From Candidatus Latescibacterota bacterium (GTDB taxonomy: Bacteria > Latescibacterota > UBA2968), in the NCBI GenBank assembly GCA_965208125.1, contig OZ242320.1, positions 3,904,001 through 3,968,000 of the forward strand: 64,000 nucleotides of DNA. Direction: 5' to 3'. The notes beneath the pieces were generated by a model that saw nothing but the letters and a program-made list of their open reading frames with translations, made no database searches and was not told the origin of the DNA. How positions within the stretch are numbered: position 1 is the first letter of the stretch; each line of letters begins with the position of its first letter. The position numbers and the translations under genes are program-made. Below are positions 1 through 64,000 of the stretch, piece after piece.

Positions 1-371
1 ACAAGGGCAACCGCAAAGCCCTCCAGTACGCCAGCAAAAAATATGGGCAGGGTGAGATAGATATCCGGCAGATGCATGCCGCCGGCACCGTAAGGGTCAT
101 TGGTAATAAACACGTCGTCCGCATGTATTCTGCCTTCATATGCCCGGGTGAGTTCTGCGATGGCCACGGGAAACGAGCCGAGATGCAGCGCGGTCGTGAG
201 ACCCTGGGCGATCATTCTGCCTTTTGCGTCAAACAGCGCGGTGGAATAGTCCATGGAATCTCGCACCACTGATGAATAGGCACTGCGCATCAGCACAAGC
301 GCCATTGTATCAGCGATCATTTCCAGGGCGTTGCGAATGACTTCAAGAGTTACAGGGTCTGTCTTGTTCAT
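1..371 (-). CDS. Hydantoinase B/oxoprolinase family protein (N-terminal part; runs off window start)
   Basis: Manual minus-strand translation from ATG at 371: MNKTDPVTLEVIRNALEMIADTMALVLMRSAYSSVVRDSMDYSTALFD...FITNDPYGAGGMHLPDI, the typical HyuB N-terminus; lies directly downstream of hydantoinase A. Confidence 0.9.
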   Translation of the reverse strand, partial: MNKTDPVTLEVIRNALEMIADTMALVLMRSAYSSVVRDSMDYSTALFDAKGRMIAQGLTTALHLGSFPVAIAELTRAYEGRIHADDVFITNDPYGAGGMHLPDIYLTLPIFFAGVLEGFAVAL

Positions 372-392
372 GTCCACTCTCTCACACCGTGG

Positions 393-2501
393 TCAGGCAT
401 GTCGAAGAATGATGTTCTGGAAGCCGTCCAAAGATGCCTGCCAACCTGGCGGCACGACGGTGGTTGAGTCCAATTCTTCGATGATCAAAGGTCCTCCAGT
501 GGGCGCAGCGCAGAGGGATTGCCGTGAACAAACCACGGTTTTCAGGTCATCGCCGTCCGGCCCGAAAAAGGTTCTTCTGCAGCCGTTTTTTACGACGTTC
601 TCTTCCCGGTGATCCGCACGGAACAGGTCCCGGGGCTCATCCGCTCCGAACTCTCGAATGACGCTCGAGACAATCCTGAGGTTGACCAGTTCGATGGGGT
701 CATGGTTTGCCCGGTGGCCGTAGGTCGTGAGGTGCTCCTGCTCGAATGCCTCCGCCAATGTCGTTAGTTCCCCGGGTCCAAGCGGAACGCCGGGTGCAGG
801 CACGGTCAGCTCGGTGGTCTGGTTGACATAGCGCAAATCGGCAAGCCGCCGTACTCGAATCTGTTCGGGGCGATATCCTTCGGCAACGAGCGTCTCCACC
901 GCCTGCGACTCGAGTTCGGTATAGAGCCGGTTCAAGTCTTCGGGCCTGACCTCTTCCAGTCTGCGACACCAGGTTCGGACGGATTCATGCTCGGGTTCGG
1001 ACACAAGCAGCCCGAAGGCACTGAACAGGCCGGGATGCGGCGGAATAATCACCTCTCGCATGCCCAGAGCCTGTGCAAGGGTTGTGGCTACGAGGGGCCC
1101 GCACCCTCCGAACGCCAACAGGGCGGCCTCACGCGGATCTCTTCCGCGATACGTAGAAACGGACTTCACGGCCCGAATCATGGTCGCACAGGCCAGTGTA
1201 AAAGCCCCAAAGGCGGCCTTCATCAGACATTGTTGCATCGGTCTGGCCACTTTCTCCTCGAATATCCTCCTCGCTTGATCTGTCTCCAGTTTCATCTTCC
1301 CGCAAAGCAGAGCATCGGGACTGAGATAGCCGAGAAGGACGGCGGCGTCCGTGAAGGTCGGCTCATCGCCTCCAAGCCCGTAGCAGACGGGCCCGGGGTC
1401 AGCGCCGGCACTTTCCGGCCCGACCCGGAGCCGGCCGTGCCGGTCAACCGAAACGATACTCCCGCCGCCGGCTCCGATCTCCGCGATATCGATGACAGGC
1501 AGCTTGAGCGCATATCCTGCGCCTTTGACCAGGCGGCTGCTCAGGTTGATACCGGCACCGACTTCATATTCGGAAGTCCGGGCAACGGTTCCGTTCTCAA
1601 CTATGGCGGTCTTGGCGGTTGTGCCGCCCATGTCCAGGGTAATCACGTTTGTGTAGCCTGCTTTGCCGGCCATCCAGGCTGCGGCCATCACCCCGGCCGC
1701 GGGTCCGGATTCAATCAGGTGGGCGGGCTTCTTCTGCGCCGAGTCGGCTGTCATCACTCCGCCCCCTGAATGCAGAACCTCCAGCGGCGCACGAATGCCC
1801 ATTGACTGGAGTTGTTCGCTCAGGGAATTCAGATATCGCTGCACGACCGGCCCGAGGTAGGCATTAATCACTGTCGTGCTCGTACGCTCATATTCGCGGA
1901 TTTCAGGAAGGACCTCGCAGGAGGCGGTGACAAATACATCGGGAAGCGACTCCCGGGCCGCGGCGACCGCCCGGAGTTCGTGCTCCGGGTTGGCATAGGA
2001 ATGGAGCAGACAGATCGCCAGTGCTTCGATCTCCTGCTGCTGCACGGTGTTCAGGACATTTTCCAGGGACACCTGCTGGAGAGGTTCCCGCACCCCGCCG
2101 CGAGAGTCCATTCGTTCATCCAATTCGAATCGCAGGCGGCGTGGAACAAGAGGACTGGGCGGGCTGTAAAAAAGGTTGTAAAGCTCGGGGATCCGAATTC
2201 GTCGCATCTCGAGAACGTCTCGGAATCCTTTTGTCGTGATCAGGGCAGTCCGGGCTCCCTTGCCTTCCAGGATCGCATTTGTGGCAACAGTCGTGGCATG
2301 TGCGATTCTCTCAATGGAAACCTCTGAAATCCGGCGATCTTCAATCAATTCGCGAAGCCCCTGAATGATACCCCGGGCGTAGTCCTCCGGCGTGGAAAGG
2401 ACCTTCCGGACAGCGAGCGAACCGTCACTGCCCAAGACAGCAATGTCGGTAAATGTTCCGCCGATATCGATGCCGATATGAGATGATGGCGGTGATATCA
2501 T
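393..2501 (-). CDS. Hydantoinase A/oxoprolinase family ATP-dependent subunit
   Basis: GIDIGGTFTD, ATTVATNAILE, ESGPAAG, DMGGTT, GAGGGSI, GPESAGADPGP motifs; GGAGG RBS upstream. Confidence 0.93.
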   Translation of the reverse strand: MISPPSSHIGIDIGGTFTDIAVLGSDGSLAVRKVLSTPEDYARGIIQGLRELIEDRRISEVSIERIAHATTVATNAILEGKGARTALITTKGFRDVLEMRRIRIPELYNLFYSPPSPLVPRRLRFELDERMDSRGGVREPLQQVSLENVLNTVQQQEIEALAICLLHSYANPEHELRAVAAARESLPDVFVTASCEVLPEIREYERTSTTVINAYLGPVVQRYLNSLSEQLQSMGIRAPLEVLHSGGGVMTADSAQKKPAHLIESGPAAGVMAAAWMAGKAGYTNVITLDMGGTTAKTAIVENGTVARTSEYEVGAGINLSSRLVKGAGYALKLPVIDIAEIGAGGGSIVSVDRHGRLRVGPESAGADPGPVCYGLGGDEPTFTDAAVLLGYLSPDALLCGKMKLETDQARRIFEEKVARPMQQCLMKAAFGAFTLACATMIRAVKSVSTYRGRDPREAALLAFGGCGPLVATTLAQALGMREVIIPPHPGLFSAFGLLVSEPEHESVRTWCRRLEEVRPEDLNRLYTELESQAVETLVAEGYRPEQIRVRRLADLRYVNQTTELTVPAPGVPLGPGELTTLAEAFEQEHLTTYGHRANHDPIELVNLRIVSSVIREFGADEPRDLFRADHREENVVKNGCRRTFFGPDGDDLKTVVCSRQSLCAAPTGGPLIIEELDSTTVVPPGWQASLDGFQNIILRHA

Positions 2502-2611
2502 TTTCAGCCTCCTGATTCGGGCTCAGCTATCTTGATAGATTTGCATTTCTTCAGGCGTTAGCATAAACTCGGACTGAACGTTCAGCCGGTCCTTCATCCT
2601 CGGGACCGTCT

Positions 2612-5584
2612 TCACCACCTGATGGACACGGGCGTCAGCAGCCCGGCGGCCTGGCGTTCCCGTCGGGCCGTCGCGGCTTTCCCTTTCAGGAAGAGCTCAG
2701 GCTGGTTCAAACCCAATAGGTTCGTCGCGCAACTCGTGACCTCTAACTCGATCTCGTTCGGTCCCGGCAACACGAGATCGGTAAGGTCGAACGTGTAGGG
2801 GCGCCAGAGGCGCGGTGCGAGACGATGCCCGTTGACAATCAGTGCTGCCACTGCGGCGACCTCCTCTGCATGAGCCCAGACGCGGCCCCCCAGTGGCGGC
2901 AACTCGCATCGCCAGCGGTACCGTGCCGTGCCTGTGTAGTTTGGAAAGCCCGCCTCAGCCCATGACCCGGAGCCGAGACGCCCTCGTGTCTTGACCAGGC
3001 ACCCGTCGTCCACGCAGAAATCGCCGCGGATCGCTGTGAGTGGCGGCGTGTGAGGCCCATCCCATCCGGGTGTGCGGCTCCGGAACGTGACCACATTCTC
3101 GCCCGGCACGACCAGAGCACGGATGTCTGCCCGCAGGTTGCGCCAATCCCAGATCCGCGCCCACTCGAAGCCGGTGAGCGGACGTTCGTTGAGCTCGAGA
3201 TGAAACGCTTCGGTCAGATCCTCGGTCACGATCTCGACTGGCTCCGCACCTTCCTCGATTCGGAAGGTCCACTTGAGCTCATACTCGTCGCCGGGCTGAA
3301 CCGCACATGTGGCGGGGAAGTGCAGTCCGTCAAGGTACTGCCACTCCTCGGCATCGGACGTCCGGACCTGCCAGGCGGCGGCCAGTAAATTCGCCTCGAG
3401 GAGTGAGAACTCGGCCTCGCCCAACACCATCTCCTGCGTCCAGCTCTGCTCCGGTCCCCGGCTGGCGCAGCCCGGCCCGTCGGTCCGGGCTGCAATAAGC
3501 GTCTGGAACGGAGCTAGGTCAACGTTCGCGTCGATACTCCCGGCGTCCCCTGTTTCGGGATCAAGGACTGTGTTGACGTCAGCAGGCAAGGGCACGGACA
3601 CGCGCTCCGTTCCCTGGTTGTAGAGGAACAGCAGCGGCTCGCCGTCGAACACCCGCCGACTTGCCCGCACGGAGGACGGCATCTCGGGCAGGGCCCGGAA
3701 TTCGCGTGGAATGACGGCATCGAGGGCATTCCTCAGCGGGTCCCGGGCGTCGGGTGGCAGGTCGTTGCTCACGATCCAGGTCACGCGATCCCGGCCGAAG
3801 AGATGTGTGCCCGTCCCCTCCTGGAGTGCGGCGGCCGCTTCACGCCCCTCGTTGTCCGGCAGCGCCGAGAGATGATCGGTCACTCGTTTGAGGAGCGCGG
3901 GATCGCCTTCCGCCCAGCCGGGCACGCTGTTGACGAAGACCGTGCGTCCCCCGGCTTCCAGGAAACCTGCCAGCTTCTCTGCGATCTTCCGAGTCAGGCA
4001 AGTGACGTTTGGCAAGATCAGCAGTTCATACTCAGCCTCGGCGGTCAGAACGGTCCCACGGTCCACGTTCGCAGAAGCCAGGACGTCCTCGAAGAGGTAG
4101 TCGTAGTCGACTCCGAGTTCCAGGAGCAGGTTTGTCACAGCAAGGAAGGCTTGCTGCATCGCCTCGAAGGCGGGCGGTCCCGGGACTCCCCGGGCCAGGT
4201 CTTCCGCACTACCCGCCCACTCACAGAACGCTGTGGTGATCGGGTGCAGTACGGCGACCTTCCCGGTGGACCGTGACAGAGCCAGCGTTTGGCAGATACG
4301 CGCGACATAGTCGCCGAACGTCCGATAGAACGGCCAGAACGGATTCTGGTGGCCGTGTGAGGGTGGATACCCGCCCGGCAGCACCTTGCGCATGCCGGCG
4401 ATTGAGTAGTAGGCGCCCATGTACTGCAGGAGGTTGACACCGCCCAGGGAGAGCTTGTCGAAGATGATTTTCATCTGCTCGGGCGTGAGTTCCCAGCCGC
4501 TGCCCGTGTAGGTTTCGCAGAGCAGTCGGTCGCTTCCGAGCTGGCGGATGGCGGACCCCCCGCTCTTAGCGGCGACCATGAAGTGGTCGGCCTCGTGGTT
4601 CAGTCGAGGGAAGATGGCGTCGATCCCGGGGATGTCGAGCCAGCGGAGGCACCGGTAGAAATCTCCGAAGAAGAGAATGTTGTGGCGGAAAAGCTCCTCC
4701 CCCGAAAGGTGTCCCGTGAGCGTTAGCCCCTGCTCTCGGCACCACTCCGCGCACTGCCGGTAGTAGGCGCTCTCCAGGCGGTCGGTCAGGTAGTGCCAGT
4801 AGTCGCACCTGATTCTCCGGTAATCTCCCACGTTCGCCAGCAAGCTCGGGAGGTGCGCCGCGACGTCATAGCCATGGCGCTCAAGAAACGTTTCGCGCAT
4901 GCCATGAGTCCAGGGGAGAGGGCGCTCGGACTCGCCGTAGAAGCCGGCCAGGCAGTACGACACCTCATCCGTAAAGAGGCCGGCAATCGTCTTGCCCAGC
5001 TCTCCAGGGAAACGGCTACGGTAGGCTTCATGAGTGAGCTCGATGAATGCCCGTACCGTCTCCGGGTCGGAAACATCGCCGTAGCCCTCTTGCCCCCAGC
5101 AGAAGGGCGACCACTGCGCAAAAGGGCATACCCCATTCTGTGGCGTCTCGTGGAAGACGGTCGCTTTGCCCGATTCGTCCACGCATTGCCAGGCAGCGTG
5201 ATCGTCCTGGGGTTCATGCTCCGATGCCTGATCGTCGCTCGTCACCACGAGCATGCGACGATCAGGGTTGTCGCGGATCAGGTACCCGCCTGCGGAGCCG
5301 CTGGGCCAGTTGTATTCGTCATAGATCCAGAAGCGCATGCCGTGCTTCTTGGCCTCATCGACAGCCCAGCCGATGGCCTCGAACATTTCCTCGGACAGGT
5401 AATCGACCGGGAAACCGTACATGGGGTGGATGTAGAAATCGAGGATGCCTGCGTCCCTGAAGTCCCGTACCTGTCGGCGCACCTCGTCTTCCTCAAGCGG
5501 GGCGTTCCAGAACCACATGATGTGCGGACGGTAGTCGTCCCCAGGTGTGGCGAACTGCTTGATGAAGTCGTTGCTCAGGGGCAT
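2612..5584 (-). CDS. Large glycoside hydrolase, GH106 (alpha-L-rhamnosidase)-like with C-terminal sugar-binding domain
   Basis: RPHIMWFWN, WIYDEYNWPSG, GLFTDE, GYPPS..QNPFWP, C-terminal GSW...G.PNYTG and NLL...GLL.PV motifs; no signal peptide; visibly higher GC than neighbours. Confidence 0.72.
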   Translation of the reverse strand: MPLSNDFIKQFATPGDDYRPHIMWFWNAPLEEDEVRRQVRDFRDAGILDFYIHPMYGFPVDYLSEEMFEAIGWAVDEAKKHGMRFWIYDEYNWPSGSAGGYLIRDNPDRRMLVVTSDDQASEHEPQDDHAAWQCVDESGKATVFHETPQNGVCPFAQWSPFCWGQEGYGDVSDPETVRAFIELTHEAYRSRFPGELGKTIAGLFTDEVSYCLAGFYGESERPLPWTHGMRETFLERHGYDVAAHLPSLLANVGDYRRIRCDYWHYLTDRLESAYYRQCAEWCREQGLTLTGHLSGEELFRHNILFFGDFYRCLRWLDIPGIDAIFPRLNHEADHFMVAAKSGGSAIRQLGSDRLLCETYTGSGWELTPEQMKIIFDKLSLGGVNLLQYMGAYYSIAGMRKVLPGGYPPSHGHQNPFWPFYRTFGDYVARICQTLALSRSTGKVAVLHPITTAFCEWAGSAEDLARGVPGPPAFEAMQQAFLAVTNLLLELGVDYDYLFEDVLASANVDRGTVLTAEAEYELLILPNVTCLTRKIAEKLAGFLEAGGRTVFVNSVPGWAEGDPALLKRVTDHLSALPDNEGREAAAALQEGTGTHLFGRDRVTWIVSNDLPPDARDPLRNALDAVIPREFRALPEMPSSVRASRRVFDGEPLLFLYNQGTERVSVPLPADVNTVLDPETGDAGSIDANVDLAPFQTLIAARTDGPGCASRGPEQSWTQEMVLGEAEFSLLEANLLAAAWQVRTSDAEEWQYLDGLHFPATCAVQPGDEYELKWTFRIEEGAEPVEIVTEDLTEAFHLELNERPLTGFEWARIWDWRNLRADIRALVVPGENVVTFRSRTPGWDGPHTPPLTAIRGDFCVDDGCLVKTRGRLGSGSWAEAGFPNYTGTARYRWRCELPPLGGRVWAHAEEVAAVAALIVNGHRLAPRLWRPYTFDLTDLVLPGPNEIELEVTSCATNLLGLNQPELFLKGKAATARRERQAAGLLTPVSIRW

Positions 5585-5594
5585 CTATCACCTC

Positions 5595-6992
5595 TCAGTC
5601 ATTTTCGAATAATTCCGTCAGTATTGCCACCGTCGCTTCGACGATGCGCTCCAACGAGTCCGGCGCAAACTTGGCCCAGTAGGTGCAGTTGGCGTTGGTT
5701 TCGTGCCCTGGTCTTGCGCAGGCGTCGCTCGTGGGGAGGTAGCCGACGTATTGCGTGGACATGTGAGCGATGAAGGTGAGCTTCGCAGGCGACCTGGTCT
5801 TAATCTCCAATTGACCTTCCACGAACGGCTCGCCGGGCAGAGAAATGATAGCCATGTCGCCGATGCGGAAGACCTGGATTTCATACATGAATTGCGGCTC
5901 ACGATTTCGGCAAAGCTCGATGCTTTTCGTCGATGCGGCATGAAACCATGTGGGATCTACTTCGCCGTTGTCTTGTAGTTTCAGCGTTGGGTGTTCGGCC
6001 AGAATGCGGTTGACCTGGTCTTGCCGATCGTTGGGAATATCGCGATACGCCAGAGGGATTTTTTTGAAACGCCAATCGATCGAATCAACGTCTGCAAAGC
6101 TCAGCGATTCGATGACGGCCTGTGTGGTGTCCGCCAATTCATTCCCCATGCGCACGTGGTCGGGCGTGAAGTTGGGGGTAAAGGCAGGCCATGGATTGAC
6201 GTTGCCACAACATCCGTTGATGACCATGGGCGGGCAAGTCAGACTGTTCAGGTCTTTGACTTTTGCGCTCCACGCGCCGGGCCAGTCGGCGCAGACGGTA
6301 TTTTTTTCCCGAGCAAACACGTTGACCGGATGACAGGTAAAGTGCAGCAGCATCGCGGCCACATCACCCGCGGCCGATTGCGCGCACCACACACCCACCT
6401 GTGGGTCGGCAGGGCCTTCCATGTAAACGATGTCTGTCGGCCCCAGGGGTTTGGCGTCACTGGTGAAGGGCCACGGCATGCAGATATTGCCGCCGCGCAT
6501 CACGCCACGCCGATTAAAGGCCAGGTCGTCGCGAACGGCATGCCCCATGGCGACCTGCACTGGCGTTAACGCATCGTTCGCTTCCCGGATCGCGCGGGTC
6601 GCGCCGGCGACGGCCTGCTTCGTATAAGCGGCTTCACTACCGGTGATGTGCTCCTGATTAGCTCTCAGGTCAAGCGGGAAATCCGGGTCGAGCATGAGGG
6701 CGCCGCAACTCGGTGCCGAGTGATTCTGCAACGAATGCACCATCACGGCGTGGGGTTCAAAGCCCAGCGCGACAGCGCTTTCTCGAATGGCCCGGGTGTA
6801 GGGCAAAGTAACCGCCAACGTGTCTAACGTGATGATACACAATTTCGCGTCTTTGGCCTGGGCGACCATCACTTTGGCGTAAAGTGGATCGAGGATTTTT
6901 CGAGCAGGGCGGTGTTCTCCCATGCCGCTTCCGGCCAGGTGCGTGCCCAAAGGCGGTGTGATGCCGACGGCGGCTTGGCCTATTTGAAGCAT
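5595..6992 (-). CDS. Neutral/alkaline ceramidase-like amidohydrolase (hypothetical)
   Basis: ITPP, DPLYAK, H..HSAP, FTCHP, GCCGNVNP, LPGEPFVE, YVGYLPT motifs of the ceramidase-like fold. Confidence 0.7.
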   Translation of the reverse strand: MLQIGQAAVGITPPLGTHLAGSGMGEHRPARKILDPLYAKVMVAQAKDAKLCIITLDTLAVTLPYTRAIRESAVALGFEPHAVMVHSLQNHSAPSCGALMLDPDFPLDLRANQEHITGSEAAYTKQAVAGATRAIREANDALTPVQVAMGHAVRDDLAFNRRGVMRGGNICMPWPFTSDAKPLGPTDIVYMEGPADPQVGVWCAQSAAGDVAAMLLHFTCHPVNVFAREKNTVCADWPGAWSAKVKDLNSLTCPPMVINGCCGNVNPWPAFTPNFTPDHVRMGNELADTTQAVIESLSFADVDSIDWRFKKIPLAYRDIPNDRQDQVNRILAEHPTLKLQDNGEVDPTWFHAASTKSIELCRNREPQFMYEIQVFRIGDMAIISLPGEPFVEGQLEIKTRSPAKLTFIAHMSTQYVGYLPTSDACARPGHETNANCTYWAKFAPDSLERIVEATVAILTELFEND

Positions 6993-7211
6993 AGCACAAC
7001 ATCCTTGACGGGGAATGACCGGGTTTTTGGCTGAATTAATTCAATATACTCTGTATTTATGGTGAGTAATACTGAAATCGAACTGGGTAAGGCAAGCGTT
7101 ATTTGAATTATAACTTGCACCATCACCCCATCAGGGATAAATTGCAGACGAAGGTCGTTTAACCTATCCATATCGTCATAGGAATAAAAGCCGAGATCAC
7201 TAATTATCTTT

Positions 7212-8048
7212 ATGCACTGGCTCTTTTTTTCTATTATCCTCGACTTCGGTTTTGTCCAGCTTTTCAAGCTGGGACAAAGACGCGGCTGTTACGCGCCAGT
7301 GGTTGTTTCTGTAAACTACCTCGTCTTGGCTCTCGCAATTGCCATTTATCTCTTTGTTACCGATGCGTGGACATTTCCCCGTCTTGCCCTTTATACGGGG
7401 TTGGGAACTGGTACGGTTTTTATCAGTTCCATGTTGCTGATGAATCACGCGCTTACCCTCGCGCCTATCGGTTCTGTGGTTACGGCTTTTCGAATGTCCA
7501 TTGTCGTGCCCATTGTGCTGGGTATTTATCTCTGGGGCGAGTCTATGGCCCCAACGCAGTTTGTGGGGCTGCTTCTCGCGCTCAGTGCTCTGGCACTTAT
7601 GACTTCTCATCCGGGCAGAACCGCGCAAGTCAGAGGAATAAGAGCGTTTGGGTTGCTTATCGCGGTTTGTCTCTGTCAGGGTATAAGCCATACGTGCTTG
7701 CGATCTGTTCACTACAATGGTCTCGATCCCGTCTATTTACATGTCTTGATGTTCATCGGAGCAACCGCTGGACTGATAGGTGGTGTTGTCATTGCCCTGA
7801 AAAAACACCGACCACAAGGACCTGCGGTCAAACTCGGCGTTTTCATCGGTCTTTACAATGTCCTGGCGCTTTGCGTCATTATGACCGCATTAAGCAAGTT
7901 GCCAGGCACGCTTTTTTTTCCGACATTGGGATGTAGCGTTGTTGTGCTGGATAACCTCTTTGCCCATTTCTACTGGAAAGAACGCCTCGCCCGACCCGCG
8001 ATAGCCGGTGTGGGGATCGCTGTTCTTGCCGTTCTTCTGGTTTTGTGA
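7212..8048 (+). CDS. DMT/EamA family transporter
   Basis: 278 aa, about 10 hydrophobic helices in two repeats (LWGES.../YWKER...). Confidence 0.78.
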   Translation: MHWLFFSIILDFGFVQLFKLGQRRGCYAPVVVSVNYLVLALAIAIYLFVTDAWTFPRLALYTGLGTGTVFISSMLLMNHALTLAPIGSVVTAFRMSIVVPIVLGIYLWGESMAPTQFVGLLLALSALALMTSHPGRTAQVRGIRAFGLLIAVCLCQGISHTCLRSVHYNGLDPVYLHVLMFIGATAGLIGGVVIALKKHRPQGPAVKLGVFIGLYNVLALCVIMTALSKLPGTLFFPTLGCSVVVLDNLFAHFYWKERLARPAIAGVGIAVLAVLLVL

Positions 8049-8061
8049 ACAGGAGCTTTTT

Positions 8062-9399
8062 ATGAGCCGACCCAATATTGTTTTTGTATTCGCCGATGAC
8101 TGGGGATGGGGCGATTTGAGTTGTTATGGACATCCCCATGCCAGGACGCCAAATCTGGACCGCCTCGCCGCACAGGGTACTCTTTTTTCTCAATTCTACG
8201 TTTGCTCTGGGGTTTGTTCCCCAAGCCGTGCCGCTGTTATGACCGGGCGTTTTCCAGCGCACTGGGGCATACACGGGCATTTTGCGCAGCACGAACAAAA
8301 CGCGTCACGGGGCATGCCCAATTTTCTCGATCCCGATGCGGTTACAGTTACTGGTCTGTTACAACAAAGCGGTTACGCAGTGGGACACTTTGGCAAGTGG
8401 CATCTCGGTAGCGGCAAGGGCGCGCCCGCGCCTTATGATTACGGTATTGACGAGAGTAAAATTAATGTGGGAAATGGCCCGTTGCTCGATTTTACCGATT
8501 TGCAGACTGGCGAGGGCCGCAGCCGCTCTACAGAGGTGATTATTGACGAAACGATTGGTTTTATTGAGCGCAACAAAAACGAGCCTTTTTTTGTTCAGGC
8601 ATGGCTCAACGATACCCACGCGATTCTCGATCCGACTGAAGAACAGATGGAGCCTTACAAGCAATTCACGGCGAATGGTCTGGAAGACAAACACAAGGGC
8701 GCGTTGCGGATTTACTATTCGGTTGTTACCAATGCAGACCGCCACATTGGCCGCCTGATGGATAAACTCGACGAATTGAATTTGAGCGATAATACCATTG
8801 TCATTTTTTCTGCGGACAACGGTCCCGAAGATATCCATATTCGCAATGCCACGCATAGCGGCGTCGGTTCTTCCGGTCCTTTTCGCGGTCGCAAACGCAG
8901 TCTCTATGAAGGCGGTGTGCGTACGCCTTTTATTATTCGCTGGCCCAATGGCGTTTCTGCCGGGCGGATTGATAACGATACGCCGATTTGCGCGGTCGAT
9001 TTTTTGCCCACTTTTTGCAATCTGGCTGGCGTTGATATCGGTGGTCTGGTGCTCGACGGGGAAGATATGACCGATGCATTGCGCGGTCACAGTGTTATAA
9101 GAAAAAAACCGCTTATGTGGGAATGGCGGTTCAATATTGCCGGACATTGTTTGCACAAAAGCCCCATGCTTTCCATCCGCGAAGGCGATTGGAAATTGCT
9201 TTTGAATCCCGACCGCAGCCGCGTCGAACTTTTCAATATTCCGCGAGATCCTATGGAACTCAACAATCGCGCAGAATATATGCCAGAGCGCGTCGCGGAA
9301 ATGGCTGATCGGGTGCTGGCATGGCAAGATACCCTGCCCGAAGGTCCGATTGATGCCAATGCGGGGTCCAATGCGTATCCCTGGCCCGGCACGTTTTAG
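8062..9399 (+). CDS. Cys-type sulfatase
   Basis: RPNIVFVFADDWG, CSPSR formylglycine motif, GKWHLG, SADNGP, KRSLYEGG; start moved to ATG 8062 after AGGAG RBS. Confidence 0.95.
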   Translation: MSRPNIVFVFADDWGWGDLSCYGHPHARTPNLDRLAAQGTLFSQFYVCSGVCSPSRAAVMTGRFPAHWGIHGHFAQHEQNASRGMPNFLDPDAVTVTGLLQQSGYAVGHFGKWHLGSGKGAPAPYDYGIDESKINVGNGPLLDFTDLQTGEGRSRSTEVIIDETIGFIERNKNEPFFVQAWLNDTHAILDPTEEQMEPYKQFTANGLEDKHKGALRIYYSVVTNADRHIGRLMDKLDELNLSDNTIVIFSADNGPEDIHIRNATHSGVGSSGPFRGRKRSLYEGGVRTPFIIRWPNGVSAGRIDNDTPICAVDFLPTFCNLAGVDIGGLVLDGEDMTDALRGHSVIRKKPLMWEWRFNIAGHCLHKSPMLSIREGDWKLLLNPDRSRVELFNIPRDPMELNNRAEYMPERVAEMADRVLAWQDTLPEGPIDANAGSNAYPWPGTF

Positions 9400-9402
9400 A
9401 AT

Positions 9403-9804
9403 ATGGACGCACGTAAAACTGTACACGCCTATTTTGACGCGCTTACTGCGGAAGACGCCCGGCGATTGATCGGTCTTATGTCTCGTGCGCCCTATTATGT
9501 CAAAATAGGTACAGATGAAAACGAATATATCCAGGGTTGTGAAAATATGCCCGAGTACTATCGTCACCATGTGGATAGTACAGAGGATTTTGCCATTACA
9601 TGCGATTATCTCGATGTTCAGGAGCGCGAGGCAGTTGCATGGTTTTACACACGTCAGACCTGGAATCTCAAATGGCAGGGCCAGCGCGAACAATTGGCTA
9701 TGCGTTTGACGGGTGTTCTCGAAAAAGAAGATGATCAGTGGAAATTTGTTCAGATCCACGCTTCACTCGGTGTACCTGAATCAGGAGATATGCACGATGG
9801 ATGA
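9403..9804 (+). CDS. SnoaL/NTF2-like protein
   Basis: IGTD..E, R.TGVLEK....WKFVQIHAS motif. Confidence 0.8.
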   Translation: MDARKTVHAYFDALTAEDARRLIGLMSRAPYYVKIGTDENEYIQGCENMPEYYRHHVDSTEDFAITCDYLDVQEREAVAWFYTRQTWNLKWQGQREQLAMRLTGVLEKEDDQWKFVQIHASLGVPESGDMHDG

Positions 9805-11020
9805 ACTCGCCATTAACGGTGGAGAAAAGGCCAAAACCGTTCCGTACAATCAACCGAATAAATACACAGATGAAGAGCGCGAATTGTTGCTCGAGGTTCT
9901 CGATTCGGGTAAACTGATGGGGCCGGATGGAAAAGTCGCGGATTTTGAAGCTGAAATTTGTCGCGCATTCGATGTCAAGCACGCGATTATGGTGACATCT
10001 GGCACGGCTGCACTGCAAACAGCCCTTGCCGCGCTCGGAGTTTCTGAAGGCGATGAGGTTATTACCACGCCTATGACGGATTTTGGCACGACTGCGGCGA
10101 TACTCGCGCTGCACGCTATCCCGATTTTTTCTGATATCGATTTGTCAACCCGCTTGCTCGATCCGCAAAGGGTGCGCGAGAAAATTACAGATAAGACCAG
10201 GGTTATTATTACCGTCCACATGGCCGGTATGCCGTGTGAGATGGATGCGTTTCTGGAGATTAGCGAGGAAACAGGGGTTAAAATCCTCGAAGACTGCGCG
10301 CAGGCACACGGCGCGACTTATCGGGGGCGGTTTGTCGGTGCGATTGGACACGCCGCGGGATTTTCCATGAATGAGTCCAAGCAGATTTCCACTGGCGATG
10401 GCGGTTTTGTCACGACCAATGACGATGAAACCGCTGAAATCGCCCGTCTTTTCCGAGATAAAACCTATTTGCGTGGTCAGAAACTCGAACGCGGTGTGCA
10501 ACCTATTCCTTTTTTGGGCACTAATTTGCGTCCGACCTGCTTGCAAGCCGCTGTCGCTATTGCGCAACTCCACAAGCTCGAGTATCTCGTTGCCCGCCGC
10601 GATCAGATTGTTAGGCGATACTATGCCGAACTCGGGGATCTGCCTCATCTCGATTTTCCGAAAATTGCCGATAAAGCCCACCCGTCGTGGTGGCCGCTTG
10701 CCATTCGCTATACGGGTAGCACGCCAACGCGGGATGAACTCGTCGCTATTTTTCGCGCCGAGGGCATTTCCATCAATACGAGCATGTCCGCAGTGAAAAA
10801 TATTTTACGCACGGAAGTCATTCAGAAACGCAAGTACTATCCTTTAACGGACGATATTCCGATATTCTGGCAATATACCGCGTACAATCCCGACGACTGC
10901 CCCAATGTCGATACCCTGCAAGCCACTTGTCTGCGCCTTCCCGTGAATGAACGCTATACGGACGAGGATATTGATCAGACGATTGCGGCGGTGAAGAAGG
11001 TTTGGGCGCATTATTTTTAG
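9797..11020 (+). CDS. DegT/DnrJ/EryC1/StrS family PLP aminotransferase
   Basis: SGTAAL, GDEVI, EDCAQAHGA, FSMNESKQISTGDGG (PLP lysine); start at ATG 9797 (MDELAINGG). Confidence 0.92.
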   Translation: MDELAINGGEKAKTVPYNQPNKYTDEERELLLEVLDSGKLMGPDGKVADFEAEICRAFDVKHAIMVTSGTAALQTALAALGVSEGDEVITTPMTDFGTTAAILALHAIPIFSDIDLSTRLLDPQRVREKITDKTRVIITVHMAGMPCEMDAFLEISEETGVKILEDCAQAHGATYRGRFVGAIGHAAGFSMNESKQISTGDGGFVTTNDDETAEIARLFRDKTYLRGQKLERGVQPIPFLGTNLRPTCLQAAVAIAQLHKLEYLVARRDQIVRRYYAELGDLPHLDFPKIADKAHPSWWPLAIRYTGSTPTRDELVAIFRAEGISINTSMSAVKNILRTEVIQKRKYYPLTDDIPIFWQYTAYNPDDCPNVDTLQATCLRLPVNERYTDEDIDQTIAAVKKVWAHYF

Positions 11021-11038
11021 ATAGCGTTGTTTGTTGTC

Positions 11039-11067
11039 TTGACCGATCATTCAGAAGTGAGTAAATT
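11039..11067 (+). promoter_or_regulatory. Putative sigma70 promoter of amidohydrolase pair
   Basis: TTGACC-17 bp-TAAATT. Confidence 0.4.
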
Positions 11068-11104
11068 GTCCATCGCAAATCTACAATAACTGGTAAAGCT
11101 AACC

Positions 11105-11926
11105 ATGCCTATAGATATTGAATCCGGCATTCGCCGTCCCAAAATTGATATGCACTGCCATGTCTGGCTTATGGATGGGTGGGAGCAGTCCGCTGATCAT
11201 CTCGTCGCTTCGGGTGATATGCTCGGTATTACCGAATACTGGTGTTCCTCCGTTATCCAGCAGGGCATTCTGGCACCTGTTGAGGATGTTCCTCCTCACA
11301 ACAATACTATTTTGAGCGCGATGGCGCGCCATCCCAAACGCATTCGCGGCTGGTGTTTTGTCATTCCCGGTCATTTTCAAGGTGCTATAGACGAAGCAGA
11401 GCGCTGTCTTGATGCGGGCATGATTGGCATTAAGCTCTACAATCAGTACCGCATCGATGATCCGGTTTTGCACCCTGTTCTCGAATTGGCGAGCGAACGC
11501 CGCGTACCCATTCTTCAGCATGCGGGATATCCCGTTCCCGAACACCGCGCAAGCCAGCCGCTCATTTCACACGGTATTCATTTTAGCGAAGCCAGTGAAA
11601 AATATCCCGATGCGATTCTCGTTCACGCCCATATCGGGGGTGGGGGCGATTGGGAACACACTGTGCGCGAAATGCGCCAGGCGTCTCCCAATGTTTATGT
11701 CGATGTGTCGGGTAGCAACCTGGACGATGGACAGGTCGAATACGCGGTTTCAGAACTCGGTGTCGAGCGCGTGCTTTTTGGCACCGATGGCACGATGGCT
11801 GGCTCAGTGGGCAAAGTTCTCGATGCAGATCTTACAGAGGACGAACGCGAACACATTTTTTGGACCAATGCCGAGCGCATTCTCGCGCAACAGGGGGCTA
11901 CGCCTACAGAACCTCGTAACAATTAA
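11105..11926 (+). CDS. Amidohydrolase_2 family metal-dependent hydrolase
   Basis: IDMHCH, GIKL, LQHAG, AHIGGG, LFGTD motifs. Confidence 0.88.
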   Translation: MPIDIESGIRRPKIDMHCHVWLMDGWEQSADHLVASGDMLGITEYWCSSVIQQGILAPVEDVPPHNNTILSAMARHPKRIRGWCFVIPGHFQGAIDEAERCLDAGMIGIKLYNQYRIDDPVLHPVLELASERRVPILQHAGYPVPEHRASQPLISHGIHFSEASEKYPDAILVHAHIGGGGDWEHTVREMRQASPNVYVDVSGSNLDDGQVEYAVSELGVERVLFGTDGTMAGSVGKVLDADLTEDEREHIFWTNAERILAQQGATPTEPRNN

Positions 11927-11942
11927 AGGAAGAAAACATCAA

Positions 11943-12740
11943 ATGCTTATAGATGTAAATGCCTGGCTCGGCACATGGCCTTTTCGTTCTCTGCGAGACA
12001 ATACACCCGATGCGCTTATCAAACGCCTCGACCGCTCGGGCATTGACAAAGCCGTTGTCTCTTATATCGAAGCCGCATTTCACAGGCATCCGCAATCGGC
12101 GAATGAACGGCTCGTCCGCGATGTTGAATCACATGGCGATCGCCTTATTCCAGTGGGTACTATTAATCCTCTGTCGCCGCATTGGGAGGATGATCTGACG
12201 TCCTGTATTAATCTCGGTATGAAGGGGATTCGCCTTTTTCCTCAATATCACAATTACCAGACCGATGGTGCTGAAAGCCGAAGCGTCGTTCAAGCCTGCG
12301 CTCAGTGCAATCTTCCGGTTTTTATTCCGCACAGACTCGAAGATGTTCGCCAACATCACTGGATGGACCCGGGCCAGAGTGTTGACCTGGCACAACTCGC
12401 CAATTTGATTGAGGCTGTACCCGATGCCGCGATTATTATACCGAATGCCCGTCCGCTCGCGCGGTCGCCGCTCTGGATGCGAGAGGATCTGCGCGATTTG
12501 AACTGGTACGTCGATCTTTCGCTGGCAGAAATTCACTATGGTCTGCACAAAAGTACCAATGCGATGAAGGATTTGGGATATTTGATTGAGGAAGGCGGTG
12601 CGAATCATATTCTCTTTGGCACGCATTTGCCCATTTCCTATGCTGGTCCGGCTCTTGTCAAACTCGCTATTCTGCCCGTCGATGAAGAGACGCTCGAAGA
12701 TATCAAATACCGTAAAGCTGCTAAACTTCTGAATCTTTAG
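11943..12740 (+). CDS. Amidohydrolase-fold protein with degenerate metal ligands
   Basis: MLIDVNAWLG (HxH replaced), GIRLFPQYH, LFGTHLP; true start ATG 11943, upstream ORF extension overlaps previous gene. Confidence 0.82.
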   Translation: MLIDVNAWLGTWPFRSLRDNTPDALIKRLDRSGIDKAVVSYIEAAFHRHPQSANERLVRDVESHGDRLIPVGTINPLSPHWEDDLTSCINLGMKGIRLFPQYHNYQTDGAESRSVVQACAQCNLPVFIPHRLEDVRQHHWMDPGQSVDLAQLANLIEAVPDAAIIIPNARPLARSPLWMREDLRDLNWYVDLSLAEIHYGLHKSTNAMKDLGYLIEEGGANHILFGTHLPISYAGPALVKLAILPVDEETLEDIKYRKAAKLLNL

Positions 12741-12766
12741 ATTGTACCATCAAAATAGTGCAAACA

Positions 12767-12803
12767 AAATGCCCCTGTTTCTGCGAATGAAACAGGGGCA
12801 TTT
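12767..12803. terminator. Bidirectional intrinsic terminator between convergent genes
   Basis: AAATGCCCCTGTTTC-tgcgaat-GAAACAGGGGCATTT perfect 15-bp stem. Confidence 0.85.
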
Positions 12804-12826
12804 GAGTAAGTATCAAGGAGATTTAA

Positions 12827-14437
12827 TCACACTTCTCGACACGGCTTTCGCACGATGACGAGGTTGAGGGTGGGATCCTGAAGGGCGTCTCGGAAGACGC
12901 TACGCATATGGTCGTCGGTGTCTTGTTCCTGTACTTCGCGGACTCGCGACGCACCGCAGGCAAGGGCGAGGTCGCGCATGGTGACTTGCGGTCCGGCTTC
13001 GCCGTTTATTTCAACGCCCTGATCGGGAGTGGTTTGTCCGCCAGTGGTAAGCGAGCCTCCATTGTCGAGTACCATAACAATGGGTGTCGCACCTGTGGCG
13101 CGTGCATGGACGAGGGCATTGATGCCGCCGTGATAAAAGGCGGAGTCGCCACATATCGCAATGGTGCGTTCGGCAATGTCCGTTTTGCTCAGGCCACAGG
13201 CCACGCCAATGGCGGATCCCATCGAAAGTTTGGTGTCGAGCATAGGAGCGGCCATTACCACGCATCCCGGATCGGCAGATATAAAGGGGTTTTGACCGAG
13301 GGCATTGGCTTCTTCGCGCAGTGCAGTAAGGATTTCCGTGAAGGGGCAGCCAGCGCAGTGGTTTTTGCGAAAGGGTTTTTCGCTTTCCCAATTTTCTTCG
13401 GTGTAGCGCGTGGTTGGCGAGAAATCGGGGAGATAGTCGTCGAGTGCGTTTTGTATGTGCCAGCGGAAGAGTTCGCCCACGCTGGTGAGATGTCCCGTGC
13501 GTTTGCCAAGGATTGGCGGGGTAAAACCGGTGTCGTAACCAATGGCTTTAATGGCGTCTTCAACATAGGGATCGACTTCTTCAACGACGAGTACTTCGCT
13601 ACACTTTCCGAGAAAGTCCGCGATGAGTTTTTGCGGGAGGGGATACAGGGCACTGAGTTTGAGGATGGAGAGGTCAGATGTGTCGGCTCCGTCGAGTGCG
13701 TCGAGGAGTTTGGCGTGTACCATGCCACAGGCGATGATGCCTTTTTTTCCATCGCCATCTATGCTATTGAAGGGCAGGTCGCTAAATTGTGCGGTGGCGC
13801 GTGCGACTTTTTCGTGTAATTCTGCGTGGTTGCCTTCGGTTGTGCGAAGTGCCGATATCCAGCTCATTGGCTCGCGGTCGGGTTCACGGGTGGGGTGTTG
13901 CGCTGCGGGGCGAAAGTCGGAAAGAGCCTGCGTGCTGACGCTGTAACTTCTGGTCAGGCGCAATATCACGATGGATTGCAGGCTTTCTGAGTAGTCGAAA
14001 GCCCATTTTATCATGTCGCGGCCTTCCCCAGGCGTGGCGGGTTCGAGCATTGGAAGTTCGGCCAGGGGACCAAGGGTGCGTGTATCTTGTTCGTTTTGCG
14101 ATCCCCATGCGCCGGGGTCATCGCCCATGACAATGACGAGTCCGGCGTGTACACCGGTCATGTTGAGCACCATCAGGGTATCGAGTGCGACGTTCATGCC
14201 CACGCTTTTGAGGCATACGAGCGCGCGCTTGCCGCCCTGTGATACACCGGCAGCCATATCCAGGGCAATGCGTTCATTGATACACCATTCGGCATGGTGT
14301 CCGTGGTCTTTGGCCATTTCGGCCATGGCGTTAAATGTGTTTGTGCCGGGTGAGCCGGGATACCCGGTTACAACGCCGACGCCCGCTTCTACTGCACCCC
14401 AGGCCAGGGCGCGTTCTCCATCAATGGTTTGGGTCAT
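12827..14437 (-). CDS. iorA: Indolepyruvate:ferredoxin oxidoreductase alpha-subunit-like TPP enzyme
   Basis: GYPGSP, INERIAL, KSVGMNVA.D, DDPG..SQNEQD, CAGCP, D.GC, GDSAFYHGG..N TPP motif; start ATG 14437 with AGGAG RBS. Confidence 0.85.
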   Translation of the reverse strand: MTQTIDGERALAWGAVEAGVGVVTGYPGSPGTNTFNAMAEMAKDHGHHAEWCINERIALDMAAGVSQGGKRALVCLKSVGMNVALDTLMVLNMTGVHAGLVIVMGDDPGAWGSQNEQDTRTLGPLAELPMLEPATPGEGRDMIKWAFDYSESLQSIVILRLTRSYSVSTQALSDFRPAAQHPTREPDREPMSWISALRTTEGNHAELHEKVARATAQFSDLPFNSIDGDGKKGIIACGMVHAKLLDALDGADTSDLSILKLSALYPLPQKLIADFLGKCSEVLVVEEVDPYVEDAIKAIGYDTGFTPPILGKRTGHLTSVGELFRWHIQNALDDYLPDFSPTTRYTEENWESEKPFRKNHCAGCPFTEILTALREEANALGQNPFISADPGCVVMAAPMLDTKLSMGSAIGVACGLSKTDIAERTIAICGDSAFYHGGINALVHARATGATPIVMVLDNGGSLTTGGQTTPDQGVEINGEAGPQVTMRDLALACGASRVREVQEQDTDDHMRSVFRDALQDPTLNLVIVRKPCREV

Positions 14438-14542
14438 TTTTGTACTCCTGAATGAAAAATCGGGTGATAACATTGGAAATATTAAAGTATGTGTAGGTGT
14501 ATTTGTCAAGTAGAGAAGGGGTTGTACGGCGATGGGATAAAA

Positions 14543-15913
14543 TCAAATAAATCCAATTATACGCCAGTATAACAGGGTCAGCGGTAGCAGTGCGATGAGC
14601 GTTACCAGAGAAATTAGCGACATTACGAGTGCGAATTGGCCCATTCGAGCATAGCGAAAGCTGTATGCGACAATAAATGGCGCGCCCTGATAGGGAATGA
14701 AAACCACGCCTGTGCCGATTGCCAGACTGAGGGCGATGGGTAGGGGCGACAGGCCGAGTTGTGGACCGAGGTCGAGTAGAAAGGGGGCGAGCACGCCGCC
14801 AACCGCAGCGGTGTCCATTAAAAAATCAAATGGCACGGCCAAATACGCTATGATGGCGAGTTGGGCAATGGGGGTTTCGACTGTTTGGAGATGGTGGATG
14901 AATACGGATGCGAGGGCGCGGTTGAGGCCAGATTGTTCGAGGGCGTGACCAATGGCAAAAACCGCGGAGATAAATATGAGAAGGGGAAAATTGACTTTTT
15001 TGATGGTGTCAAAGGGCAGGGGACCCCAGCCGGGCAGGTAGCAGAGGAGGACGAGGCCCAGGCCGATATAGACCGGGTGAATGCCGTGTATAATATCGGT
15101 CGTCCACAGGAGAACACCTGCGATGAGAATGCCGAGTATTTTTTTTTCGGGACCGGTCATGTGTGTGGGAACATCGGCGATAGTGGAATGGCCCGAGAGA
15201 TCGGGTTCCCGCGAGGGGCGAAATAGCAAGCGGATAAGGCCGTAGAGCAGGCCAACGCGCAGTAGGCCAATGATGGGAAAGAGATAATAGGCCCATTCGC
15301 TCCAGTAGATTGTGATATTGCGCGATTCCAAAACGCCGAGAATGACCAGGTTGGGTACGCCGGCCGTCAGGATGCCCGTGCCGCTGTAATACGTGGCGCA
15401 GGTCAGCGAGAGAACGAGGGCAGCACTGACTTTTGAGTTGGGGGCTTCGCCGAGGGTTTTGAGCAGAGAGACGACCATTGGCATCAAGATGAGGACGCGC
15501 ACGACGCCAGAGGGGATCAGCAGTGCCATTGTTAGGCCCAGGATGTGCAGGCCAAAGACGAGTTGCCGATACCCACTCAGGCGACCGAGTACGCTTTGGG
15601 CCATTCGCGCCCCCAGCGGTGTTTCGGTAATGCCCAGGCTCAATGCCATTCCGGCAAAGACGAGCCAGACGGCTTTGCCGGAGAAGCCCTGAAATGTGGT
15701 TTCAAAAGAGAGAATTTTGAGAAGTGGAAAGAGTGTGAGGATGAAGATGGCGGTGTAGGAAATGGGGATGGGTTCAAAGGTCCAGAAAATAACGGTGAGC
15801 GCGGTGAGTGCGAGCGCCATGCGGGCAGATATGCCGAGGTCACTGGGAAAGATGAAAATAAATAGTGCCAGCGCGGGACCGAGGATAAGGCCAATGATTT
15901 GAGATCGGGTCAT
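14543..15913 (-). CDS. SLC13/DASS family anion symporter
   Basis: FWTFEPIP, LIPSG..R, TAGVPN, about 12 TM helices. Confidence 0.82.
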   Translation of the reverse strand: MTRSQIIGLILGPALALFIFIFPSDLGISARMALALTALTVIFWTFEPIPISYTAIFILTLFPLLKILSFETTFQGFSGKAVWLVFAGMALSLGITETPLGARMAQSVLGRLSGYRQLVFGLHILGLTMALLIPSGVVRVLILMPMVVSLLKTLGEAPNSKVSAALVLSLTCATYYSGTGILTAGVPNLVILGVLESRNITIYWSEWAYYLFPIIGLLRVGLLYGLIRLLFRPSREPDLSGHSTIADVPTHMTGPEKKILGILIAGVLLWTTDIIHGIHPVYIGLGLVLLCYLPGWGPLPFDTIKKVNFPLLIFISAVFAIGHALEQSGLNRALASVFIHHLQTVETPIAQLAIIAYLAVPFDFLMDTAAVGGVLAPFLLDLGPQLGLSPLPIALSLAIGTGVVFIPYQGAPFIVAYSFRYARMGQFALVMSLISLVTLIALLPLTLLYWRIIGFI

Positions 15914-15919
15914 AGGATT

Positions 15920-15943
15920 AGCGGTCAGCGGTCAGCTTTCAGC
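15920..15943. repeat. Short heptamer tandem repeat
   Basis: AGCGGTC-AGCGGTC-AGCTTTC-AGC. Confidence 0.6.
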
Positions 15944-16125
15944 CCTCTCCCATCCACCCCAAAGGCGATCAATCTGTTTTATTGTTGGGATTGGATTGGG
16001 CGATGAAACAACTAACAACATAATAGCGCAGTGAAGGAGAGACAAATGAATTGTGGGCAGATGGATTCGCTATTGATTAAGTACAAGAAATCGCGTAGTT
16101 TAGCGCGGAGAAAGGAGATAAGACT

Positions 16126-17295
16126 ATGAATTTTAGAGGCAAATTGGTTGATACGTCGCAGGTTGTGACCGTGCAAACAGATGGCGAGCAGATCGCTGCT
16201 ATTCATCGCGGGGTGGAGGGTGATGCGATTGGTGGAGATGATGTGTGGATTGCACCGGCGATTTTTGATGTGCAGGTCAATGGTGTGGGTGGGATCAACT
16301 ATAAAGCTAAAGATTTGACGGTGGAGAAAATTGTGGAGACAGCGGGGTGGATGCACAGGACTGGTACGGGTTTGTGGTGTCCAACGGTGACGACTTCATC
16401 TGAGGAAGATGCGGTTCACGGTCTGGAACTGTTGGCAAAGGCGTGTGAAGAATCAGAAGTCGCGCGCGCGTCTTTTGTCGGGTTTCACGTTGAGGGGCCT
16501 TATATCGCGTCTGAAGATGGTCCCCGCGGGGCGCATCCCCTGGCGCATGTGCGCGATCCGGATTGGGATGAATTTCAGCGGTATCAAGAAGCGGCTGGTG
16601 GGCGTATTGCGATTTTTACGCTTGCGCCCGAGCGAGACGGCGCATTGGAATTTATTGAGAAGGTGGCTGCAACAGGTGTTATTGTTTCAATTGGTCATTC
16701 GGGTGCGAGTCCCGAGCGCATCCAGGCGGCGGTTGCCGCCGGTGCCCAAATGTCAACCCATCTGGGCAATGGCGCGCATGCCGAGTTGCCGCGCCATCCC
16801 AATTATATATGGGAACAACTCGCGGCAGATGCGTTGTGGGCAGGGATTATTCCCGATGGATTTCATCTGCCGCCTGCGGTGTTGAAGAGTTTTTATCGCG
16901 CAAAAGGCAAAGAACGCCTGTGTTTGGTGAGCGATGTGGCATCTATCGCTGGTCTGCCGCCGGGTATTTACGGCAGCGAGAGCGGGTTGGGACAGAGCGA
17001 GTTACACGCCAATGGCAAAATTTCTCTGGCGGGAACGCCTTATCTGGCGGGTGCGGGTTTGTTTTTGGATAGTGGCATTCCCAATGCCGTGCGGTTTACA
17101 GACGCTTCGCTGTCCGATGCCATTGAAATGACATCGATCAATCCGGCGCGTTTGTTGGGGATAGAAGAGCGCGTGGGGTCTGTGGAAGCCGGCAAAGAGG
17201 CGAGTCTGTCTCTGTTCCGCTGGGAAGAGGGACAGGAGAAATTGGACGTGGTGGCAACGGTGGTGCGCGGGCGGATTGTTTATCAGGCTGCATAA
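16126..17295 (+). CDS. nagA: N-acetylglucosamine-6-phosphate deacetylase family
   Basis: DVQVNG, HVEGPYI, GAH, TLAPE, GHS, THLGNG, DGFH, LAG, NPARLLG. Confidence 0.85.
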   Translation: MNFRGKLVDTSQVVTVQTDGEQIAAIHRGVEGDAIGGDDVWIAPAIFDVQVNGVGGINYKAKDLTVEKIVETAGWMHRTGTGLWCPTVTTSSEEDAVHGLELLAKACEESEVARASFVGFHVEGPYIASEDGPRGAHPLAHVRDPDWDEFQRYQEAAGGRIAIFTLAPERDGALEFIEKVAATGVIVSIGHSGASPERIQAAVAAGAQMSTHLGNGAHAELPRHPNYIWEQLAADALWAGIIPDGFHLPPAVLKSFYRAKGKERLCLVSDVASIAGLPPGIYGSESGLGQSELHANGKISLAGTPYLAGAGLFLDSGIPNAVRFTDASLSDAIEMTSINPARLLGIEERVGSVEAGKEASLSLFRWEEGQEKLDVVATVVRGRIVYQAA

Positions 17296-17306
17296 AGGAA
17301 TGCGAT

Positions 17307-18155
17307 ATGGCGAAGAAAAAGGTTGTTCTAACAGGTGCATCGGGCTATGTGGCAGGGCGGATGTTGCCGGCATTGCGCGAGAGGTACGATCTGACATTGC
17401 TGGATGTGAAGACGACCAACCGCGAGAGTGAAGAGGTTGAAGGCGTGCAAGTTGTGGATTTGGAAAATCCGGATCGGGATGCGTATCGCGCCCATTTTCA
17501 AGGTGCCGATGCCGTGGTACACAGTGGGTTTAAGGGGACCGTAGATTGGCAACACACGGATTATTGGAAAGAGTCCGATAATATTCGGATGTGCTACAAT
17601 GTGTACCAAACGTGTGTCGAAGAAGGTGTGAAACGCATTGTGGTGATGAGTTCAAATCACGCATGCGATTTTTACGAGCGGTTGATCTGGGCTGACCGAT
17701 TGGATTTTGCCACGACTGATATGCTGCCTTTGTCTGATAATTTTTACGGTTGGGCAAAGTCGTCGTACGAACATCTGGCTTTTGTGTTTGCAACGGGTAA
17801 TGCGACCAATGGCAAGCGGTTGGAGAGTGTTCACATCCGCATTGGCGCGCCCCGAGATACCATTATGGAAGGGCAGTCGGCAGATGATTTGAAGCAGTTG
17901 CACCGGGAATTGGGCGCGTATTTGAGTGCGCGGGATTTGTCGCAATTGGTGATTAAGAGTATTGAGGCAGAGAATATTGAGGATGAAAATGGGGTGCCGT
18001 TTCAGGTGTTTTTTGGCATTAGTGGGAATACGCACCGGTTCTGGAATATCGACAATGCAAGACGCGTTGTGGGATACGCGCCAGAGGATGATAGTCAGAT
18101 TCGATTTGCGGGGAATATTGCAGATATTATTCGAGAAGCGCAGAAAAAGCAATAA
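17307..18155 (+). CDS. NAD-dependent epimerase/dehydratase (uronate dehydrogenase-like)
   Basis: TGASGYVA, SSNHA, YGWAK, RIG, LS.RDL, SGN...W..D.A....GY.P.D. Confidence 0.8.
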   Translation: MAKKKVVLTGASGYVAGRMLPALRERYDLTLLDVKTTNRESEEVEGVQVVDLENPDRDAYRAHFQGADAVVHSGFKGTVDWQHTDYWKESDNIRMCYNVYQTCVEEGVKRIVVMSSNHACDFYERLIWADRLDFATTDMLPLSDNFYGWAKSSYEHLAFVFATGNATNGKRLESVHIRIGAPRDTIMEGQSADDLKQLHRELGAYLSARDLSQLVIKSIEAENIEDENGVPFQVFFGISGNTHRFWNIDNARRVVGYAPEDDSQIRFAGNIADIIREAQKKQ

Positions 18156-18161
18156 CGGGTT

Positions 18162-19292
18162 TTGAATATGAAAATTACGGGGTTTGAGACGATTCCCATT
18201 CGGGGTCGGGCGATGATTTTGAAGATGTTTACGGATGAGGGATTGGTGGGGTATGGCGAGCCGATGAATTACGAGCATTGGCGCGTGGTGGCGCAGGCTG
18301 TAGAGGATATGGCCGAGTACCTGGTGGGCAAAGATCCGCTGAATATCGAAGATCACTGGCAGGCGATGTATCGCTCGAGTTATAGCCGGAGTATGCCGGT
18401 GTTGGTCGGTGCGCTGAGTGGGATTGAGATGGCGATGTGGGATGTGTTTGGCAAAATGGTTGGGTTGCCGGTTTGGAAACTTTTGGGTGGGAAAGTTCGC
18501 GATCGCATTCGCGTGTACACAGGTACGGGCGGGACGACGCCAGAAGAATGTGCGGAGAATGCGAGCCAGAAGGTGGCAGAGGGCTTTCGCGCTGTGAAGA
18601 TGGGAGCTTCACCGAGTCCTGTGAGATTTGTCGATACGCCAGAGAAAATAGATTTTATGGTTTCTCGCGTTGCTGCTGTGCGCGAAGCTGTGGGCTATTC
18701 GGTCGATATTGCGGTGGATTTGCATCGGCGGTTGAGTCCGACGATGGCTGCGATTCTGGTGAAGGAGTTGGAGCCGCTGCGTCCTCTGTTCGCAGAGGAG
18801 CCGTGTCATCCGGAAAATAACGAGGCGTTATTGGCGCTGTCCCGGGGTACAACTGTGCCCATTGCCACGGGTGAACGGCATTTGACGCGCTGGGGATTTC
18901 GCGAGCTCATCGAGCGAGAGATGTGCGCGATTTTGCAACCGGATATTCGCCATTGTGGGGGTATGTTGGAATTGAAAAAGATTGCGGGGATGGCAGAGAT
19001 TCACAATATGGCGATTGCACCGCATAACGCGGCAGGGCCTGTGGGGGTGGCAGCGTCGGTGCATGTGATGGCAACGATTCCAAATCTGTTGATTTGCGAG
19101 GGGGGGCATAACCGTGGAGAGGGCTTGTTTAAGACGCCTCTAATTTTTCGAGATGGTTTTATTGAATTGCCAACCGAGCCGGGTTTGGGTGTGGATATGG
19201 ACGATGATACGCTCGAGGCATTGCGCGATGAATCTTATCGCCTGCGCGGGATGTTCTGGCATGAAGATGACGGTTCTTTTGCGGATTATTGA
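18162..19292 (+). CDS. Mandelate racemase/enolase-superfamily sugar-acid dehydratase (DgoD-like)
   Basis: TDEG..G.GE, SGIEMAMWD..GK, VDLH, EEP, TGER, QPD..HCGG, PHN. Confidence 0.87.
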   Translation: MNMKITGFETIPIRGRAMILKMFTDEGLVGYGEPMNYEHWRVVAQAVEDMAEYLVGKDPLNIEDHWQAMYRSSYSRSMPVLVGALSGIEMAMWDVFGKMVGLPVWKLLGGKVRDRIRVYTGTGGTTPEECAENASQKVAEGFRAVKMGASPSPVRFVDTPEKIDFMVSRVAAVREAVGYSVDIAVDLHRRLSPTMAAILVKELEPLRPLFAEEPCHPENNEALLALSRGTTVPIATGERHLTRWGFRELIEREMCAILQPDIRHCGGMLELKKIAGMAEIHNMAIAPHNAAGPVGVAASVHVMATIPNLLICEGGHNRGEGLFKTPLIFRDGFIELPTEPGLGVDMDDDTLEALRDESYRLRGMFWHEDDGSFADY

Positions 19293-19305
19293 GAAAAAGC
19301 GTTTG

Positions 19306-20496
19306 ATGATCGTTGTGATTCTGTTGCTATTTGCCAGCAGTTATGTGGAGGCGATAGAGAGGGATGTGCTGGCAGTCCGGCGAGAATACAACGATGTGTC
19401 CGCTGCTGTAGATAGTCTCGTGCGGATGATGCAGGTGGCAGATGCCGAGGTGTTGAAGAAGCTGCCCGAAACGCGTCCCGAGCGCATTTTGCCCGAGGGG
19501 ATGACGGCTGTGATGATTTTTTGGGCAGATGACGAAGCGCGGGTTTGGCTCAATGATTTTCCCGTGGGTGAGACCCGGTTGACACCCGTGGAAGTAACCG
19601 TTCCGGATTTGTATTTTCAAGGACAAAATCGCCTGCGTGTGCGGTGCTGGGATACAGATAGGGTAGAGAGTGGTTTTTTGGGTGGGTTATACCTGAAAGA
19701 TGGTGCTGGCAAGTTGTACCCCATTGTGGTTTCCAATGGGGCCTGGGAGACCTCAGGAGGACGGGCAACGGAAATTACTTATGCCCATCCGATGCCGGAT
19801 ATTCCCGGTGCGCAACCGATTTGGGACGTGCGTATGTTTGGGTTTGTAGATATGGCCATCACATTTGACCGGGGTGCGATTGATCGCGCTGTAGAAACCG
19901 CGTCTGCAAGACCAATGGCTGCGCGGCAACAGGCGATGGATTATCACACCTTTGCCCAACAACTCGCTATTTTGCAGGGTCGGCGAGAAAAATTAAGAGC
20001 AGATTTAGCGCGTCAGGGCGATCTCAGTGTGCCGCTTTACAATTGGGAACGCGCCCGTTCTGCATCGCTGACACTGGGAAAAGCCGCGCCTTTGACTGAA
20101 AAGGTGTCGGCGCCAGTGGCAGAAAATGTGCGGTCTTGGTCGGAGAAGTTACCGGCGGTGCAGCAGCAGTTGATTTATCCAGACCGCCGCGCGTTAAAAG
20201 GAGAAGGTGCTGTAACTGCGGTCGAGGATGATGTGGTTTCCACTGCGAGTGATCGCGGTAGTCGCGAGCAGGCGTATCGCCCTCCTGAAGAGCGCGGTGG
20301 GACGAAAAGTGAAACAAAAACAAAAGATGAGGGAGTCGATGCCCAGGTGCAGCCGCAGAGGATGAGACGCGGTGGTGGGGGTGGGCAATCGAGTCAGGCT
20401 ACGCGATTGGGATTGTTGTTGCCAACGCTGATAGTGGGAATTTATGTGTTATATGTGGCCATACGCTGGCAATCATTAATGGGAGAAAGCGATTGA
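19306..20496 (+). CDS. Exported protein: lectin/jelly-roll-like domain, coiled coil, C-terminal membrane anchor
   Basis: Signal peptide (IVVILLLFASSYVEA); WADDEARVWLN..G.N.L.V..GF.G.L..VSN..W..IPGA.PIW pattern; heptad segment FAQQLAILQGRREKLRADL; C-terminal TM LGLLLPTLIVGIYVLYVAI; start uncertain. Confidence 0.7.
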   Translation: MIVVILLLFASSYVEAIERDVLAVRREYNDVSAAVDSLVRMMQVADAEVLKKLPETRPERILPEGMTAVMIFWADDEARVWLNDFPVGETRLTPVEVTVPDLYFQGQNRLRVRCWDTDRVESGFLGGLYLKDGAGKLYPIVVSNGAWETSGGRATEITYAHPMPDIPGAQPIWDVRMFGFVDMAITFDRGAIDRAVETASARPMAARQQAMDYHTFAQQLAILQGRREKLRADLARQGDLSVPLYNWERARSASLTLGKAAPLTEKVSAPVAENVRSWSEKLPAVQQQLIYPDRRALKGEGAVTAVEDDVVSTASDRGSREQAYRPPEERGGTKSETKTKDEGVDAQVQPQRMRRGGGGGQSSQATRLGLLLPTLIVGIYVLYVAIRWQSLMGESD

Positions 20497-21254
20497 TGTA
20501 CGGATTACACTGGTCTGAATTGTTATCACTGGTTCTTTTTTGGGTGGTGTGTGCGATAGCAGGTGCATTGATTTTAATGCAACGCTTAAGTACTATTTGT
20601 CGTTACGAAAAGCAATTTGGCCTGCCCGAGTCCAATTGGTCTGGTGCTATAATAGGTGGATTGAGCGGTGCTGGCGTGGCGAGTATTGGTATTTATTTTT
20701 ATTTTTTTGCACCAGCAGCCGCGGGTTGGGTCGAGTGGACGGGGCGTTCGGCTTATGTGCTCGTTTTGGGCAGTTCGGCAGCGCATCTGGTCACGTTTAT
20801 TCATTTTTGGCGGCGATGGGGTGCAGAAGGCGCGGAAACAGGTAATTTGACGGCATTGCGCCAGGAGCAGGTGGATAAATTTCGCCAGAGCCGCGAGAAT
20901 TATGCGGACTTAAAAGCTCGCGATGACGAGGCAGTAGATGAGTTACTCGCTGTGTTTGGCGAGCGTTTGTTGTCCGAGCAGCGCGCTTTGAGTCGCATTC
21001 CGTTTTATGGGTATTTGGGTACTGTGTGCGGTATTTTGCTGATGGCCCAAGAGCTGACCAGACTGGATGAAGCGACCGAGACGTTTAAGGTGTTGCGCGA
21101 TATGGCAGGTGGACTGGTGCTGGCATTTCAGACAACGCTCGTCGCCTTGCTTGCCTATTTGCCGCTTCGAAAGGGCTATGATATGTTGCTGAATCGCATG
21201 TCTGATCTGGAACGCAAATGGCTGGATATGCGCGAAGAGGAGAAAAGAGGGTGA
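20493..21254 (+). CDS. MotA/TolQ/ExbB proton-channel family protein
   Basis: IPFYGYLGTVCGI and GLVLAFQTTLVAL match P..G..GTV.G and A..TT..G signatures; three extra N-terminal TMs. Confidence 0.8.
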   Translation: MMYGLHWSELLSLVLFWVVCAIAGALILMQRLSTICRYEKQFGLPESNWSGAIIGGLSGAGVASIGIYFYFFAPAAAGWVEWTGRSAYVLVLGSSAAHLVTFIHFWRRWGAEGAETGNLTALRQEQVDKFRQSRENYADLKARDDEAVDELLAVFGERLLSEQRALSRIPFYGYLGTVCGILLMAQELTRLDEATETFKVLRDMAGGLVLAFQTTLVALLAYLPLRKGYDMLLNRMSDLERKWLDMREEEKRG

Positions 21255-21673
21255 GACGACGTTTTTTACAGCGCGCGGTGGCCGAAGCCGAAGCGCACGA
21301 CGTGAGCAAAGAGTTGTTCCTGGGCATTATGATGTTGATGCTGTGCCTGGGGATTATGATTTTGAATGTGTCACAGCCCGTGTGGCGCGTCTATCACCAC
21401 AATCCCGAACCGGGAGATGTGGTGATTTTATATACTTCCAGAGGTCTGGCGTTTTCAGAAGATGGACGATCTGCAACACGCAGTTTGGGACCGGGCGAGT
21501 TTCGCAAAACAGTAAATGATCTGGTTGCAGAACCCGATCGGCATTTGCATCTGTTTCTGAAGGGGGGCAGCCGAGAGCGTATGGTGAATGACGCGGCTTA
21601 TGCAGATTCTCTTTTGTCTGCTGGCACAGCGGGTCAAAAGGTGCGCCCCGCCGTATATGTGCATCTGTGGTAA
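21251..21673 (+). CDS. ExbD/TolR/MotB-like single-TM partner (atypical)
   Basis: GTG start overlapping upstream TGA; basic N-terminus RRRFLQR, one TM (ELFLGIMMLMLCLGIMILNV), about 90-aa alpha/beta periplasmic domain. Confidence 0.55.
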   Translation: MRRRFLQRAVAEAEAHDVSKELFLGIMMLMLCLGIMILNVSQPVWRVYHHNPEPGDVVILYTSRGLAFSEDGRSATRSLGPGEFRKTVNDLVAEPDRHLHLFLKGGSRERMVNDAAYADSLLSAGTAGQKVRPAVYVHLW

Positions 21674-21699
21674 ATCGCAATATTTCAATATTAAACAAC

Positions 21700-21728
21700 A
21701 ACCCCGGTAGTAGTATCACTGGGGTTTT
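21700..21728 (+). terminator. Putative intrinsic terminator
   Basis: AACCCCGGT-9 nt-ACTGGGGTT followed by T's. Confidence 0.5.
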
Positions 21729-22276
21729 GTGTTTCGTTTATCGCGTTCATCTTTGTATTTCTGCATAAAGTACTCAAAAGAGGTATTCTTACTCGACGCC
21801 GTTTCTCGATCAAATAACTTCATGATCTCCTGCATAAAATCTATTCTTGAGTCGAATCTCTCTGGTATCATACTATCAAACTGTTCTTTTGAAATACGAT
21901 CTGTTTTGTTGAAGCCTTTCCGCATTCTGATTTGACGGCGAGAATCATCATTTAGCCCAGCGAGATACCAACTTTCTATTTCCCGACGCACGATTAAAAT
22001 TCGATCCTCTGATAGCTTCTCAAACTGGGATGTAATCCACTCTTTCTTGGCTGTCACGCAGGGGGAATCGTCCATGTCCGCTACAAAAATGTAATCGGCG
22101 TACGGCATAGAATTGATACTATTCAGGAAACCATTTACCTTTTTTAATTTTTGCTGACTATATTTCCAAAGAGAGACGTGATCACAAATTTGTTTATACA
22201 GGGGGCTGATTACGCGATCAAAGAATCGTTCATCGTCGTCTCCTTCTATGAGAATAAAGAGCCTCCGATACGCCAA
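21716..22276 (-). CDS. DUF4276/TOPRIM-like partner of ABC ATPase
   Basis: LIEGDDD, VADMDDSPC, RREIESWYLAG; TTG start at 22276 after GGAGG; AT-rich. Confidence 0.7.
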   Translation of the reverse strand: MAYRRLFILIEGDDDERFFDRVISPLYKQICDHVSLWKYSQQKLKKVNGFLNSINSMPYADYIFVADMDDSPCVTAKKEWITSQFEKLSEDRILIVRREIESWYLAGLNDDSRRQIRMRKGFNKTDRISKEQFDSMIPERFDSRIDFMQEIMKLFDRETASSKNTSFEYFMQKYKDERDKRNTKPQ

Positions 22277-22277
22277 C

Positions 22278-23543
22278 CTATACCTCCAACAAGTTCTGGA
22301 TAAATAGATCGTCAATACCTATTTCATTTTTCAAGAAAATTTTGATTTCATCACTATCCGCTGGCTTTGTTATCTTGGAAAATCCTTCATCGTCTCTCGT
22401 TATGAGCAAGATATTCTCCAGATCTGCCTGTTTAACCATTTCTGGATTATGAGTTGTTGCCAGTATCTGTTTACTTCTTGATGCCTCCCTGAACATGTCC
22501 ATCACTCTTGAGATTAAGTAAGGATGGACATTCCTTTCAGGTTCTTCTATAATGACTGCCTGTTTCTGTTGGAAGTAGAGCGCGATGATTAAAGCTATAG
22601 TATTGACAGTGCCATCAGAAATCAAAAAAGCTGGTAATCCATCCTCCTCAGCATATTTTTCATGTAGCCTGAAGAATATGGATTTATCTACTGCCTTTTC
22701 TACATTTATATCGTGAATGAATGGCAGGATATCCCGAAATAAATTGAGAAATCTTCGTCTATCTTCTTCCTCCTTCATAATATTGTTAAGCACTATAGCG
22801 AGATTACTACCATCCCTCTCCAATTCTGATAGACCTGTGATGGGTGCAGGTCTCTTAGGTAACTTGGGATCAAAGTCGTAGATGCCGATGTTCCTAAACC
22901 CATCCAAGGCTGATTGTACGTACAGATCAACAATTGGAGACTCTATCAGGAGGGCATTTTCATCATACGGAATGTTCCTGAAAATTGGCGCGCCGTCCAT
23001 AAATAATGCAGGTGCTATGTCAGAGTCTGTTGAATGTATCTTTAATTCTCCACCAAAATTGGAAAATTTGATGCTTAATTTCGCGGAATCATCTCGTTTT
23101 TCTTCCTCATCAATAAATTTTACGTGGGAATAGGTTAAAGTCATTCTATCTTGAGCAATATAATATCCACCCTCTTTTTCATAAAATTGCAAAGAAAATT
23201 CATAATCTACTTTATAGATTGTGATTGGAAGAGATGATCTAGGGGTTCCATCTTCATTACGTCTTACAGACCACCAACACTTAAAATCACCCTGCATAAC
23301 TACGCGAAACGAAAGAGGCTGTGACTGTGCTATCTTTATATTTTGTAGATACTCTACTCCACCCTGAAGTGAGATGGCATTTTCCAATCCGTGATTAACA
23401 ATATCTCTCAAAAATTGGAAGGCTTGAACAAGATTAGATTTTCCCGAAGCATTCGCTCCAACCAGTAAGTTGAAGTCGTTCAAGTGAATAGATAGGTTCT
23501 CGAAACTCTTAAAGTTTGATATTTCAATTTTTGTAATTTTCAT
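22278..23543 (-). CDS. AAA_21/ABC-type ATPase (putative defence)
   Basis: I.NFKSF, GANASGKSN, ISDGT, IIEEPE, TTHNP; AT-rich. Confidence 0.88.
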   Translation of the reverse strand: MKITKIEISNFKSFENLSIHLNDFNLLVGANASGKSNLVQAFQFLRDIVNHGLENAISLQGGVEYLQNIKIAQSQPLSFRVVMQGDFKCWWSVRRNEDGTPRSSLPITIYKVDYEFSLQFYEKEGGYYIAQDRMTLTYSHVKFIDEEEKRDDSAKLSIKFSNFGGELKIHSTDSDIAPALFMDGAPIFRNIPYDENALLIESPIVDLYVQSALDGFRNIGIYDFDPKLPKRPAPITGLSELERDGSNLAIVLNNIMKEEEDRRRFLNLFRDILPFIHDINVEKAVDKSIFFRLHEKYAEEDGLPAFLISDGTVNTIALIIALYFQQKQAVIIEEPERNVHPYLISRVMDMFREASRSKQILATTHNPEMVKQADLENILLITRDDEGFSKITKPADSDEIKIFLKNEIGIDDLFIQNLLEV

Positions 23544-23636
23544 ATTGGCAGCCTTGCAGGAATAGGCTTGATCCCTTTTACCACACGACCTTGTCCCTAT
23601 CTGCGAAAAAGATTTTCACAGCGATATTTCGCTCGC

Positions 23637-24395
23637 CTATTGAAGGGTGCGGGCGAATAGGTCGAGGACCGCGTCCCAGGATTTTTCGGCTGCTTTCTCG
23701 TGGTAGTGCGTTAAACGCTGGGGAAAGAAATAGCCGTGTAGCGCGCCGGGCATAAAGTCAATGCGATGTGGGACGTCACAGCGGGTGAGTTCGGTTTTGT
23801 AGAGTTGTAGGTGTTCTTTGGTTGCGCCGGCATCCTGGTCTGCCCAGCCAAAGTAGCCTTCGGCTCTGAGTTTGGGTATGGCGAGATGGGGCGAGTCCGA
23901 TGCATCGGTGACGAGTTTGCCGCCGTGAATGGAGGCAAAGGCGAGAACCTGGTCGGGATACGCCGCTGCTGCAAAGAGGGCGTGGCGGCCGCCCATGCAG
24001 GTGCCGATAGTGCCGACCCGTTGGGCATCGGCTTGAGGTTCTTCGTTGTCGAGGTGGCGAAGCAATGCGCCCGTGTCCTCAATGACCATGGCATTGGTCG
24101 TGCTGGTGTTGAGGTTCATCGGGTGCAGGGGATCCGTTTTTTCGAGATCGAGATCGCCGCTCATGAATTTTTCGGGGTTGTAAGACGGATTGCCCATGCG
24201 GTAAAATAGTGAAGGGAGGACGGTGTAATATCCCGCGCGAGCAAAACGACGGCACATGTTTTTCAATTCATCGCGAATGCCAAATATGTCAAAGTAGAAG
24301 ATGACAGCGGGATGCGGTCCTTCGCCTTCTGGATGAAAGACACAGGTTGGCATTGTACCGTCTGAAGTTGCAACTTCAATGGTTTTTTCGATCAT
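23637..24395 (-). CDS. Dienelactone hydrolase family protein
   Basis: DIFGIR, GTCMGG nucleophile, HGG, GALHGY. Confidence 0.88.
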   Translation of the reverse strand: MIEKTIEVATSDGTMPTCVFHPEGEGPHPAVIFYFDIFGIRDELKNMCRRFARAGYYTVLPSLFYRMGNPSYNPEKFMSGDLDLEKTDPLHPMNLNTSTTNAMVIEDTGALLRHLDNEEPQADAQRVGTIGTCMGGRHALFAAAAYPDQVLAFASIHGGKLVTDASDSPHLAIPKLRAEGYFGWADQDAGATKEHLQLYKTELTRCDVPHRIDFMPGALHGYFFPQRLTHYHEKAAEKSWDAVLDLFARTLQ

Positions 24396-24458
24396 CGCGT
24401 TTATCCTTAAAGCCACGAGAATACGCACTCGCGGCTTTTGTTTTATATAGCTATTGGA

Positions 24459-24875
24459 TCAACTCGAGATGATGCCACCACCTGGTGGATTGCCTCCACC
24501 TGGAATACCACCCTGTCCGGATAAGCCGCCGGGCATTGTGCCGGGGACGACGATGCGGGAAGATTCCTGGCGGCGGTATTCTTTGGCCTCTTCAACCATT
24601 TGATCAACGGCATCTTTGACCGCCTGGGGAAATTTTTCTATTGCTTCTTGAAGCGAAGCAGCTTCAATGGGTGCTGAGATTGGCAAAGGTCCCATTTGAG
24701 ATATGATTTGTGTGGTGCCGATGTATTGGGTGGGACGACTGATGTCGTCTGTGCCATCGGCGTTGATGGGAATCAGGCGTCGAATTGTGGCGACGCGCAA
24801 ATCGGTGATGGATTCTTCCCGATAGAGGTTTTGTTGATCAACCTGAATCTGATCGAGTGGCAACTGGTCGGCCAT
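24459..24875 (-). CDS. Conserved hypothetical cytoplasmic protein
   Basis: 138 aa; NLYREESITD..TIRRL.P..DG.D; Gly/Pro-rich tail; GGAG RBS. Confidence 0.7.
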   Translation of the reverse strand: MADQLPLDQIQVDQQNLYREESITDLRVATIRRLIPINADGTDDISRPTQYIGTTQIISQMGPLPISAPIEAASLQEAIEKFPQAVKDAVDQMVEEAKEYRRQESSRIVVPGTMPGGLSGQGGIPGGGNPPGGGIISS

Positions 24876-24969
24876 GAGAGTCTCCGCAAAAAAAGGTTAC
24901 GGGTGCGTCCCGTGAGGGACAAAATGAATGTTGGCGTAAATATAGGGCAAGTTGTGCAAATACGCACTT

Positions 24970-26340
24970 TTATTTTACTCTGTTAAGCCCATTGAGCGCG
25001 GCAACGCGATAGGCTTCGGCCATTGTGGGATAGTTAAAGGTGGTGTTGATGAAGTACATGAGCGTATTGGCTTCACCCTCTTGTGCCATAATGGCTTGTC
25101 CGATGTGGATGATTTCAGATGCCTGAGAGCCAAAACAGTGGATGCCCAAAATTTCAAGGGTTTCGCGATTGAAGATAATTTTGAGCATGCCGGTGAGCCT
25201 TCCCGTTAACTGTGCCCGCGCGATATGGCGGAAGTAGGCGTGGCCCACTTCGTAGGGGATTTTTTGGGCTGTCAATTCTTTTTCGGTAAATCCGATAGAA
25301 CTGATTTCGGGAATGGTGTAAATACCTGTGGGGATGTCTTCCACGAGGTGTTGTTCACATTCGCCAAAGATGAGATGGGTGGCGGCAAACCGCCCCTGAT
25401 CGTAAGCCGCACTCGCCAGACTGGGAAAACCGACGACATCGCCAACGGCGTAAATATGGGGTTGGGCGAGTGTTTGGTACGCGTCGTTGATGAGAATGGA
25501 GCCGCGTTCATCGGTCTCGATTCCGATATTTTCCAATCCCATGTTGTCCGAGTTTCCAGTGCGGCCTTGCGCCCAGAGGAGAATATCGCTGACAATTTGT
25601 TTGTTGGATTTCAGGAATACGCGCACTTCTCTGTCATTGGCTTCAACGCGGTCGTATTCTTCGTTGTGGCGAATACGCACCCCGTTTTGGCTGAGATGAT
25701 AACTGAGGGCGTCGATGATTTCGTCATCGAGATAGGAGAGCAATTGGCTGCGGCTGTTGATGAGATTGACTTTTATTTGCAGGCCGCGGAATATGGATGC
25801 GTATTCGCAGCCGATTACCCCCGCGCCGTAAATGGTGATAATGCGCGGCGTTTCATTGAGGTCCAGGATGGAGTCGCTATCGCGAATCCGCGGATGGGAA
25901 GAGTCGATGTCGGGTGGGTAATAGGGACGAGACCCGGTGGCGATAATAAATCCCCGAGCGGTATAGCACTCAGTTCCCCCGTTGAGCAATGCTACTTCGA
26001 CGGTGTGTTCATCGACAAAAGATGCATGCCCCAGAATAATATCGACATCATTGCGTTCGTAATAGCCCGTGCGAAGGTCAACTTGCTGCCCTATGAGAGT
26101 AGCAGTTCGGTCGAGCAAGTCGGGAAAGCTCGTTGTTTGATGTGCATTAATATCGATGATTTGCTGAACATACTGGCGCAATGCTTTGCTCGGTATTGTG
26201 GCTCTGTGCGTGCTGTTGCCGCCCACATTTTTGTAATTGTCGATGACGGCAACGCGCTTGCCTTCCTTGACGGATTTCATTGCGGCGCCTTCTCCGCCGG
26301 GGCCAGTGCCTATCACGATGATGTCGTAGTCGCAGGTCAT
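24970..26340 (-). CDS. sthA: Soluble (Si-specific) pyridine nucleotide transhydrogenase
   Basis: [61 protein letters not shown]. Confidence 0.92.
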
Positions 26341-27092
26341 TTTGGATCCAGATATCCCAATTGCACGAGAAAGTCGTCCATCTGCGCGACGGTTTGTTCG
26401 TAGGCTGAGCCGTCGTTGCGGCCGTGGTTGAAAAAGCCGTGTCCTTTGCCTTCGTACGCGCAGAGTTCACAGGTATTGCCCGCTTTGTGCATGGCTTTTG
26501 TGAAGCGTTGGGCCTGTTCAAAAGGGACGGTTGTGTCGTCCGTGCCGTGAAAAATTATGGTTGGCGGCAGGTTGGAACAGACGTGTTGCAAAGGCGAGAT
26601 TTCCCGCGGGTCTCTGGGAAAACGTTCGGCGAGGCGTTTTAGGCCAGCGACATCGACGACGGGATTAAAGAGTACCATGGCATTGGGCCGGGAAGATATC
26701 GCCATATCTTCATCGGGCGCATCCTGGCCGGGAATAGTACCGGTACACGCACCGACATGACCGCCGGCCGACCCGCCACCTGAAGCAATGCGATGGGGGT
26801 CGATGTTGAGTTTATCGGCATGCGCCCGCAGCCAGCGAACGGCTGATTTGCCGTCTTTTACACATTCATAAGGCGAGGTGTTGTGTTTGCTTTTGATGCG
26901 GTATTCAGCCGATGCAGCGAGCATTCCGCGTTTTGCGAGATACTGGCAATGCGGAAAAAACTGTTGCGGATTACCACCTGTCCAGCCACCGCCAAAGAAG
27001 AAGACAATGGCGGCTGTCTGTTCGTCGGTATCGGGTTCAAAGATGTGAATCGCGAGTTCGCCCTGGGGCGTGGTTTTGTATATGCGTTGCAT
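26337..27092 (-). CDS. Alpha/beta hydrolase (HSL-family esterase)
   Basis: FFGGGW, GGSAGGH, HGTDD..VP, HGFFN. Confidence 0.87.
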
Positions 27093-27106
27093 GGCTGGTG
27101 TCCTTT

Positions 27107-28786
<1,680 letters not shown>

Positions 28787-28787
28787 G

Positions 28788-29495
28788 CTATTTCCCCGGG
28801 TTGTCTGATTCCAGACCGCCGAGTAATTTTTCGGCTTCCTCAAGTTGTTGCTTGTCGTTAATTGGCAGCCAAAAATCGGCTTTGATCACTTTAATTTTTC
28901 GCCCATCTGCAATCAGTTTCATCCATACATCGGGCGTTTCGTATTCGCCGCGTTCTGATGGTGCGATTTCCGCAGAAAAGAAATCTCTGTCCATGACCAT
29001 TGCGCCGTTCCAAACCAAATCTGAAATAAACGTCTGGGGCTTTTCGATGGCGTGCATAAGGTACTTATCATTATCTGTTACCAGAACCCCAAAATGTTGA
29101 GGATGTGCCACATGCGAGCCAATTAGAGCCAGGCCCTGCTGTTGGACGAGTTGCTGAAGGCTGCGCGGTCCAAAAATATCATCGCCAACCATTCCCAGCC
29201 ACCGCCCGGTGATTACAGGTGCAGCGACCCGAAAAGCATGGGCGATACCCAATGGTTCTTCCTGAACGAGAAATACAATGCGCCGCCCCCCATACATGCT
29301 AGCTGAAAAGTGCTGGCGAATCGCCTCCTCGTGCGGTCCTCCTACAATGAATACGAGTTCGCTTACCTCGCGCGGCAATTGATCCAGTGCGTGCTCTATA
29401 ACGGGTTTTCCCGCTACCGGCAATAAGTGCTTCGGTCCCTCATAATCCATCGCCATCCGCGTTCCCTTGCCGGCTAACAGCACAACTGCTTGCAT
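28788..29495 (-). CDS. Sugar-phosphate nucleotidyltransferase
   Basis: LAGKGTRM, PKHLLPVAGKP, QEEPLG.A.A, EKP, SERGEYE. Confidence 0.85.
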   Translation of the reverse strand: MQAVVLLAGKGTRMAMDYEGPKHLLPVAGKPVIEHALDQLPREVSELVFIVGGPHEEAIRQHFSASMYGGRRIVFLVQEEPLGIAHAFRVAAPVITGRWLGMVGDDIFGPRSLQQLVQQQGLALIGSHVAHPQHFGVLVTDNDKYLMHAIEKPQTFISDLVWNGAMVMDRDFFSAEIAPSERGEYETPDVWMKLIADGRKIKVIKADFWLPINDKQQLEEAEKLLGGLESDNPGK

Positions 29496-29520
29496 AAAGT
29501 TCTCCCGACTGCTGATGCTC

Positions 29521-30501
29521 TCAATGACTGTCCCGATAGTGTTGCTTGAGAATATCGCTGCCAAAGTCATTGGTCAGGTCGCGCCAGACTGCATGGATGT
29601 GATTGGCTGCGTCCTGGGTGCAGTCGTATTCGGCGAGGAAGGTGGAGCCGAGCACGCGATAGTAGTGGCCTTCGCCGCGATTTATGCCGCCAGCCCAGGC
29701 GAATGCGGCTGTGTCGAGTGAGGTGAGGTTTGCGCGCTGGGCTTCTGCTATTCTGCCGGGTAAGCGGGTGATATATACATCGATGAGCGCGGTGACGACT
29801 TCGCGTTGCGATGCAGTCATGTCCTTGAGTTGCAGACCCTCAATTTGGACTTCTTCATTTACCTGGGGGACATTGCGGGTGAGGATGTCGGCGGGGGCTT
29901 CGTCACTGATGATTGCCACTCTTTTTTGGTCGCCATCCAGAGAGGCGAGTAAGTCGCGGGCAAGGTCTTCCTCTTCTTTTAAGGCGCGCAATCCTTCGTG
30001 TTCGCCATGCCGAACCTGTGCGGGATTTGAGCCGAAGAAGACTGGCGTAGGCGCGACGAGCGTGCCGTTGACAATGGTGTAATTGATCGAGACGTGATGG
30101 CCCTCAAAACGCCAACTCCATGTGGTGTCACTGCCGGGCGTGCCAAAGATGACGAGGTTGTAAAGGTCCGGATCGCGAGGGAACCGCCGTCTGGGACCTT
30201 CTACTTCGGCGAGAATGGGTTCCAGGTTGATGATTGTTCTGGCTTTGGTGCGTGCCTGTTCGCTCAGTCCGGTATCGAGCAGGACAAATGCTTTGTCGCG
30301 CTGATGCGCTTCCATGTCTTTGAGCGCGAGGCCCAATCGGTCGCGGGGGATGTAGTGCCAGTCCTGTCGTGCGTTTTCATCGCCAAAGCCCAGTTGCGCA
30401 GTCGCCGCCTGATCGGGACGCAGAGATGCCAAAAATGATGTGGCAGCATCGGCCATGCGATTGGCCGTATCAATTTGGGTATAAAGTTCTTCGAGGTTCA
30501 T
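29521..30501 (-). CDS. DUF3500 domain protein
   Basis: WHYIP..R.G, FGTP...W.WRFEGHHVS.N, P.FFGSNP, NHIHAVWRD..NDFG. Confidence 0.85.
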   Translation of the reverse strand: MNLEELYTQIDTANRMADAATSFLASLRPDQAATAQLGFGDENARQDWHYIPRDRLGLALKDMEAHQRDKAFVLLDTGLSEQARTKARTIINLEPILAEVEGPRRRFPRDPDLYNLVIFGTPGSDTTWSWRFEGHHVSINYTIVNGTLVAPTPVFFGSNPAQVRHGEHEGLRALKEEEDLARDLLASLDGDQKRVAIISDEAPADILTRNVPQVNEEVQIEGLQLKDMTASQREVVTALIDVYITRLPGRIAEAQRANLTSLDTAAFAWAGGINRGEGHYYRVLGSTFLAEYDCTQDAANHIHAVWRDLTNDFGSDILKQHYRDSH

Positions 30502-30541
30502 GTTCTCAACTCCTTGTAAATGTGAATGATTCAATTGATTA

Positions 30542-31381
30542 TCACGGAGAATCTGATCGCTGTTTTCTACCCCCCAATGTGGCGCCGCCATCAATGGTCA
30601 GTGCCTGGCCGGTGATATTTTTCCCTTTGTCACTCGCCAAGAAGACGACCATGTGGCCCACATCTTCGGGGGTTTGTTCGGTTCCCAGGGGGACGCTGTT
30701 GCGGATTACATCTTCGAAAATTTCTCTTGCGGTAAATCCCTTGTATGCCGGGTTGTTGTTTTTGATTTGAGATGCGATCATTTCCCAGGCGCGCGTCCAG
30801 AGGTAGCCAGGGCATATTGCGTTGACTCTGATTCCACGCCCTGCGAGTTGGCTGGCTAAAGTTCTGGTCAAATGAATGACTCCGGCTTTGGCCGCGCCAT
30901 AAGCTGGCATGGAAACGCTGGGCATTAACGCGGCGATAGATGCGATGTTGATGATGCTGGATCCGTGGCTGAGATGTGGAATGGCTGCTCTGGATGAGAC
31001 AAAGGCGGTTCGGAGATTGGTGTGTAGATGCGCATCCCAGTTGTCAACGGATAATTCCGTCAGTGGAATTTCCAGCGATGCTCTGGCCGCGTTTGTATCC
31101 GGTCCTCCAATGCCCGCGTTGTTGACGAGGATATCGAGTGAGCCGAGTTCTGCAACAACCAGATCTGTTGCCGAGTGCATGGCGGTTTCATCAGATGCAT
31201 CAGCTGATAGCCCTATTGCGGGCATTTTGAGCGTTTTTGCAGTTTTTTTTGCGCCATCCCCATCTAGGTCGGCAATGGCGATTTTCGCACCCGCATCCGA
31301 TAGGTGTTGCGCAATGGCCGCTCCAATGCCTTGCGCACCACCGGTTATGAGTGCAACTCGATTTTGTAATTCCAGGCTCAC
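30542..31381 (-). CDS. Short-chain dehydrogenase/reductase
   Basis: TGGAQGIG, NNAG, YGAAK, NAICPG; GTG start overlapping upstream stop. Confidence 0.92.
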   Translation of the reverse strand: MSLELQNRVALITGGAQGIGAAIAQHLSDAGAKIAIADLDGDGAKKTAKTLKMPAIGLSADASDETAMHSATDLVVAELGSLDILVNNAGIGGPDTNAARASLEIPLTELSVDNWDAHLHTNLRTAFVSSRAAIPHLSHGSSIINIASIAALMPSVSMPAYGAAKAGVIHLTRTLASQLAGRGIRVNAICPGYLWTRAWEMIASQIKNNNPAYKGFTAREIFEDVIRNSVPLGTEQTPEDVGHMVVFLASDKGKNITGQALTIDGGATLGGRKQRSDSP

Positions 31382-34287
31382 GGTTGTTCCTTTTCCAATT
31401 TCAATCCGAGTGTTTTTCCCTTTTGCACGGCTGGAATGCCCGCGCTCATCCACACAGGGGCGGGGGCGTCTTTGAGGTAGTGATCAAAGAATTGTTGCAG
31501 GCGGATGCTCCAATCTTTGCGGTTGTGGTGTTTGCGAATGCCGTGGGCTTCTCCGTTGTAATTGACGAGCCATGCGGGTTTGCCCAGGCGGCGCAGGGCA
31601 ACAAAGAGTTCGATGCCCTGGTACCAGGGTACTGCGCCGTCGTCGTCGTTGTGCAAGATAAGCAAAGGCGTTTGGATTTTGTCTGCCCAGAAGATGGGTG
31701 AGTTTTCGATAAACCGCGTGGGGGCTTCCCAGAGCGAGCCGCCAATGCGACTCTGGCTTTTTTCGTATTGCATCATGCGGCTCAGTCCCGAAGCCCAGCG
31801 AATGCCGCCGTACGCACTGATCATATTTGAGACGGGTGCGCCGGCTTCGGCTGCCCGAAATATATTGGTCCGGGTGATCATATAGGCGATTTGATAGCCA
31901 CCCCAACTGTGGCCCTGTACGCCGATTCGGTCGGGATTGACGAATCCCCGATTTATGAGGTGCGTCACGCCAGAGACAACGGCGTTGACGGCACTTTCTC
32001 CGGGGAAGCCGACTTTGTAGGGGATGTCCGGGATAAAGATCAGATACCCGCGGCTGACGTAAAATGGGAAATTTATGGAGGCACCAGAGGCTCTTGGTGC
32101 CCGGTGGGCGTGTAGTTGATGGGACATTTTTTCATAGAAATAGACCAGCATGGGATATTTCTGGGCGGGGTCAAAATTTTCGGGTTTGTAGAGTATGCCC
32201 TGCAGGGGTTTGCCGTCGAGCGAGACCCATTCGACGAGTTCGGCAGTGCCCCACAGGTAGTCTTTTTGTTGGGGATTGACTTCGCTTATTTTTCGCGCAT
32301 TCTGAAAATTGAGATCAGAGGTCCAGAGGTCGGGATATTCTTCAAAAGAGGATTGTCTGAAGAGGAGTACGTCGGTGTCTTTGGCTTTTTGGAGGTTGGA
32401 AAACCGTTTGTCGCGCGCGATGAGTTCAGCGGGTTTGTCAGTACTTTCAATGCGATCCCGATAGTAGCCCATAGCTTTGGTTTTGAGATTGAAACCCGAT
32501 AAAAACAAATCGACTTTAGGATCGCGTGCCCGTTCTTCGGGGTCGAGGCTTACGTATCGAAAGCGCGTTTCGGTCTCGCGTCCCACCCCTTCGGTGATGT
32601 TGACGGGTGCTTTGCGCCCTTTGGGATCGGTGAGCCAGATGTCGTAGCGGTCGTAAACGAGAAATTCTTTGTCGCCTTTTGTCCATCCGGCATTGCCATG
32701 TGCGCTGGGTGGATACGGCCAGTCGTGCAATTCGTTGTGAATGGGATGGGGGATATTTTTGCTGACTCTGACGCGGATCAAGTTTTTGACATGCTGAACA
32801 TACCAATTTTTCTGGATGCGATCCCACCAGTAGATGTAGTTGGACTCGGGTGAAAGGGTGGGACGCGTCTGCATTTTGGTGAGTACGCGCGTTGCTTCAC
32901 CGGTTTTTATGTCGATCAAATAGCTGTCGTAATAAGCTGGAGAATCCCACGAAATGAGTTGTCGATAGGGGAGAATCGAATAGCCTACCGCGACATCGGC
33001 ATTGCCCTCGCTCCCCAGGCGAATAGCGGGGATGGTCTCTGTGGCGAGTTGAACGATTTTGCCATTGTTGAGGTGAAAGACGGCGCGATAAGTGCGTTCG
33101 CGTTCCTCTTTGGCATCTTTGAGTTGCATGGGTTGGAGATAGGGGTCTTTCCAGTTCCAGATATCGACTGCTACTTTTTCGTCGTCGGGCGTGTCGTCCT
33201 CTGCTTCCACTTCTGGTCTGGGAGCGGTACCAAAAAAGAGGCGCTTGCCATTTTTGGAAAAGGAGAGGTTGGCGTGTTCGCTGACCCACCAATTGGAGGG
33301 CATGCCCTTTGTTCCAGATCGGGCGATTTCTTTTGCTTTATTGCGCGAGCCAACGGGCCAGTAATAGAGGGCGTATTCCTGCTGCTCTGCGCTAAAGCTG
33401 TCGCGGTTGGCAATAAATGCGAGATGGAGACTGGATTCGTCGGTGGTGATTTTTTTGTAATCACCCGCGCCCGTGAGTATGGCTGTGGTGTCGCCCGTGC
33501 TGGTGCGAATGGCGTATATGCCATCGGCTGTGCTGTCTTTGTTGGCGGCGGCAAAAATGAGATACGAACCGCTTTCTGTGAAGGCATAGGAGATGACGTG
33601 GTTATATCGCGTTTCAGCACTGGTCTGGAGGTTGCGGAGAACGAGCGTGGTGCCTTCGGCTTTTTTGCGTTTTTTCTTGTCTTTCGGTTCTTCCTTTTTC
33701 ACTTCTTTAGTTTCAGGCTTTTGTTTGGGCTGTTTTTCGGGTTTGGGTGTTTGCTCTTCTTTTTTTTCTTCAGGTTCGGGTGCTTTTTTCTTTTTGTTTG
33801 CAGTGCTGTCTTTTTTTGCGATTTCTTTTTCCAGAAAATAGGCGACCCATCTTCCGTTTTCTTTGGGTAGTTTGAAGGATTTGACGCGCGCGGCTTTAAA
33901 GATGTCTCCCGTGGCGAGAGTGATGATGCCTATGGAGTCTTTAGGCGATTCTTCGGGCTTTTTCTTGTCGCGTTTTGCCTGTTTTACCGAGTCTTTGAAG
34001 GCTTTGATGAGGGTGACGATATAATGCGAGTCTCTGGTGAATCGAATGGATTCTCCGCGCGGTATCGCGTAGGAGCGGTCGTCTGTGAGGCTTGCGATGC
34101 GGAGTTGGGTGTCTTTTTCATCGGGGCCGATAGAGAGAAAAGCCCATTGTCCATTGTCGGAGATATTACTGGCGTGCGTGCGATTCCACACGTCGTACGC
34201 GTCGTGATCCAGCGGCTTTTTCCCCTGGGCAAAGACGAGCGGAGATAAAAACAAGAGCACAGATAGAAGGCAAGTAGATAGGCGCAT
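31378..34287 (-). CDS. Exported S9 family (prolyl oligopeptidase/dipeptidyl peptidase-like) peptidase
   Basis: Signal peptide; beta-propeller; GHSWGG, D..D.AVP, EAH triad; K/E/P-rich insertion. Confidence 0.92.
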   Translation of the reverse strand: MRLSTCLLSVLLFLSPLVFAQGKKPLDHDAYDVWNRTHASNISDNGQWAFLSIGPDEKDTQLRIASLTDDRSYAIPRGESIRFTRDSHYIVTLIKAFKDSVKQAKRDKKKPEESPKDSIGIITLATGDIFKAARVKSFKLPKENGRWVAYFLEKEIAKKDSTANKKKKAPEPEEKKEEQTPKPEKQPKQKPETKEVKKEEPKDKKKRKKAEGTTLVLRNLQTSAETRYNHVISYAFTESGSYLIFAAANKDSTADGIYAIRTSTGDTTAILTGAGDYKKITTDESSLHLAFIANRDSFSAEQQEYALYYWPVGSRNKAKEIARSGTKGMPSNWWVSEHANLSFSKNGKRLFFGTAPRPEVEAEDDTPDDEKVAVDIWNWKDPYLQPMQLKDAKEERERTYRAVFHLNNGKIVQLATETIPAIRLGSEGNADVAVGYSILPYRQLISWDSPAYYDSYLIDIKTGEATRVLTKMQTRPTLSPESNYIYWWDRIQKNWYVQHVKNLIRVRVSKNIPHPIHNELHDWPYPPSAHGNAGWTKGDKEFLVYDRYDIWLTDPKGRKAPVNITEGVGRETETRFRYVSLDPEERARDPKVDLFLSGFNLKTKAMGYYRDRIESTDKPAELIARDKRFSNLQKAKDTDVLLFRQSSFEEYPDLWTSDLNFQNARKISEVNPQQKDYLWGTAELVEWVSLDGKPLQGILYKPENFDPAQKYPMLVYFYEKMSHQLHAHRAPRASGASINFPFYVSRGYLIFIPDIPYKVGFPGESAVNAVVSGVTHLINRGFVNPDRIGVQGHSWGGYQIAYMITRTNIFRAAEAGAPVSNMISAYGGIRWASGLSRMMQYEKSQSRIGGSLWEAPTRFIENSPIFWADKIQTPLLILHNDDDGAVPWYQGIELFVALRRLGKPAWLVNYNGEAHGIRKHHNRKDWSIRLQQFFDHYLKDAPAPVWMSAGIPAVQKGKTLGLKLEKEQP

Positions 34288-34367
34288 AGGTAATCTCTCA
34301 GAAGCAGGTCAAACTTTTGGGCGGATCGTTTTGGTCAATATAATATAATAAAGTGATGTGGAAAAAT

Positions 34368-34397
34368 AAAAGCCGACGTTTGTTTGTCGGCTTTTTT
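34368..34397. terminator. Intrinsic terminator hairpin
   Basis: AAAAGCCGAC-8 nt-GTCGGCTTTTTT. Confidence 0.75.
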
Positions 34398-34426
34398 GTT
34401 CAGAGCTATACCTCTTCACATAGTAC

Positions 34427-34903
34427 TCAAAAATTTGATTCTACATGGTATTTAGCAGAGTATTCTTTCAGATTCTTTTTTATTTGTTGAAATTGCGTGT
34501 ATGAACATGTACCCGCGGGAATTTCAATGGGGTGTGCAGGTTGGGCTTTTGGTATAATTTCCACGCCGTTGATCTTGAGGTGCATCGCCTGGATTTCATC
34601 CCAGGATATTTTTTTTGCGTGTCCGCGTCGCTTGGCTTTGATCTCCAGCCCTTCATTGCTGAATACCACACGTGGTCGTCCGAATTTTTTTGGAAGACAG
34701 AGAGTAACGATCATTGCAACGATGATAGCAATACCGCCAATTAGCAGAATCCTGGCTGTTACCCAATCAAAGGTATGGTGTGCGTCCGACAGTTGCTGCC
34801 AGCCCTGGTATATGCAGTTGATTGCGAGTACAATGGTGAGAACGACAAATAACTTCGTCCGGCGAGGGTCTTCTACGTCAAAGTAAATTGTAAAAGTATC
34901 CAT
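34427..34903 (-). CDS. Hypothetical membrane protein (2 TM + PH-like domain)
   Basis: Two TMs then V.F.NEGL.I....ISWDEI pattern. Confidence 0.6.
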   Translation of the reverse strand: MDTFTIYFDVEDPRRTKLFVVLTIVLAINCIYQGWQQLSDAHHTFDWVTARILLIGGIAIIVAMIVTLCLPKKFGRPRVVFSNEGLEIKAKRRGHAKKISWDEIQAMHLKINGVEIIPKAQPAHPIEIPAGTCSYTQFQQIKKNLKEYSAKYHVESNF

Positions 34904-34930
34904 GCATCATTCTCCAGAGTTTTGCAGGAC

Positions 34931-35188
34931 TTATCGCTCAGTCTCATCCTTTGAAACCTCACCTCGATCATCCTCTGAAATGTGGCGGATTTCTCCAGCG
35001 CGTTGCTGTACGACTTCTTGTGCTGCGCGTTTTTTGTCTTCGTTGAGCATGAGGTCTGTTGCACCGAGCATCGTGGTAGCCGATCCGCCTGCACCTTTGC
35101 GACTGCCTTTTACAAGTGCGTAAATTGCATAGCCGATGAGCAAAATTGCGATAAGTGTAAAAATGGCGACACCCAGGAAATGCTCCAT
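34931..35188 (-). CDS. Small single-TM hypothetical protein
   Basis: N-terminal TM, abuts natB stop, GGAG RBS. Confidence 0.6.
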   Translation of the reverse strand: MEHFLGVAIFTLIAILLIGYAIYALVKGSRKGAGGSATTMLGATDLMLNEDKKRAAQEVVQQRAGEIRHISEDDRGEVSKDETER

Positions 35189-36385
35189 TTAAGTCTCCCG
35201 AAAGATCGTGCTTTCGCGTTCAAACCATCTGGCGCAGCCGTAGAGGCTTAGGGCTGCAAGGGCGATGAGCGAGGCATAGACTTCGAACAATAGGGGTAGT
35301 TTGATGGTTCCCGCGAAAATTTCTTTTGATGCAAGCGAGACATTTAAGACCGGTATGAGCGATGTGATGGCATTGAGCTCGATGCCGGGCAAGAGGCCGA
35401 TAAATACGGGAATAATAATGATGATGTTGAGGGGAGCCATAATGCTCTGCGCTTCTTTGAAAGATTTGGCAAAGATGGAGACGGACATTAAGGCGGCGGC
35501 AAAAAAGATGGTTAAGGGCAGGCACAGAGAAAGTACCAGGAGGATGGATGATATTTCGAACATGCCCTGTAGCGCGTCGAGGATTCTTGCGACAATTTCT
35601 CGTTGTAACATAACAGCTATAAAAAAACCGATAAAACTGTTGGCGATTGACGCAAATCCCGATAGGACAATCACGCCACATTTGCCCAGCAAGATCTGAA
35701 TTTTGCTGACGGGGGCAACGAGCAATGTTTCGAGGGTGGCGCGTTCTTTTTCGCCTGCGCCGAGGTCAAGGGCTGGATACATACACCCCATAAAACACAT
35801 TATGACAAAAATATAAGGCAAAAAACCACCTACGCTTTTTCCGATTCTTTCCCGTTGAGAAGCAATATCGTGGCGTTTGACCAGTACGGGATCCACGATC
35901 ATGCGGTCGAGGGCAAGCCTTTGGAATCGGTTGTTGACGATCTGGTTTTCGTAGTCTCGAATCAGACTTGTCAGGCGATTGCGAGATGCGTCCATATCTC
36001 TGGAGGATTTGAAATAGAGATGGATTTGACCGCGCTGTAAGTCGGTGATTTGGGCATCAAATTGCTCATCAATGCGAATGGCGGCATCTATGCTGTCGGA
36101 GCGGATGAGTTGAGGGATTATGTCTTCTGTTATGTCTTCTCGAATTTTCAGGTCGTCGCGTTTGAGCAGGGTTTCGCGGAATGCCTCTGCATTGCCATTT
36201 GTGATCAGGGCAACTACGAGTGTTTTGGTTCTGACTTTTTGGGCCTGACGAGTAGTAAAGACTGCTGCAATTGTGAATAACAGCGGGAATAACAGCATTG
36301 GTATGATGAACATCATCATCATCGAACGCCGGTCGCGCGTGATGTCCTTAAATTCTTTTTTGAAGATGGTGAGGATCGTTTTCAT
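35189..36385 (-). CDS. natB: ABC-2 Na+ efflux permease, NatB-like
   Basis: KKEFKD..RDRR, AGEKERATLETLL..P, KSFKEAQS, IPVLN. Confidence 0.85.
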   Translation of the reverse strand: MKTILTIFKKEFKDITRDRRSMMMMFIIPMLLFPLLFTIAAVFTTRQAQKVRTKTLVVALITNGNAEAFRETLLKRDDLKIREDITEDIIPQLIRSDSIDAAIRIDEQFDAQITDLQRGQIHLYFKSSRDMDASRNRLTSLIRDYENQIVNNRFQRLALDRMIVDPVLVKRHDIASQRERIGKSVGGFLPYIFVIMCFMGCMYPALDLGAGEKERATLETLLVAPVSKIQILLGKCGVIVLSGFASIANSFIGFFIAVMLQREIVARILDALQGMFEISSILLVLSLCLPLTIFFAAALMSVSIFAKSFKEAQSIMAPLNIIIIIPVFIGLLPGIELNAITSLIPVLNVSLASKEIFAGTIKLPLLFEVYASLIALAALSLYGCARWFERESTIFRET

Positions 36386-36405
36386 GGGGGCCTCTGTTAG
36401 CAAAT

Positions 36406-37173
36406 CTATGCCTGTTCAACGATGCGGATAAATTCGTCTTCCAGTGTGGGGGTTTGCATCTGGTTTTGAAAGTCTTCTAAGGTGCCGTTAAACTGCAATT
36501 GGCCTTTGTGAATGATGGCGAGGTCGTCGCTGAGCAGGCTGACTTCTCCCATGCGGTGTGTGGAAAAAATGACGGTTTTTCCCGCGTCCCGACAGTCTCG
36601 GATGAGGTGTACGATATTGCGCGAGGTGACGACGTCGAGACCGTCGGTGGGTTCGTCGAATACAATGACATCGGGGTCGTGTATGATCGTGCGTACAATG
36701 GAGACTTTTTGTTTCATGCCCGTGGAGAGTTTGCCAATGCGGCGGTTTGCAAAAGCTTCCATGTCGAGAAGGGCAAAGAGGTGGTCGCGCCGCGTGTTGT
36801 AATCGGCACTGTTCATGCCGTGCAGGTCGGCAAAGTATCGCACCATTTCATTGGGGGTCAGACGATCGTACAAACCCGTGTTGCCTGTGAGAAAGCCGAG
36901 GTTTTCGCGTACGGCTTGACTTTGTGTTACAGTGTCGTATTCCGCGACGGATATGCTACCCAAAGTGGGTTTGAGCATGGTGGCAATCATGCGCAATGCG
37001 GTGGTTTTTCCCGCGCCATTGGGACCCAATAGCGCGAAGACGCGACCGGGCTGACAGGTGAAACTGATGTCGCATACCGCGTCAATGGTGTTGCCCTGAA
37101 AACCATCTCCCATTTCGCGCTTTTGTTGCCGCGATAATTTGAAGGTTTTGACAATATTTTTTGCGATAACCAT
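36406..37173 (-). CDS. natA: ABC ATP-binding protein, NatA-like
   Basis: GPNGAGKTT, LSTGMKQK, FDEPT.GLD, STH. Confidence 0.85.
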   Translation of the reverse strand: MVIAKNIVKTFKLSRQQKREMGDGFQGNTIDAVCDISFTCQPGRVFALLGPNGAGKTTALRMIATMLKPTLGSISVAEYDTVTQSQAVRENLGFLTGNTGLYDRLTPNEMVRYFADLHGMNSADYNTRRDHLFALLDMEAFANRRIGKLSTGMKQKVSIVRTIIHDPDVIVFDEPTDGLDVVTSRNIVHLIRDCRDAGKTVIFSTHRMGEVSLLSDDLAIIHKGQLQFNGTLEDFQNQMQTPTLEDEFIRIVEQA

Positions 37174-37233
37174 AATGCACTCCGCGATTACGGTTGGATA
37201 GAGATGTATTGGGATAGCCTCTTAGAAATACAT

Positions 37234-37839
37234 TCAGGTAGAGTACAAACTGCTGATTCGATCCATTGTTCTTTTTAAACTTACAGATACAGTAACAGCG
37301 CGTTCTAAATCCCAATAATCTCGTACAAATTCGTTAAAACGCGCATTATAGAGAGGACCTACTTTTGCAGTTGCTGCGCCTTGTGCAGGAGCCAATTCTC
37401 GTCTCAATGTTCTCTTTCTACTCCGTCGAGCAAGTGAAACGAGAAACTCTTTGGGTTTTTCTATATTGTCTGTGTTGTGTGGAATACTATTGAGGGATAC
37501 CGATAGAAATTTTGCGATGCTTTCACGATCTGCCATAATCCAGGATTCGATTTCCATGACTGCAACGCGAAAGAGAAATCCAGAATTTAGAGATGCTCCA
37601 ACCCAAGATTGAATGAGTTTTGTCGGGCAATTCTTTGGAGAATCTAAATCTGTCAGCAGAAAGACATTATAAAATCCTCTGGCAGTGCGATTTAGATTAC
37701 GGGCATTTTCTTTTAAGAAAGAATTGCCTTTAAATCCGATTCTTTGTACGATTTCGAGGTCAAAATATTCGAGAATTTTAGTCGAAACTGCATCGCTGAG
37801 TGTATCCTCAACGGCGAGGATTACTTTGTTTGATCTCAT
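37234..37839 (-). CDS. DUF4276/TOPRIM-like partner of ABC ATPase
   Basis: AVED, LTDLD...CP, VMEIESWIMAD, PKE.L; ATGA overlap with ATPase; AT-rich. Confidence 0.78.
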   Translation of the reverse strand: MRSNKVILAVEDTLSDAVSTKILEYFDLEIVQRIGFKGNSFLKENARNLNRTARGFYNVFLLTDLDSPKNCPTKLIQSWVGASLNSGFLFRVAVMEIESWIMADRESIAKFLSVSLNSIPHNTDNIEKPKEFLVSLARRSRKRTLRRELAPAQGAATAKVGPLYNARFNEFVRDYWDLERAVTVSVSLKRTMDRISSLYST

Positions 37840-38990
37840 TCAAAAAAACTCAATTGTTCGGCACGTTTGGGTCTGGTTCTTGGAAGCACGACGTCGCCAA
37901 CTGGAAAACCGGCCTCAAGGAGTTTCTGTACTTCATCAATATCAGAAACTATTTTTACCGCTGTTCCTTCCAGTGCTGGTGTAAGTAACAGAACTTCTCC
38001 TCCATCAATGCCTTTTTCTGCAAGCAATGCATCGCTATGTGTGCTCACAAAGACCTGGGGACGTCTGCTTCTTTGCATTCTGGAAATAAACGGTGCGAGT
38101 TGAGAGACGATACCCGCATTTAATGACAACTCTGGCTCTTCTAATAAGAGTACAGAGTCACTTTCGAGAAGAGACCATAATAAGCCCAAAAGACGGAGCG
38201 TCCCATCAGAAAATTGATCTTCTTGTTGTAAGCCCGCATTCGGACGCCAGTGGGAATAAAGGGCTTGCAAATGAGGCCTCCCTGTAATTTCATCGCGAAT
38301 AAATTCCAATTGCTCAAGTTGGGGCACGGCAATTTTTAGGGCTTGTTCAATTTTTTGCAACCGGGAACGACGTGTCCTCTCAGGAACTGTAGCAATTCTT
38401 TCCAAAAATCCTTGCCCAAAGGGATCATCTTCAACAACTCTTCCCTGAATCGAATCAGCAAACCGCAAAAGTTGAGGAACCAGATGCAAATAGGTAATGT
38501 TTTGCAAGAAATGGACAATATCCCGGAAATTTGCATTGACATTGATTTGTTCAAGAAAGGTCTGTGTGAGTCGTTGCCGGTCCTTTTTGTCGTCTGCATC
38601 TGGCCTATTGAGAATCTGTTTGCCATCTTTCCACACGCATTCATGAGTAAGAAAAGGCTGGCGATAACCCCGAGGTTCCTGCCTAATTCCTATCGCATAT
38701 CGCCAGGTTTCGGAAGATTCTGCATTATCTGCAAGGTGAATTTCTATTTCGATTTCCGGATCTTGTCGCGCCGCCAAGCAACGGATTTTAGATACACCTC
38801 CGCGGTCTTTAACCGCTTTCTGCAATCCACCTCCTTCTGCTTTTACAATATCTCGAAGAAAGCGAAAAATATCGAGCAGGTTAGACTTACCGGACGCATT
38901 TGCACCTACGACAAACTGACGCTCACGCAATGGGACATCAAGTTCTCGAAAATTGCGCCAGTTTTTTACAATAAGACGTTTGATCATCAT
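37836..38990 (-). CDS. AAA_21/ABC-type ATPase (putative defence)
   Basis: KNWRNF, GANASGKSN, FSDGTLR, LLEEPE, STHS. Confidence 0.88.
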   Translation of the reverse strand: MMIKRLIVKNWRNFRELDVPLRERQFVVGANASGKSNLLDIFRFLRDIVKAEGGGLQKAVKDRGGVSKIRCLAARQDPEIEIEIHLADNAESSETWRYAIGIRQEPRGYRQPFLTHECVWKDGKQILNRPDADDKKDRQRLTQTFLEQINVNANFRDIVHFLQNITYLHLVPQLLRFADSIQGRVVEDDPFGQGFLERIATVPERTRRSRLQKIEQALKIAVPQLEQLEFIRDEITGRPHLQALYSHWRPNAGLQQEDQFSDGTLRLLGLLWSLLESDSVLLLEEPELSLNAGIVSQLAPFISRMQRSRRPQVFVSTHSDALLAEKGIDGGEVLLLTPALEGTAVKIVSDIDEVQKLLEAGFPVGDVVLPRTRPKRAEQLSFFE

Positions 38991-39209
38991 AACGACAACT
39001 CCCATGAAAACCTAAATGGCTCATTGCTCAAGCTCATCCATGGAAACATGATCTTCAGCAGTAGAAATAACAGTATTAATAAACTTATTCGAGATGGGTG
39101 TATTGGGCAAGCCATTTTGTAAGTGCGATGCGCGCGGTATCAGATATAGTGTGTTCAATTTTAATAATGGCATATATTCTCCTGTAAGCAAGTCTGTAAA
39201 AGAGGAGAT

Positions 39210-40430
39210 ATGGACAAACGCGTTCTAAACAGTCCAGTTGAAGCCTCAGATCGCATTGAGAGTCTGGATGTGTTGCGCGGCTTTGCCGTGCTTGGTATCC
39301 TGGTCATGAACATCCAGTCATTTGCAATGCCTGGGGCGGCGTACCTGAACCCGACGGCTTATGGCGATCTCAATGGTATCAACTTTTTTACCTGGCTGAT
39401 TAGCTACTTGCTCGTTGATCAGAAGTTTATGTCAATCTTTTCAATGCTCTTTGGTGCCGGTATCTGCCTGTTTGCAGATCGCGCAGAGGCTCGCAGTGGT
39501 CGCTCCGCTGGCTTGCACTACCGCCGCACATTCTATCTACTCGTCTTCGGCCTTGTGCATGCCTATTTTTTGTGGTCGGGCGATATATTGGTTGCCTACG
39601 CGCTTTGCGGCTCCGTCATCTTTCTTTTTCGGAATCGTTCGCCGCGCACGCTGGTGGTTATCGGCCTCGTTGTTTTTGCAGTGGCGAGTGTGCTGTCCAT
39701 CGGAATAGGTCTGACAACAGAGTTTATTCCCGAAAAAGATGTGGCGGATATCACCGCGATGTGGGCACCGGATGCGGCCAAAATCGATGCGGAGTTGCTC
39801 GCTTATCGCAGCGGATGGTTCACACTGCAGGCGCAACGAACCAGCGATACACTGGGAATGCATACGACGGTCCTGCCAATGGAAGTGTTTTGGCAATCCG
39901 CAGGTATCATGCTGATGGGCATGGCTCTCTACCGCTGGCACATCCTGAGCGCAACCCGAAGCGATCAATTCTATCGCCACCTCGCGCTCATCGGATTCGG
40001 TGTGGGCTTGCCAGTCGTTGCTGCGGGTGCATGGTGGAATTTTGCGGCCGGGTGGAACTGGGAGCGTTCGATGTTCCTTGGGTCGCAGTTCAACTATTGG
40101 GGAAGTCTCGCTATGGCATTTGGATACATCGGTCTTGTAATGTTGGCGGTTCGGCGCGGATGGTTCTCTGGCTTACAGATGCGCCTGGCAGCAGCCGGCC
40201 GGATGGCGTTCACCAATTACATCGCACAAACACTGATCTGCACGACTATTTTTTATGGGCATGGATTCGGGTTTTTCGGGCGCGTTGACCGCTGGCAACA
40301 GGCCATAGTCGTCATCGCTGTATGGGGCATCCAACTTTGGTGGTCGCCGTTGCTGATGAGGCGTTTCCGGTATGGTCCGTTGGAATGGAGTTGGCGGGCA
40401 TTGACCTACTGGCGGATCCTAGGACGATAG
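39210..40430 (+). CDS. DUF418 (YeiB-like) membrane protein
   Basis: RIESLDVLRGFA.LGI, KF..IFSMLFG, GDIL..YA, GRMAFTNY, GPLEW.WR.LTY. Confidence 0.9.
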   Translation: MDKRVLNSPVEASDRIESLDVLRGFAVLGILVMNIQSFAMPGAAYLNPTAYGDLNGINFFTWLISYLLVDQKFMSIFSMLFGAGICLFADRAEARSGRSAGLHYRRTFYLLVFGLVHAYFLWSGDILVAYALCGSVIFLFRNRSPRTLVVIGLVVFAVASVLSIGIGLTTEFIPEKDVADITAMWAPDAAKIDAELLAYRSGWFTLQAQRTSDTLGMHTTVLPMEVFWQSAGIMLMGMALYRWHILSATRSDQFYRHLALIGFGVGLPVVAAGAWWNFAAGWNWERSMFLGSQFNYWGSLAMAFGYIGLVMLAVRRGWFSGLQMRLAAAGRMAFTNYIAQTLICTTIFYGHGFGFFGRVDRWQQAIVVIAVWGIQLWWSPLLMRRFRYGPLEWSWRALTYWRILGR

Positions 40431-40466
40431 CGCGAATTTTGCTTCACATGATTCAAAGGAGATAAC

Positions 40467-41708
40467 ATGGACAAACTCAAACTCGCTCTGATCGGTTGTG
40501 GCGGTATGGGAACGCGCCATTTGTATGGGCTTCGCGAACTGGCGAAGACGCCGTTTAATAATGTTGAATTGTGCGCTTTGTGCGATCTCAATCGAGACAA
40601 TGCAGAATTGGCTGCGAGAGAGGCCGAGCAGTTGCTCGGTTCAAAACCTCCCGTGTTTACGTCTATAGAAGAGATGGCGCAAGCGATTCCCGATTTGATG
40701 GCGGTCGATGTGGTCACTGATCCGTCGGTGCATCACACGGTGGTGTGTGAGGCTCTGGACCTGGGGTTGCATGTGCTGGTTGAAAAACCTATGGCTATTT
40801 CTGTAAAAGCGTGCCATGCTATGAATGAGGCGGCGGAGCGCAACGGGCGAAAACTGTCGGTTGCTGAAAATTATCGGCGCGATCCTTCGGCGCGGCTGAC
40901 GCGCCATTTGTTGGATACCGGGCGGATCGGAACGCCTTATATGGCGACGCTCCACGCCTTGCGCGGCGGCAATGAAATTTTTATTACGCCCTGGCGGCAT
41001 TTGAAAGACCGCGGGGGACCGTTGATTGATATGGGGGTACACTATGCGGATCTGATTCGGTATCAACTCGGCGATGTGGTCGAGGTGTATGGCGATACGC
41101 GTCTGGTGGAGCCGGTGCGCAAAAAACAACAGTCCATTGGCGATCGGTATGAATTTTATCAGCAGCGTTTTCGCGCGATGCCCGACGAAGTTCCCGCTAC
41201 GGCAGAAGATACGTCGATGGCGATGATGAAGATGGAAAGCGGCGTGATGGTGAGTTTTATTATGGGCATTGGGGGGCACGGCGCATGCCGCAGTCAGTTG
41301 ATTTTAGGCGATAAAGGGTGTTTGCAGAGCTATGGCAGCCGCGGGAGTCAGGCGATATGGCAGTCGGCAGATGGCGAGGTGAGAGATCAGAATGCGATTC
41401 TGAGTGCTGTTGACGATTTTGAATTGCATCCCCTCCTGGATCGTTTTTTTCCTACCAAAAACAGCGTGGGCGATCAGGCAGTGGATTGGAAATTGATCGC
41501 TTATGAACAATACGAACTCGCCTGTGCTGTCCTGAATGATGAGCCGATTGAGGTCGATGGTCTTGAGGGGATGAAGGATGTTGCTGCGATTTATGCGATT
41601 TGCGAGTCTGCTCGCGCAGGTCGCACTGTGACGGCAGCAGAGATCGAAAGCGGCGAGTTGTATGAATATCAAGCAGAGATCGATGCGGCGTTGAATATCA
41701 ACACTTAA
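40467..41708 (+). CDS. Gfo/Idh/MocA family oxidoreductase
   Basis: IGCGGMG, EKPMA, ENYR, GG..D.G.H..D. Confidence 0.9.
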   Translation: MDKLKLALIGCGGMGTRHLYGLRELAKTPFNNVELCALCDLNRDNAELAAREAEQLLGSKPPVFTSIEEMAQAIPDLMAVDVVTDPSVHHTVVCEALDLGLHVLVEKPMAISVKACHAMNEAAERNGRKLSVAENYRRDPSARLTRHLLDTGRIGTPYMATLHALRGGNEIFITPWRHLKDRGGPLIDMGVHYADLIRYQLGDVVEVYGDTRLVEPVRKKQQSIGDRYEFYQQRFRAMPDEVPATAEDTSMAMMKMESGVMVSFIMGIGGHGACRSQLILGDKGCLQSYGSRGSQAIWQSADGEVRDQNAILSAVDDFELHPLLDRFFPTKNSVGDQAVDWKLIAYEQYELACAVLNDEPIEVDGLEGMKDVAAIYAICESARAGRTVTAAEIESGELYEYQAEIDAALNINT

Positions 41709-41709
41709 A

Positions 41710-42087
41710 ATGGAGGAAAGACAGATGGTGATTCGCAATTGGCAAGATGCCACGCCCACAGTGGGCCATGAAACGGCGTTGATCTGGTCGATTTTCAGGC
41801 AGAAGGGGTCTGCCGGTTTGAGTGAGGAAGAAGCACCGATGTTGGCGGCATCGGGATTTACTCTGCATATGATGCAGAGCCGCAAGGCAGGCGATTACCA
41901 CATGCACGATGACAAAGAACAGATTTATTATTTTACGCGCGGTCATGGCAAGATGAAGATCGATGACGAGATTTATCCCGTAGAGCCAGGCGATGCCGTG
42001 CATTTACCGCCTTATACCTATCACCAGTTGATCAATGACAGCGACGATTGGATTGAACACATCCTGGTGACTGTGCCGGTGGTTTAA
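41710..42087 (+). CDS. Cupin domain protein
   Basis: HMHDDKEQIYY...G, PGD...PP...H. Confidence 0.88.
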   Translation: MEERQMVIRNWQDATPTVGHETALIWSIFRQKGSAGLSEEEAPMLAASGFTLHMMQSRKAGDYHMHDDKEQIYYFTRGHGKMKIDDEIYPVEPGDAVHLPPYTYHQLINDSDDWIEHILVTVPVV

Positions 42088-43106
42088 GGGTACAGGACGT
42101 ATTTTAGTCCCTCTTGTCGCTCTGCACCATCAAATGCCTGTTCCCAATTTTCGAGCGGTAGCCTGTGGGATATGTATGCCGAGGGGTCTATTGTTTTGGC
42201 GATGACCATTTCGAGGGCGCGTTGCCAACTGGGCCAGTTCTGGGCAATAGAACTGTTCACGGAGAGCTGTTTGTAGATGATTTTGCCCCAGTTCACTTCA
42301 ACGGGGTGTTCAACCAGAGCCACCTGTGTGAATGTGCCGAGGGGACGTACGGCGTCGAGGCATTGATCGATGGAGGCGGCAGCACCGGCACATTCGATGA
42401 CAATGTCGGCACCGTCACTGGTGATTGAGCGGACAAATTCGGATATATTTTCGCGCGTGATATCTACGGTATGTTCTGCGCTTTTGGCCATAGCGAGGCG
42501 ATGGGTGTCGCGGTCTGTTCCGCAGACAATAACGCGCCCGCCTGCGAGTCTGGCGAGGTCGGCGCACATCAGGCCAATGGGACCGGGACCAGAAATGAGT
42601 ACCAGGTCGCCGGGTACGATTTTTGTGTAAAAAAGGACAGCTTTGATGCAGCAGGCGAGGGGTTCAACAAGCGCGGCGGTGTCATAGGAGACGGATTCGG
42701 GGAGCGGGAAGGCGAGGTTTTGGGGGATGACGCAGTATTCAGCAAATCCGCCGTCGCGCATGCTGCCAACGGACTTGCGCTGGGGGCAAAAGAAAAACTC
42801 GCTTGCCCGACAATAGCGACAGTGCCCACACGCTCCATTTGCCGTAGGAAGGACCGTGACGCGGTCGCCTGTTTTGATGCGGGTGACATTGGCGCCGACT
42901 TTAACGACTTCACCTGAGAGTTCATGGCAAAGCGTGACAGGTGGGCGAGAGCCATAACCGCCGTGGCGGATGTGGAGATCGGTGCCGCAGAGTCCGCCGC
43001 GCTGAACGGCGATTTTAATGTCGTCGGGGTGTTCGATATCCGGTTCTGGTATGTTGCATAAGGCGATGTGTCCGGGACCGGGTTTTAGTTTGCGTACAGC
43101 GCGCAT
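42084..43106 (-). CDS. Zinc-binding (MDR) alcohol/sugar dehydrogenase
   Basis: GLCGTDLH, HELSG, CGHCRYC...C, GPGPIG; start ATG 43106. Confidence 0.9.
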   Translation of the reverse strand: MRAVRKLKPGPGHIALCNIPEPDIEHPDDIKIAVQRGGLCGTDLHIRHGGYGSRPPVTLCHELSGEVVKVGANVTRIKTGDRVTVLPTANGACGHCRYCRASEFFFCPQRKSVGSMRDGGFAEYCVIPQNLAFPLPESVSYDTAALVEPLACCIKAVLFYTKIVPGDLVLISGPGPIGLMCADLARLAGGRVIVCGTDRDTHRLAMAKSAEHTVDITRENISEFVRSITSDGADIVIECAGAAASIDQCLDAVRPLGTFTQVALVEHPVEVNWGKIIYKQLSVNSSIAQNWPSWQRALEMVIAKTIDPSAYISHRLPLENWEQAFDGAERQEGLKYVLYP

Positions 43107-43256
43107 GGTATTTGTGCAGGGCAGAGAATGGTATTTTTTGTTTACTTTGATATTATGCACAATCTTTACATGGTAGGCAATCACTGTTTGTTTTGCCTTA
43201 TAGCTTGTGCAATACGTATCATTTCGATGTGCTGTTTGTCCGCGAGAAGGTGAGCG

Positions 43257-45323
43257 ATGATCCGGAATATTCTGCATATAGCAATGGGTGTGGTCGTGGT
43301 CTTTTTGGGGCTGGTCACCCTGGTGGAGTTACTGGGATATGTGACCTGGTACCTGATGCCCAGAGATGCTGAGTCGATGCAACAGGCGTCCGAGTTTGAG
43401 GCGATTATGGGCAGGCTGGTGCAAAGTCCTGCAGAGGAAGCTATACCGGTTGTGGTTCCAGATCGACATCCGAAGACAGCAAAAGCTGTGCATCGGGTGA
43501 TGGAGTGGCCGAAAAGAAGGGGGCGGCAGTTTCGGGAAGCTCCTATGCTTCAAAAGAGGGTGGCGGCGAGGGATCTACCACAGGTTGGAGAACGGCTGCC
43601 GGAAAATCCATTGATGATCGTGCCGCCCCATCAGAATGGGCCTTATGGAGGTACCTGGACGCGGTTTGCAACGGGGCCGAGAGATATAGGTATTGTGGAG
43701 GCGCGGTTTGCCTATGAGGGATTGGTGAGATGGGATCCGATGGGGCAAAAAATTCTTCCCAATCTGGCAACGCACTGGGAGATAGCCGATGGGGGACGGA
43801 CGTACACGTTCTGGTTGCGAAAGGGGGTGCGCTGGTCAGATGGACATCCCTTTACGGTAGAGGATATTTTCTTCTGGCATGAAAATGTGTTGCGTAACGA
43901 GGAGTTGACACCGGTGGTCGCGCGGGATTTTCAGCGGGGAGGCGAGGTGATGGCGATAGAAAGAGTCGATGCGTACACGGTGCGTTTTCGCTTCAAGCGA
44001 CCCAATGGTCTTTTCCTGAAATTGCTGGCATGGGGACGCGGATACGAAATGTTGCGGTATCCGGCGCATTATATGGCGCAGTTTCATCCGCGGTATGTGC
44101 CGCTGGAGAAATTAGAAGCGATGGCCCGGGAACACGGTTTTGATTTCTGGCACCAGCTTTTTCAAGACAAGCGGGATTGGCGGAATCCGGATATTCCCAG
44201 GCTGTGGCCGTGGGTGGTCGTGGCACCGCCACCGGCTCGTCCTTCTGTGTTTGAGCGCAATCCCTATTATTGGAAGGTGGATCCAGAGGGGAACCAGCTT
44301 CCCTATATTGATCGTATGACTTTTGAGATTTACGACCGCGAGACGATCAATCTCAAAGCGATTAATGGGGAGATTGGGATGCAGGGACGGCACATTCTGA
44401 TCGAAAATTATTCCTTATTTATGGAGAATCAGTCGCGCGGAGGGTACCGGGTGTTGCACTGGATTACCGGAGGAACCGGCGGAGAGAGCGTTGCGCTGAA
44501 TTTGAACCATAAGGATCCCGTGATGCGTGAGATTATATGGGATCGGCGGTTCCGCATCGCGCTGTCACACGCGATTGATCGGGAGGCGATTAACGAGGTC
44601 GGTGGGTTTGGTATCGGTCAGCCGAGGCAACCGGCACCTTTGCAAACGTCGGTGCATTATTCAGAGGCATTTGAAAAAGCATATATCGAATATGAGCCGG
44701 ATAGGGCCAACGCGCTTTTGGACGAGATGGGATTGGTGGAGAAAGATCCGTCCGGCATGCGGCTGCGTCCGGATGGCAAGCCGATCAGAGTGGCAATTGA
44801 GACGATGTCGATCAACAACCGGGTGCTGGAATTGGTGGCGAATTATTGGACAGCGGTTGGGGTAAAGACGGAGATCAAGGAGGAAGCCCGACAGCTTTAT
44901 TACGAGCGGAGAAAGGCGTTGATACACGATGCGGCAACTGCGGGGGGTGAGGTTCAGAACCCGCTTTTGGAGCCGCGCCTGTTTGTCCCCTATAATGTGG
45001 GGTCGAGCCACGCGATTGGGTTCACGCATTGGCTTTTGACCAATGGAAAACGGGGGGAGACGCCCACAGGAGATATGCGGCGCTGTATTGAACTGTTCTG
45101 GCAGATTGAGGAGACGCCGGATGAGGCCGAACAGGTTCGGCTATTTGGAGAGATTATAGAACTGAATCGGAAAAATCTCTGGGTGATTGGAACAATCGGA
45201 AGTATGCCTTCGATTATGCTGGTACACAATACATTTCGGAATGTGCCGGAGGTCGCCATGGCATCGTGGTCAGTCCGTACGCCAGCGAATACGGCGGTTG
45301 AGTGTTATGCGATTGAGCCATAG
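43257..45323 (+). CDS. ABC transporter substrate-binding protein, family 5, with N-terminal membrane anchor
   Basis: EAPML...LP.V.ERLPENP, LRKGVRWSDG.PFT, RNPYYWKVD.EGNQLPYID, FRIALSHAIDR. Confidence 0.88.
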   Translation: MIRNILHIAMGVVVVFLGLVTLVELLGYVTWYLMPRDAESMQQASEFEAIMGRLVQSPAEEAIPVVVPDRHPKTAKAVHRVMEWPKRRGRQFREAPMLQKRVAARDLPQVGERLPENPLMIVPPHQNGPYGGTWTRFATGPRDIGIVEARFAYEGLVRWDPMGQKILPNLATHWEIADGGRTYTFWLRKGVRWSDGHPFTVEDIFFWHENVLRNEELTPVVARDFQRGGEVMAIERVDAYTVRFRFKRPNGLFLKLLAWGRGYEMLRYPAHYMAQFHPRYVPLEKLEAMAREHGFDFWHQLFQDKRDWRNPDIPRLWPWVVVAPPPARPSVFERNPYYWKVDPEGNQLPYIDRMTFEIYDRETINLKAINGEIGMQGRHILIENYSLFMENQSRGGYRVLHWITGGTGGESVALNLNHKDPVMREIIWDRRFRIALSHAIDREAINEVGGFGIGQPRQPAPLQTSVHYSEAFEKAYIEYEPDRANALLDEMGLVEKDPSGMRLRPDGKPIRVAIETMSINNRVLELVANYWTAVGVKTEIKEEARQLYYERRKALIHDAATAGGEVQNPLLEPRLFVPYNVGSSHAIGFTHWLLTNGKRGETPTGDMRRCIELFWQIEETPDEAEQVRLFGEIIELNRKNLWVIGTIGSMPSIMLVHNTFRNVPEVAMASWSVRTPANTAVECYAIEP

Positions 45324-45339
45324 CCCGTATAGGTGGCGA

Positions 45340-47112
45340 TTACTCGTTCAGTGCCGAAAGTTGGGCGATTTGTTCAATCTTGCCATCGACAATGCCCATG
45401 TATCCAATTAGCATTTCGTCAAAACTTTGCTCCCCCCAGCGAACAGTTGCGGATGGATCGGGATTGAGTTTGTTTTTTGCCGAGTTGTCAAAGACAGCAT
45501 GGCTGACTATGCGCGTCCCCGCAGGCAGGTGTTTAGGGGTTGAGAGGGCGTAGAACCGCTGCCAGTTGAACGTGTAATTTGGCACAGAGAGCAGGGTTTC
45601 GCGGGTTCCATCGGGATAATGTGCAACATAGCGGAAGCCCGCGCCCCGGAAGTGCATGTGGGGGAAGAGGGTGTAGAGGGTGGCATCCTGTTCAAAGATT
45701 TTTACGGATGAATCGCGATGGGCACTCGCATGCGGTGGGATTTTAATTTTTGGATTGGCGGGACCGACCACGCGATGTTCGCGCAGGTTTTGTGCGTCGG
45801 TGAAATACAACCCCAGTTTGCTTTCATCCACTTCGGGACGTCCAGTGGTCGTGTAGTGGATTTGAAATTGGATTCTGCTCCCTTTGGGGAGTAGTTGCGC
45901 CGTGCCCTTGGGCAGCATGACACCGTCCATGCCCGGTACATAAGAGGCAAAGATGCCGTCTAACCACCGGTTCTTTTTAACGGTTTTCATTTTGTGCCCT
46001 TTGGGATAGATCACGCGCGCCAGTGCATGGTGCATGGCGGCGCGATTTCCCGGCAGAAATTCGGTGCCTCGCACTCGCACATCGCGGTCTATGGGCACTG
46101 TAATTTTGAGATAGCGATAGTCAACAATACCTGTTGCGGGGATTTCTTGCCGTTCCAATACGATGACCAGGTCGGGTTCTCCATAAGCCCAGGTTGTGGC
46201 GTGTGTCGGGTTTTCGGATAGGGGGTCTGGGCCATCGCCGCGGGGAGATCCAGCTTCGATCCAGTGAACGAGGGTTTGTTCTTCTTGTTGTGTGAGAGAC
46301 AGGTCGTTGCTGAATGTGCCTATGTGGGGGTCTGCATGCCAGGGAGGCATGCGGCGTGTGCGCACGACTTCGCGCATCATTGGAGACCAGCCTGCGACTT
46401 CTTTGTAATCGGTCATGTCAAAGGGTGCTATGCCGCCGGGTTGGTGACAAGTGACGCATTTGTTTCGCAGAATGGGCGCGATCTCTCTGGCATAAGAGAT
46501 CTGTTTGTGTTGTGCGCGGTCTTTGCCCGGCAAGGCAATCAGGCAGCCGGGTGATGCGACGGCTTTGACGGCGATTTCTTCACCTTTGAGATGGGCGAGG
46601 AGTGCATCGGCGAGATAATGGTTGGATGCACTGGGTTTTTGCGCTTCGTAATTCAGGCGATCGTCGATGGGACCCCGATAGAGAATGTGCCAGGTTTTGG
46701 AATCGATGACAAGTGCCTCAGCCGTGCGGTGCAGGTCGAGCGATTCGGCGATGAGTTGTGTTTTGTCAATGAGGATGGGATAGTCGATGGAGAAGGCGAC
46801 GGCTTCTTCGCGTACGCTTTCGCGGTCGTCTTGCAAGTTGGCATTGAGCATTAAAAATTGTACGCCTTTGGGCGCGTATTCATTGCGTATTGCGTTGAGG
46901 CTATGTACTGCATTGCGCACAATCGGACAACCATTGCCCTGGATGAATAAGACGATGGCAGATGCGTCTGAGTGTTCGTGGAGTGTGTGAAATTCGCCGT
47001 TCTGGTCATAAAGGCCAAAATCGTCAACGACAATATCCACGGATTGTGGGGTTTCGGGAATGGCAGAACAGCCGATGAAGAGACAGGAGAGGATGTACAA
47101 TAGGTGTTTCAT
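45340..47112 (-). CDS. Lipoprotein fusion: redoxin + c-type cytochrome + copper type II monooxygenase-like domains
   Basis: Lipobox LFIGC; GCPIV and YRGPIDD redoxin; CVTCH heme site with MPPW; MHH, IHY, PHMH, DEM copper ligands. Confidence 0.8.
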   Translation of the reverse strand: MKHLLYILSCLFIGCSAIPETPQSVDIVVDDFGLYDQNGEFHTLHEHSDASAIVLFIQGNGCPIVRNAVHSLNAIRNEYAPKGVQFLMLNANLQDDRESVREEAVAFSIDYPILIDKTQLIAESLDLHRTAEALVIDSKTWHILYRGPIDDRLNYEAQKPSASNHYLADALLAHLKGEEIAVKAVASPGCLIALPGKDRAQHKQISYAREIAPILRNKCVTCHQPGGIAPFDMTDYKEVAGWSPMMREVVRTRRMPPWHADPHIGTFSNDLSLTQQEEQTLVHWIEAGSPRGDGPDPLSENPTHATTWAYGEPDLVIVLERQEIPATGIVDYRYLKITVPIDRDVRVRGTEFLPGNRAAMHHALARVIYPKGHKMKTVKKNRWLDGIFASYVPGMDGVMLPKGTAQLLPKGSRIQFQIHYTTTGRPEVDESKLGLYFTDAQNLREHRVVGPANPKIKIPPHASAHRDSSVKIFEQDATLYTLFPHMHFRGAGFRYVAHYPDGTRETLLSVPNYTFNWQRFYALSTPKHLPAGTRIVSHAVFDNSAKNKLNPDPSATVRWGEQSFDEMLIGYMGIVDGKIEQIAQLSALNE

Positions 47113-47133
47113 TAGGGGATATCCTTACAAGAG

Positions 47134-48036
47134 TTAAAATTCTCTGCTTCGCAACAATTCCAGTACGCGTTCGAGGTCGTCATTGCTGTAAAATTCGATT
47201 TCGATTTTGCCTTTGGAGCCTTTGCGACTGATGTTGACCGCTGTGCCAAAATAACGCTGGAGATCTTCTTCGAGAAATAGCAGGTTGGGGTCTTTGGGCG
47301 GTGTGGATTTTTTGGGCGCGGTGTCTTCTTTGAGTGCTTTGACAAGGGCTTCTGTGCGACGAACCGATAATTCCTGTGCAATAATCCGCTGGCATAAAGC
47401 AATTTGTTGATCCGCGTTGTCAAGACTAAGCAGCGCGCGGGCGTGACCGGCAGATATCTGCCCGGCTTGCAGTACGTCGAGTACTTCGGGTGGCAATGTG
47501 AGGAGGCGCAAGGTGTTGGCAATGGTCGAGCGGTCTTTGCCCACATGCTCGGCAACTTCTTCCTGTGTGAGAAAACACTCTTCTATGAGCATGCGATAGG
47601 CTTTGGCTTCTTCAATGGGGTTGAGATTTTCCCGCTGGATGTTTTCAATCAGCGAGAGTTCCATCATTTCCTGGTCTGTTCCCACATCCATAACAATCGC
47701 AGGTACGACTGTGAGTTCGGCCTGACGCGCAGCGCGAAAACGACGTTCGCCTGCGATCAGTTGATAGCCCGATCCAAAGCTGCGCACGGAAATGGGCTGA
47801 ATAATGCCTTTTTCACGGATTGATTGCGCCAATTCGCCCACGGCTTTGGGATCAAATTCCGTGCGTGGCTGGTGGGGATTGGGTTCAATATCATCAATGG
47901 GTATTTCGATGATTTGCCGATGGCTCTGTCCAGTAGGCGAAGGCGTAATTTCCGATGTGATTTTGTCGGCAGGGGTTGCATCGGCACCGGGAATCAGAGC
48001 ACTCAATCCCTTGCCGAGGGCATTGCGTTTAGCCAT
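47134..48036 (-). CDS. parB: Chromosome partitioning protein ParB/Spo0J
   Basis: [41 protein letters not shown]. Confidence 0.95.
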
Positions 48037-48790
48037 TGATGACCTCCCCGGCTAAATTCATGTAATTTTGCGCGCCGGTAGATATAATATCGTAGAGGAT
48101 GATGGGTTTGCCAAAACTGGGTGCTTCGCCGAGTTTGACGTTGCGAGTGATAATTGTATTATAGACGCGGTCGCCAAAATGCGATTTGGTTTCTTCGGCA
48201 ACCTGGCGCGCTAAATTGAGACGTCCGTCGTACATTGTGAGCAGTACGCCTTCAATAGTGAGGTTCGGATTGAGGTGTTGCTGCACGAGGCGCAGGGTGT
48301 TGAGCAATTTGCTCAGGCCCTCGAGTGCGTAATATTCGCATTGTATGGGAATGAGCACAGAGTTGGCTGCCGTCAGCGCATTGAGCGTGAGTAATCCCAG
48401 TGAGGGAGGGCAGTCGATGATGATGAAGTCGTAGGTTTCACGCGCTTGTGAGAGGGCATTTTTGAGGCGTTGTTCGCGCGAAATTATGGAAACCATTTCA
48501 ACTTCGGCACCGGTGAGGCGAATGTGAGAGGGCGCAATGCTGAGAAAGGGCAGATCGCTCTGGTAGATGACTTCCATTAAGGGCACGTCTTCGAGGAGTA
48601 CTTCGTACACACAGGGCGTTTGTTCATCTACCTCAATGCCACATCCGCTGGATGCATTGGCCTGTGGGTCTATATCGAATAGCAGGGTTTTCTTTTCTGC
48701 AGTAGCCAGACACGCAGATAGGTTGACGGCTGTGGTGGTTTTGCCCACGCCGCCTTTTTGATTGGCTATGGCAATGACCCGTGCAGACAT
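48029..48790 (-). CDS. parA: Chromosome partitioning ATPase ParA/Soj
   Basis: [38 protein letters not shown]. Confidence 0.95.
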
Positions 48791-49064
48791 CCGAAACCCC
48801 GTAAATTTGCTTAATAATATAGAGATATTCAAGTCCGTAGAATATAGTGTATGCACAGGGGAAAATCAAGCGCGGGCGTTTGTTTTGCCTTGACATAGGT
48901 TGGGAAGTCGCAAATATTTATTTTTTCCCATGGGCTACGTGGATCGCCGCGAAGAGAGGCGTTGGGAAAACAATGTGTTCTGCCGTTAGTCTGGACACTT
49001 TGTTTTAGCCATAGAAGGCAGAAAATGAAAGTATTGCGTTCATACTCGAAAGAAAAAGTGGTTC

Positions 49065-51440
49065 ATGCGTAATATCGTCTATATATCAATTCTAACCGCT
49101 TTGTTACTCGTCTGCCCACTAACGGCCCAGGCAGAGACCAGCTTGAGCGGTACGGTAACTGATGCGGACACTGGCGAGCCGTTGGCTGGGGCCGCTATTC
49201 GCCTCGTGGGCACCTTGCAGTGGAGATCCACGGACATGAAAGGTCAGTTCGTATTTTCAGTTGTGCCTCCGGGCACTTACAAGGTGGAAATCAGCCTGAT
49301 CGGTTATGTACCCCTCACCGAAACCGTGCAGGTGGTCTCTGGCGAGCAAGCTCGCTTGACCGTTGCCCTGACCCTCAACCCCGTGTATATGGACGAAGTG
49401 CTAGTCGTGGGCGATCGGCCCTTTTCGGCGGTCTCCTCGCGGGCGGTGCGGCAATTCGATCTGCGCATCCGGCCCAACCGCACGGCCCATCAGATGCTGC
49501 AACTGGCACCTGGCCTTGTCATCGCCCAACACGGCGGCGGCGGAAAAGCCGAACAGATCTTTTTGCGCGGCTTTGACGCGGATCACGGCACCGATGTGGC
49601 GATCTCGGTAGATGGGGTCCCCGTGAATATGGTCTCCCACGGACATGGACAAGGCTATGCCGACATGCATTTCCTCATTCCCGAAGTCGTCGAGGGGCTG
49701 GACGTCAGAAAAGGGCCGTACTTCGCCGAATTTGGCAATTTGGCTACCGCCGGAGCCATCGCCTACCACACCCGCAATTATCTCGATGACAATGCCATTC
49801 ATCTCGAAATCGGCGGATTCAATACGATCCAATACACCATGCTCTACCAGGTTCCGCTGGCCGATATCGATCAAAGCATCTATTTCGCTGGTAAGTACTA
49901 TCGCACCGATGGCCCGGTTGACCAGCCACAGGGTTTGCAGCGACTCAATATTTTCGGCAAGTACCACAACCAAATCTCTGACCGCTCTACCCTCACTGTG
50001 ACCAGCAGCGGGTTCAGCTCGGCCTGGGACGCCTCTGGACAGATTCCCCAGCGAGCCGTAGCGCAGGGCCTCATTGACCGCTGGGGTGCGGTTGATGATA
50101 TGGAGGGCGGCACCACCGGGCGCCAGGATTTCCATATCAATTTCCACGCCGAGGGACCGGGCATCAGTTCCTTTGATCTACTGGCGTATTTGGTCAATTA
50201 CCAGTTCAAACTGTTTTCCAATTTTACGTTCTTTCTCGACGATCTCGAGCACGGCGACGGCATCGAACAAACCGATAACCGCCAAGTCGCCGGCATCAAC
50301 AGCCGCTATACTTTCTATCACAACTTGGGGCCGTACTCGATCCATACGACGCTGGGAGGCGGCCTGCGTGCCGATAATGCGGCCGTGGCGTTGTGGAAAA
50401 GCCCCGACCGCCAACGCCTAAAACCTCTGGTTGAGGCCGATGTGATAGAGCGCAACCTGTTCCTGTGGGGCCAACAGGAGATTGTCCTCACGCCGCGCCT
50501 GCAATTGGTGCTGGGACTGCGCGGCGATTATTTCACTTTCAATGTTGAAGACCACCTCGAAGGACATCCCGCCGATCTGCCCCATGCCTCGGGCTTTGCC
50601 CACGCCGCCATTCTCAGTCCGAAAGCGGCCCTGGTGTATAGCCCCAGTCGCAACTTAGACCTTTTTGCCAATTTCGGCACCGGGTTTCACTCTAACGATG
50701 CCCGCAACAACGTTATCGATGCCCGGGCCTCACAGATTCTGCGGACCATGCGGCGCAATGGACAAAGCGAGGCCGACATTGCCGCGGAGTTGGCAGGGCG
50801 ACACATTGATCCGGGACATCTCGAAGAAGGCACGCTACCCCGGGCTGTGGGGGCCGAAACAGGTCTTCAGGCCCAGTTGTTCAACCGGTTGAATTTGGGG
50901 GTGGCTCTGTGGTGGATGGACCTGGAAAGTGAATTTGTCTTTGTCGGAGATGCCGGTACCACGGAAGCCAGTGGTGAAACCCGGCGGGCGGGACTGGATA
51001 TGGAAGCCCGTTTCCAAATACATTCTTCGCTGTGGGCGGATATCGATCTCAATCTCGCCCGAGGCGAGGCTGTAAATGAACCAGAAGGAGCCAACGAGAT
51101 TCCGCTGGCTCCCCACCTGACCTCTACTGGCGGCTTGACCTGGCGTCATCCCACGGGCCTGGAAGGCAGCTTGCGCTACCGCCATATCGGCAACCGGCCC
51201 GCCAACGAGGACGGCAGCATCACGGCCACTGGATATACCGTGGTTGATTTCAACGGCGTCTATCGCCGAGGGGCCTGGAGGCTCAATTTGGGCGTCGAGA
51301 ACGTGTTGAATACGACTTGGAGCGAAGCGCAATTCGACACGGAATCGCGCCTACAGGACGAAGTAGAACCTGTCTCGGAGATCCACTTCACCCCGGGAAA
51401 TCCCATCAATTTGCGGCTGGGAGTGAGTTTTATGTTTTAG
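49065..51440 (+). CDS. TonB-dependent receptor with N-terminal carboxypeptidase-like domain
   Basis: Signal peptide; G.V.D..TGEPL.GA; plug QHGGGGKAEQIFLRGFDADHGTD, KGPY; C-terminal Phe. Confidence 0.92.
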   Translation: MRNIVYISILTALLLVCPLTAQAETSLSGTVTDADTGEPLAGAAIRLVGTLQWRSTDMKGQFVFSVVPPGTYKVEISLIGYVPLTETVQVVSGEQARLTVALTLNPVYMDEVLVVGDRPFSAVSSRAVRQFDLRIRPNRTAHQMLQLAPGLVIAQHGGGGKAEQIFLRGFDADHGTDVAISVDGVPVNMVSHGHGQGYADMHFLIPEVVEGLDVRKGPYFAEFGNLATAGAIAYHTRNYLDDNAIHLEIGGFNTIQYTMLYQVPLADIDQSIYFAGKYYRTDGPVDQPQGLQRLNIFGKYHNQISDRSTLTVTSSGFSSAWDASGQIPQRAVAQGLIDRWGAVDDMEGGTTGRQDFHINFHAEGPGISSFDLLAYLVNYQFKLFSNFTFFLDDLEHGDGIEQTDNRQVAGINSRYTFYHNLGPYSIHTTLGGGLRADNAAVALWKSPDRQRLKPLVEADVIERNLFLWGQQEIVLTPRLQLVLGLRGDYFTFNVEDHLEGHPADLPHASGFAHAAILSPKAALVYSPSRNLDLFANFGTGFHSNDARNNVIDARASQILRTMRRNGQSEADIAAELAGRHIDPGHLEEGTLPRAVGAETGLQAQLFNRLNLGVALWWMDLESEFVFVGDAGTTEASGETRRAGLDMEARFQIHSSLWADIDLNLARGEAVNEPEGANEIPLAPHLTSTGGLTWRHPTGLEGSLRYRHIGNRPANEDGSITATGYTVVDFNGVYRRGAWRLNLGVENVLNTTWSEAQFDTESRLQDEVEPVSEIHFTPGNPINLRLGVSFMF

Positions 51441-51488
51441 CAATATCTTTGAAAACTGCAGCGTCGTTTGACGACATACATACACGAG

Positions 51489-51520
51489 TGCCCGCCTCCT
51501 CAATAGAAGCGGGCATTTTT
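51489..51520. terminator. Intrinsic terminator between convergent TBDR and ppdK
   Basis: TGCCCGC...GCGGGCA followed by TTTTT. Confidence 0.65.
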
Positions 51521-51546
51521 GTGTTTATCTCTATCTGAATAGGAGA

Positions 51547-54192
51547 TTACTCTTCCAGTGCAGCGTGGGCGGCTGCGAGACGGGCGATGGGTACGCGGAA
51601 GGGCGAACAGGATACGTAGTCCATGCCGATGTTGTGGCAGAAGTGTACAGAGGACGGATCGCCGCCGTGTTCGCCGCAGATACCCACTTTGAGATCGCCG
51701 CGGGCGTCGCGTCCGTTTTTGGTGCCGAGTTCGACGAGTTGCCCCACGCCGGTCTGGTCGAGGGTCTGGAAGGGATCGTTTTCGAGGATGCCCTTTTCGA
51801 CGTATTCGCCCAGGAATTTGCCGGCGTCATCGCGCGAGTAACCATAGGTCATTTGCGTGAGATCATTGGTGCCAAACGAGAAAAACTCTGCGTGTTCGGC
51901 AATTTCGGCAGCGGTGAGGGCAGCGCGGGGGATTTCGATCATGGTGCCGATGAGATACGCGACGCGCTTGCCAGTTTCGCTTTCCACTGCGCGAGCCACG
52001 CGGTCTGTCATGATTTTGAGTTCGGTAAATTCTTTGACCGTGCCGACGAGTGGTATCATGATTTCGGGAACAGCTTTGGATCCTACATTTGCGGCGGCTT
52101 CGAGGATGGCACGCACCTGCATTTCGTAAATTTCCGGATAGGTGATGCCCAGCCGGCAGCCGCGATGCCCGAGCATGGGATTAAATTCGTTGAGAGATTC
52201 GACCTTGTCCTGAATGACGCGCAACGAGGTATCGAGCCGCCTTGCCATTTCCTCTTGCTGATCGCTCTCGTGTGGGAGAAATTCGTGCAGGGGGGGATCG
52301 AGTAGGCGAATGGTCACGGGCAGTCCTGCCATGGCATTGAAAATGCCTTCAAAGTCGCCGCGCTGGATGGGCAACAGCTTTTCGAGGGCGCGACGGCGGC
52401 CCTGTTCATCATCGGCGAGAATCATTTCGCGCACGATATTGATGCGGTCGCCTTCAAAGAACATGTGTTCCGTGCGACACAGACCAATGCCTTCGGCGCC
52501 AAAGTCGCGCGCAACAGTCGAATCGTGTGGCGTGTCCGCATTGGTGCGCACATTGAGTGTGCGAATCTCGTCGGCCCAGCCCATTAAGGTGGCAAAATCA
52601 CCCGAGAGTTCAGGCTCTTGTGTGGGGACCTGTCCGAGCATGACTTCACCCGTAGAACCATCGATGGAGACCCAGTCGCCGCCTTTGACAACCGTATCGC
52701 CAACGGAGAATTGATTCGCAGTGTAGTCGATGACCAGATCGCCGCAACCGGCCACGCAGCATTTGCCCATGCCGCGAGCAACCACAGCGGCGTGTGAGGT
52801 CATGCCCCCGCGTGCGGTGAGAATGCCCTGCGCGGCGTTCATGCCCCCAATATCTTCGGGCGAGGTTTCAAGGCGTACCAGCAGAACCTGTTCGCCCTGT
52901 TCGGCGGCTTCTTCGGCTTCTTCAGCGAGAAAGACGACCTTTCCCGACGCAGCACCCGGTGAAGCGGGTAATCCCGTAGCCAGTACATTGCGTTCAACTG
53001 AGGGATCGAAAGTGGGGTGCAGGAGTTGGTCGAGTTGTTCGGGTTCCACGCGCTGCACGGCTTCGGTCTGGGTGATCAGTCCTTCTCTGACCATGTCAAC
53101 GGCAATTTTGACGGCGGCAGCGGCTGTGCGTTTGCCATTGCGGGTTTGCAGCATCCAGAGTTTGCTTTGTTGCACGGTAAATTCGATGTCTTGCATGTCT
53201 CGATAGTGTTTTTCGAGTGTTTGGTAGATATCTTCAAGTGTTTGATAGGCTTCGGGAAGTCTGCCCGCCAGGAGATCTACGGGTTCGGGCGTGCGCACGC
53301 CTGCGACCACGTCTTCGCCCTGTGCGTTGGTGAGAAATTCGCCGTAAAATGTGTTTTCACCCGTGGAAGGGTCGCGCGTAAATGCAACGCCTGTGGCGCA
53401 GTCGTCGCCCATGTTGCCATAGACCATGGACTGTACGTTGACGGCTGTTCCCCAGTCGCCGGGGATATTTTCCAGACGCCGATAGGTGATGGCGCGATCT
53501 GCCTGCCAGGAGCCAAATACCGCGCCAATACCGCCCCAGAGTTGCTCGATGGGATCGGTGGGGAAATTTTGTCCCGTGCGTGTTTTGACGATGTCTTTGA
53601 ACATATCGACGAGGGTTTTGAGGTCCTCTACGGTCATGTCGAGGTCGTCTTCGATGCCGCGTTTTTCTTTGACTTCTTCGATGGCGGCTTCAAAGGGGTC
53701 TATTTCGAGGCCCTCAGGAGTCACGCCCATTACCACATCGCCATAGGTTTGGATGAAGCGGCGATAAGAGTCCCATCCAAAACGCGGGTTGTTACTCCTG
53801 GCAATAAGACCTTCTGCGATTTCATCGTTGAGGCCGAGGTTGAGTACGGTTTCCATCATGCCGGGCATGGAGACGCGCGCGCCCGAGCGCACGGAGAGAA
53901 GCAATGGATTTGTCGCATCTCCGAATTTGCCGCCCATAACATTTTCGAGTTTGGCAACGTTGTCCATTACCTGTTTTTCAAGTGCGTCGGGATATTGTTT
54001 GTCGTGATCGTAATAATACGTGCAAACCTCGGTGGTGATGGTAAATCCAGCGGGCACGGGAATGCCGAGGCCCGACATTTCTGCGAGGTTCGCGCCTTTG
54101 CCACCGAGTAAGTTGCGCATTTCTGCAGAGCCTTCGGCTTTGCCATCGCCAAAGAAATAGACATATTTTTCTTCTTGTTTTGCTGTTGCCAT
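51547..54192 (-). CDS. ppdK: Pyruvate, phosphate dikinase
   Basis: LLGGKGANLAEM, SVRSGARVSMPGMM, GGMTSHAAVVARG, GLCRTEHMF, FSFGTNDLTQ, ICGEHGG. Confidence 0.97.
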   Translation of the reverse strand: MATAKQEEKYVYFFGDGKAEGSAEMRNLLGGKGANLAEMSGLGIPVPAGFTITTEVCTYYYDHDKQYPDALEKQVMDNVAKLENVMGGKFGDATNPLLLSVRSGARVSMPGMMETVLNLGLNDEIAEGLIARSNNPRFGWDSYRRFIQTYGDVVMGVTPEGLEIDPFEAAIEEVKEKRGIEDDLDMTVEDLKTLVDMFKDIVKTRTGQNFPTDPIEQLWGGIGAVFGSWQADRAITYRRLENIPGDWGTAVNVQSMVYGNMGDDCATGVAFTRDPSTGENTFYGEFLTNAQGEDVVAGVRTPEPVDLLAGRLPEAYQTLEDIYQTLEKHYRDMQDIEFTVQQSKLWMLQTRNGKRTAAAAVKIAVDMVREGLITQTEAVQRVEPEQLDQLLHPTFDPSVERNVLATGLPASPGAASGKVVFLAEEAEEAAEQGEQVLLVRLETSPEDIGGMNAAQGILTARGGMTSHAAVVARGMGKCCVAGCGDLVIDYTANQFSVGDTVVKGGDWVSIDGSTGEVMLGQVPTQEPELSGDFATLMGWADEIRTLNVRTNADTPHDSTVARDFGAEGIGLCRTEHMFFEGDRINIVREMILADDEQGRRRALEKLLPIQRGDFEGIFNAMAGLPVTIRLLDPPLHEFLPHESDQQEEMARRLDTSLRVIQDKVESLNEFNPMLGHRGCRLGITYPEIYEMQVRAILEAAANVGSKAVPEIMIPLVGTVKEFTELKIMTDRVARAVESETGKRVAYLIGTMIEIPRAALTAAEIAEHAEFFSFGTNDLTQMTYGYSRDDAGKFLGEYVEKGILENDPFQTLDQTGVGQLVELGTKNGRDARGDLKVGICGEHGGDPSSVHFCHNIGMDYVSCSPFRVPIARLAAAHAALEE

Positions 54193-54341
54193 TGCGTCCT
54201 CCAAAAGGGTTCAAATCGGGGCACGACAGTGTGCCCCCGGGATATTTTCGCAGAAAAAAATATAATAGGGCAAAAAAACGAGCAAGGATTTTGTTTGAAT
54301 TGAGAAGGGAAAGGCGGGGTTGGAGATCGGAGGTGGGCTGA

Positions 54342-55532
54342 CTACTCATTACTGGTGGTGTCAGGCTGTGAGGCGTTAGTGGTATCGGGTTGTGAGGTAT
54401 TGATGGTGTCAGGTTGGAGCGCCTGGAATGATTCAATCGATGATTTTACCTGATTGAACTGGGTATTGCTTTCCCAGCCGAGGATGGTTTGCAAAATGCT
54501 TCGCCGCCCCACGTAAATACGCAAATCAGCGGTAGATCCAAAGCTGAGGGCAATGGGGGTTTGTTTGACGACGACTTCCAAACCAAAGGTGCGAACATTG
54601 CCTTCGTGGACAGCATATCCGTGGACTTCTGACACTTTGCCCTGACCGATAAAACCTTCGCGGTCAGTGAAGAGGTTACTCAATATTTCAACGGGTTGAC
54701 CGGGGCGCACTTTCCAGGCACTGGTTTCGGGCATCCAGGCACCGATGACTGTACCTTCGCCTTCTCCTGCGATGATCATGACAATGGCACCTTGACCGGC
54801 CTGCATGCCCGGATAGAGATCTTGGCGAGCGACTACGCCATTGACTGGCGCGCGCAGGGTGGCGCGTTCGAGGGCTTCGCGCGCGGCTTCGAGATTGTGT
54901 TTTGCCTTGTCCAGAGATGCCTGGGTTTGGCGCATTGCTGCTTCGGCCTGTTGAATTTCGGCAGGCAGGGGGCCGCGTCTCACCAGGTTGAGATTTTCGA
55001 GTTCGACTTTTAAGCTGGCTTCAGCCAGATCGTAATTGGTTTTGGCGCGTTCGTAGTCTTCCTGACTGAAGAGCCGCTGTCCTTCATAGAGAGCCTGGGC
55101 GCGTTTGAGGTCCTGTTGCCGGGCCGTGAGGTTAATGCGCGCTTGCTCAACACGCGATTCGGCTATTTTGATTTCTTCGGGGGTTGGCTGTGCGCGCAGC
55201 AGGGCAAGTCGCGCCTGTGCAGCTTCGAGGTTGGCGATTTCCCGTTTGATTTCTTGTTCCGCGGTTGCTGCAGCCGCTCTCAAATCGCCGTCGTAGAGCC
55301 GGGCGACGGGTTGACCGGCTGTGACGGAGTCGCCGGGTTCTGCGAGGATTTCCTGGATGTCCTGGCTCATGGGCGAGTTGATATATACTTTGTCTCCTGG
55401 TTCTACAATACCTTGAGCCATCACAATATCGTCAATCTGGATCAGTGCAAGGGCGAGTGCAATGGCCCCAATTACACCGAAGACCCAGAGTAGCCATTTG
55501 ACTATTCTGCCTTTTCGGCGACGGCGCATCAT
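54342..55532 (-). CDS. HlyD family membrane fusion/adaptor protein
   Basis: N-terminal TM, PGDSV..GQPVARL lipoyl half, long coiled coil, LRAPVNGVV. Confidence 0.85.
   Translation of the reverse strand: MMRRRRKGRIVKWLLWVFGVIGAIALALALIQIDDIVMAQGIVEPGDKVYINSPMSQDIQEILAEPGDSVTAGQPVARLYDGDLRAAAATAEQEIKREIANLEAAQARLALLRAQPTPEEIKIAESRVEQARINLTARQQDLKRAQALYEGQRLFSQEDYERAKTNYDLAEASLKVELENLNLVRRGPLPAEIQQAEAAMRQTQASLDKAKHNLEAAREALERATLRAPVNGVVARQDLYPGMQAGQGAIVMIIAGEGEGTVIGAWMPETSAWKVRPGQPVEILSNLFTDREGFIGQGKVSEVHGYAVHEGNVRTFGLEVVVKQTPIALSFGSTADLRIYVGRRSILQTILGWESNTQFNQVKSSIESFQALQPDTINTSQPDTTNASQPDTTSNE
54351..54416 (-). repeat. Intragenic 24-bp tandem repeat (QPDTxNxS)
   Basis: QPDTINTS-QPDTTNAS-QPDTTS at the C-terminus. 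Confidence 0.8.
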
Positions 55533-55553
55533 GGAATTATTTTTTCCTTTTGC

Positions 55554-55581
55554 TTGACAGATTTTGGGAGAATGGTATATT
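55554..55581 (+). promoter_or_regulatory. Putative tRNA promoter
   Basis: TTGACA-16 bp-TATATT with TG extension. Confidence 0.55.
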
Positions 55582-55608
55582 TCACAATTCTATACCAAAA
55601 TCCTGGAT

Positions 55609-55684
55609 GGGCGCGTAGCTCAGGCGGTAGAGCAACGGCCTTTTAAGCCGTGGGTCGCAGGTTCGAATCCTGCCGCGCTCACCA
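55609..55684 (+). tRNA. tRNA-Lys (anticodon TTT)
   Basis: GGGCGCG acceptor, TAGCTCAG-GGTAGAGC D arm, ACGGC-CTTTTAA-GCCGT anticodon arm, GTTCGAATCC T loop, encoded CCA; 76 nt. Confidence 0.97.
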
Positions 55685-55692
55685 TTAAAAAC

Positions 55693-55726
55693 GGCCCTGA
55701 ATCGCAATGATTTCAGGGCTTTTTTT
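55693..55726 (+). terminator. Terminator after tRNA-Lys
   Basis: GCCCTGAA...TTCAGGGC + T-tract. Confidence 0.8.
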
Positions 55727-55835
55727 CTGTCCATTGCGAGTAAATATAGTGAACAAATTTATTACATTGTTTTGCAAAGGTCAAGAAAGTTATAAATAAA
55801 ATTTATGATTTGGAACCGCTATATTGCACGGCAAC

Positions 55836-55864
55836 TTGACATCACAATGGGTATTAAATATATT
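55836..55864 (+). promoter_or_regulatory. Putative sigma70 promoter of cysH
   Basis: TTGACA-17 bp-TATATT. Confidence 0.65.
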
Positions 55865-55891
55865 GTGAATCAACGAACTCAAGAATAGGAG

Positions 55892-56638
55892 ATGTTTGTG
55901 CTTACTCGCGAAAAACTGAACGCGCAGTCCCTGGATCTTGAAACGGCACCATTGGAAGATATTTTGATCTGGGCTTGGGAGACATTGGGATCGCGCGTGG
56001 CGTTTGGTACTGCTTTTGGTGCCAGCGGCATGGTCTTGCTCGACGTGATGCAAAAGGCCGCGCCACAAATTCCCGTATTTACAATTGACACGGGTTTTCT
56101 GTTTCCCGAGACCCTGAGTTTGATCGACCGCGTGGAGGCGCGCTATGGGATTGAGATTGAGCGGGTGCATTCTCGTTTGAGCATTGAAGAGCAAGCGCGC
56201 GATTACGGTGCCGAACTCTACAAGCGGGATGCCGACCGGTGTTGCTGGTTGCGAAAAGTCGAGCCTTTGCAGCGCAAGTTATCCCAGTTGAATGGCTGGA
56301 TTAACAGCCGCAGGCGAGATCAGAGCGATACCCGCAGCCAAATTCCTATTCTGGAATATTATGAAACAGATGGGCGCGCGTTGCTCAAATTGAATCCCAT
56401 GGCTCCGTGGACGCGCAAACAGGTCTGGGATTATATTGTCGAACACGATGTGCCCTATAATCCCTTGATGGATCAGGGCTTTGCCACGATAGGATGCTGG
56501 CCCTGCACGAAAGCTGTAGATGCAGATGCAGACGAACGCGCCGGTCGTTGGGCAGGTTCGGATAAGACAGAGTGCGGTATTCACACCTTTTTACAGCCTA
56601 TTGATGCAGCGGCTAATGCCGTGCCTGTTGAATCTTGA
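55892..56638 (+). CDS. cysH: APS/PAPS reductase (4Fe-4S APS-reductase type)
   Basis: DTGFLFPET, CC..RKVEPL, IGCWPCT, RAGRW, ECGIH. Confidence 0.93.
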   Translation: MFVLTREKLNAQSLDLETAPLEDILIWAWETLGSRVAFGTAFGASGMVLLDVMQKAAPQIPVFTIDTGFLFPETLSLIDRVEARYGIEIERVHSRLSIEEQARDYGAELYKRDADRCCWLRKVEPLQRKLSQLNGWINSRRRDQSDTRSQIPILEYYETDGRALLKLNPMAPWTRKQVWDYIVEHDVPYNPLMDQGFATIGCWPCTKAVDADADERAGRWAGSDKTECGIHTFLQPIDAAANAVPVES

Positions 56639-56663
56639 CTTAGAAGGTCAAGAATAGTATTAT
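56633..56663 (+). promoter_or_regulatory. Internal promoter overlapped by palindromic operator (Rrf2/IscR-like)
   Basis: TTGACT-17 bp-TATTAT; TCTTGAC-N7-GTCAAGA inverted repeat. Confidence 0.6.
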
Positions 56664-56743
56664 TGCTTTTAATCGCGGCCCTCTCGTGGGGTCGTTTTTG
56701 GTTTATGGGAATGGGTGGACCGGTACCCTGAGAGGAAATCACC

Positions 56744-56968
56744 ATGTCCAATATCATGTCTGAAATCATTTTTGAAGTCAGCGAGGATGAAGTCGATGGT
56801 GGATACTCCGCCAGTGCGCTGGGATATGGCATCCATACCGAGGGCGAAACGCTTGAAGAACTTCGGCAGAATGTCAGAGAAGCCGTAGAGTGCTACTTTG
56901 ACGAAACGATGAAACGCCCTGGGTTGATTCGTCTGAATTTTATTTTTCACAAAGTCTTTGCACTATGA
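56744..56968 (+). CDS. Short HicB-family antitoxin-like protein (orphan)
   Basis: EIIFEV.ED..DGGY.A.ALG..I.TEGETLEELR.NV.EAV.C.F. Confidence 0.75.
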   Translation: MSNIMSEIIFEVSEDEVDGGYSASALGYGIHTEGETLEELRQNVREAVECYFDETMKRPGLIRLNFIFHKVFAL

Positions 56969-57894
56969 AAAAGCGTTCTCGCATCCGACATTCGGTTCTC
57001 GATGCGATAGGTAATACGCCGCTGTTGCGTATCCGGGAATTGGGGGATAAGATCGAGCCAGGGGTTGAAATCTGGGCGAAGTTGGAGATGTTTAACCCGG
57101 GTGGGTCGGTCAAAGATCGCCCCGCTTTGCAGATGATTGAAGATGCCGAAAAAGCGGGTGTGCTCACACCGGAGAAAGTGATTTTGGATTCGACTTCGGG
57201 CAATACGGGTATTGCGTATGCCATGATCGGTGCGGCAAAGGGTTATCGCGTCGAGTTGGTCATGCCCGAGAGCGTGAGCATTGAGCGGCGATACGTCATC
57301 CAGTCTTATGGATCTGATCTGGTGTTGAGCGATCCCCTTGAAGGCTCAGATGGTGCGATTTTGAAATGCCGGGAAATGCTGGCTGCAAACCCCGATTTGT
57401 ATTACAAACCCGATCAGTACAATAACCCATCCAATTCCAGGGCGCATTATTTGCACACGGCACCGGAAATTTGGTCGCAGACACGGGGCAGGGTGACGCA
57501 TTTTGTGGCGACGTTGGGCACGAGTGGTACTGTAATGGGTACTGGCAGAGGTCTGAAGGCATTTAATCCCGATGTGCAGATTATTGCCGTTGAGCCACCC
57601 GAATTTCACGGGATTGAGGGCCTGAAAAATATGGATGTGTCCATTGTGCCCGGTATTTACGATCCGTCGGTGTGGGACCAAAAGATTCGGATTGAAACGG
57701 AAGATGCGTATGATATTGCGCGATGGTTGACGCGAGATATGGGTTTGCTGGTGGGACAGTCTTGTGGTGCGGCGATGGCCGCTGCTCTAAAAGTTGCCGA
57801 GACTCTGGATGAAGGGGTCATTGTCACTTTGTTTCCCGATAGTGGTGAAAAATACATGAGTACGCCTCTGTGGCGGCTCGATCCCGTGGGGTAG
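56965..57894 (+). CDS. cysM: Cysteine synthase, CysM type (likely sulfur-carrier dependent)
   Basis: IGNTPL, KLE.FNPGGSVKDR, TSGNTG, GTSGT, IEGLK; adjacent to mec and cysO. Confidence 0.85.
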   Translation: MKKRSRIRHSVLDAIGNTPLLRIRELGDKIEPGVEIWAKLEMFNPGGSVKDRPALQMIEDAEKAGVLTPEKVILDSTSGNTGIAYAMIGAAKGYRVELVMPESVSIERRYVIQSYGSDLVLSDPLEGSDGAILKCREMLAANPDLYYKPDQYNNPSNSRAHYLHTAPEIWSQTRGRVTHFVATLGTSGTVMGTGRGLKAFNPDVQIIAVEPPEFHGIEGLKNMDVSIVPGIYDPSVWDQKIRIETEDAYDIARWLTRDMGLLVGQSCGAAMAAALKVAETLDEGVIVTLFPDSGEKYMSTPLWRLDPVG

Positions 57895-57896
57895 AG

Positions 57897-58352
57897 ATGT
57901 TTGACAAAGCGATTTGGGACGCCATGTTTGTCCACGCACAGCGGGAGTACCCGGCTGAGTGTTGCGGCATTGTGACCGAAGATGCTTCGGGGGTTCAGAC
58001 GATTCATCCGTGTGAGAATATCCAGGACAAATTGCACGCTGCCGATCCCGAAACCCATCCTCGCACTTCCAGGACAGCCTATCGCATGAACGATATGCAT
58101 GTGATGAAAATTCAATCGGAGGCGGAACAAGCGGGTGGGCGGATTGTCGCGATCTATCATTCGCATATTGACGTAGATGCTTATTTTTCTCAAGAGGATC
58201 AAGATGCGGCGACATTTTTTAATGAACCAGCCTATCCGGGCGTGGTTTATCCCATTATTCCAGTAAAAAATGCCCGGGTGGATGTCGGCGGAGAAAAAGT
58301 TTTTCAATGGCGTGATTCATCGTCAAAATTTGAGGAAGTGGAGATTAAGTAA
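57897..58352 (+). CDS. mec: JAMM/MPN+ (M67) metalloprotease, Mec-like
   Basis: YPAECCG and YHSH-x7-S-x2-D JAMM motif. Confidence 0.88.
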   Translation: MFDKAIWDAMFVHAQREYPAECCGIVTEDASGVQTIHPCENIQDKLHAADPETHPRTSRTAYRMNDMHVMKIQSEAEQAGGRIVAIYHSHIDVDAYFSQEDQDAATFFNEPAYPGVVYPIIPVKNARVDVGGEKVFQWRDSSSKFEEVEIK

Positions 58353-58374
58353 GAAATAAAAAAGGAGGTAACAA

Positions 58375-58659
58375 ATGGCTGTAACAGTTCGTATTCCAAC
58401 GCCTTTGCGCAAGTTTACAGGTGATCAATCCGATGTAGAAGTGCAGGGCGCGACGGTTGGGGAAGCTATCGACAATCTCGAAGCACAGCATGCGGGCATT
58501 AAGGAACACATGGTCGATGAGTCGGGCGCTATTCGACGCTTTGTCAATGTGTATGTCAACGAAGAGGATATTCGCTTTCTGGATGGACCCGATACGGACC
58601 TCAGAGATGGCGACCAGGTGACCATTGTACCTGCGATTGCCGGTGGGTGTTCCTTTTAA
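58375..58659 (+). CDS. cysO: Ubiquitin-like sulfur carrier (CysO/MoaD/ThiS family)
   Basis: VRIPTPLR, FVNVYVN.EDIRF, PAIAGG followed by CSF; AAGGAGG RBS. Confidence 0.88.
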   Translation: MAVTVRIPTPLRKFTGDQSDVEVQGATVGEAIDNLEAQHAGIKEHMVDESGAIRRFVNVYVNEEDIRFLDGPDTDLRDGDQVTIVPAIAGGCSF

Positions 58660-58675
58660 TCGGTATATCTGACTT

Positions 58676-59107
58676 ATGATGCACATTTCCGCTAAAGGTG
58701 ACTACGGTTTGCGCGCGGTCTTAGACCTGTGTCTGCACGATGGGGAAGGGCCAATTTTGCGCACAGATATCGCTGCGCGACAACACATCCCCGAAGCGTA
58801 TTTGGTACAGTTGCTCAATCTTTTGCGAAAAGCCGGTTTGGTGCATAGCATTCGCGGTCCCAAAGGCGGACATGTATTGTTGAAACGTCCGGATGAACTG
58901 ACCGTGGAAGAGGTGTTGGCTGCTCTGGAAGGACCTGTCAATTTGGTGGATAAGCGCGAGAAGGCTGAGGATGCGGGAACAGATGTGCTCAATGAAGTGT
59001 GGGAAGCTGTGGGGACCGCTGTACACGATGTCCTGTCATCGGTGACATTTGACGATTTGTGTCGAAAGTATCGGGCGCGTCAGATGCCTGTCACATTCCG
59101 GATTTGA
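58676..59107 (+). CDS. Rrf2 family regulator (CymR-like, no Fe-S Cys triad)
   Basis: KGDYGLRA, IP..YL.QL...L..AGLV.S.RGPKGG, LEGP. Confidence 0.88.
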   Translation: MMHISAKGDYGLRAVLDLCLHDGEGPILRTDIAARQHIPEAYLVQLLNLLRKAGLVHSIRGPKGGHVLLKRPDELTVEEVLAALEGPVNLVDKREKAEDAGTDVLNEVWEAVGTAVHDVLSSVTFDDLCRKYRARQMPVTFRI

Positions 59108-59109
59108 TT

Positions 59110-60030
59110 ATGGATGGCGCGAAAACCGGACATACGATTCTGGATCTGGTGGGCAATACGCCTATGGTACAGCTAAACTCGGTGGGGCCTGCAAATGGTG
59201 CTCAGCTTTGGGCGAAATTGGAATTTTTTAACCCGGCAGGCAGCGTAAAAGATCGCACGGCTCTCGCTATGGTTGAGGCTGCGGAGAAAAATGGGCAACT
59301 CAAACCTGGTATGACCATTGTGGAACCGACCAGTGGCAATACGGGTATTGGCCTTGCCATGGTGGCTGCAATAAAAAATTATCGGCTGATTATTACTATG
59401 CCGGAAGGCGTCAGCGACGAGCGCACCCGATTGCTCAAAGCTTATGGCGCCGAGGTTGTGCTAACGCCCGCCCGCGAGGGGATGCGCGGAGCGATTGAAA
59501 AAGCGTGGACGCTTAAGGATACAAACTGTTTTATTCCGATGCAGTTTGAAAATCCCGCCAATCCCGAGATTCATCGGCAGACTACCGCCCGAGAGATGAT
59601 TTCACAACTGGAGGGTGTTCCCGATGCTTTTGTCGCAGGTGTGGGAACGGGGGGGACTGTGACCGGTGTGGGCGAGGTCTTTAAGCAGGTGCGACCAGAT
59701 GTCGTGATCGTCGGGGTAGAGCCAAGGGATTCTGCGGTGTTATCGGGTGGAGAGCCTGGTCCTACTGAGATCGATGGCCTGGGCGCAGGCATGATTCCAG
59801 ATGTGCTGAATACGGAAATACTGGATCGCGTGATTGCCGTATCCAATTCGGATGCGCGCAAGATGTCAAAGCGGTTGGCGCGCGAAGAGGGCTTGCTGGT
59901 GGGGATTTCGTCGGGTGCAGCAGCACACGCAGCCGTTGTTGTCGCTTCAGCGATGAGACCTCAACAGACGGTCGCAACGGTATTGTGCGATACCGGTGAA
60001 CGCTATTTGGGTACGTTTTTGTTTGGGTGA
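59110..60030 (+). CDS. cysK: Cysteine synthase A
   Basis: NPAGSVKDR, EPTSGNTGIG, QFENPANP, GVGTGGT, GLGAG, GISSGA, DTGERY. Confidence 0.9.
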   Translation: MDGAKTGHTILDLVGNTPMVQLNSVGPANGAQLWAKLEFFNPAGSVKDRTALAMVEAAEKNGQLKPGMTIVEPTSGNTGIGLAMVAAIKNYRLIITMPEGVSDERTRLLKAYGAEVVLTPAREGMRGAIEKAWTLKDTNCFIPMQFENPANPEIHRQTTAREMISQLEGVPDAFVAGVGTGGTVTGVGEVFKQVRPDVVIVGVEPRDSAVLSGGEPGPTEIDGLGAGMIPDVLNTEILDRVIAVSNSDARKMSKRLAREEGLLVGISSGAAAHAAVVVASAMRPQQTVATVLCDTGERYLGTFLFG

Positions 60031-60044
60031 TGTACGCGATTGTG

Positions 60045-60092
60045 AAAAAGAAAGACCCGGCATCTTTTTGAGATTGCCGGGTCTTTCTTTTT
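60045..60092. terminator. Bidirectional terminator between cysK and rpsT
   Basis: AAAAAGAAAGACCCGGCA...TGCCGGGTCTTTCTTTTT. Confidence 0.9.
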
Positions 60093-60101
60093 GTAAATAT
60101 T

Positions 60102-60359
60102 TTACGATTCAAGATCAGCGACGTGGCGCCGTACTCTCGATTTGTAGCGGGCGGCTGCATTGCGGTGGATAACGCCTTTTTGGGCTGTTTTATCAATTAT
60201 GGACTGCGTGCGATTGATCAGTGCTTCTGCTTCTTCTTTGCTATTTGTCTCCAGCATTTTTTTTAGAGAAGTACGCAAAGACGAGCGCGTACCCTTGTTG
60301 CGGAGCCTGGCTCTTTCAGCTTGGCGCATGCGTTTTTTTGAAGATGCCAATTTGGGCAA
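60102..60359 (-). CDS. rpsT: 30S ribosomal protein S20
   Basis: SSKKRMRQ..R.RLRN..S.LRT..KK, IDK...KGVIH.NAAARYKSR; TTG start after AAGGAGGTG. Confidence 0.95.
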   Translation of the reverse strand: MPKLASSKKRMRQAERARLRNKGTRSSLRTSLKKMLETNSKEEAEALINRTQSIIDKTAQKGVIHRNAAARYKSRVRRHVADLES

Positions 60360-60620
60360 GGGATTCACCTCCTTAGGGTATTTCCGGAAATTTGAAGCAC
60401 AAAATTTAACCATTTACAGCTATTTGCACAACCCATTTTTCATTTTCTTGTTTTTTTTTACTTCTGTCTTATTTTACAGCCCGTAAGACCCAACAGCTTT
60501 AGTGTTGGGATATAAGGGCTTCCGAATTTATGGTGCGGTGCTTTAGCATGGTGGCACATTGCTCAAGGCAATGTGGGCGGTGAATCGACCAAAATCATCC
60601 GTTCACTGACTACATAAAAC

Positions 60621-60649
60621 TTGCATAAATTACTGTTTTTGTGTATATT
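60621..60649 (+). promoter_or_regulatory. Putative tnpB promoter
   Basis: TTGCAT-17 bp-TATATT with TG extension. Confidence 0.55.
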
Positions 60650-60655
60650 TATATT

Positions 60656-61762
60656 ATGGAATACTTAACATACAAATACAAAATGTATAGTCTCTGTGAC
60701 CGCAATAAGTATCTGCACTATGAGATAGACGCTTTTGCTGAGGTGTATAATCATTTCATTGCTTTGCATAAGCGATACTATCGGCGTTTTGGCAAGTATC
60801 CGAGTAAGTTCACAATGATTAACCATTTGGCAAAGCTGAAAAGAACAGGACGCTTTGCACATTGGCGTTTGTTGCCGTCACAGGCATTGCAAAATGTGAT
60901 TGAGCGCATAGACTTTGGCTATCAGAAATTCTTTGCCAGAGACAACAAGCGTCCGCCTACTTTCAGGTCTCGCTTTCGGTATCAGTCTTATACGCTGAAG
61001 CAAGCAGGATATAAATTCCTTGAGCGTAACAAGGTGCGTATCGGCAAGCGTATATTTCGCTATCACAAAAGCAGAAAATTCGATTTAGATAGTATCAAAA
61101 CGGTCACAATCAAGCGTGACCGCATAGGCGATTTGTGGCTATGTGTTGTTGCAAAGGCTGAGGGTATCAAGTCATTCATTATCAAGAACGGTAAAACCGC
61201 AGGTTTTGATTTTGGCTTGCAAACATATCTAACAGCCTCAGACAGCACAAGGACACAATCGCCATTGTTCTTCAATCGTAATTCGAGGAAAGTCAAAAAG
61301 TCTAACCGCAATCTTTCTCGTAAAAAGAAAGGTAGCAACAATCGTCACAGGGCAAGAGTAAATCATGCCAGAGTGCATAGGCGCGTTGTTAATCAGCGTA
61401 GAGACTATCATTGGCGACTTGCCCATCAACTGTGTAAAGACTATGACGTTATGTTCTTTGAGACTTTGAACATTGACGCCATGAAAGCGTTGTGGGGACG
61501 AAAGATTAGCGATTTGGGCTTTTCAAACTTCTTGTCCATACTCAAGTATGTGGCAAAAAAGACTGGCAAAGTTGTCAAACAAATTGACAAATGGCTGCCG
61601 TCGTCAAAGACATGCTCGGCTTGTGATACAGTGAAAGAGAATCTCGAATTGCGAGAGAGAACATTCCATTGTTGCGAGTGTGGTCTTGAGATAGACAGAG
61701 ACCTCAACGCGGCGATAAACATTCACAGGTGGGGGCGTCCACCTCTGGCGGAGGTAGCGTAA
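60656..61762 (+). CDS. tnpB: RNA-guided endonuclease TnpB
   Basis: SQALQ, GFDFG (RuvC-I D), FETLN (RuvC-II E), PSSKTCSAC..CCEC zinc finger, DRDLNAAINI (RuvC-III D). Confidence 0.95.
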   Translation: MEYLTYKYKMYSLCDRNKYLHYEIDAFAEVYNHFIALHKRYYRRFGKYPSKFTMINHLAKLKRTGRFAHWRLLPSQALQNVIERIDFGYQKFFARDNKRPPTFRSRFRYQSYTLKQAGYKFLERNKVRIGKRIFRYHKSRKFDLDSIKTVTIKRDRIGDLWLCVVAKAEGIKSFIIKNGKTAGFDFGLQTYLTASDSTRTQSPLFFNRNSRKVKKSNRNLSRKKKGSNNRHRARVNHARVHRRVVNQRRDYHWRLAHQLCKDYDVMFFETLNIDAMKALWGRKISDLGFSNFLSILKYVAKKTGKVVKQIDKWLPSSKTCSACDTVKENLELRERTFHCCECGLEIDRDLNAAINIHRWGRPPLAEVA

Positions 61763-61885
61763 GACTTGCCGACCTTCGGGGAAGCAAGCAACTACTGTTG
61801 ATCCCACAATCCCTGCTGAAGCAACAAGATTTTAGAATCCCAATGCTTTAGCTTTGGGAGTACGTCAATTTATCGCTCGGGTATT
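61700..61885 (+). ncRNA. Putative TnpB omega/reRNA (scaffold over tnpB 3' end and right end, plus flanking guide)
   Basis: Inferred from established TnpB architecture; 5' boundary not determinable from sequence. Confidence 0.55.
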
Positions 61886-61913
61886 TAATTAAATCCAATC
61901 AGGAGGAATCACA

Positions 61914-62864
61914 ATGGCATCAACTATTTATGTCGGCACAATTGGTCAGGGTGTTTGGCGAAGCGAAGATGGTGGCGACTCATGGCGGCGTACGAGCAGC
62001 GGTATGTTCTCGGAATCGGATATTCGCGCCATTGCCGTGCATCCAGACAATGCGTCAATTCTGTTTGCGGGTACAGAGGCCGGTATTTATCGCTCGCAAA
62101 ATGGGGGGGACAACTGGGAAAAATTGGATTCTCCAATGAACGGTATGCAAATCTGGTCCCTTGCGATTCATCCCAGAAGCCCAGACACGGTTTATGCTGG
62201 CACATGTCCTTCTGCGCTGTTTCGGTCGGACGATGGCGGTGAGACGTGGAAGCAACTTTCCGTAGAACTCGTCGAGGATTGCGGTGCTATTATTCCGCGC
62301 GTCACGACTATTATCATAGACCCAACAGATGATCAGACCGTTTATGCGGGTATTGAAATCGACGGCATGCGGATCAGCAGAGATGGCGGTGAGACATGGA
62401 CATCTGGCAATGAGGGCCTTTCGAGTCTCGACATTCACGGCCTCGCGCTTGTGCCCGCAAATCCAAAAACACTTGTGGCTGGCACCAACAACGATGTATG
62501 CATCACAACCGATATGGTGAACTGGACACGGCTCAATGTGAAAGCAGCGTTTCCCTGGCCCTATTGCAGGGGGGTGCTCTATATGTCAAATGGTCGGGTG
62601 TATGTCGGTGCGGGAAATGGACCGCCAGGCGATGAGGGAGGGCTGTTCTACACTTCTGATCTGGGACATTCGTGGGAGCGCGCCGATCTGAACGGCAATA
62701 CCAATAGTACGGTCTGGGCGATTGTCCACAATCCCGCTGTGCCAAATTTGATGATAGCGTATAGCATTGCCGGACAAATTTTTAGCAGCACCGATAATGG
62801 CGATTCTTGGACCAAAATCGCCCGTGAGTTTGGCGAAGTACGCGCGGTGGCTATTGCGCAGTGA
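61914..62864 (+). CDS. Asp-box (BNR) repeat beta-propeller protein
   Basis: Six S.D.G.(S/T)W repeats; AGGAGG RBS; no signal peptide. Confidence 0.85.
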   Translation: MASTIYVGTIGQGVWRSEDGGDSWRRTSSGMFSESDIRAIAVHPDNASILFAGTEAGIYRSQNGGDNWEKLDSPMNGMQIWSLAIHPRSPDTVYAGTCPSALFRSDDGGETWKQLSVELVEDCGAIIPRVTTIIIDPTDDQTVYAGIEIDGMRISRDGGETWTSGNEGLSSLDIHGLALVPANPKTLVAGTNNDVCITTDMVNWTRLNVKAAFPWPYCRGVLYMSNGRVYVGAGNGPPGDEGGLFYTSDLGHSWERADLNGNTNSTVWAIVHNPAVPNLMIAYSIAGQIFSSTDNGDSWTKIAREFGEVRAVAIAQ

Positions 62865-62882
62865 TACAGGTGAGGGTAATGG

Positions 62883-64000
62883 CTAAACGAGTTTCTCCTC
62901 TGCGGCCGACCATGTTCCGCATCTGATTTCCAGTATGTGATTCACTGGCGTCGTAAATGTCATCAATACGCGGAAGGCAGTGGGGGCGGACTCGCTGCCC
63001 CGCAACGCCCAGAATCGATGCGTGTATGCGCCCGGTCCGACGGAAATGGCATCGTTACCGATGTGGTAGGTCGCATATCCGGATTTGAGGAATGCGACTT
63101 CTGCGGCCTGGCCGCGCACGATGCCGCTGTCAAAATCCAGTTCACCACCTGGGACAAAATCGCACGCAATTTGAAATGGCACGCGGTCATAGCCGTCTGA
63201 TTTTACGTGCAGATTAAATCCTCTATCCACTTCTTCAATTTCCAATACTGTCGTTAGCGGCGGCAGGGCGTACACATCTCTTTCTTTTCGCAAATTGTAA
63301 AATTCCTCAAAAGCGACCTCGCGTCCCAATGGCAGGTCATAACCGGGTCTGCCGCCATCTGAACTTTGACTTACATGCGTCATCCTGATTTTGCCATCCA
63401 CTTCCTCAAAGGTCTCGCCTGAAAATTGTGCAATAGAAAAATAGCTCGCACACAGGTTCACCGAGGCCAATTCCACGTCTCCATGTTTTACGCCAAATGG
63501 CGATGTTATACCTGCACCTGCTGTGGCACTCGTTTTTCCGCGTCGCACGCGCCACAATTGAGCGGTTGGATAGACCTTCGCGTACGACTCGGGCAGAGGC
63601 TCGCGCTCGAGGTTGTCGTCTCGCCATTCGGGATGGGTTAAAAATGGTTCGAGTGCCCAGGGCAAACCGCCCGGGGATATGGAGTGCAGCCAATCTGCGA
63701 CTGCTGCGTAAAATCCATTGCCATCTCGTCGCGCCATGTTGTAATAACTATCGACCATACCTACCAGAACAACGCGCGTGCCGTAGTCCTGTCTGCGGGA
63801 AAAGCTCGTTACAACGGTTCCGTCTGCATGTAACATGTGATAGGATAAATCCAGGTTTCGGCGTACGGGTTCCAGAAGTTGGGGGCGATTGAGCGCGTCG
63901 GAAGCCAGTCTCAGTGCGCGATTGCAGATGGCGTTATACGTGCCTGCGCTGCGTTCGATGTATTCGCCATCGGCATTGTTGTCTATTGTTTCGGCGAGAT
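62883..64000 (-). CDS. Hypothetical protein (N-terminus outside window), possibly polysaccharide lyase-like fold
   Basis: Frame stays open to window end (LAETIDNNADGEYIERSAGTYNAICNRAL...RNLDLSYHMLHADG). Confidence 0.7.
   Translation of the reverse strand, partial: LAETIDNNADGEYIERSAGTYNAICNRALRLASDALNRPQLLEPVRRNLDLSYHMLHADGTVVTSFSRRQDYGTRVVLVGMVDSYYNMARRDGNGFYAAVADWLHSISPGGLPWALEPFLTHPEWRDDNLEREPLPESYAKVYPTAQLWRVRRGKTSATAGAGITSPFGVKHGDVELASVNLCASYFSIAQFSGETFEEVDGKIRMTHVSQSSDGGRPGYDLPLGREVAFEEFYNLRKERDVYALPPLTTVLEIEEVDRGFNLHVKSDGYDRVPFQIACDFVPGGELDFDSGIVRGQAAEVAFLKSGYATYHIGNDAISVGPGAYTHRFWALRGSESAPTAFRVLMTFTTPVNHILEIRCGTWSAAEEKLV

Follow-up and report, generated by a model that had tools for sequence, protein, structure and literature searches.

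A conserved three-gene locus of Latescibacterota encoding a candidate 5:2-type ion-driven motor with a reverse-anchored, lectin-like periplasmic protein

Results

Gene organization of the locus

The window analyzed here, a stretch of 64,000 nucleotides from a Candidatus Latescibacterota genome of an uncultured marine lineage, contains three co-oriented plus-strand genes (19261/19306-21673), hereafter referred to as g1, g2 and g3, which are joined by overlapping stop and start codons. The corresponding frames in the ORF list are 19153..20496, 20493..21254 (253 aa) and 21218..21673 (151 aa). The overlaps described in the initial annotation can be read directly in the letters: at the g1/g2 junction (TGATG, 20494-20498), the A of the g1 stop codon TGA is also the A of the g2 ATG, and at 21251-21254 (GTGA) the GTG of g3 overlaps the stop codon of g2. 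The start codons of g1 and g3 were chosen according to the lengths of their homologues. The ATG at 19306, from which the initial annotation had begun g1, is a possible start (396 aa), but the ATG at 19261 (411 aa) was preferred because the relatives of g1 are about 405-412 aa long; from this codon, g1 overlaps the stop of the upstream dehydratase gene by 32 nt. Similarly, the GTG at 21251 was chosen for g3 because its relatives have 139-140 aa. We thus place g1 at 19261..20496, g2 at 20496..21254 and g3 at 21251..21673 (140 aa), with the residue numbers of g2 counted from the TTG at 20493 (253 aa).

An RNA-library contig of 1583 letters covers 19923-21471, and hence both junctions of the triad, although this is weak evidence, since carry-over of DNA is possible. 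An RNA-library contig also carries 65 other letters in place of 19307-19379. Stretches that the RNA-library contigs leave uncovered are uninformative. A promoter and terminator scan of positions 15800-22400 yielded fewer sites than shuffled sequences, and none between the dehydratase gene and g3 that helped to define a transcript.

The second gene encodes a divergent MotA/TolQ/ExbB-family subunit

The assignment of g2 to the MotA/ExbB family, proposed on initial inspection together with a count of about five transmembrane segments, was confirmed on both points. The protein matched the Pfam profile MotA_ExbB (PF01618) with 28.7 bits (cut-off 22.9), residues 165-243 being aligned with profile positions 52-125 of 127, and a whole-genome profile scan gave 29.9 bits at the same site. 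The match is confined to the last two membrane helices (last 80 residues). This channel core (20985..21221) contains the motifs IPFYGYLGTVCGI and GGLVLAFQTTLVALLAYLPLRK, both of which are invariant in 35 homologues, as are residues P170, G173, G176, T177, G180, T214, T215 and P224. Most of the 198 homologues of g2 contain PF01618 and are named MotA, TolQ or ExbB by NCBI or JGI. The five hydrophobic segments lie at residues 10-28, 53-80, 87-105, about 169-190 and about 207-225, the helix at 169-190 being below the hydropathy threshold and placed by homology. The cytoplasmic loop has about 60 residues, and the protein ends 28 residues past its last helix.

In an hhalign comparison with residues 127-192 of the ExbB encoded by the same genome (E 1.1e-4, probability 57%), both channel helices were aligned, and P170, G176, T177, T214 and T215 of g2 corresponded to P128, G134, T135, T167 and T168 of ExbB. 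L210 was aligned with E163, such that the glutamate of the last helix is replaced with a leucine residue. The best solved relative of g2 was TolQ (8odt_A, E 0.036). Scores for the NCBIfam equivalogs were below the cut-off for both TolQ (21.4 bits, cut-off 221) and ExbB (17.5 bits, cut-off 135), and g2 lies outside the ExbB/TolQ subgroup, with five hydrophobic segments rather than three helices and no last-helix glutamate.

The third gene encodes a putative TolR/ExbD-like subunit

Homologues of g3 (249 sequences) are mostly 139-140 aa long. The protein has a single membrane helix (residues 22-40, hydropathy 2.58) preceded by the charged cluster H16-D17-V-S19-K20-E21, together encoded at 21296..21370. 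All 33 sequences compared share H16, D17, S19, K20 and E21, with E21 immediately before the 19 hydrophobic residues. We know of no well-studied B subunit in which a lysine adjoins the glutamate in the manner of K20 and E21. No OmpA match was found on g3 or among 33 family members. The features first noted for this protein, one transmembrane helix with a glutamate and an upstream aspartate at its edge and no OmpA-type domain, therefore stand.

Its description as ExbD-like stands by predicted fold and not by sequence. None of the 33 family members matched the ExbD profile PF02472 at E<=10, no PDB sequence was found at E<=10, and hhalign comparisons with the three ExbD proteins of the same genome gave a probability of 0.3%. 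A genome scan with PF02472 recovered three canonical ExbD genes only, all located elsewhere. As every sequence route from g3 to ExbD was empty, the link comes from the predicted structure only. The first matches of the g3 model (pLDDT 80) in Foldseek were TolR (5by4, probability 0.87) and ExbD (8vgc, 0.80), with E values of 0.14 or worse. In a search independent of Foldseek, TolR 5by4 ranked first of 48,161 chains (Z 6.7, rmsd 4.0, 91 of 105 residues aligned). A second comparison placed TolR or ExbD chains in all of the top six positions (Z 6.7-5.4), with the next unrelated chain at 4.9; the ExbD structures 8p9r, 8vgc, 8pek and 8vgd scored Z 6.2-5.9. All of these structure scores are modest. 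The predicted periplasmic domain of g3 is thus of the TolR/ExbD fold class.

The first gene encodes an exported protein with a predicted lectin-like head

The g1 protein is outside any known family. None of 37 family members had a Pfam match, and a profile search of 1.84 billion representatives returned 64 clusters at E<=0.001, consisting of its own family and fragments, with no bridge to any known family. An ESM Atlas look-up gave a best score of 0.77 and no usable lead. A further MotA/ExbB protein encoded in this genome carries a fused N-terminal domain; comparison of the g1 head with that domain gave an hhalign probability of 0.4% and hence no evidence of a fusion.

The layout read from the letters in the initial annotation, with a signal peptide, a lectin-like sandwich, helices, a linker and a C-terminal anchor, agrees with the AlphaFold2 model (mean pLDDT 64; 84-90 in the beta-sandwich blocks) and with the structure matches. 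The model predicts a helix at residues 3-67 that takes in the signal peptide, a sandwich at 82-203, helices at 227-251 and 280-312, a disordered region at 314-381 and a membrane helix at 386-406. The putative signal peptide (residues 1-31, ending in SSYVEA; 19261..19353) overlaps a hydrophobic segment at 15-33, and in 37 homologues the N-terminus is variable, with small residues at its end. The C-terminal membrane helix was placed by hydropathy (2.37) at residues 383-401 (20407..20463) and is followed by a 10-residue tail; L385 and Y395 are invariant. Two short conserved motifs lie in the flexible linker (20170..20295): LIYPDRRxLKGE (residues 304-315) and RxxAYRPPEER (335-345). L312, K313, G314, R335, Y339, P341 and P342 stay unchanged even among the g1 sequences of family f4, which are 29-38% identical to that of the window, and the motifs fall in a stretch with pLDDT <50.

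The head (residues about 76-205; 19486..19875) contains the invariant motifs FWADDEA, TRLTP, CWDTD and PDIP..IW. Its best structure matches were a rhamnosidase chain of Streptomyces avermitilis (3W5N), a lectin of Pleurotus ostreatus and a CBM60-type module (Z 8.2, 8.2 and 6.2; about 100 residues aligned), at 14-18% identity and without a sequence-family match. The alignment with residues 165-299 of 3w5n_A, which we take to be the CBM67 module, had a Z of 8.2 and an rmsd of 3.0 over 106 residues. The matches to 3w5m/3w5n had a Z of 8.2 and an rmsd of 3.0-3.2 over 104-106 residues, and those to the Pleurotus lectin a Z of 7.9-8.2; according to the tool, values around 7-8 are common for unrelated folds. 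The best Foldseek E value was 6.4e-3, and a sequence profile weakly matched the sugar-binding domain of a GH2 protein (7sf2_A, E 0.1), such that two aligners, together with this weak profile match, pointed to sugar-binding modules. In the model, the fold of the head is closest to calcium-dependent sugar-binding modules, namely the CBM67 region of the rhamnosidase and the Pleurotus lectin; CBM67 is described as calcium-dependent and non-catalytic (PMC4690510). D90-D91-E92 and D131/D133, two invariant clusters of acidic residues, are no more than candidates for calcium or sugar binding.

Distribution of the triad

Both g1 and g3 were found in 105 of 168 Latescibacterota genomes, all of them within three families of one class, and the genes are strictly co-inherited. 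They are adjacent and in the same order in 101 of the 105 genomes, g1 preceding g3 on a common strand with match starts 1.2-2.5 kb apart; two of the remaining four genomes have a second partial g1 match on the contig of g3. One genome has an intact g1, a g2 cut by an IS200-like insertion and no g3. The order g1-g2-g3 is retained in 33 of 34 related loci, the 34th ending at a contig edge. The synteny of the three genes thus extends across the whole class, and the conservation of the triad is beyond chance.

Discussion

A candidate motor with its own periplasmic arm

Flagella, nutrient import, gliding, phage defence and the integrity of the envelope all draw on ion-driven motors of the 5:2 type. 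According to recent surveys, numerous divergent members of this group whose partners are unknown still await discovery (PMC12505986; PMC12204202). The motor machine encoded here looks real, and the likeliest reading, to which we give about even odds, is that the triad constitutes a self-contained inner-membrane ion-driven motor of the 5:2 type that brings along a lectin-like periplasmic arm of reversed anchoring. In this arrangement, g2 would make up the ring on the outside of a TolQR/ExbBD-type motor, and g3 the pair at its centre. The ion path would run between T177, T214 and T215 of the last two g2 helices and D17/E21 at the cytoplasmic end of the g3 helix, and the TolR/ExbD-like domain of g3 would be placed in the periplasm. 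The g1 protein would serve as the periplasmic arm of the motor, exported and with its C-terminal helix as the membrane anchor, from which a flexible linker of about 70 residues leads to a short helical stalk and to a head similar to sugar-binding modules, probably calcium-dependent, that might grip an envelope glycan or glycoconjugate.

Two modes of docking can be envisaged. The linker motifs of g1 (LKG; R..Y.PP) may bind the periplasmic domain of g3, as the TonB D-box does on ExbD, or the membrane helix of g1 may pack against the N-terminal part of g2, with its three additional helices. A complex prediction with two copies of g3 and residues 215-411 of g1, run with alignments, gave ipSAE values of 0.11 and 0.06 (mark 0.32) and is neutral on binding. 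More tentatively, the triad may exemplify a third class of partner for 5:2 motors, which we regard as possible though doubtful: a C-anchored, calcium-dependent, lectin-headed mirror image of TonB/TolA, docked through its short linker motifs (LKG; R..Y.PP) onto a TolR-like dimer or onto the additional N-terminal helices of the ring subunit, in which the acidic ion-relay residue lost from the ring (Glu to Leu) would have moved to the axle as a D-x3-E pair and the machine would pull on, or walk along, an envelope glycan.

Alternative readings and genomic context

The motor formed by g2 and g3 may be real, with g1 acting as an anchor or assembly factor that transmits no force, for instance with its head on the glycan strands of peptidoglycan, and with a role in envelope integrity similar to that of Tol-Pal. 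The wall attachment of MotB is mediated by its OmpA-like domain, which g3 lacks; domains of the TolR and ExbD kind, however, are also able to touch the wall directly. The genome of the window had no match anywhere to PF00691, no OmpA-family domain at E<=0.001, and no Pal or TolB_N match, but the TolB_N control was detected only in two proteobacteria, so the absence of TolB_N says little. The triad is single-copy and conserved like a housekeeping set (g3 scores of 218-264 bits across the class), which favours this reading. A TPR gene overlaps the start of g1 in four of eight family f4 loci (seven of the eight were examined for ORFs) and ends one base before g1 in locus L034, recalling the TPR genes found beside Ton and Tol motors, often alongside vWA-type partners (PMC12204202, section 8). 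Nevertheless, OmpA domains are present in many triad-bearing genomes (19 of 30 in family f1 and 53 of 76 in family f4), so the phylum survey shows no inverse pattern with the triad, which is accordingly rejected as a substitute for OmpA/Pal or as a replacement for Tol-Pal. We consider a role for g1 as an anchor or assembly factor without force transmission unlikely.

A search with a single query found no f4-type TPR protein in the genome of the window. The conserved convergent downstream protein of the f2 and f4 loci has a distant match there, 0.76 Mb away, and neither protein was retained as a part of the module in this genome.

The triad might instead belong to a nutrient pathway, with a glycan or sugar acid captured or imported for the NagA-like deacetylase, the dehydrogenase and the galactonate dehydratase encoded upstream, in line with the initial annotation, which had tied the three genes to this operon. 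The frame of g1 begins within the dehydratase gene or almost directly after it, and an RNA-library contig from 17300 to 19674 crosses this junction, although a contig spanning two genes is no proof of a single transcript. The dehydratase exceeds the NCBIfam cut-off for galactonate dehydratase (406.6 bits versus 311), its gene is found ahead of the triad in 32 of 34 loci, as is an epimerase-type reductase gene in 29 of 34, and the head of g1 resembles sugar-binding modules. However, no more than 13 of the 34 loci have the NagA-like gene, and no gene for a transporter or TonB-dependent receptor was found among the flanking ORFs run against Pfam or NCBIfam. Furthermore, the families differ in their flanking genes while the triad is constant. 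Family f4 loci have an upstream Na/Ca exchanger gene, a FabG-type reductase gene and often a TPR gene instead, and all nine f4-type loci examined keep the triad, with neither the dehydratase nor the epimerase-type reductase detected at E<=1e-5. The upstream sugar-acid genes are thus specific to some lineages, the link to the operon is not upheld, and a place for the triad in this pathway appears rather improbable.

It could also be argued that g2 and g3 are not rotary and form a diverged ion-conducting or sensing complex, involved for example in the handling of cations, for which g1 would be the periplasmic sensor. The leucine found in g2 at the position of the conserved glutamate of the last membrane helix of ExbB and the unusual charged cluster of g3 (H-D-x-S-K-E) are compatible with such a divergence. 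In five of the seven family f4 loci with scanned ORFs, the second or third gene upstream is that of the Na/Ca exchanger, and the closest structure matches of the g1 head are calcium-dependent modules, as described for CBM67 (PMC4690510). By contrast, the channel-lining threonine, proline and glycine residues of g2 are invariant, g3 keeps a layout similar to that of B subunits, and no cytoplasmic output domain is present in g1 (10-residue tail), g2 (28 residues past the last helix) or g3. We see only a slim chance that a complex of this kind explains the triad.

The pair of genes downstream (21716-23543, minus strand) was identified as a PADLOC candidate HEC-01 (HEC-01A, E 3e-54; HEC-01B, E 2.2e-7), and Zorya has a MotAB-like motor (PDB titles). 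The suggestion made at the outset that the triad is a Zorya-like anti-phage system acting with this neighbouring ATPase pair is nonetheless close to refuted, given that the pair occurs in only four of 34 related loci and on the opposite strand, that g1, g2 and g3 matched none of 5027 PADLOC models, including those for Zorya, that g2 lacks a long cytoplasmic tail, and that the triad, being single-copy, vertically conserved and fixed in place across the class, is unlike a defence island gene.

Significance

The triad is a clean case, with three genes, about 800 residues and independence from its neighbours. It includes a putative partner, g1, with a membrane orientation opposite to that of TonB and TolA and a head that is predicted to resemble sugar-binding modules, together with a small subunit, g3, that has drifted past recognition by sequence and appears to have kept its fold and an acidic cluster at the membrane edge. 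If the motor reading is confirmed, the triad would widen the rules for how 5:2 motors bind and move their partners, and the residues really needed by the ion path would emerge. The finding reaches no further than the narrow distribution of the triad, which is confined to three families in a single uncultured class of Latescibacterota.

Comparison with known systems

A limited literature search found no description of the g1-g2-g3 triad. Profile searches gave no mapping to TonB, TolA, vWA transducers, MotB or Zorya, in agreement with the initial view of a non-Ton, non-Tol and non-flagellar system. The proton motors TolQ-TolR and ExbB-ExbD (5:2) are nevertheless the nearest comparison. Like their ring subunits, g2 belongs to PF01618 and keeps the Pro, Gly-Thr and Thr-Thr residues; g3 has an N-terminal helix with acidic residues at the cytoplasmic end and a predicted TolR/ExbD fold; and the genes of both subunits lie side by side, with coupled translation. 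Unlike them, g2 has three hydrophobic segments ahead of the cytoplasmic loop rather than one and a leucine in place of the last-helix glutamate, g3 has D17 and E21 with K20 rather than a single aspartate and escapes ExbD/TolR detection by every sequence method used, and the partner g1 is neither TonB nor TolA. The absence of a C-terminal OmpA-like peptidoglycan-binding domain also separates g3 from MotB.

The vWA-headed or "TPH-vWA" partners of divergent TolQR-like motors, proposed on the basis of synteny and models (Williams-Jones et al. 2025, PMC12204202), are likewise non-Ton and non-Tol. However, g1 lacks a vWA domain (Pfam, 0 of 37 members) and is anchored at the other end, and the presence of a separate TolR-like gene, g3, implies that g1 is not the axle, unlike the vWA-headed transducers. 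Section 8 of that article, the part considered here, describes no lectin-headed or C-anchored partner. The "generic ion transporter" (GIT) proteins are relatives of MotA/ExbB that carry additional domains, for example DUF2341 and DUF3450 (mBio 2025, PMC12505986). According to the parts of that study considered here, g2 and g3 resemble them in their condensed cytoplasmic domain, in the lack of an OmpA-type domain on the B subunit and in lineage-specific additions. The extra module of the triad is, by contrast, a separate C-anchored protein rather than a fusion to the A subunit, and DUF2341 was found on none of the 37 g1 family members; judged by the descriptions given in that study of 379 proteins, the triad may thus be set apart from GIT (PMC12505986).

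With respect to TonB and TolA, the topology of g1 is reversed, with a signal peptide and a C-terminal anchor, the head is a predicted beta-sandwich, and the membrane helix has no histidine and no SHLS-type motif (as described in PMC12204202, section 8). No TonB_C domain was detected on the g1 family, and the 12 TonB_C matches of the genome all lie away from the triad locus. The common ground consists of one membrane helix, a long flexible linker, a globular periplasmic head and a gene beside those of the motor, and the short conserved motifs of the g1 linker near the membrane may be compared with the D-box through which TonB binds ExbD (PDB titles 8vgc, 8p9r).

Layout and conservation of the triad

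The genes g1 (a signal-peptide protein with a lectin-like head and a C-terminal anchor), g2 (MotA/TolQ/ExbB-like) and g3 (a TolR/ExbD-like small subunit), together the triad, are the last of six same-direction genes on the + strand (16126 to 21673) of a Latescibacterota genome (G000) represented by a single contig of 5.75 Mb. The first three encode a NagA-like amidohydrolase (TIGR00221, 207.7 bits, under the cut-off of 225.65), an epimerase-type short-chain reductase and, directly before the triad, a galactonate dehydratase (NF010624, 406.6 bits versus a cut-off of 311). The junction letters confirmed the g1/g2 and g2/g3 overlaps reported in the initial annotation (TGATG, 20494–20498, and GTGA, 21251–21254). 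The ATG at 19261 is the most likely start of g1, with a predicted product of 411 aa, because the relatives of g1 are 405–412 aa long; it also supplies a basic N-region to the signal peptide. For g3, the GTG at 21251 (predicted product of 140 aa) is the most likely start, since its relatives have 139–140 aa. Divergent from the operon lies a DASS-family anion symporter-like gene (14543–15913, − strand), followed by a gene resembling the indolepyruvate ferredoxin oxidoreductase alpha subunit (12827–14509, − strand); both score below threshold, the first with 156.9 bits (cut-off 198.6) and the second with 412 bits (cut-off 651).

The initial annotation treated the three genes as one unit, and their synteny upheld this: they were found together and in this order in 33 of the 34 loci fetched via g2 relatives, the 34th beginning inside g2. 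Among 168 Latescibacterota genomes, g3 was present in 107 and g1 in 111. Both were restricted to three families of one class (f1, f2 and f4), with the exception of one f3 genome carrying g1 only, and neither was found in the remaining 36 genomes of ten families. In 101 of the 105 genomes with both genes, g1 preceded g3 on a shared strand and the two matches began 1.2–2.5 kb apart; in the remaining four, all of them fragmented assemblies, the matches fell on separate contigs, and in two of these a second partial g1 match was located on the contig of g3. Six genomes had g1 without g3 and two had g3 without g1. Two g1-only genomes were examined: in one the locus is cut by a contig end, and the other is the f3 genome, G037. 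Sequence identity was highest for g3, followed by g2 and then g1. Layout and co-inheritance were observed directly, and the triad is a real, conserved and lineage-restricted three-gene module.

At the G037 locus (L059, C1:331000–343000, approximately 6850–7400), g1 is intact, g3 is absent, and g2 ends after about 44 residues at a 166-aa ORF on the opposite strand, putatively labelled by eye as IS200/IS605-type transposase-like.

The region was covered by contigs of four RNA libraries from four studies (88–99% identity), labelled as coral metagenome, sponge metagenome (two) and one coded organism. A contig of 1583 letters corresponded to 19923–21471, running from the end of g1 across the whole of g2 into the beginning of g3, and another of 3948 letters to 17300–19674, from the reductase to g1. 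These are assembled contigs with possible DNA carry-over, and a multi-gene contig is not proof of one transcript, so they are a weak hint that relatives of this genome express the triad genes.

The g2 and g3 proteins

The family assignment of g2 is an observation: MotA_ExbB (Pfam) covers residues 165–243 with 28.7 bits versus a cut-off of 22.9. The NCBIfam TolQ and ExbB equivalogs reached scores of only about one tenth of their cut-offs on g2, and the sole relevant solved relative retrieved with a profile of 35 homologues was TolQ (E 0.036), over the last two helices only. Profile–profile alignment matched residues 169–239 to both canonical ExbB proteins of G000 (E 1.1e-4, probability 57%). 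In this alignment, the ExbB channel residues line up with P170, G176-T177 and T214-T215, all invariant in the g2 family, and the last-helix Glu of ExbB corresponds to L210. Hydropathy revealed three more hydrophobic segments (10–28, 53–80 and 87–105) before the cytoplasmic loop, with an invariant GW.EW.GR..Y in the short loop joining the second and third. The placement of Lys and Arg is compatible with five helices, N-out and C-in, and g2 thus fits a five-helix protein, as judged from hydropathy.

By sequence, g3 was not recognized as ExbD: PF02472 matched none of the 33 family members and retrieved only the three canonical ExbD proteins in a scan of G000, alignment of g3 to these three with hhalign gave a probability of 0.3%, and a sequence search of the PDB returned nothing at E≤10. 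The AlphaFold2 model (pLDDT 80) predicts a single long helix followed by strand-strand-strand-helix-strand-helix-strand, and TolR and ExbD ranked top in three structure comparisons. With Foldseek, TolR 5by4 and ExbD 8vgc and 8vgd occupied ranks 1–3 (E 0.14–0.27); in a search independent of Foldseek, TolR headed the ranking of 48,161 chains (Z 6.7, rmsd 4.0, 91 of 105 residues); and in a second-look comparison the best six chains were all TolR or ExbD (Z 6.7–5.4, the next at 4.9). Although all these scores are modest, we accept the fold assignment because the same small family always came first, with near-full domain coverage, and a MotA/ExbB gene lies directly upstream. On this model, g3 is TolR/ExbD-like in its fold and position rather than by demonstrated sequence-family membership. 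H16, D17, S19, K20 and E21 are invariant. E21 immediately precedes 19 hydrophobic residues, at the position where ExbD, TolR and MotB bear their essential Asp, with D17 a further helical turn inwards. The predicted periplasmic domain comprises residues 54–140.

The g1 protein

No Pfam match was obtained for any of the 37 g1 family members, and an ESM Atlas look-up with g1 gave no lead. Searched against 1.84 billion representatives, the g1 profile retrieved 64 clusters only, all of them the g1 family or its fragments. The confident part of the structural model is a beta-sandwich (residues 82–203), whose nearest structure is region 165–299 of a S. avermitilis rhamnosidase (Z 8.2, rmsd 3.0, 106 residues), also in the top two Foldseek rows (E 6–7e-3). 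We take residues 165–299 of this rhamnosidase (3W5N) to be the CBM67 module. A Pleurotus ostreatus lectin (Z 7.9–8.2), a D. thermophilum rhamnosidase (Z 6.9) and CBM60-type modules (Z 6.1–6.2) were also close, and the sole near-significant sequence-profile match was to a GH2 sugar-binding domain (E 0.1). 3W5N is reported to contain CBM67, a rhamnose-binding, non-catalytic, calcium-dependent module (PMC4690510). In a wide structure search, generic coiled coils scored equally high on the helical parts of g1; the likeness of the modelled head to sugar-binding modules is therefore suggestive, not proven.

An alignment extending to family f4, whose members are 29–38% identical to the g1 of the window, showed that the head motifs (FWADDEA, TRLTP, CWDTD and PDIP..IW), helix residues, three short motifs of the variable linker (LTLGKAG.L, LKG and R..Y.PP) and the C-terminal hydrophobic helix, with L385 and Y395 invariant, are all retained. 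In RNA-library contig X17 (record 19), 65 other letters replace 71 at 19307–19379 between matching flanks; the stretch encoding the signal peptide is replaced between strains, which agrees with how poorly it is conserved.

Other motor and envelope features

In G000 (a single contig, 96% complete), the OmpA-family domain (PF00691), Pal (TIGR02802) and TolB_N gave no match at E≤0.001, an unexpected result for a two-membrane bacterium. In the wider phylum, whole genera lack OmpA (g10, 0/15; g11, 0/2), and in the genus of the window only weak matches were found, in 9 of 20 genomes (eight of them at E 4e-9 to 1.4e-7).

G000 contains a second divergent motor locus (L037, C1:4862897–4866145), in which a 437-aa protein combines an N-terminal domain without known family and a MotA_ExbB core (43.8 bits). 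Next come a 176-aa protein, whose ExbD score is below threshold (19.8 bits versus 25.4), and a 298-aa protein without family. Another cluster (L038, C1:3682253–3685564) encodes a vWA protein, two FHA proteins flanking a 261-aa member of the MotA_ExbB family (39.5 bits), and a protein resembling a Ser/Thr kinase on visual inspection; the stretch contained no recognizable ExbD-like gene.

Proposed working, alternatives and neighbouring genes

We infer, at about an even chance, that g2 and g3 would assemble a TolQR/ExbBD-type ion-driven motor with g1 as its dedicated arm, acting on envelope glycan. Ions would flow through the motor, and g1 would be held by its C-terminal anchor, flexible near the membrane, with the sugar-binding-like head at the tip; docking may occur via the conserved linker motifs or via the membrane helices, and the ligand of the head would be the glycan. 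It is unlikely that g1 is instead an anchor and not a transducer, in a Tol-Pal-like role.

A nutrient pathway linked to the sugar-acid genes appears less probable. A dehydratase precedes the triad in 32 of 34 loci and an epimerase-type reductase in 29, but the triad is kept without both in all eight f4 loci fetched and in L034, and the tie to a nagA-dehydrogenase-dehydratase operon drawn in the initial annotation was not borne out. A Pfam search of 22 flanking ORFs from seven of the eight f4 loci identified a Na/Ca exchanger (five loci) and a FabG-type reductase (six loci) upstream. The end of a TPR gene overlaps the start of g1 in four f4 loci, and in L034 a TPR gene stops one base ahead of g1; one query with the f4 TPR protein did not find it in G000. 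The flanking genes are not part of the triad. Downstream of the triad at the f4 loci (L064–L071 and L034) lie two convergent genes of about 255–290 aa without Pfam family; L017, L021 and L030 have them as well, and a sigma-70 gene follows.

Slightly less likely again is an ion or sensor complex that does not rotate. Phage defence, the Zorya-like option of the initial annotation, can be set aside as highly improbable, since g1, g2 and g3 matched no PADLOC model and the defence pair next to g3 is found at just 4 of the 34 related loci. This minus-strand pair (21716–23543; a 199-aa protein and a 421-aa AAA_21 ATPase) matches the PADLOC candidate defence system HEC-01 (HEC-01B, E 2.2e-7; HEC-01A, E 3e-54) and, given its rarity, looks like an inserted, variable island; GC falls to 0.425 at 22001–24000.

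Comparison with known systems

Full-text literature searches found no published description of the triad, and the family may sit unnamed in supplementary tables. The triad is compact enough for experimental test, and its hosts are uncultured. In the motor-and-arm model, the module would work as ExbBD-TonB and TolQR-TolA do. By the features that define each of them, it falls outside TonB/TolA, MotB, Zorya and the vWA transducers, and g3 falls outside the ExbD family by sequence. The module fits the broad description of the 'generic ion transporter' group in a 2025 mBio survey (PMC12505986), and is consistent with the statement in PMC12204202 that further motor-driven envelope systems await discovery. 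As a machine it is a variant of a familiar type, and its architecture is unusual.
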